A stretch of 42,261 nt of DNA. Origin: a virus (Duplodnaviria; Heunggongvirae; Uroviricota; Caudoviricetes). A program made the translations under genes and the position numbers. Below the pieces are notes generated by a model. It saw only the letters and a list, made by a program, of their open reading frames with translations, was not told the origin of the DNA and did not search any database. The stretch lies in IMG/VR virus record IMGVR_UViG_3300005918_000016; one strand, given 5' to 3'. Of the stretch, positions 1 to 42,261 are shown one piece after another (positions within the stretch are counted from its first letter, which is position 1; the number at the start of each line of letters is the position of its first letter).

Positions 1-681
1 AGTGCTTCGTCACCGATCCTAGAAGCTCTGGGTCCGGGTGGTTGGGCTATTGATCCGTCGAGCTTGTCAACTCCTTCGGGCATTGTTTCGGTACGTCGGT
101 TGGGTGACCCACAGAATCTGGGTATTGACTTGGCGGTGCGTGGCCGTGAGGTAGCGAAGCTCCTCTACAAGGGGTTCTCTGGGAAGATGCGAGCGGCTCG
201 TTATGAGCCGGAGGATGTTCTTCAGGAAGTTTACAAGGGGATACTCATCCGCAACAAGGGCAAGTGCCCCTTCGATGCTCGGGTGGCGTCCTTTGGTCAT
301 TACGTTCACATGGTCTGTCGGTGTGTGTTATCGAATTACCACAGGCGGTCGCAACGTTATCGTAGTGTGATGCAGGCGGGGTTGCCTGGTTGGACTGAGG
401 ATGGGCTGACAACGGTAGATGCGGGGGATGACCGTGCGTTGGTGGGCGTGGTGACGGATCCGTCTGATGTATCTGAGGAGTCGTTGATGCTGGACCTGAT
501 GGATTCTTTACGTCCCCATCCTCAACGTGAGTTAGCGATACAGGCCATGCCTTTGCTGAAAAGAGGCAAGGGCATGGCCTGGGAATATGCTGGTGCTGTC
601 TTGGATGAGTCCCCGGCTACGATGTCCAAGGCATACGCTTACCTTAGGCGTGAGATTCATCATTACCGGGACGCTCACTAG
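1..681 (+). CDS. ECF/sigma-70-like RNA polymerase sigma factor (5' partial)
   Basis: Frame is open from base 1. Region-2-like segment EPEDVLQEVYKG...FD...F.HYV..VCRCVLSNYHRR; short C-terminal helical segment. Confidence 0.65.
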   Translation, partial: SASSPILEALGPGGWAIDPSSLSTPSGIVSVRRLGDPQNLGIDLAVRGREVAKLLYKGFSGKMRAARYEPEDVLQEVYKGILIRNKGKCPFDARVASFGHYVHMVCRCVLSNYHRRSQRYRSVMQAGLPGWTEDGLTTVDAGDDRALVGVVTDPSDVSEESLMLDLMDSLRPHPQRELAIQAMPLLKRGKGMAWEYAGAVLDESPATMSKAYAYLRREIHHYRDAH

Positions 682-771
682 AGCACTGGAAAAGTCCAGT
701 ACTTTCGTTGTAATCTGCACAAAAAGATCTGGGCAAAGAGTACTGGAAAGTACTTGACTGTGGGGTGCTGA

Positions 772-786
772 CCTAGATTCTGTGGG
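772..786 (+). repeat. Dispersed (C/T)AGATTCTGTGG(G) motif, representative copy
   Basis: Copies at 108-121(-), 772-786, 978-992(-), 1653-1665, 1760-1773, 2014-2027(-), 2594-2606, 6244-6255, 11032-11044, 11050-11063. Confidence 0.9.
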
Positions 787-800
787 TTATCCCGGTGGGG

Positions 801-826
801 GATCATCTCAGCGACCCACAGAGTAG
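801..826 (+). promoter_or_regulatory. GATCAT-N14-GAGTAG box
   Basis: GATCAT 801-806, GAGTAG 821-826. Confidence 0.6.
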
Positions 827-977
827 TCTAGGTGAAGGCAAACGATTCGTCGGTGTCTGGGTCTGCTCCGTAAAGAAATAGAACGTCACGGCCCACGGGT
901 ATGGCCCACTTTCGGCTTGGCAGAGCTTCCGTCTCCCAGGTAAACTGAGAGCAACGTTATGGGTGTGTCCCTGTAGA

Positions 978-1040
978 CCCACAGAATCTAGGTGTGACGT
1001 CCTTTGGGGGCTGTGTTGGGGTAGACTGGTGGGGGCATGG
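978..1040 (+). repeat. ~63-bp direct repeat, copy 1 (copy 2 at 2014-2075)
   Basis: cccacagaatctagg.tgacg.cctttgggggctgt.tt.gggtagactggtggg.gcatgg in both copies. Confidence 0.9.
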
Positions 1041-1190
1041 GATTTTGGCGTCGTTAGTGGGTGACCCCTGCTTTTCGGGGGCACACAAAATGACATGTCG
1101 GAGCATGGTGGGAGCCTTTTTTTTGCGGTGGCTCATGTGGGGGCGTTTCTGAGTAGTTACTGTGTGTGATTTTGCTGTGGGGGTTTGTCT

Positions 1191-1526
1191 ATGGGGATTG
1201 CGTCACCTGATGATTACATCTCGACTTTAGAGGCGGCAACGCTTTATGGGACTGACCGTGCGGCTATGCGTCGTGAGGCAATTCGTCGGGGCTGGGACTC
1301 CGTTCGTTTCTTTAGCAACATGCTGGCTTATGACTTGGATGACTTTCTGGATTGGCATATGGGGCTTCAGAAGCCGGATCGTCGTCCTTGTTTGGGTTGT
1401 GGCAAACCTTCCATGGTTGACCGTTACTATTGTGACCGCTGTGCTCAGCTTCGTAAGGGGTGTGGTGTGATTTGCAAGGAGGCTGCTGGCGTGGCGGGAC
1501 TTCCTTTTTCGAGTGGTGACTGGTAG
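1191..1526 (+). CDS. Hypothetical protein, HTH-like N-terminus + CxxC/CxxC zinc finger
   Basis: ISTLEAATLYG..R..M start; CLGC...YCDRC. Confidence 0.55.
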   Translation: MGIASPDDYISTLEAATLYGTDRAAMRREAIRRGWDSVRFFSNMLAYDLDDFLDWHMGLQKPDRRPCLGCGKPSMVDRYYCDRCAQLRKGCGVICKEAAGVAGLPFSSGDW

Positions 1527-2013
1527 ATGCTTTGTCCAGTACTTTCGGACATTCTGTGGGAGGCTTCTTTGGGGAAAGCAAGCAAAACAGTCGCTGGTGT
1601 GATCAGGAAAAGATCTGGGATTGTCTTGACAGGAGTACTGAGGCTGTGTGGTCTAGATTCTGTGGTTGGCCTTCTGTGGGAGTCCAGTACTTTCGCTGTG
1701 TGGGGTGCAGAAATAAACCGTACTGACAAAGTACTATAGTACTTGACTGGGGCAATACTCTAGATTCTGTGGGTCGTCCCTTCGGGGTGGTACAAAAGGC
1801 TCCCTACATGGGTCGCCAACTCATTTACGGTTAGTAACGACGTAGAGTTGGGTTTTCGTTTTACGGGAGGGTCTCAGGAGACTAATGGTGAGCCTTTTCC
1901 TGTCGTGCTGAGATCGTCACACCCATATGCTACCGCCTCACAGACGCCTGCAGGTTTTCATTTCTCATATAACATCTTTGGGGATGGATCACAAAAGGAA
2001 AAGGTTCTTTGGC

Positions 2014-2075
2014 CCCACAGAATCTAGGGTGACGCCCTTTGGGGGCTGTCTTAGGGTAGACTGGTGGGAGCATGG
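2014..2075 (+). repeat. ~63-bp direct repeat, copy 2
   Basis: Matches 978-1040; ends next to the GGAGG RBS of the 2086 ORF. Confidence 0.9.
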
Positions 2076-2085
2076 AGGGAATGAG

Positions 2086-2292
2086 ATGAAGATTCCAGTG
2101 ATGACACCGCTGACGGTAGTGAAGGGTAACGACGGGAAGAGCGTAAGCCAGTTTTACTGTTACGAGAGGATTGGTGGTGCGGTCTTTAAGCTCCCTGAGG
2201 GTCTGACTCCAGACCTTGAGGTTCCTTGGACGTCGGAGGAGAAGGCTGGGCTGCCTTGCTTCCTAAAGGGGGACAGGTCAAACATCACCTGA
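2086..2292 (+). CDS. Hypothetical protein
   Basis: GGAGG RBS upstream of ATG 2086; open frame. Confidence 0.45.
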   Translation: MKIPVMTPLTVVKGNDGKSVSQFYCYERIGGAVFKLPEGLTPDLEVPWTSEEKAGLPCFLKGDRSNIT

Positions 2293-2531
2293 TCAGCTAC
2301 AGTGACCTTGAGGTGGGGATGCCTGTGCTGGTGCCTACACTGTGGGGGTACACCCTTGGGGTGGTCACGGAACTGACTGAGGATGGTGGTTACGCTCGGG
2401 ACTATGGCCACACTGAGGAGAAGCCGGGCAATCAGTACCTTCTAAGTTTTGCTCGGGATGGGTGGGACTGCTGGTCGTGTGGTTGTGCTATGAACCTGAG
2501 GGCTCTCAAGCGTCTGGGGGTAACCCGGTAG
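2226..2531 (+). CDS. Hypothetical protein (start uncertain)
   Basis: Protein-like segment DLEVGMPVLVPTLWGYTLGVV; no clear ATG. Confidence 0.4.
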   Translation: MDVGGEGWAALLPKGGQVKHHLISYSDLEVGMPVLVPTLWGYTLGVVTELTEDGGYARDYGHTEEKPGNQYLLSFARDGWDCWSCGCAMNLRALKRLGVTR

Positions 2532-2539
2532 CCTGTGGG

Positions 2540-2564
2540 GACCATCTGCTGACCCACAGAGTAG
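2540..2564 (+). promoter_or_regulatory. GACCAT-N13-GAGTAG box (variant)
   Basis: GACCAT 2540-2545, GAGTAG 2559-2564. Confidence 0.5.
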
Positions 2565-2930
2565 CTGAAGTGGGGAGAGTGGGGTGTCTTCCTCTAGATT
2601 CTGTGGCCTCCCTTTTGGGGCCTGTTCTTTTACTCTCCCTACAGGGTGTCCCAACTCATTCTGAGGTAGTGTTTATGCGGGTCTCCGAAAACGGGTGTGA
2701 AGCGGACGTTGGGCGTTTCATCTTGGTGAAAACGTCTGAGACGAGAGGGTGGGTGGTCACACTGTCCTACTTTGCGACACCTCTGTCGTGTTGTGGGGCG
2801 GGCTGCCCGAGCAATTGTCACTTAGAATCTCAGATGACCTGACGACTCATCCAACTGTGGCAGCCTGGTGGGTGTTACGTTGGCGTGGGTGGCGGTCTTA
2901 CGTTGTCGTAAGCTAAGAGGGGGCTGCCAG

Positions 2931-2956
2931 GATCATCTCACCGACCTGCGGAGTAG
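2931..2956 (+). promoter_or_regulatory. GATCAT-N14-GAGTAG box
   Basis: GATCAT 2931-2936, GAGTAG 2951-2956; about 30 nt before mini-element 1. Confidence 0.55.
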
Positions 2957-2985
2957 ACCTTGTGTAACGACCGCGACTAGGGGGG

Positions 2986-3334
2986 TACTTGACAGTGCCC
3001 TTCATACTTACTAAAGTCTAATTATTCCTGCTTGAAACAGGAAGCTGTTGTGGCAGGAAGGCTTACGCTGATTGGGTAGGAGGTTCTGGTGTGCCCAGAT
3101 GTTCTGGAGACGAACACATTGGTATTAACGATCATCCAAGAGGTGTAAAACGAGTGCTGGGAGAGCGATTCCGTCGAAGACGGACCAGTTCCTTGGGATT
3201 CGGGCGGAAGGAGCATCCGTCATCCGAGCCCTTACCGTTGGGCCGGAGGCTTACTACCGAGGCACTTGGGTCACCAAGGATCGGCACAGCCTCAAACTTG
3301 ATGCCTGTAGGTTTTAGCAGGTTTTGAGGAACGG
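2986..3334 (+). mobile_element. Non-autonomous IS607-derived mini-element 1 (promoter + tnpB 3' end/omegaRNA region + right end)
   Basis: 3046-3303 aligns without gaps to tnpB 19809-19552 (hand count about 47 mismatches in 258 nt). Ends TTTTGAGGAACGG like the full element's TTTTAAGGAACGG. Left flank ends in a G run. Confidence 0.85.
2989..3017 (+). promoter_or_regulatory. Sigma70-type promoter TTGACA-17-TAAAGT
   Basis: TTGACA 2989-2994, TAAAGT 3012-3017; both hexamers identical in the copy at 26679-26651. Confidence 0.75.
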
Positions 3335-3354
3335 TGTCCTGTTTCCCATTGTGA
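3024..3354 (+). ncRNA. Putative stand-alone TnpB omegaRNA/reRNA (scaffold to 3334, about 20-nt guide from the flank)
   Basis: 5' hairpin TTCCTG-N7-CAGGAA near the predicted start; compensatory pairs versus the tnpB copy in stems 3204-3220 and 3265-3278. Confidence 0.6.
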
Positions 3355-3601
3355 AGCCGTGCGGGGGGTAACGCAGCAAGCGTTGTTGTGGATGGACTGG
3401 CGCTGCGTGGCTGACTGATTCAAGGCGCAACCCTGAGTAGGTCTACGCAGTTGATGGTTCGGAAAGCAGAGACGTTAGCGGTTTCAGAAGGAGCGCAGTC
3501 TGGTGGCGTCTCCAACTTTAGTCTGTAGGAACGACGCCTAAAAACCAGCCCTACAGAGTGTCAAACTTCACTTATGAGTCTCAGACTACCAACCTTCGTG
3601 G

Positions 3602-3627
3602 GATCATCTCAGTACTCTACAGAGTAG
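3602..3627 (+). promoter_or_regulatory. GATCAT-N14-GAGTAG box
   Basis: GATCAT 3602-3607, GAGTAG 3622-3627; leads to the RBS and ATG at 3670. Confidence 0.65.
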
Positions 3628-3669
3628 TTAAAGTGAGGGGGGCAAATGACCCCCTGACAAGGAGACACC

Positions 3670-4086
3670 ATGGCGGTCAACAATGGAAACCCCTACCCTA
3701 CTTCAAGGCCCTTCCCCGCCAAGTTCCCAGGGACCTGTGATTGGTCCGGGACAAAGTATCGGAAGGGCGAGATCACACGGCGCATCATCGACCGCTACGA
3801 CGCCGACACCGACAGAGAAATCAACCCCCGCTATGTGCGGGAATGCTTCGTGAACATGGCATGTGACCCCACCTGGCGGCGACTGGATGAGAACTTCACC
3901 ATCGAGGGGATCCTAAAAGACCTGGTCCGGTTCATCCTCGTGGACAAGAACGGCAAGGTCAAGGGGCCGTACACCTACCGGGGCGAGCGGTTCGAAGTGC
4001 CTGGCTACACAGTACAGACCAGGAGCTGCGGACAGATGAAGCAGACGTTCACCGCTGCGGTGGCAGTGCAGGTACTGGAGGGCTGA
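3670..4086 (+). CDS. Hypothetical protein
   Basis: GGAG RBS; 138-aa ORF. Confidence 0.7.
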   Translation: MAVNNGNPYPTSRPFPAKFPGTCDWSGTKYRKGEITRRIIDRYDADTDREINPRYVRECFVNMACDPTWRRLDENFTIEGILKDLVRFILVDKNGKVKGPYTYRGERFEVPGYTVQTRSCGQMKQTFTAAVAVQVLEG

Positions 4087-4089
4087 GCG

Positions 4090-4269
4090 ATGAAAGCTGG
4101 GCACGATTGGAACTGGGTGGACCAGGAGGTTCGATATGCCTTCGGTGACCGGGACCGCCCCTACAGCATGGACGTCTGGGTATGCAAACGATGTGGGAAG
4201 GAAGTGAAAACCAGAGGATCGGGCAAAGGACCGAAGCCTGGAAAGTGCCCCGCTGCAAAGGGGGGCTGA
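4090..4269 (+). CDS. Small CxxC protein (59 aa)
   Basis: MKAGHDW...WVCKRCGKEVK...KCP; sits between neighbouring genes; below the ORF-track cutoff. Confidence 0.6.
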   Translation: MKAGHDWNWVDQEVRYAFGDRDRPYSMDVWVCKRCGKEVKTRGSGKGPKPGKCPAAKGG

Positions 4270-4308
4270 AGATGCACTGGAACATTCACGCATTGGGGCG
4301 GGGGGACA

Positions 4309-4707
4309 ATGGATACGAAAGCTAAGACAGAGCTTGTGGCGATGACCCAGGCACTTACTGAAAGGCTGCTCCATCGGGACGCTGGGGACAGCAGACCCAC
4401 TATCGAATTCACCAAGGCACAGTTTGACGAGTTGTCGAGCCGGTGTGAGGCGGTCATTGTTTGTGGTGGCAAACCTCATCGTCGGTTTGCTGGTCACATT
4501 GACGACCTCATCTGGGAAGCCCGTGCCCGCAAGGACCGGCGGCTCAAACTGTCACCTGAGGAAGCGGCGTGGGCGGCAGCAGAGATGGACGACGCAGCGC
4601 TGGTCTCCAAGCGTCTTTTTAACAATGGTGGAACCAGGAAGGAACTGACCCAGAGTCGTTCCTACAGGAAGGCAGCGATGATGCTGCAGGCTGTGGGGCC
4701 AGAGTAG
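4309..4707 (+). CDS. Hypothetical protein
   Basis: 132-aa ORF in the co-oriented run. Confidence 0.65.
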   Translation: MDTKAKTELVAMTQALTERLLHRDAGDSRPTIEFTKAQFDELSSRCEAVIVCGGKPHRRFAGHIDDLIWEARARKDRRLKLSPEEAAWAAAEMDDAALVSKRLFNNGGTRKELTQSRSYRKAAMMLQAVGPE

Positions 4708-4745
4708 ATTATGTGATGGTGGGACTGTCCCCAAGGGAGATTGTG

Positions 4746-5138
4746 ATGCCTATCTGGAGTCAACGACTGACCGTGGATAACATTGAGGAGGTGGGGGAAC
4801 GTCTCAGGGGCCTCTTGGAGGACAAGATTTACGTCTTTGTCTCCACCTCGGAACGTAATGGGTTTGTTCCTGACGTCTTTGCAGGGCAACGGTTGGCCAG
4901 AGGGACGGCCATTACTGTCTCGATCATCAGGAAGGACTTCGGGATCCTCACCGTGAATGACGGGGACATCTGGCAGGTTTCGACGGGCAAAAATTTACCC
5001 AAGGAAAGACCCTTTGAGACACCCCAGGTGACCTTCTATAACGATAAGGTCCGGATCAGTCACAGATCCAGAGACGGGAGTGTTCTCCACTGGGTCATCA
5101 TTGTGACTGGAAACATCCCCGAGGAAGCTCTGAGTTAA
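4746..5138 (+). CDS. Hypothetical protein, paralog of 27124-27534
   Basis: W.QRLTV.N.EEVGERLRGLLEDK.YVFV and ETP.VTF..D.V.IS...G.V.HWV.VVTG.IP shared. Confidence 0.75.
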   Translation: MPIWSQRLTVDNIEEVGERLRGLLEDKIYVFVSTSERNGFVPDVFAGQRLARGTAITVSIIRKDFGILTVNDGDIWQVSTGKNLPKERPFETPQVTFYNDKVRISHRSRDGSVLHWVIIVTGNIPEEALS

Positions 5139-5291
5139 AGCACAAGCACCCTCGTAGCGAAGGGACTAGGGAATAGGGTAGGGGAGGCCCACGCTGGCCG
5201 TCTAAGGGCTTTTTAACCGTGGGTTGGGGGGAGTCTGTGGGCACCCCGTTGGGGTAGAGTGCATAGGGACTCTTTCACAGGAGGTGTTCTG

Positions 5292-5960
5292 ATGTACGGT
5301 TACCATTTCGTTCGTGAGGATTTGAAGCTGGGTTATGAGGACGGTCGGGATGTCATCGTTGGTGAAAAACTGACTGTCGATTGTGAACCTATTCTTTGTG
5401 AGCAGGGTCTTCATGCCAGTAAGAGTATCCTTGATGCTTTGCAGTACGCTCCTGGTCCGATGCTTTGCCGGGTCCGCCTTTTCGGGCAGATCCTGCATAG
5501 TGATGACAAGTCGGTTGCAACCGAGCGTCGGGTCCTTTGGATGTTTGATGCCACCGCACTCCTGCGGTACTTCAGCCGTTGGTGTGCGGCTCAAGTAGTG
5601 CATCTGTGGGACGCTCCTGAGGTCGTATTGGAGTTCCTCAAGACGGGAAATGAGGAATTGAGGGAAGAGGCATACAAGAGTGCCAGGGCCAGTGCAAGGG
5701 CCAGTGCAAGGGCCTGGGCCTGGGCCAGTGCCAGTGCCAGTGCCAGTGCAAGGGCCAGTGCCTATGCCAGTGCATGGGCCAGTGCAAGGGCCAGTGCCAT
5801 GGCCAGTGCCTATGCCAGTGCAAGGGCCAGTGCAAGGGCCGATGCAGAGGCCGATGCAAGGGCCGATGCAGAGGCCGATGCAGAGGCCGAATTTCTGCGC
5901 CTGATCCCTTTTGCCCGTGCGGGAAAGTTGCCTACGGAAATTGTCATCCCAAAGAAATAG
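5292..5960 (+). CDS. Phage protein with CxxGLHA motif and Ala-X low-complexity tail
   Basis: GGAGG RBS; LCEQGLHAS; (AS/AR/AW/AY/AD/AE)n tail. Confidence 0.75.
   Translation: MYGYHFVREDLKLGYEDGRDVIVGEKLTVDCEPILCEQGLHASKSILDALQYAPGPMLCRVRLFGQILHSDDKSVATERRVLWMFDATALLRYFSRWCAAQVVHLWDAPEVVLEFLKTGNEELREEAYKSARASARASARAWAWASASASASARASAYASAWASARASAMASAYASARASARADAEADARADAEADAEAEFLRLIPFARAGKLPTEIVIPKK
5682..5891 (+). repeat. Intragenic tandem repeat (6/12-nt period, core GCCAGTGCAAGG)
   Basis: About 35 Ala-X dicodons, with GC(C/A) at every second codon. Confidence 0.9.
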
Positions 5961-5963
5961 ACC
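5937..5963 (+). repeat. 27-bp exact repeat at a gene 3' end (other copy 10408-10434)
   Basis: gaaattgtcatcccaaagaaatagacc = EIVIPKK-stop in both genes. Confidence 0.9.
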
Positions 5964-6312
5964 AGTACTGACCTGGTGACGAGAGTCCTCTCTGTCACAT
6001 GACTGTCTCAAATGTTCTCGTGCAACTGAGTCTCACAGTGACCGACAACTTCGGAGGCAGTCCTACGTCTGGTCCCAAAGTTGTCGAGCGCCCACAAGTA
6101 CTTTCGTTTTCCCACCGGAGAGAAGAGATCAGGGTAACGGCCTCGGGGCATAGGGTAGGGGAACAACTACCCTTGGAGAGGGAACGGCCCACAGGAGGGC
6201 ACTGTGGGCCTCGGGTGGCATAATGGACGCCAGGTGTCGGACCCAGATTCTGTGGACCACCCGTGAGCGGGGCCTCTTTCACTGAGAGATACAGTTCTCT
6301 CTTACAGGACCG

Positions 6313-7464
6313 TTAGGCATACAGGTGGGTGATAAGAACATTGAGGATCATTCCGATGTTTGACCAGTCCACGTCTTCCTGCTGGAGGATTTCCCGGATA
6401 GTGTATACCTCCACGAAGGTCCTTTCCGTGTCCTCCTCTATTCCATGGACCTTCCCGGCTTCAGCCTTCAGGAGTTCCATCTCCTTCAATGACAGGCGGA
6501 CGGCAAACGTATGCGCTTTGTGGGCAGAGAGAGTTCCGGCGATTTGTCGGTTGCCGATGTTCACGAACTCTCCGGTCAGCGTCACGTCCGTTTCCTCGAA
6601 GAATTCTTCTCTGGCAATCTTCTGAGGGTCCATCGCTGTCTTGGGGGAACCCCCAGGAACTTCTCGGATGAAACCGTCCACGGTGGCAGCGGGGGAACGG
6701 AATTCCCGCACGATCACCACTTCGGTTTCCATTAGGTCATCGCTGTGAGGAAGATATCCCACCACGGTGGAAATGTCGGGCCTGGAAAGGACCACCTCGT
6801 TGGTCTTGTGCCGGTCCTCAGACTTGATGTACATATTGACGTGGAGAACCCAAAAGAAGGGCTTTTTACCGGGCCGAAAGGTCCACTCCACTGTAGATCC
6901 CTCTAGTCGGTTCCCTGCTTTCCGTTGAGCCCTGTACCAGTTCTGGAATGATGCCAAATTCCAAATGTAGAGAGGCACAGAGCACTCCCCTCCTACACGA
7001 AGAGCACCATCCCCCAGGATCCCCAGAGCTGTCCTCAAGGTTTCCTCAAGGGTCTCATTTATGGGGACATTTTCCTGCTGTGCCTGGTAGTCCAGGGCTC
7101 CCATTCTTGGAGCACTAGGTGGATGCCCATAGACAATTTTGCCGGAAGCGCACCACGTTCCGAACTCTAGGTTCGTTGTAAATGCCGGGAGGGTCTTCAG
7201 ATCTCGGGGGATCCAAAACATGATGACGTCGGCCATGTTCAGACACTTGGTTTTCCAGTCCAGTTGGTCAGAATAGGAGTGGGTGAAGACGCCGTCTTCA
7301 GGCAGAGGGATGAAAACTGTTCCATTGTATCCGAAATTTTCCAGTAACGTAAGAGCTTCAATACGCCAGTTGGGATGAGTCTTCTCCCGAGGAGATGGAC
7401 CAGCTAGGAAAAGGGACTTGGACATCGTCTGTGGGACTTCCTCTGGAGCATAGATGATTTGCAT
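6313..7464 (-). CDS. Nucleoside 2-deoxyribosyltransferase-like domain fused to NUDIX hydrolase
   Basis: SLFLAGP...NWR...ADVIMFWIPR...TTNLEFG; NUDIX-like box PGG-x7-IAREEFFEET. Confidence 0.75.
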   Translation of the reverse strand: MQIIYAPEEVPQTMSKSLFLAGPSPREKTHPNWRIEALTLLENFGYNGTVFIPLPEDGVFTHSYSDQLDWKTKCLNMADVIMFWIPRDLKTLPAFTTNLEFGTWCASGKIVYGHPPSAPRMGALDYQAQQENVPINETLEETLRTALGILGDGALRVGGECSVPLYIWNLASFQNWYRAQRKAGNRLEGSTVEWTFRPGKKPFFWVLHVNMYIKSEDRHKTNEVVLSRPDISTVVGYLPHSDDLMETEVVIVREFRSPAATVDGFIREVPGGSPKTAMDPQKIAREEFFEETDVTLTGEFVNIGNRQIAGTLSAHKAHTFAVRLSLKEMELLKAEAGKVHGIEEDTERTFVEVYTIREILQQEDVDWSNIGMILNVLITHLYA

Positions 7465-7770
7465 TCGAACCTCCTTGTCCTGTTTACTACTCCGAAGGAA
7501 GGTCTGTCGTAATGTGAAGCAGCGCTGTCACAGGTTGGTGTGGCCAGGCGACTCCTGAGTCCAAAGAGACGTGCTTGGATGAGCGGCCCGTAAAAAGGGG
7601 TACACCTAGTGTACCCCCCCTGGCGACCTGGCCAACAGATGCGAGACAGATGCCATACCCCCACTGTCGCAAAGTGGGACACCACTGTCCTATGGTGACA
7701 CAGGCTGGCGGCCCAGTGTGACACCCAGACAGTTGGATGAGCAGTCTGGTCATCCAACTGCCCTCAATCG

Positions 7771-7788
7771 CGGGAAAACGTTTTCCCG
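7771..7788. repeat. Perfect 18-bp palindrome
   Basis: CGGGAAAACGTTTTCCCG. Confidence 0.9.
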
Positions 7789-7968
7789 AGGCTCCCCTCT
7801 TCGTGTCGTAGCACCGGATTACGCCCGAAATCGACCCCCCCTGGGATGGTGGCCCTGATGATGTCTCTCATCAGGGCCGATTTCAGACCCAGCGCTCATC
7901 TGTCTACTTTTGGGCGTCTCCGCAGCCTGGCGGTAGAGTAGAGGAACCATTGACCCATGGAGGACAGC

Positions 7969-8688
7969 ATGACGGACAAAGTGAAGACGGCTTGGACGGA
8001 CCCCCTCAAACTCGAAGAGGGTATGACCTCGGAAAAGACTCAGGAGGTTCACGTCCTGGGACTGAGTAGCGATGGGAAGGGGCTTCTGGTCACCACCCCG
8101 TTGATGTGGTCGGACCATCACAAATGGTACCATATTCACTCTGGCGAGATGACACAGGAGCAGCGGGATGTTCACGCCCATCTTATTCAGTCGGATGAGC
8201 GCCTGACTGTAGTAGGACGGCATCACCGGGAACACTTCGAGACCGACGCTGACTATGAGTACATGGAGAACCTGTTGGGTGAGGACAGGACTGATCGTCT
8301 GAGTATGGAGTTGACGAAACGAATCGACCAGCACCTGAAGATCTGGGAGCGGACAGAAGCAGTGATGAAGGGTGGCATCCTGATCTCCATGGACGCTGCA
8401 CAGTCCGGTGGCCCACAGGTGACGCTCACAACCATCGGTGGGAAAGTCCTGGGGAAGATCAACTCTGCTGCTGGAGGTCTCCTTCTCAGCTTCGCCAACG
8501 CCAAGTTCTTTATCCCAGAGGAACCGGACGTGGTGGCAGAAGACAACGTGTGGGTCGTCAAGGGAGACGGAAACGATGTTGCCCTTTTGGAGGACGGGAC
8601 TGTGGGCCTGAACTCTTTGGATGAGGACGCTCAAGAGTTCTTCGAGAAGACGGAGAAGAGAGTCCGCTATACGAAGGGGTCAAAATGA
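7969..8688 (+). CDS. Hypothetical protein
   Basis: GGAGG RBS at 7959-7963; long ORF. Confidence 0.7.
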   Translation: MTDKVKTAWTDPLKLEEGMTSEKTQEVHVLGLSSDGKGLLVTTPLMWSDHHKWYHIHSGEMTQEQRDVHAHLIQSDERLTVVGRHHREHFETDADYEYMENLLGEDRTDRLSMELTKRIDQHLKIWERTEAVMKGGILISMDAAQSGGPQVTLTTIGGKVLGKINSAAGGLLLSFANAKFFIPEEPDVVAEDNVWVVKGDGNDVALLEDGTVGLNSLDEDAQEFFEKTEKRVRYTKGSK

Positions 8689-8792
8689 GCTACGCACGGA
8701 TGTGTCCCGTTTGCGGGCAATGGATGGAGCAAATGACAGGCGGGTGGAGTTGTCCGTTCTGCGGACACTCTAAACTAAAGGAGTCAAAGTGA
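8685..8792 (+). CDS. Small zinc-ribbon protein (35 aa)
   Basis: CPVC...CPFCG; ATGA/GTGA overlaps with both neighbours. Confidence 0.6.
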   Translation: MSYARMCPVCGQWMEQMTGGWSCPFCGHSKLKESK

Positions 8793-8983
8793 AGGATCTC
8801 ATCCAGCACCTGGAGAGTAAACGAGAGTTACTCCGTATGATAGGGAACTGTGCGGCCCCAGCGGCAGGGAGAGCCAGCGAGGCGTTTAAGAGGGACCAGG
8901 AAGCTGAACTGAGAGGATTCGACAAAGCTCTCGTCTACGTCCGGGGATTTGGCACCTCAACGGAACCACAGGAGAGCTTATGA
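8789..8983 (+). CDS. Hypothetical protein
   Basis: Overlap-coupled to its neighbours. Confidence 0.55.
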   Translation: MKDLIQHLESKRELLRMIGNCAAPAAGRASEAFKRDQEAELRGFDKALVYVRGFGTSTEPQESL

Positions 8984-9141
8984 AAGTTAAAGAGTTCCTG
9001 AAGGACCATAACATTGATCTCGAAACCGAGGACGACTGCAACCTTTGTCGACTCCATGACCTGTTCACATTGAAGATCCCCAATCTCTGCTGCCCCAAGT
9101 GTGGCCACCCCATAGACTTCCTTGACGGTGACACAGGATGA
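8980..9141 (+). CDS. Small Cys-rich protein (53 aa)
   Basis: CNLC...CCPKCGHP; ATGA overlaps at both ends. Confidence 0.6.
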   Translation: MKVKEFLKDHNIDLETEDDCNLCRLHDLFTLKIPNLCCPKCGHPIDFLDGDTG

Positions 9142-9923
9142 GATTTGGGGGCTGTAACGGCCCGGTGGGCAGCGTGAGGAAGTGGGGGATGAGAGAGACA
9201 AAATGGCCCACAGCGTACCGACTCGGAGACGCAGACGACATCCCCGTTTTGTCGGGGGCACCGTTTATGATCATCAATACAGTCGGAGGATGTCAGGCCG
9301 TTTCTGAGGGATGCGCCAATTGCTTCGCTGTTCGATACCGTCGCACCGATCGCTTCTTCAACCTCGAGGCCCTCCACGCACTGCGGGAGCCAGAGCCGAA
9401 GCGAGTTTATGTCGGCACACATGCAGATTTATTCCAACCTGGGATAGAGCGTCATGTTGACCGTGTTTTCGACGCCTGCCGAGCGCACCAACAACACAAG
9501 TATTATTTTCTGACTCGTCATGTGGAGGGGATGCGATTGGCGCTACAACGTCAAACATCCATCCCCGACAACTGGGCATTTGGGGTTTCCGTCGAGAGCG
9601 CTGAATACTTCGACAGAATTGATACCCTCAGGGGCTTTGATGTTGCCGAGAAATATGTTTCGTTTGCTCCAATTCTTGGGCGCATGGATCCCCCATTGTC
9701 GGGGATCAGGTGGGTTATCTGTGCAGGAGAATTTGGCGGGGCAAAAGCCCGAGGCTGTGATCTCGATTGGTTCCGCTCCATAAGGCAAGCCTGCCATATG
9801 TCAGGGACTCATTTTGTGATCAAAACGCTGGGGAGCAAACTTGGTGGTGGGCAAATCCTTGACGGGGTCCACCACAAAGAGGAGCCGCCGGGCTACGATG
9901 GAGGCTGTGATGCCGTTTTTTGA
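9138..9923 (+). CDS. DUF5131 / phage Gp37-Gp68 family (radical-SAM-like) protein
   Basis: GCQAVSEGCANCFA; YVGTHADLF; AFGVSVE; YVSFAPILG; WVICAGEFG..ARGC.LDWFRSIR.AC. Confidence 0.8.
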   Translation: MRFGGCNGPVGSVRKWGMRETKWPTAYRLGDADDIPVLSGAPFMIINTVGGCQAVSEGCANCFAVRYRRTDRFFNLEALHALREPEPKRVYVGTHADLFQPGIERHVDRVFDACRAHQQHKYYFLTRHVEGMRLALQRQTSIPDNWAFGVSVESAEYFDRIDTLRGFDVAEKYVSFAPILGRMDPPLSGIRWVICAGEFGGAKARGCDLDWFRSIRQACHMSGTHFVIKTLGSKLGGGQILDGVHHKEEPPGYDGGCDAVF

Positions 9924-10185
9924 GTATGGCCCAGACTACGACGAAGATCCTGGTCCAGATAGACTGTGCAACGTTCCGTCCTGCCCCCGGTTTGGCAAGT
10001 GCTACCACGGTCGTGTTCATGAAGAAAACGATCGCTGTATCGGGCCGGGGGCACGAACCCGCCTAGACACTAGGGACGAGCCCCCTCGACCACGAGGACT
10101 AAAAAACTATCCCTACAGGGTGCCAAACCTCACTTATGGGATCATCTTGGCCACCCACAGAGTAGTTAAAGTGAGGGACGGATGA
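9910..10185 (+). CDS. Hypothetical protein
   Basis: GGAGG RBS; C-x4-C...H; 3' end runs through a promoter box. Confidence 0.45.
   Translation: MPFFEYGPDYDEDPGPDRLCNVPSCPRFGKCYHGRVHEENDRCIGPGARTRLDTRDEPPRPRGLKNYPYRVPNLTYGIILATHRVVKVRDG
10140..10165 (+). promoter_or_regulatory. GATCAT-N14-GAGTAG box
   Basis: GATCAT 10140-10145, GAGTAG 10160-10165. Confidence 0.65.
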
Positions 10186-10203
10186 TCCCCGTGGAGGACT
10201 CAG

Positions 10204-10431
10204 ATGGTTTGTCAACGTTGTAAGAGTAGCCGAGTTGCAGACGTCATTGGCAAAACGAGCGATATGTGCAGCTTCAGTCTTGACGTGACCGTTGAGGTGA
10301 CGGGGGAGGACGGCGAAGTCCCTGAGAACGTAGGGATCGGTGGCGGCGACTACCTCCGGTTCTCCTACTGTCTCGACTGCGGCCAGATCCAGGGAACATT
10401 CCCCACCGAAATTGTCATCCCAAAGAAATAG
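10204..10431 (+). CDS. Small CxxC...CxxC phage protein
   Basis: CQRC...GGGDYLRFSYCLDCGQIQG; GGAGG RBS. Confidence 0.7.
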   Translation: MVCQRCKSSRVADVIGKTSDMCSFSLDVTVEVTGEDGEVPENVGIGGGDYLRFSYCLDCGQIQGTFPTEIVIPKK

Positions 10432-10591
10432 ACCCTGAACACCTGTCCTAAAACCTTACTGGTACAGCGGACAATAATCTCCCTATCAAGGACACTGTTT
10501 GGGTCTTAGGGAGACTTTGAATGTCCCATCAAAAAGGACTCACTAACGATCTGTTCTTGCAAGGCAGCAGCACAACTGAGGAGAAAGTCCT

Positions 10592-11017
10592 ATGAAGTTA
10601 CTGACGGCAAACGACTACAAGGGAATGCTTAATCGTGTCGGTGTCAACCTGTCGATCAATGGGGCGAGCCTCTACCTAAAGGTTTTCTCACTCAGAGAAA
10701 AAACAACGGCAACCGTTACCGTTGAGGTTGATGCCGGGTCAAGTATGAGTACGCGTGGTGTCAGTTATCTGGTGGATGGACTGGATGAAATAACGGAGAA
10801 ACTGAAAACACAACTGTTGGCAATGTTGCAAAGGGAAGGGGTGCGCTGGGACTTTGCAGCGGTTCGTGTCCCCGTCATAACAGCACGTGGAAACCATCTT
10901 GGGGGTTTCGTTGAAGCAACCTTCCGTACTCGGGATAACGATCCGGGTCTCACAAACGTTGTGGAAACTTTTGCACGAAAGAACCATCTCAAAGTCATGT
11001 CCAGTCCCGCCCACTAA
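10592..11017 (+). CDS. MKLLTAxDY-tag family protein
   Basis: Starts MKLLTANDY; GAGGAG RBS. Confidence 0.75.
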   Translation: MKLLTANDYKGMLNRVGVNLSINGASLYLKVFSLREKTTATVTVEVDAGSSMSTRGVSYLVDGLDEITEKLKTQLLAMLQREGVRWDFAAVRVPVITARGNHLGGFVEATFRTRDNDPGLTNVVETFARKNHLKVMSSPAH

Positions 11018-11148
11018 AACCCTAAGCATTTCAGATTCTGTGGGTCACCCTAGATTCTGTGGGTGCCCTGACTCGAACATCTCTGCGTCACCGGGGTAAC
11101 CTTGACAAGGGTAACGAAGGAAAGCGACAGTTCACTGAGGAGGACATC

Positions 11149-11502
11149 ATGATCTACACCCACGACAACGGTTTGCTACTCTTCGACGGTGACATCATTA
11201 GGGTATTCTCCGAAGCCACAATGTTGGCTTCCATCTCCGATCCCGATAAAATCCTCGCCAAATGCGGCTGCTTCAATCTAATGGGACAAGGCAAAGGCAT
11301 CACTGAAGCTGTCGTCAGTCTCCGTAGCGTACTGACGAACCATCTCGACTACTACCACCGAGAGAACATGCTCGCAGCAGTCCTGACTTCCGAAGGCTGG
11401 ACGAAGCTGCAGACAAAGGAGACGCTGACGGCATCGTTCGTCCTACTCGATCTCCTCTTCGCCCGTGGCATCGTCGTCTCCACTGTCCTCACGCCTCGCT
11501 AG
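11149..11502 (+). CDS. Hypothetical protein
   Basis: GAGGAGG RBS before ATG 11149. Confidence 0.65.
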   Translation: MIYTHDNGLLLFDGDIIRVFSEATMLASISDPDKILAKCGCFNLMGQGKGITEAVVSLRSVLTNHLDYYHRENMLAAVLTSEGWTKLQTKETLTASFVLLDLLFARGIVVSTVLTPR

Positions 11503-11598
11503 AGGGCCACAGCGGTCACCCCTAGATGCTGTGAGTACCCGCCAGGTAACGATAGTGGGCCTATAAACCTATTCGTAGTAGACTGGAAGGGGAGACCC

Positions 11599-12084
11599 AT
11601 GACAAACAAAAGACTGCTTGCAGGTTTGACCAACCTGGCGACAACACACCCCCAATACAGGACACACCTGGCCCCCCTGCTCAGAACAGCCTCTGGGGAG
11701 CGCTGGGTGGACGTCTGGCAACAAGCGACTAACAATTGGGTGTTGGCTACGATCTTACCCCAGGTGGTGGCAAGGCTGAAACGACTGGGTTTTGCTATAA
11801 ATCAGTCAAACTTGAGTCTTGAAACATTTGTGACCCGTACAGACGTCAGTGAAGTCATGCGTAGGCCACACAAAACCCAAGTACGTTTTACCATCGGATG
11901 GCCAGGACAGATCCTTGGAGTTGACGTCCTCAGCAAAGGGGCCAACACCCGATCCCTGATCACCTTCTCTTTGATTGGGAAAAGCTCTAGCGCTGTGGCA
12001 ACACCCAGTAAAATAGCAGACGCCGTGGTCCGAACCCTTCAGACCTGGATGGAAGAAGAAAACGTAGCCCCGTCTGTACGGTGA
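11599..12084 (+). CDS. Protein with N-terminal LAxTHPxYRxHLxPxLR motif
   Basis: LATTHPQYRTHLAPLLRTAS; same motif at the C-terminus of 35629-36672. Confidence 0.75.
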   Translation: MTNKRLLAGLTNLATTHPQYRTHLAPLLRTASGERWVDVWQQATNNWVLATILPQVVARLKRLGFAINQSNLSLETFVTRTDVSEVMRRPHKTQVRFTIGWPGQILGVDVLSKGANTRSLITFSLIGKSSSAVATPSKIADAVVRTLQTWMEEENVAPSVR

Positions 12085-12123
12085 TCCTCCAATAACCCCC
12101 CCAAAGAGTAGCAGGAGGAGCCC

Positions 12124-12351
12124 ATGAAACTTATGATAGCAGCCGAATACGAAGACACTTCCAAAAAGGGAGCCTACTCCCCTTACCTGATGAAAGCGGA
12201 CAAGGCAGTGCGTAAAGTTCTGTTGGACGCCTGCAAGACACTAGGCGTAGACGAACCTAAGAAGTTTCTTGAAGGCAAAGCAGATCGGTCAGTCCGAAGC
12301 CTCGTGCTGGCCATTGACAAGGAACTTATCAAAGCCTCCAAAGCCAAATAA
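12124..12351 (+). CDS. MKLLTAxDY-tag family protein
   Basis: Starts MKLMIAAEY; GGAGGAG RBS. Confidence 0.75.
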   Translation: MKLMIAAEYEDTSKKGAYSPYLMKADKAVRKVLLDACKTLGVDEPKKFLEGKADRSVRSLVLAIDKELIKASKAK

Positions 12352-12416
12352 CCAGTACACCCCTCCCGCTTGGCACGGTGATCTCCTAATAAATCCTGAA
12401 GGGGTAGGAGGCACCC

Positions 12417-13217
12417 ATGTCAAACACTCTTGTCGTTACAGCAACGAAACAAGCAGGTAGGGTAGACCATTTCATTGTCGTTGGGGACGGCCCCTCGTCC
12501 ACGGATGTTCGGAAGCTGGCCTCCAAGTTCCACGGCAGAGTTGAGAGGGGTCGCAGGGACACGGTAGTGTTGTTTAGTGAACGAGATGGAGCGAAAGGAA
12601 CAGCCTTCCTGGAGGCCGCTAAGAAACTGGGATGGCCCGTATACAGTACGGGGGTTGACATAGCGCTAACTGTAGAGTACCCCGAGGATCTGAGCTACTT
12701 TGTGAGAGAGGAACTGGAGTCCCAGCACGACGCTCATCCGTTCATGTCCGGGCGGGCCGTTGTCCTGTTGTTCCAAGGGGGCAACAACCTGGCCAATGTG
12801 CGGAAGTTTCTAGCTGAGGCAAAAAGGAAGGGAATCAGGATCAAAAACGGACCCTCCCTTAGTTTCTTCGACGTGCCCATCAGGGTAGCGACCCAGGAGA
12901 CACCAATGAGTCAGACAGCATCAGCCATCACTCTCCAGGACGCTAATCAGCTCGCAGCAAACATCCAGGGGCAACTCAGCTCCATACTCAAACCACGCAG
13001 CATCAAGGACCTCATGGAGAGGTACGTGAAAAGGGCCGGGATCTCAGTGAAGCTGGATGACATCCTGGAAGACATCATCTACGTCGCCACCAGGGTCAAA
13101 GTCGACCCCCGTCAAATCATGAGACTGGTCAACCAGCACACCATCCCCAGCAGCGGAAGACACGCCACACTCCTGACAGCATCCGACTACGAGAACATGC
13201 TCACGGACGGAGACTAA
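12417..13217 (+). CDS. Two-part protein; C-terminal part paralogous to 14141-14443, C-terminal LLTASDY tag
   Basis: In-frame GGAG+ATG at 12906; ends ATLLTASDYENMLTDGD. Confidence 0.75.
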   Translation: MSNTLVVTATKQAGRVDHFIVVGDGPSSTDVRKLASKFHGRVERGRRDTVVLFSERDGAKGTAFLEAAKKLGWPVYSTGVDIALTVEYPEDLSYFVREELESQHDAHPFMSGRAVVLLFQGGNNLANVRKFLAEAKRKGIRIKNGPSLSFFDVPIRVATQETPMSQTASAITLQDANQLAANIQGQLSSILKPRSIKDLMERYVKRAGISVKLDDILEDIIYVATRVKVDPRQIMRLVNQHTIPSSGRHATLLTASDYENMLTDGD

Positions 13218-13224
13218 GACACCG

Positions 13225-13605
13225 ATGAGACTCCTAACCACAGCAGACTACAAAGCAGCGCTGGATAAAACCTCAGCACTGGGCAACTGCTACGAAGCTG
13301 CTGGCAAATACATCATGGGGTCCGGAAGACGTGACCACGGCATCAGACTTGTACATGGGGAAGTCGCCGGGCAGGGACCACTAGAAGGGAAAACCTTCGG
13401 ACACGCCTGGGATGAGGACGGGAACAATGTTATCGATCTGTCCAATGGAAGACATATCGTGATGCCCAAGGCCGTCTACTACGCCCTGGGACAGATAGCT
13501 GAGATCCACAACCTCAAGGTCTATACCTGGAGGCAAGCCCAGAAGAACATCCTCAGACATGGACACTGGGGACCTTGGGATCTGAAAACGAGGTCAGGAC
13601 TGTGA
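13225..13605 (+). CDS. MKLLTAxDY-tag family protein with C...H...H motif (possible papain/transglutaminase-like fold)
   Basis: MRLLTTADY; GNCYEAA...LVHG.V...HAWDE...IDLS. Confidence 0.7.
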   Translation: MRLLTTADYKAALDKTSALGNCYEAAGKYIMGSGRRDHGIRLVHGEVAGQGPLEGKTFGHAWDEDGNNVIDLSNGRHIVMPKAVYYALGQIAEIHNLKVYTWRQAQKNILRHGHWGPWDLKTRSGL

Positions 13606-13709
13606 AACCCTTTGACAAACTACCGAGAAAACGGATCCCCTTAGACCCCGAAGACTTGGAGAAGCTCCGTATGGGAAACTACAACCATCAGACAACCCCG
13701 GAGACTGAG

Positions 13710-14117
13710 ATGAAGCTACTCACAGCATCCGACTACGAACATACCCTGACAGCCGGAGCAAGCTACTTCTGGGAAGATCTCTGGATAGCCACAGCCTTCC
13801 GGTTTGTCCGGTCCCTGGCCACACAACTAGCCAAACCATTCGGCCCCTTCGGCGGCACTGTGAAGGCCAAGACCAACCTGCTCTTCAAAGTCAGAGACGA
13901 CGAAATCGTTGTAGATGTCATGCTGGTCATGAAAGCCAATTTCACCAAGAACCAAATCGAGTTGGAGATCCAACCTAAGTCACGACTGAGCAACGTCACC
14001 CTCAAACCCCTCCCACTGAACATCGACTACAACACCTCCCTCACAGCCAACGACATCAGCGTCCGTCTCTATCGATGGATGATGCAAAATAACCTGACCC
14101 AGACGCAATCCAAATGA
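13710..14117 (+). CDS. MKLLTAxDY-tag family protein
   Basis: GGAG RBS then MKLLTASDY; alternative in-frame GTG at 13602. Confidence 0.7.
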   Translation: MKLLTASDYEHTLTAGASYFWEDLWIATAFRFVRSLATQLAKPFGPFGGTVKAKTNLLFKVRDDEIVVDVMLVMKANFTKNQIELEIQPKSRLSNVTLKPLPLNIDYNTSLTANDISVRLYRWMMQNNLTQTQSK

Positions 14118-14140
14118 AACGACAAGCACAGGAGACCACA

Positions 14141-14443
14141 ATGAGCCACAACGCAGGAAGAGCCAACCCCCTTCAGGATGCCAAAGCACTCGCCGCAGAG
14201 ATGCAGAGAGTACTCGACAGGCTGCACAAACCAGCGCTCATCAAATCCCTCGTCCAGAAGTACGTGAAGGACGAGGGGATCTCAGTGAAGATGGATGACC
14301 TCCTGGATGATCTCGTCTACGTCACAAAGACGAAGGTGGACCCCCACGACATCATAAAGGTCGTCAAACAAAACACCATCCCCAGCAGCCGAAGAGCAGC
14401 ACTGCTCACAGCAACCGACTACGAACAGATGCTCACCGACTGA
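14141..14443 (+). CDS. Paralog of the 12906-13217 domain, C-terminal LLTATDY tag
   Basis: LQDA..LAA....GISVK.DD.L.D..YV...KVDP..I...V.Q.TIPSS.R.A.LLTA.DYE.MLTD; alternative start 14114. Confidence 0.75.
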   Translation: MSHNAGRANPLQDAKALAAEMQRVLDRLHKPALIKSLVQKYVKDEGISVKMDDLLDDLVYVTKTKVDPHDIIKVVKQNTIPSSRRAALLTATDYEQMLTD

Positions 14444-15200
14444 GCCACCCATTGGGATGGCTGTCCTGGCCACACGATAAGCAGAGACAGAGAGTTCTCC
14501 CCACCCTCCCCTGTGGGACCGTGACGCACGACACGAAGAGACACCCCAACCACAAAGTCTTAGTGATGCCCCCGTCCCCCACACACCAGACACGACAGGC
14601 TGAGGAAGACACCGGGACATCTCTCCTCGTGTCCTCCTCCGCCCGTCATGTGAGAGGACTCAGGAAACGACACACCCACGACCCATGAGTCCTCCCCACT
14701 CGCTCCTGTCTACTCACCCCTCCCCTGTCTTTCCACTCACCCCCTGTCTCCCTCACCTTTGTCCTTCTCCTCTGTCTGTTGTGTAAAACTCTCTCCCTCG
14801 TCTCCCCCAGTTTCGTCTCTCTGTCGTCTCTAACCACTAACTCGATGTCGAGTTAGCCCCCATTCCGCTCCCAACCCCAAAGTCAAGCGAAACCGACTGG
14901 AAAACTGCGCCTAAGTGATCTGGAGTCCCAAAAAGGCGTATTGGACCTGTATTGATTTTGAAACGCCTACTTTGAATCCCCCTTCCAGGATAGGGTACAA
15001 CCCCTGAAACCCTCCCTGACGCCCGCTATGGCCCCACGTAGCCGTTTCCTAACCCTATCCGTTATCCCTATGCCATCCCCCTTTGCGGGGCTTACAGTCA
15101 ACGCTACGGCTTCCCTGCACCGTAGGCCCTCTCCCTAGCTCCAGTACCCCCGTACAGGCTGGAACCCTGGTGTCCAACCTGTCCTGTCTCCACTACGGCG
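14444..15200. other. Long non-coding region with pyrimidine tract and 20-bp palindrome (candidate origin)
   Basis: 14701-14820 has 22 purines in 120 nt; CTAACTCGA-TG-TCGAGTTAG at 14837-14856. Confidence 0.45.
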
Positions 15201-15244
15201 GTATGGTGATCAGAGACGACATTGGTGAGGGTAGGAGGAACAAA

Positions 15245-15796
15245 ATGATTAGGTTGCAGAACGGGACTGCGGGAGAACTACAGTTTGACGGGGTAGAGGA
15301 AGCCGCAGCCTTCTTCAAACTGCTTCAGGAACAGACTTCGGATGACGACCAAGCCTTTGATGAGATGATTGCGGAGGAGATAGAAACAAATCCTCCTGAC
15401 GAAAAGGCTCCTCGGGAGGAATTTCGAAGAAGCCTCATCCTCAAGGCTTTGGACATGAGAGGAAAGGCTTCGTTAGAGCTTGTGGTCAGTCTCTACCAAA
15501 CCAAACTCACGGATGAGACCCGAGAGCGGTGTAGAAGGGAATTCCCTAGTTCCCATCGTTCTGTAGTCCCTGTCATCGTTCACAGCCCCAGGGTGCTGTC
15601 CCTTGAAGTTCCAGATCCTTCTACGGCTGTCATTAGTCAGGAGGATGAGTGGGTTATCGCTCGTTTGGAATACCCGCTGGTCCTGCGGGACGTGCATCCG
15701 GAGACATTACAGAGTCTTTGTAGACACTGGGAAAGCCTGATCAGTCGTAGCTCTGTACGGTTCAAGTACCTGTTTGACATGGGGTGGGCCTACTAA
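15245..15796 (+). CDS. Hypothetical protein
   Basis: AGGAGG RBS before ATG 15245. Confidence 0.65.
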   Translation: MIRLQNGTAGELQFDGVEEAAAFFKLLQEQTSDDDQAFDEMIAEEIETNPPDEKAPREEFRRSLILKALDMRGKASLELVVSLYQTKLTDETRERCRREFPSSHRSVVPVIVHSPRVLSLEVPDPSTAVISQEDEWVIARLEYPLVLRDVHPETLQSLCRHWESLISRSSVRFKYLFDMGWAY

Positions 15797-15997
15797 ACCT
15801 TGACGTTACGGTCTTCCGTCCCTATCCTATGGCTTCCACCCGTGTGGATACGTCCATGCGGAGCCCTGGGCTACGGTTCAGGGCTGCTCTCTTCGTAGTC
15901 CCTGCATCTGCACATGACGATCCAAAAGCAATCTGGGATCTGAAGATCTGCCAAAGGGTCTGGGGTTTTTTTGAGAGGCTGAGATTGAAACGGGGGT

Positions 15998-16390
15998 CTA
16001 GGATGCGTAGAAAGCAGCCTTATGCTTTTTCGCATAGGCTGCGATGGTCGCTAGTACCTGTTCGGTGTCCACCTGTTCGGCAGTACTGAGCAGGAACGTA
16101 CTCCAGACCTTGAGGCCCCTTCCCGTGGTTGCTACGAGATCCAGGGACTTGGGATGGTTTACCCATCTGCCGGGCAACTGGACGAGAAGGTTGAACTTGG
16201 GGCCGACCAACTGCTGGTGTCTTAGGATGATGGCCTGAACGTCATCCACCGTTTTCAGCATCTCGGTGTCGGCCATGAGTTCCAACTCGACGGTCATTCC
16301 GCCCTGGGGGCGTTCCTTGACCTTTCCAAAAACGTGGCCTTGGATGCTGGCGGTTTTGAGTCGGACTTCCTTGGTTGACATAAGCTTCAT
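15998..16390 (-). CDS. MKL-tag family protein
   Basis: MKLMSTKEVRLKTAS. Confidence 0.7.
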   Translation of the reverse strand: MKLMSTKEVRLKTASIQGHVFGKVKERPQGGMTVELELMADTEMLKTVDDVQAIILRHQQLVGPKFNLLVQLPGRWVNHPKSLDLVATTGRGLKVWSTFLLSTAEQVDTEQVLATIAAYAKKHKAAFYAS

Positions 16391-16422
16391 GCTGTGTTCT
16401 CCTTCGCTGTCATAAGCTTCAT
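16387..16422 (-). CDS. 11-aa micro-ORF consisting only of the tag (MKLMTAKENTA)
   Basis: GGAGAG RBS; its TGA overlaps the ATG of 15998-16390. Confidence 0.5.
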   Translation of the reverse strand: MKLMTAKENTA

Positions 16423-16764
16423 CGTGGTCTCTCCTGTCAGAGGAGCGGGGTCTACAGGGGATCTACCGTCTCAGCGCAGCAGGGTAGCCTCTCCGGCGTC
16501 CTTTAGCCTACGGCGGAGTATGCCTACCATAAGCATCGGGGTAGCGTCATAGGGGCGGTCTTCGTTCCCCTGGTACTCGTCCCAGCCGCACACTGCCCGT
16601 AGCTCCTGCATCATAGTGAAGAGTGGTATCTGGTTCTGGATCATGTGTTGGGTGATGGACACTGGGGAGAATGGGTCGTAGTTGGACATTGGGCCTCCTG
16701 TGCTTTTAACTACGTGGGGTGTCACGTACAGGGGGCGTTCGGGGTAGAGTGATCCAAGGGGGGG

Positions 16765-17235
16765 GTGCTTATGTCTACAGGAAGGAAAGAGCAAAAGCTG
16801 AGGTACCAGCGTGCTGTAACAAGGGGCATCAAACTTCGTTGCCTTCAACGCAACGGTCCTACTGATGTCGTGGCTGGGATGCTTGAGGTTGATCCGTCTT
16901 CTGAGATACGGGCTGCATACCTGGGACATGAAGACGAGTTGGAACGTGTAGCTCGGGCATGCGTCCGGTGGTTGATTCCGACTGATCCGTGGGGAGAGCC
17001 CCATGATGTTGTGGACTTTGCCACAAAGTTTACCGAGCAACTCAAACCTGAGACGTGCGAAGCAATAGCAGTCGAATTGACGGATCTTCTGGGGGAGGAG
17101 CATTTATCTCTTCGTGGAGATCTTTTCATCTGGCTTGCTTTCCAAACGAAGATCTACAGGGGCTATCTCGAACGTTTGCGGGAGCAAAATTCGAGGAGAC
17201 GCCAGAGTCTTCAAACGGGGGTGGGCGATGAGTGA
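16765..17235 (+). CDS. Hypothetical protein
   Basis: 156-aa ORF; GGGTAGAGT motif upstream. Confidence 0.6.
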   Translation: MLMSTGRKEQKLRYQRAVTRGIKLRCLQRNGPTDVVAGMLEVDPSSEIRAAYLGHEDELERVARACVRWLIPTDPWGEPHDVVDFATKFTEQLKPETCEAIAVELTDLLGEEHLSLRGDLFIWLAFQTKIYRGYLERLREQNSRRRQSLQTGVGDE

Positions 17236-17629
17236 TGTAGCGAAGGCTCTTGGGTACCTGAACAGTTTGCTGGATGCGGACCCTGTAGCGATGGGGGCTC
17301 TCATTGAGCATCGTGTGCCGTGCAATAAGGCTCTGGCAAGGCACCCGAGGTGTCAGGTTGCTTACCAGGAGGGGAAGCTCATTACGGGTGTCAGTTCCTA
17401 CGCTGTGGGGATGCTGGGCATCTTGGTAGGACTGCTGGAACCGTTGGCTGATGGTCCGAAGAAGGGTTGGCCTCCAATCCTGCTGGAGGTCGAGGGTGAG
17501 TGTTCGGCCTGTGGCTTGCGTGGTGAGGCTTTGGAGGAGAAGGGTTGGAAGTCTGGGGATGAGGACTGTCCACTCTGTATGGAGGCACTGGATTGGCATC
17601 CGTTGTACTTCAAGGAGACGGAGGTGTGA
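17228..17629 (+). CDS. Hypothetical phage protein with C-terminal CxxC pairs
   Basis: LNSLLDADP.AM.ALIEHRVPCN..LA.HP; CSAC...CPLC. Confidence 0.65.
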   Translation: MSDVAKALGYLNSLLDADPVAMGALIEHRVPCNKALARHPRCQVAYQEGKLITGVSSYAVGMLGILVGLLEPLADGPKKGWPPILLEVEGECSACGLRGEALEEKGWKSGDEDCPLCMEALDWHPLYFKETEV

Positions 17630-17697
17630 TCATGCTGTGGTTTGTGGGGGTCTCAGTTTTGAGTTAGTAATCTTCGTAGTGGTATAGGGGATCACAA

Positions 17698-26543: not shown

Positions 26544-26682
26544 CTTTAATGTGTTCGTCCCCAGAACGTCTGAGCACACCAGAGCTTCCTACCCAATCAG
26601 CATGAGCCTTCCTACCGTAACAGCTTCCTGTTTCAAGCAGGAATAGTTAGACTTTAGTAAGTAAATCGGGTGCTGTCAAGTA
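26516..26682 (-). mobile_element. Truncated IS607-derived mini-element 2 (promoter + 5' half of the omegaRNA region)
   Basis: Homologous to 2986 through about 3153; TTGACA 26679-26674, TAAAGT 26656-26651, identical 19-nt hairpin; no right end. Confidence 0.85.
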
Positions 26683-26732
26683 CCCTTGCGGTGTCCTCTG
26701 AAAAATAATCTCGCTGGCTTTGAGCCACCTGA

Positions 26733-26924
26733 TCATGGGGTCATCGGGTTGCTGATCGGGGCACCCAGGACGGCGATGACGAGATCCCTGTCGTTGGTTA
26801 TGTCGTCCGTGCTGAACAGGACACCGTTGGAGATGGTTTCGGTGTGGTAGGGCTTGGTGGATACGATACGCACCTCCCAGAGGTTAGGGTTCACACGCAC
26901 GAGCTTCTTGGTCATTACAGTCAT
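26733..26924 (-). CDS. Hypothetical protein
   Basis: GGAGAG RBS; 63 aa. Confidence 0.5.
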   Translation of the reverse strand: MTVMTKKLVRVNPNLWEVRIVSTKPYHTETISNGVLFSTDDITNDRDLVIAVLGAPISNPMTP

Positions 26925-26941
26925 GGGACTCTCCTACTTGA

Positions 26942-27127
26942 TCATCCTGTCATCAGTAACCGGACCAGTTCTAGTGGTCCGCAGTTCAGGCATTCCTTCA
27001 CCAGCTTGCGTCGAGGCTTGTAGTACAAGACGGACAGGCACCCGCAGCCAGGACACCGTTCCTTGGAAACGACACCCTGGTGGCCATCCACTGTGCGATG
27101 AAGGGATCCTGTGGGGTGGTTTTTCAT
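26942..27127 (-). CDS. Small zinc-ribbon protein
   Basis: CPGCG...ECLNCG; ATGA overlap. Confidence 0.55.
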   Translation of the reverse strand: MKNHPTGSLHRTVDGHQGVVSKERCPGCGCLSVLYYKPRRKLVKECLNCGPLELVRLLMTG

Positions 27128-27534
27128 TTTTTCTCACCCACCGGAATGTCTCCGGTTACAACAAGAACCCAGTGGGACACGAATCCTGAGTCTGTCCTGA
27201 AACTGATTGCTACTCGGTCAGAGTGAAAGGTCACCTCGGGGGTCTCGTAGGGTTCGTCGTCCTCTCTGTGGGCCGGGCCTGTTCCCAGAGTCCAACCCTT
27301 AGTGTTGTTTTCCGCTACCTTGATGAAACCGTAGCAGCCTACCCGAAGGGTCTGAACAGGCATACCCTTCGGGTAACTGCGGCTGGGGTCCAACCGTAAA
27401 CCTATACGGACGACAGGGAGACGGCCCTCTTGAGAGGCCACGAAGACGTATTCTTTGTCCTCCAGGAGGCCCCGCAGGCGTTCCCCCACCTCTTCCAGGT
27501 TCTCTACGGTCAGACGTTGCTTCCAAACAGACAT
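27124..27534 (-). CDS. Hypothetical protein, paralog of 4746-5138
   Basis: GAGGAG RBS; see the shared motifs listed for 4746-5138. Confidence 0.75.
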   Translation of the reverse strand: MSVWKQRLTVENLEEVGERLRGLLEDKEYVFVASQEGRLPVVRIGLRLDPSRSYPKGMPVQTLRVGCYGFIKVAENNTKGWTLGTGPAHREDDEPYETPEVTFHSDRVAISFRTDSGFVSHWVLVVTGDIPVGEKK

Positions 27535-27545
27535 TGTCCCTCTCC

Positions 27546-27806
27546 TCAGCAACGGATACTTTCGGCCTGACAGGACAGGCCCAGGGCCATCAGCGCTCGC
27601 TCGTCTTCGCCTTCGTAAGGATTGCAGAACACGATCCGGACGTCCTCGATGAAATCGTCGCAGGTGGCATCCAGCCATCCCCGCCAGATCTCGAAGTGGG
27701 TCAGGCCGTCTTCCCGAGCGTAATGCTTGGCGTCGCTCAGTGTGTCCAACACACAGTGTTCCTCATCGGTTTTCGTGTTCCAAACTTGGTAGGCTTCGTG
27801 CATCAT
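27546..27806 (-). CDS. Hypothetical acidic protein
   Basis: AAGGAG RBS; follows a promoter box. Confidence 0.65.
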   Translation of the reverse strand: MMHEAYQVWNTKTDEEHCVLDTLSDAKHYAREDGLTHFEIWRGWLDATCDDFIEDVRIVFCNPYEGEDERALMALGLSCQAESIRC

Positions 27807-27847
27807 CGTGGGGTCTCCTTGTGGGGGTCATTTCCCCCTCACTGAGA

Positions 27848-27873
27848 CTACTCTGTGGGGTCGGCAGATGATC
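27848..27873 (-). promoter_or_regulatory. GATCAT-N14-GAGTAG box
   Basis: GATCAT 27873-27868, GAGTAG 27853-27848; downstream leader resembles 3628-3669. Confidence 0.65.
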
Positions 27874-28075
27874 CCTTTTTCTGGGGCCTCACCGTGCCCA
27901 CCGTACAGCGGCACTGGGTTTCGCCCCTACAAGCCACACCACCGTCAAAGCCTTCGGCAACACACTGTTGTTTACAGAGGGCGTCGTGATGGGAGACGTA
28001 AATGAAGCAGCCAATGAAGAACATGAAGGCCAGAAAGAGAAGCATCCAGCCGAGTCCTTTCCAGATTTTCATCAT
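27848..28075 (-). CDS. Single-TM protein with Cys-rich tail
   Basis: LGWMLLFLAFMFFIGCFIYV; CKQQC...C...CRC. Confidence 0.6.
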   Translation of the reverse strand: MMKIWKGLGWMLLFLAFMFFIGCFIYVSHHDALCKQQCVAEGFDGGVACRGETQCRCTVGTVRPQKKGSSADPTE

Positions 28076-28137
28076 TCCTCCTCTACTGGGAGTCGTGTCC
28101 TGTATTGCACCTTTTCTGAGAGGGGTTCGTAGATGTC

Positions 28138-28422
28138 TCACTTTTTCTCCTCTACAGGGAACCGTGTCCAACCTCGTGCCTTTGCGGCTTCGAACTGTTC
28201 CTCTGAGATGGGTTCGTAGGCATGGGGGACGGAGATCATCTCCTGTTTCCCTTCAGCCCACTCTTTGGAATAGGTCCAAACAAGCCCTTGGCCAACTTGG
28301 GCCATCCTCTCCTCATCCACGGCGTCGGGGGACTCGATCACGACCCCGAAGACGGTGATGTCCCAGTTGGGGATGGTGCGCTGGTAGTAGTCCAGGACTT
28401 TCCGTCCCTTGTGTCTACTCAT
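28138..28422 (-). CDS. Hypothetical protein
   Basis: GAGG RBS; ATGA overlap with the upstream frameshifted gene. Confidence 0.6.
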   Translation of the reverse strand: MSRHKGRKVLDYYQRTIPNWDITVFGVVIESPDAVDEERMAQVGQGLVWTYSKEWAEGKQEMISVPHAYEPISEEQFEAAKARGWTRFPVEEKK

Positions 28423-28597
28423 CGCCTCACCCGCAGGACCATGGTCTGGTAGTAGTAGCGGTGGTCGGCAGTCACCCTCATGCGGGGTTCCCCATAGGGT
28501 TGCATCCCTTCTGGATGTGCTCCCTGATGGCCTCGTCCAGCGCCACCGTGTCATCCATGGTGTGGATGGTCTTGTAGTCAACGACTGGCCTTTCCAT
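28419..28597 (-). pseudogene. DUF1737-like small gene with an apparent 1-nt deletion
   Basis: Adding one G at 28503 gives ...IQKGWQPYGEP...YYQTMV and a 180-nt ORF whose stop overlaps the next ATG. Confidence 0.55.
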
Positions 28598-28627
28598 AGT
28601 CGAACTCCTCGTTGAAGGACACCCCAT

Positions 28628-28653
28628 CTACTCCAGGGTCGACTGTGAGGATC
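28628..28653 (-). promoter_or_regulatory. GATCCT-N14-GAGTAG box
   Basis: 28653-28648 and 28633-28628. Confidence 0.55.
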
Positions 28654-28657
28654 ATTT

Positions 28658-29365
28658 TCAGGTCTCTACAATCAGGTCCGGATTGAAGTTCCTGGTTTCC
28701 CTTCGGCTTTCGTACCCGTAGGGGTTCGCCAGAACCCGTGTCTCCCCCAGCATCACATCCACGGGTGTGTGCATGTGTCCGTGTACCCAGAGCTTGGGCT
28801 GCACCCGTTCAATCAGGCGTTCCATATCACAGACGTAGAAGATGTTGGCAGCGCTGATTTTGTACTGTGGGTGAATGCTCTTCGGGGTCGGTGCATGATG
28901 GGTTACCACAATGTCGTCTGATTGCACCGTTTTATTCAGGAACTTCTGGGCCTTGGTGTTCTCCTCCCCGAACCGGGTCCACATATCTGCGATGTGTTTG
29001 AAATCCGTAAAACCGTGGGCGAACCCCAACGCCCGAGGCGTTTCTGGGAACCACAGGGTTGTCCCCACGTACCGTTGACCTTCGATGGTTACGGTGCCGT
29101 TGTTCAGCCAGTGGAAGTTGGAGAACTTGGCGCTGAGTTGGGACAGCACCTCGTGGGTGGCATCAAACGAGGACTCGTAGTACTCGTGGTTGCCCGCAAC
29201 GTAGACGATGTGGGGGAACAGATCACACAGGAGTGGGATGGTGAGCACGAGAGCGTCCAGTTGACCGACGTCTCCCGCAAGGACAAGGACATCAGCACCG
29301 GCCAGGGTGGGAAGTCTCCTGTTGATGTCAGTGTGGAAATCTGAAGCTATTAGAAGTCGCTGCAT
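28658..29365 (-). CDS. Calcineurin-like metallophosphoesterase
   Basis: SDFH, LAGDVG, GNHEYY, THHAP, HGHMH motifs. Confidence 0.9.
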   Translation of the reverse strand: MQRLLIASDFHTDINRRLPTLAGADVLVLAGDVGQLDALVLTIPLLCDLFPHIVYVAGNHEYYESSFDATHEVLSQLSAKFSNFHWLNNGTVTIEGQRYVGTTLWFPETPRALGFAHGFTDFKHIADMWTRFGEENTKAQKFLNKTVQSDDIVVTHHAPTPKSIHPQYKISAANIFYVCDMERLIERVQPKLWVHGHMHTPVDVMLGETRVLANPYGYESRRETRNFNPDLIVET

Positions 29366-29385
29366 GATCTGCTCCCGTACTCAGT

Positions 29386-29411
29386 CTACTCTCGACGCCA
29401 CCCCGATGATC
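29386..29411 (-). promoter_or_regulatory. GATCAT-N14-GAGTAG box
   Basis: 29411-29406 and 29391-29386, upstream of the metallophosphoesterase. Confidence 0.65.
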
Positions 29412-29496
29412 TCCTTATCCTGTCCAAGAGTGCCGTTTACTTGCCCGTTAGAGTAGTATCAGTCGTTGGCTTGTGAATGTAAACGGAGAAAATAGG

Positions 29497-31107
29497 ATGG
29501 AAAAGAAAATCGTTCAGGACGCAGTAGACGACGGACGGGTCATTCGTGCCGGGGGCTTCTCTTCCGTGGAGGGGAACAGTCCCAACCGGGTCTGTCGGGA
29601 CTTCGACGTGGCCATTCCTAACATTTACGGGACGGGTCTTGTTCAGGTGGAGCGTGCCCTGACGGAGACTGTGGACGCAAAGACGTTCGTCGGACGAGCG
29701 CTGTCCATCAAAACCCCTCAGATTCTTCGTGTGCATTTGGATTCGTGGGAGGAACCACAACGGAGGGAACAGGGGGCGGAGAAGATCCACTACGAACATC
29801 TGTCCCATCCTGAGATGGTAGACCTGATGTACCGTTCTCCTAAACTGACTCAATCAAGGACAAACCTTGACTGACGTTAGGTTCCTGCTTCACTGAGGAT
29901 AGTTTCACTTGGTCAAAAGGCACCAAGCCAGAGCTTTCCTCTCCACAGGCTGTAACCGAGGAACTCCCGGTCATTCACAATCGTTAAGACTGCTAAGTTC
30001 TTCAACGATTTGAGTTTTACAGTGAGGTCTCTCCTCACCAACCACCAAACCCAAAGTCCCAAAGAACATTTTGAAGAGCTTGGCTATCGCCCTTACGCTG
30101 AGTACAGTAAGAAGAGGGAGGATCAAGTCAAGGATTTTTGACCCCTCCCCGACGCAAAGAGTCCCTATTAAAGGCTGTTTTGAGCTACTGCTGGCAACCC
30201 TCCGAGCGGGCGCAGCCTCCTCTTCCACACCGTCCACACGGCATTCTCGGAACACTGGCCCATCGCCTTGTCTCCCGACGTCCTGATGTATCTTGTCCTT
30301 CATGAGGTGGCGATCACGGTCAAGCAAAATCCAGAGGACTACCGGGCGCTGTTCACGGCGTCGGATGAGAAGCAGCTTGTCCATGTTCGGCATGACCACC
30401 TGATCCTTGGATCTCCTTCCCCGTGGCACGAGATGATGGGTCTGTTCTACACAGCCCTGGCGGAACGGTGCCCGCAGGAAACAATGGATCAGATGTTCCC
30501 GACCTTCTCGACCCACACCGTGGCGTCGCAAGCGGGAACACTGGTGGCCTTCATGGATGCTGCCTCTCCCTTCTTCTCCTACCGCTGCACCACGAGGTGT
30601 GGCCTGCCCTCCATCAGACTCCTGGGTTGCCCAGAGGACTACCGAAAGCTGCTGCTGGCGAGCACAGAACTGGCCAAGATGTTCGACCCTCACCTGAAGG
30701 ATTATTTCGACCATCTCCTTCCTGTCCTGGCCACGATTGCAGCCCAGGCTGCGGGGGCACCCTACGACGAGGGCTTCTGGTCCTCCCTGTACAAGCACTT
30801 CTCTGGTTCGGGGACAGACGACATGACGGGCTGGATCTCAGCCTTCCTGAACTATGGTGACAAACAGGAGGGCCTTGTCCCGAAGGAGGGCAAGTTCTAC
30901 GACTGGAAGGCCACGATGGATCAGAGCGGTTGGAAGTCAGCTTTTCCCCGTGACGAGATCCCGGCACATGTCAGCCGGACGCCCTTCGTGTGGGACTATT
31001 ATGGCAAAGAAATGAAGATGGAACTCATCGGAGGTGTCCTGTCAGTCCAGAACATTGACGGTTTCCTGACACCCCAGCTTGGTTTCGGTATTATCCACGC
31101 TGATTAG
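29497..31107 (+). pseudogene. DUF4419-family gene interrupted by mini-element 3
   Basis: LLFHTVHTAFSEHWPIALSPDVL...TCGLPSIRLLG..EDY...TGWI motifs. Deleting 29832-30197 joins both halves in frame (DLMY-PPSGRSLLF). Confidence 0.75.
29832..30197 (-). mobile_element. Non-autonomous IS607-type mini-element 3 (different TnpB subfamily)
   Basis: Minus strand encodes the TnpB-tail peptide TGSSSVTACGEESSG...VKLSSVKQE; ends GGAGAACGG; ACC repeated at both junctions; TTGACT-16-TACTGT at 30131-30104. Confidence 0.8.
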
Positions 31108-31170
31108 CGTGGTACAGTCATTCCAGGTCGCCCAAGGTGAGCGGCTACACACACGCACTGGGAGGAAATT

Positions 31171-31404
31171 ATGGGACAGGACAGTGGTTACAGGATGCGT
31201 TTGGAGTTGGTGAACATCGCCAAGGACATGCTTTATCAGCCTTGGGACGTGCGGATGTCAGCGGAGATGTCAAATGCCAACCGGAAGGGGGACAAGGCAC
31301 GGGATGTTCGGTTCATTGATCCCCCGTCTCCCGAAGACGTGATCACACTGGCGGGGAAACTGAACGACTTCGTCAGCACCAAGAACTCTGGGAACGAGAG
31401 CTAA
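31171..31404 (+). CDS. Small conserved-looking phage protein
   Basis: RLELVNIAKDML...P.PEDVI.LA.KLN.FVS; GGAGG RBS. Confidence 0.7.
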   Translation: MGQDSGYRMRLELVNIAKDMLYQPWDVRMSAEMSNANRKGDKARDVRFIDPPSPEDVITLAGKLNDFVSTKNSGNES

Positions 31405-31961
31405 CAGTATTCCGGCCCCATCTTCAACGTCCACACCAGCTTCTTGATGTCCTCGACGGTCTCGTCATCGTGCAGTTTGAACTCCAGCGTCCCCATGTGC
31501 GGGATCTCGATGATCAACTGATCGTCCTTGTAACAGACGTGGCTGGGGTCAGTGCGGTCGAAGCAGCCGCACTCCATCGCCTTTCCGGGGGTCTCCCACC
31601 GGACGTAGGCCGAGGAGATGTGAAATATCGTGGTCCCAAAGGTCAGGTGGACCTCTTTGTCCACCTGGATGGGTTGCTGCTGCACGCATGCGGGCCTGTC
31701 TTCTTTGTGCATCACCAGCAACGTGGTCAGGGACATTCGCAGAGCGCTGGCTTCCGAGGTGGATGCGAGGTTTGTGGTTTTGGCCAGCAGCAGGCGCACG
31801 TCTTCGGGGGTGATGTCAGCGGCCTTACGGTCTTGCAGCAGCCCTTTTCCCAAGGCAGCAAAGATGAGGGCTGCTCCGGCCTGTTTGTGTTGGACCTGAA
31901 GCAGGCACCGGTGAAAGTCGATCACATCCTTCAGGTCTTCGGTCCAGTTGGGATTCGCCAT
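31401..31961 (-). CDS. Hypothetical protein
   Basis: GGAGG RBS; promoter box upstream. Confidence 0.7.
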   Translation of the reverse strand: MANPNWTEDLKDVIDFHRCLLQVQHKQAGAALIFAALGKGLLQDRKAADITPEDVRLLLAKTTNLASTSEASALRMSLTTLLVMHKEDRPACVQQQPIQVDKEVHLTFGTTIFHISSAYVRWETPGKAMECGCFDRTDPSHVCYKDDQLIIEIPHMGTLEFKLHDDETVEDIKKLVWTLKMGPEYC

Positions 31962-31991
31962 GGGTTCCTCCGTGGTTTTCCATCACCTTAA

Positions 31992-32017
31992 CTACTCCCA
32001 TCATGTCAGAGATGATC
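31992..32017 (-). promoter_or_regulatory. GATCAT-N14-GAGTAG box
   Basis: 32017-32012 and 31997-31992; followed by TTAAGGTGA, as in the 3602 and 10140 copies. Confidence 0.65.
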
Positions 32018-32074
32018 CTCTCAGCCGAAACATCAAGTGCCCCTTTGGAGTAGAACAGGCAGGAGGTTGTTGAA

Positions 32075-32485
32075 ATGCAGATCACTGAGATGCTGGACAA
32101 GGTCACAGCCCAATGCCCGGAGGCCGATGGCTGTCCCGTGCTGGCCGAGGTCCGGGAGAAGTACATGGCTGGGGAGTGGGGGGACGCCCTCCGTTACCTG
32201 AAGATGGGCGTGGGACCCTGCGGGAAGGCCGTGACGGCGTGTTGTCCTGAGGGTGAGGCTCTGTTCCAGGCTGTCCATGATGAGGAGAAGGGACGGCTCA
32301 TGCTTCTCTGGGAGGAAGCCTTCGGAGCCAAGCCTTTGGAGATCGATTTCATCTGCGCCAACCCCTCCAAGCTGAATGCCATCAAGGAAGCAATGAAGCT
32401 CGTAGACGTGATCCCCCTGACGTTCTCCCTCCAGGAGCACCCGTCCGGGCGTCACGACGTTGTGCGTTTTACAGTGGAACTTTAG
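32075..32485 (+). CDS. Hypothetical protein
   Basis: AGGAGG RBS. Confidence 0.7.
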   Translation: MQITEMLDKVTAQCPEADGCPVLAEVREKYMAGEWGDALRYLKMGVGPCGKAVTACCPEGEALFQAVHDEEKGRLMLLWEEAFGAKPLEIDFICANPSKLNAIKEAMKLVDVIPLTFSLQEHPSGRHDVVRFTVEL

Positions 32486-32498
32486 CAGGAGGTAACAG

Positions 32499-33395
32499 AT
32501 GGGTGGTTCAAGCTATGATGTGTCAGTCGGCACAGCGGACTCGGGACGGTCGTACTCAACGGGTTCGGCCCGGACGTTCAGCGGCACAACGCAGGCAGAC
32601 TCGACGGTTGTCCCCGACAAGACGACCAAGCTCTCCACGGACGTCAAGCACCCGGTCGTGGTGGCCCTCGACGTCACGGGGTCCATGGGAGACTCCGCCC
32701 GCATCATGTACGACAAGATGCCGATGTTCTGGGGCCAGATCGAGCAGCAGGGCTACCTGACGGACCCGGCTCTTTCCTTCTGCTGCGTCGGGGACGTGTT
32801 CTCGGACCGTGCCCCGCTCCAGGTGACGCCGTTCGAGAAGGCTAAGGCCATCCATCCCTGGCTCAAGAAGCTCTGGCTGGAAGGCGGTGGCGGCGGGACG
32901 ATGCAGGAGAGCTACGACATGGCAGCGGCGTTCTACGTCAACCAGTGCGACATCCCCAATGCCGTGAAGCCGTTCTTCTTCTTCATCGGAGACGAGGGCT
33001 ACTACCCGATGACGGACGGATTCCCCAACGACGTGGTCTTCCAGGGACTCATGGAAAAGTTCGAGGTGTTCCACATCCACTGGCCCTATTGCGGGAGTCG
33101 CTACACCCAGCAGGACGAGGCCATTGTCGCTCAGTGGCGCACCCTGATGGCGGAGCGTTTCCTCCTCCTCCCGGATCCCAAGGCCATCGTGGACACGATG
33201 CTCGGTCTCATCGCTATGGTGTGCGAGTCCCGGACCTTGGATGAATACATCCAGGATATGAAGGACCGGGGCCAGAGCGAGGAACGGATCGAGACGGTCA
33301 CCACGACCATCAAGGGTTACACCGAGTCGCTGGCTGCGAAGTCGAAGCCCCTGGGGAAGAAGGTCAAAGCGAAGACGAAGAAGGCGAAGAAGTAG
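32499..33395 (+). CDS. vWA-domain protein
   Basis: MIDAS-like DVTGSMG; GGGG.TM.ESY; FFFIGDE. Confidence 0.8.
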   Translation: MGGSSYDVSVGTADSGRSYSTGSARTFSGTTQADSTVVPDKTTKLSTDVKHPVVVALDVTGSMGDSARIMYDKMPMFWGQIEQQGYLTDPALSFCCVGDVFSDRAPLQVTPFEKAKAIHPWLKKLWLEGGGGGTMQESYDMAAAFYVNQCDIPNAVKPFFFFIGDEGYYPMTDGFPNDVVFQGLMEKFEVFHIHWPYCGSRYTQQDEAIVAQWRTLMAERFLLLPDPKAIVDTMLGLIAMVCESRTLDEYIQDMKDRGQSEERIETVTTTIKGYTESLAAKSKPLGKKVKAKTKKAKK

Positions 33396-33403
33396 GAGGG
33401 CGG

Positions 33404-34678
33404 ATGCACTACGTTGTAGGGGGACTTCTCTTCGGGGACGAGGGGAAGGGTCACACGGTAGCCAAGCTGACCGATGTACTGGGGGCGAAAGCTAACATCA
33501 GGTTCTCCGGTGGGTGCCAAGCGGCACACAGGGTCGTTCGGGGTGATGTCAGCCACATCTTCGCTCAGTTCGGTTCCGGGTGTGCTGTGTCCTCCATCGT
33601 CCAGACCTTCATCACGGACAAGATGGCCTGGAATCCCCTGAGCTTGATTCGTGAAGCCGATGCCCATCGGACCAATGGCCTGGGGGATCTCCTCTTACGT
33701 TTGCACATTTCCCCCAACTGCCCCACGACGACGTGGTATCACCGGGCGCTGAACAGGGCACGGGAAGTCCATCGTGAGGTTGCCGAAGGTGGTCGATTAT
33801 CCTCGGTGGGCCTCGGGGTAGGGGACACTTTCGATGATGTTCGGAACCACCCTGAACTGGTGCTTCGTGCCGGTGCCGCTATCCAGGGATACCTCCAGGG
33901 CAACGCTCGATCCACCCACCGGATCGAGCTGGCGGACAAGCTGGAGGCGATCAGGGTCGCCAAGAATGAGATTGTTGAATTATTCTGCCCCGATGCCCAG
34001 GCTCTGTACAGGAAAGAACTGGGGGTGTGTTATCACAGCGCCCATCTGTACGCTGAGAAACTCCATGAGTTGAGTTCGATCCTTGGTTCCTGCATCAAGC
34101 GGGGATTCCAGGATGTGCTTTACAGTTACCTGAGAGGCGGTCCCTGTATTTTCGAGGGTTCTCAGGGGGCTCTCCTGGACAGGGACATTGGGACCATTCC
34201 GTTCATCACTCATTCCAGAACGGTTGTCAGTGAGGCCCTGCCGTACCTGGGGGACTTTGAACACACGATGCTGGGGGTCACCCGCACCTACGCCCACAGG
34301 CACGGCGTCGGGCCGTTGCCGACCGAGAACTCGGTCCTGGCCAGCACCGACCCGCACAACGTCTTCAACGAGTGGCAACAGGGGTTCCGCATGGGTGACC
34401 TGGACCTCCCCCTGCTTCGGTACTCCGTGGGGTCCATGAAAGGTCTCGACGGGATCGTGGTCACACACATGGATCAGATCCCCGAGTCCAAACGCTACTG
34501 TGACCAGTACGATGGCATGGGCAACCGGACCATTCGGGATCTGGCGCTGTGTCACAACCCCGTGCCTCGTTACGAAACCTACGATGACGTGATTGAACTA
34601 TTGACGAGGGAACTGGGACTGCCGGTGGTAGCACAGTCTTGGAGTGACAAAGACAAATGGACAAACATAAAAGTGTAA
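33404..34678 (+). CDS. Divergent adenylosuccinate-synthetase-like protein
   Basis: FGDEGKG, RFSGGCQAAH, FEGSQGALLD, HGVGPLPTE; lacks the TTGRxRR aspartate loop. Confidence 0.8.
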   Translation: MHYVVGGLLFGDEGKGHTVAKLTDVLGAKANIRFSGGCQAAHRVVRGDVSHIFAQFGSGCAVSSIVQTFITDKMAWNPLSLIREADAHRTNGLGDLLLRLHISPNCPTTTWYHRALNRAREVHREVAEGGRLSSVGLGVGDTFDDVRNHPELVLRAGAAIQGYLQGNARSTHRIELADKLEAIRVAKNEIVELFCPDAQALYRKELGVCYHSAHLYAEKLHELSSILGSCIKRGFQDVLYSYLRGGPCIFEGSQGALLDRDIGTIPFITHSRTVVSEALPYLGDFEHTMLGVTRTYAHRHGVGPLPTENSVLASTDPHNVFNEWQQGFRMGDLDLPLLRYSVGSMKGLDGIVVTHMDQIPESKRYCDQYDGMGNRTIRDLALCHNPVPRYETYDDVIELLTRELGLPVVAQSWSDKDKWTNIKV

Positions 34679-34848
34679 TGCCTGATGTGACCCGGATCGT
34701 AAAATGCCGGAGTTGCCATTCTCGTTACGTAGTCCCTCCAGGAATTGGGGCCGTCTGTCCCAAATGCGGTTGCATTCCCATGTATGTCAGTAGTACGGGA
34801 AGTGTTCTCGTGCAACAACTAGGTGTGGACATCCCACGTATAGATTGA
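34678..34848 (+). CDS. Small zinc-ribbon protein
   Basis: CRSC...CPKCG; TAATG overlap. Confidence 0.6.
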   Translation: MPDVTRIVKCRSCHSRYVVPPGIGAVCPKCGCIPMYVSSTGSVLVQQLGVDIPRID

Positions 34849-35066
34849 GCGCAGTCCGGGAGTTTGTCCTTGAATTTTCCGGCACGCTGTTTCTTTGGCC
34901 CCATGGAAGTTCTCGCCCAACTCGCAGGGTTTCACAAGTAGGAGTTACCCTAAACTCCTCGGCCACTGGAAACTCCTGCACCATACTAGCCGAAAACTTT
35001 TACTTGACAAAGCTTCAAGACTTCTGGGGTACTGTCTAAGAACGCAGTCCATCATAGGAGTATCCC

Positions 35067-35651
35067 ATGCGTTGGCCTTTCAGACTTCCGCCCCGTTCCT
35101 TTCCGATCCTATCACCAGCAATGCTGACCGCCCTGAAGAACACTCTGACCCGTCTGTTGTTCTTCCCTTTTCAAGCGGGAGACCGCACGATTCTCCTGGG
35201 GGCCAGGGATGGGGTCGACCGTTTACGGTTAGCTCCTGATGAGGTGTTTTACGCTACCCTGGACGGGCACGTGTGGTGCAAGGATGGGAAGCCCTTTATT
35301 GTGGACCTTCCCACGGCGTTGCTCTACGAACTCATCACATCGACAGTCCCTGGCGTTACTCGGTTCCTGACCCATGGTATGAAAAGGAAGCCACGAGCGG
35401 TTCATCCGCCGGTCACTCCCCTGTCCTCTTACAAGGGTCCCCACAAGAAGGCAACACCGGAGGAGGTAGACTCCTTCAACGCTGACATCTTGGAGACGTT
35501 CGGACCGGACACTCTGGGGCTAGGGGTGATCCCAGAGAGGGACGAGGTCGGCTTCATCACCGAGGAACCTGAAAATGATGATGTGACTTTCCTTGCCGAG
35601 GACGAGGAAGTCGTCTTCAAGGAAGCCGCTAACGGTGATGACGGAGAATAG
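35067..35651 (+). CDS. Hypothetical protein with acidic tail
   Basis: AGGAG RBS. Confidence 0.6.
   Translation: MRWPFRLPPRSFPILSPAMLTALKNTLTRLLFFPFQAGDRTILLGARDGVDRLRLAPDEVFYATLDGHVWCKDGKPFIVDLPTALLYELITSTVPGVTRFLTHGMKRKPRAVHPPVTPLSSYKGPHKKATPEEVDSFNADILETFGPDTLGLGVIPERDEVGFITEEPENDDVTFLAEDEEVVFKEAANGDDGE

Positions 35652-42261: not shown

Follow-up and report, generated by a model that had tools for sequence, protein, structure and literature searches.

The 349-bp element S1 is probably a MITE-like, omegaRNA-only derivative of an IS607 transposon, served in trans by the TnpB and TnpA proteins of the phage that carries it. S1 occupies positions 2986-3334 of the window, by which we mean the whole 42,261-nt stretch of DNA analysed here; the window is the minus strand of positions 81880-124140 of an IMG/VR virus record of 188,175 bp (hereafter G000). 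CheckV puts the completeness of this record at 36%, which implies a whole phage genome of ~520 kb, and the reads of the phage come from salt-lake metagenomes. An earlier, sequence-only reading of the window had described S1 as a protein-less guide cassette that arose when the end of an IS607 element at 19519-21859 was fused behind a promoter. The bounds that it gave for both elements are exact, and a tnpB-less omegaRNA scaffold with its own promoter, the hexamers of which are conserved across copies, is well supported. The one-off fusion, however, gives way to a different picture: S1 is one copy of a MITE-like, probably mobile family, and promoter and hairpin together are the left end of that family.

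Results

S1 is one copy of a family derived from IS607

The element matches nine places in the 188-kb G000 contig, which comprise full-length and truncated solos, a tnpB-only copy and full IS607 copies. The copies and genes referred to below are:

S1, window 2986-3334, + strand: solo of 349 bp (TAC...AACGG) with left end, promoter, hairpin, omegaRNA scaffold and right end
S2, G000 185644-185997: full-length solo homologous to S1, flanks unrelated
S3, G000 168264-168620: full-length solo homologous to S1, flanks unrelated
S4, G000 1-240: solo homologous to S1, counted as full-length but cut by the contig start
S5, window 26516-26685, - strand: truncated solo that keeps left end, promoter and hairpin as well as ~110 nt from the start of the scaffold
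B3, G000 132494-134008: tnpA-less tnpB element, left end with the same promoter and hairpin as the solos
IS1, window 19519-21859, - strand: complete IS607, omegaRNA overlapping the tnpB 3' end
IS1 tnpB, window 19543-20958, - strand: Pfam Cas12f1-like_TNB (1.3e-11) and OrfB_IS605
IS1 tnpA, window 20955-21584, - strand: Pfam Resolvase (5.9e-22) and HTH_17/MerR
IS1 small ORF, window 21574-21774, - strand
IS2, G000 152635-154989: complete IS607, 78% identity

More solos and tnpB-only copies are present in other IMG/VR contigs. By BLASTN, positions 3044-3335 (+) of the window align with 19811-19518 (-) at 81.1% identity (296 columns, 50 mismatches). The ~82% identity that had been counted by hand over the last ~290 nt is in keeping with this value, but the alignment is not gapless: it holds 3 small gaps, and a 2-3 nt indel of S1 relative to IS1 falls within the last hairpin loop. 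At the right end, homology to the autonomous copies reaches the final base (81-85% over 290 nt). S1 itself has no protein gene, the sole remaining frame being a remnant of the tnpB tail, and the parental IS607 carries, according to Pfam, a serine-recombinase TnpA (MerR-type HTH plus resolvase domain) together with TnpB. Pairwise differences among the copies amount to 9-19%, which argues against a recent burst of transposition.

The left end carries a conserved promoter and a 5' hairpin

S1 and its immediate flanks hold the following features:

2930-2956, + strand: phage-specific promoter motif GGATCATC-N13-GAGTAG, separated from S1 by 29 nt
2982-2985, + strand: left flank GGGG, candidate TAM and TnpA target RGGG, including the GG recombination core
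2989-3017, + strand: sigma70-type promoter TTGACA-17-TAAAGT within the left end, predicted start at ~3024
3025-3043, + strand: 5' hairpin TTCCTG-cttgaaa-CAGGAA, which precedes the RBS in the 5' UTR of the tnpB-only copy
3045-3334, + strand: omegaRNA scaffold, ending ...GGAACGG; its homologous counterpart is the final ~270 nt of tnpB together with the right end
3335-3354, + strand: predicted 20-nt guide TGTCCTGTTTCCCATTGTGA, the right flank of S1

The promoter and the hairpin ahead of the scaffold were found where the sequence-only reading had placed them, and TTGACA-17-TAAAGT is the sole sigma70-like site across 2800-3700. In the window as a whole, TTGACA-N17-TAAAGT has two occurrences, one at 2989-3017 (+) and the other in S5 at 26679-26651 (-), where chance would give 0.02. 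Its -35 hexamer is unchanged in all nine solo or tnpB-only left ends read and its -10 hexamer in all seven solos, the two tnpB-only copies read at this position having TAAAAT and TAGAGA. The 17-nt spacer is variable and differs at up to 6 of its 17 positions. The stem of the 5' hairpin is kept in every copy, with wobble changes only.

B3 starts with the same GGGTACTTGACA...-10...hairpin series as the solos, followed by an RBS and the tnpB start codon, which shows that promoter and hairpin form the left end of a tnpB-only element as well as its 5' leader. In the solos, this layout lacks tnpB from just past the hairpin to ~270 nt before the stop. Their deletion junction (...CAGGRRG/CTGTT..., slashes marking junctions here and below) is common to S1, S2, S3, S5 and the solos of other IMG/VR contigs, and one junction amid unrelated flanks points to a single deletion event followed by spread. 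Compared with the full copies IS1 and IS2, the likeness of the solo left end is limited to ~16 nt (GGGTAYTTGA(A)CAG), and the -35 hexamer overlaps the terminal motif common to the full copies (TACTTGA-CAG vs TATTTGAACAG and TGCATGAGCAG). Because the likeness to the TnpA-encoding copies is this short, mobilisation of the solos by the TnpAs of IS1 and IS2 is putative.

The predicted scaffold structure is conserved and probably under selection

We aligned 10 distinct copies (alignment A3: 5 solos, 3 tnpB-only and 2 full copies) and derived a consensus fold with RNAalifold, which has 88 pairs in 13 helices, 14 of the pairs showing double compensatory changes. In A3, 98.8% of the cells at these pairs are paired; none of 500 shuffles matched the pairing or the compensatory count, and sliding the partners by 1-3 columns lowered pairing to 32-48%. 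Both compensated stems noted from the sequence alone were borne out: in stem 3204-3220 a C-G pair of S1 stands for A-U in IS1 and an A-U pair for U-A, and in stem 3265-3278 C-G corresponds to U-A and U-A to A-U. S1 keeps 87 of the 88 pairs, the lone non-canonical cell being a G.A that is also found in a tnpB-linked copy, and its six private substitutions all lie in loops or yield G-U. Folded singly, the S1 transcript has a z score of -3.7. Conservation is highest in a 50-nt core (helices 7-8), where 3 of ~50 columns vary and every pair is kept, although elsewhere the 10 copies are just 81-91% alike.

The sequence-only reading had cautioned that the covariation might have accumulated while the segment was still inside a tnpB. 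This caveat is answered in part by the solos alone: 23 pairs vary among them, 102 of 104 cells remain canonical (31 of 5000 shuffles were as good), four double changes occur, and variable columns make up 15% of paired versus 25% of unpaired positions. What stands of it is gene conversion, as the copies are mosaic (S3 has helix 9 as in B3, and a tnpB-only copy has helix 12 of the solos), so that the solo structure may partly stem from conversion by tnpB-linked copies and not from selection in place. The third-position share of substitutions, 40% in solos vs 44% in tnpB-linked copies, does not separate coding from RNA constraint.

The window gave no Rfam match at the gathering threshold; in 2950-3400, a search at E<=10 gave no match to RAGATH-18, and only a chance-level L31-leader hit at E=2.6. 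A related arrangement is present in LR745208.1, an unrelated 485-kb uncultured huge phage with a TnpB of 46% amino acid identity to the G000 clade. Its loci L033-L036 comprise three tnpB copies and one tnpB-less copy with right ends CAACGG/T, the tnpB-less copy spanning the region of TnpB residues 384-479 (the C-terminal ~300 nt) plus the right end, with no recognisable left end or promoter. Adding these four copies to A3 raised the number of compensatory pairs to 27, which marks the region as a structured RNA that is conserved within the TnpB clade of these huge phages. An opposite-strand ORF at 3022-3216 (64 aa), considered as a gene of which S1 would be a part, was rejected as unsupported, the region being accounted for by the RNA.

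Insertion junctions suggest a TAM-like flank and a guide

RGGG lies immediately 5' of the left end in all 10 copies with a left flank read, which fits the AGGG-type TAM proposed earlier (a predicted TAM). The right ends read AACGG in nine of the 10 compared and AATGG in one, followed by T in all. The flanks of the copies all differ, homology among the copies ends after AACGG, the next base being an invariant T, and the junction sequences read hold no duplicated target flank. These are ends of the IS607 type, with a GG core and a G-rich upstream flank but neither terminal inverted repeats nor a target-site duplication. The scaffold, for its part, has the layout of an omegaRNA: it shares sequence with the 3' end of tnpB, it reaches as far as the right-end boundary, and a flank that could serve as guide comes next. 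The earlier proposal that the guide is the right flank is supported for S1 by the stop of homology at AACGG, right before TGTCCTGTTTCCCATTGTGA. As judged by analogy with the junctions of an IS607 IStron (see Discussion), AGGG + TGTCCTG... is a reasonable target prediction, S1's own flank being GGGG.

The 188-kb contig contains no second site for the S1 guide (at least 14 of the first 16 bases), nor a match elsewhere to the guides of the other cassettes. Each cassette is a single scaffold with its own flank as guide, not a CRISPR array or a Cas12 guide locus. Empty-site alleles, which the sequence-only reading expected, were not encountered. Their predicted joint for S1, which is also that of a donor after excision, would read ...CTAGGGGGG/TGTCC...; no joint skipping 2986-3334 was present in contigs of four salt-lake metagenome runs over 2300-4100 (contigs drop rare variants), and exact-pattern scans for the empty junction and the right flank of S1 gave no match in JGI metagenome contigs or IMG/VR, from which records close to this genome may have been missing. 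In all four runs, contigs bridge both S1 junctions with 0 differences. IMG/VR held no relatives of the flanking proteins (2462-2842 and 3670-4086) and hence no orthologous uninserted locus for comparison, and no GenBank phage matched 2400-4200 by BLASTN.

The contig encodes three TnpBs and two TnpAs

The single shared TnpB of the sequence-only reading is at odds with the contig, which by itself encodes three TnpBs, the other two (G000 132569-133975 and 152668-154074) being 80-81% identical in amino acid sequence to that of IS1. All three keep the RuvC D/E/D residues (RuvC-I GVDVG, RuvC-II VVEDL, RuvC-III AHAD) and the zinc ribbon CPSC..CxxC. Two cognate TnpA(Ser) genes are present as well. Akin to standalone omegaRNAs, S1 is thus protein-less, with effectors that have the RuvC triad encoded at other loci of the genome. 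Going by the common left end, a B-type TnpB is probably the natural partner of the solos. In B3 the tnpB has no stop inside the element, and its frame enters the right flank (the guide region) for ~9 extra codons (G000:133975-134040).

Surroundings of S1 and decay of S5

The motif GGATCATC-N13-GAGTAG upstream of S1 is one of six in the window (at 800, 2930, 3601, 10139, 27874 and 32018), with 0 expected. Judging by the sequence, transcripts of S1 could start at its own host-type promoter or reach it by read-through from the motif at 2930-2956. Downstream, the copy at 3601-3627 is followed by a G/C leader hairpin, an RBS and the gene at 3670. In the 265 nt after S1, no + strand ORF of more than 25 aa starts before this promoter, and the fold of the region is unremarkable.

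S5 aligns with S1 without gaps (2983-3152 (+) vs 26685-26516 (-), 85.9% identity). The second copy noted earlier at 26516-26682 does have identical hexamers and 6 of 17 spacer mismatches, but it lies on the minus strand, also includes ~110 nt of scaffold, and is truncated and guide-less. Homology stops at GTAAAACG, beyond which the sequence is antisense to the ORF at 26229-26543; lacking a right end, S5 cannot supply a guide, and it shows that solo elements can decay. Its intact promoter points antisense into that ORF, the last ~9 codons of which come from element-derived sequence.

Discussion

How S1 may have arisen and may act

The copies suggest the following course of events. A tnpA-less element of the order left end-promoter-hairpin-tnpB-right end lost tnpB up to its last ~270 nt by internal deletion, and the product then spread to at least five sites in the G000 phage and to others in contigs of related phages. 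Host RNA polymerase would start at ~3024 and read through the scaffold into the right flank, and the RNA would be trimmed to a ~300-nt omegaRNA with a terminal guide of ~20 nt (3335-3354). Loaded in trans onto one of the nuclease-competent phage TnpBs, this omegaRNA would direct cleavage of RGGG + TGTCCTG..., that is, of copies of the S1 locus without the element, which could stem from excision by TnpA or be present in a co-infecting relative. Recombinational repair after cutting would restore or spread the element, and the filled locus would be spared since its right end presents ACGG and not RGGG. A move to new RGGG/T sites would require the serine TnpA of the full copies.

This reading is favoured by the parallel between the RGGG and AACGG/T ends of the family and the TGGG target and TAM and UCGG scaffold end of the Clostridium botulinum IStron. 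It is weakened by the plain decay of S5, by the 9-19% divergence of the copies and by their mosaicism.

The same biochemistry would hold if S1 were a domesticated guide cassette, i.e. a non-transposing, fixed and separately transcribed guide gene kept by the phage, and sequence alone does not separate this from maintenance as a transposon. Such a gene would suit the recovery of S1 with both junctions intact in four of four runs, the age of copies whose structure is nevertheless intact, the tnpB without tnpA that has the same promoter-bearing left end, and a solo left end unlike those linked to TnpA past ~16 nt. Yet the guide is a mere insertion flank that matches nothing else in the contig, and discrete ends, RGGG and AACGG/T junctions and many insertion sites are the signature of transposition, for which reasons we regard domestication as quite unlikely. 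We put just as little weight on the version in which the domesticated cassette, together with the promoter-driven, tnpA-less tnpB, would serve as a weapon with several guides, or as a gene drive, against co-infecting relatives without the insertion. Somewhat less doubtful, though still unlikely, is a distributed multi-guide TnpB, in which the tnpA-less tnpB and at least five dispersed cassettes on one host-type promoter would be expressed early and would cut or convert co-infecting relatives; if true, the phage would carry a gene drive or an exclusion system acting wherever relatives lack the inserts, and this system would be a living intermediate between a TnpB tied to its transposon and the guides of Cas12, which are encoded separately (e.g. 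CasPhi of huge phages).

S1 might instead be an inert relic, a decaying IS607 deletion remnant conserved by shared ancestry and gene conversion only. The truncated S5, the tnpB-less remnant of LR745208.1 with its unrecognisable left end and the gene conversion evident from the mosaic copies all speak for such a relic, but S1 has lost hardly a pair and its private substitutions are structure-neutral; the promoter hexamers of the solos are invariant despite the spacer changes, the core of helices 7-8 is near-invariant, and variation among the solos spares pairs, which together make a relic very unlikely. A role other than guiding strikes us as highly improbable. As a portable outward-reading promoter, S1 would profit from the lack of a predicted terminator between its promoter and the downstream region; the gene at 3670, however, has its own phage promoter and leader, and the intervening 265 nt have neither an ORF of the size sought nor an unusual fold. 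If S1 instead encoded a basic peptide of ~78 aa from ORF 3091-3327, which corresponds to the C-terminal tail of TnpB, it could draw on the tnpB frame, which is open in S1, S2, S3 and S6, and on the AGGAGG that lies 6 nt ahead of the ORF in the solos; the full-length solos have AGGAGG just before GTG, where the tnpB-linked copies and the truncated S5 have AGGAAG. Against this, substitutions show little third-position bias (80/69/98), the A-to-G change from AGGAAG to AGGAGG retains a G-U pair in helix 5, and the ORF has no Pfam match.

Relation to known systems

Read as a guide-only member of an IS607 family, S1 has close counterparts. Standalone, mobilised omegaRNAs that act in trans have already been published (Altae-Tran et al., 2021, as related in PMC10691335), and PMC10691335 states their biological role as unknown. 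S1 resembles these RNAs in being an apparently mobilised locus without effector or transposase, with effector-containing copies in the same genome and with action expected in trans; it differs in being of the IS607 (serine recombinase) kind, in being carried by a huge phage and in having its own sigma70-type left-end promoter, common to a tnpA-less tnpB copy. In Geobacillus stearothermophilus, protein-less PATE-like IS200/IS605 elements encode omegaRNAs (Meers et al., 2023, PMC10055086). These too are minimal and non-autonomous, keep both ends and the omegaRNA, and need TnpA and TnpB in trans, as S1 would, but they move as ssDNA by a Y1 HUH TnpA and have hairpin ends and AT-rich TAMs, whereas S1 has IS607-type ends with a GG core, no hairpin ends and a G-rich RGGG flank.

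The C. botulinum IS607 IStron (Zedaveinyte et al., 10.1101/2023.11.20.567912) offers the nearest parallel for the junctions. There, TGGG is the target of the serine TnpA, its GG being obligatory; the TAM of TnpB is the same TGGG; the scaffold ends in UCGG, which lets the filled site escape cleavage at position -3; TnpA acting in trans excises a gene-less mini-IS; and TnpB is active with a separately expressed omegaRNA. Both systems combine a serine TnpA and a TnpB with an NGGG motif as target and TAM, putatively so in the S1 family, and with an NCGG scaffold end that would spare the filled site. The S1 family lacks the group I intron, its RGGG TAM is a prediction, and S1 is natural where the protein-less mini-IS of C. 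botulinum is an engineered construct. IS607 TnpBs with RAGATH-18-derived reRNAs, such as ISFba1 (PMC11061315), are similar in their G-rich TAM (AGGAG or GAGGG), 20-nt guide and RuvC D/E/D; their whole reRNA follows the gene of a TnpB of ~390 aa, whereas in the S1 family the TnpB has 471 aa, its last ~90 codons are overlapped by the scaffold, and the scaffold has no Rfam RAGATH-18 match.

In light of these systems, S1 is probably a phage-borne IS607 version of the described standalone omegaRNA elements that would lend an extra guide to the phage TnpBs. It differs from them in its IS607 chemistry, its phage carrier and a left-end promoter common to guide-only and nuclease-only copies; the literature searched gave no published account of phage IS607 copies of these two kinds on one left-end promoter. 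The S1 family is a clean natural system for studying the role of standalone omegaRNAs. Its 10 copies directly display a TAM-like flank and a putatively self-protecting right end, and its promoter-plus-scaffold cassette is a compact unit for trans-guiding tests of IS607 TnpBs. If the cassettes act in trans, one TnpB would be re-targeted to many loci without gene duplication, the step needed from a transposon nuclease toward a guide-array system, and TnpB would be a homing or exclusion device between co-infecting phages; homing of this kind has been raised as a possibility in a 2026 review (PMC13565253).

Additional observations on the contig

Several further sequences resemble parts of the family. 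Four additional AGGAACGGT sites in the contig were rejected as copies, homology upstream of them being absent, and IMG/VR matches to the 18-nt left-end pattern in contigs L017-L019 were set aside as chance, their homology being limited to the pattern. The 15-mer AGGAACGGTGTCCTG at window 27049-27063 (-) consists of 9 nt identical to the close of the right end and 6 nt identical to the start of the S1 guide; homology is absent further upstream, and it is either chance or a relic. Window 29832-30197 (-) holds a second, unrelated mini-IS607 lineage (flank GGAGGG, end GAGAACGG/T) in which BLASTN found no similarity to S1.

The start of G000 falls within a solo (S4), and the 125-kb IMG/VR contig L015 matches G000 at 100% identity across S2 and its left flank (1276 nt), divergence beginning exactly at the final base of the S2 right end (from L015:1277 on and from G000:185643 downward); this reflects either recombination between copies or an assembly switch at the repeat.

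S2 is inserted in a degenerate type I-C-like CRISPR repeat (GTCGTATCCTTTGACAAAGGG / TATGTGGATTGAAAC; G000:C1:185600-188140, outside the window), ~1 kb from an array of 16 repeats, and its guide is the 3' half of the repeat. Array repeats with AGGG before TGCGTGGATTGAAAC mismatch the S2 guide at positions 2-3.
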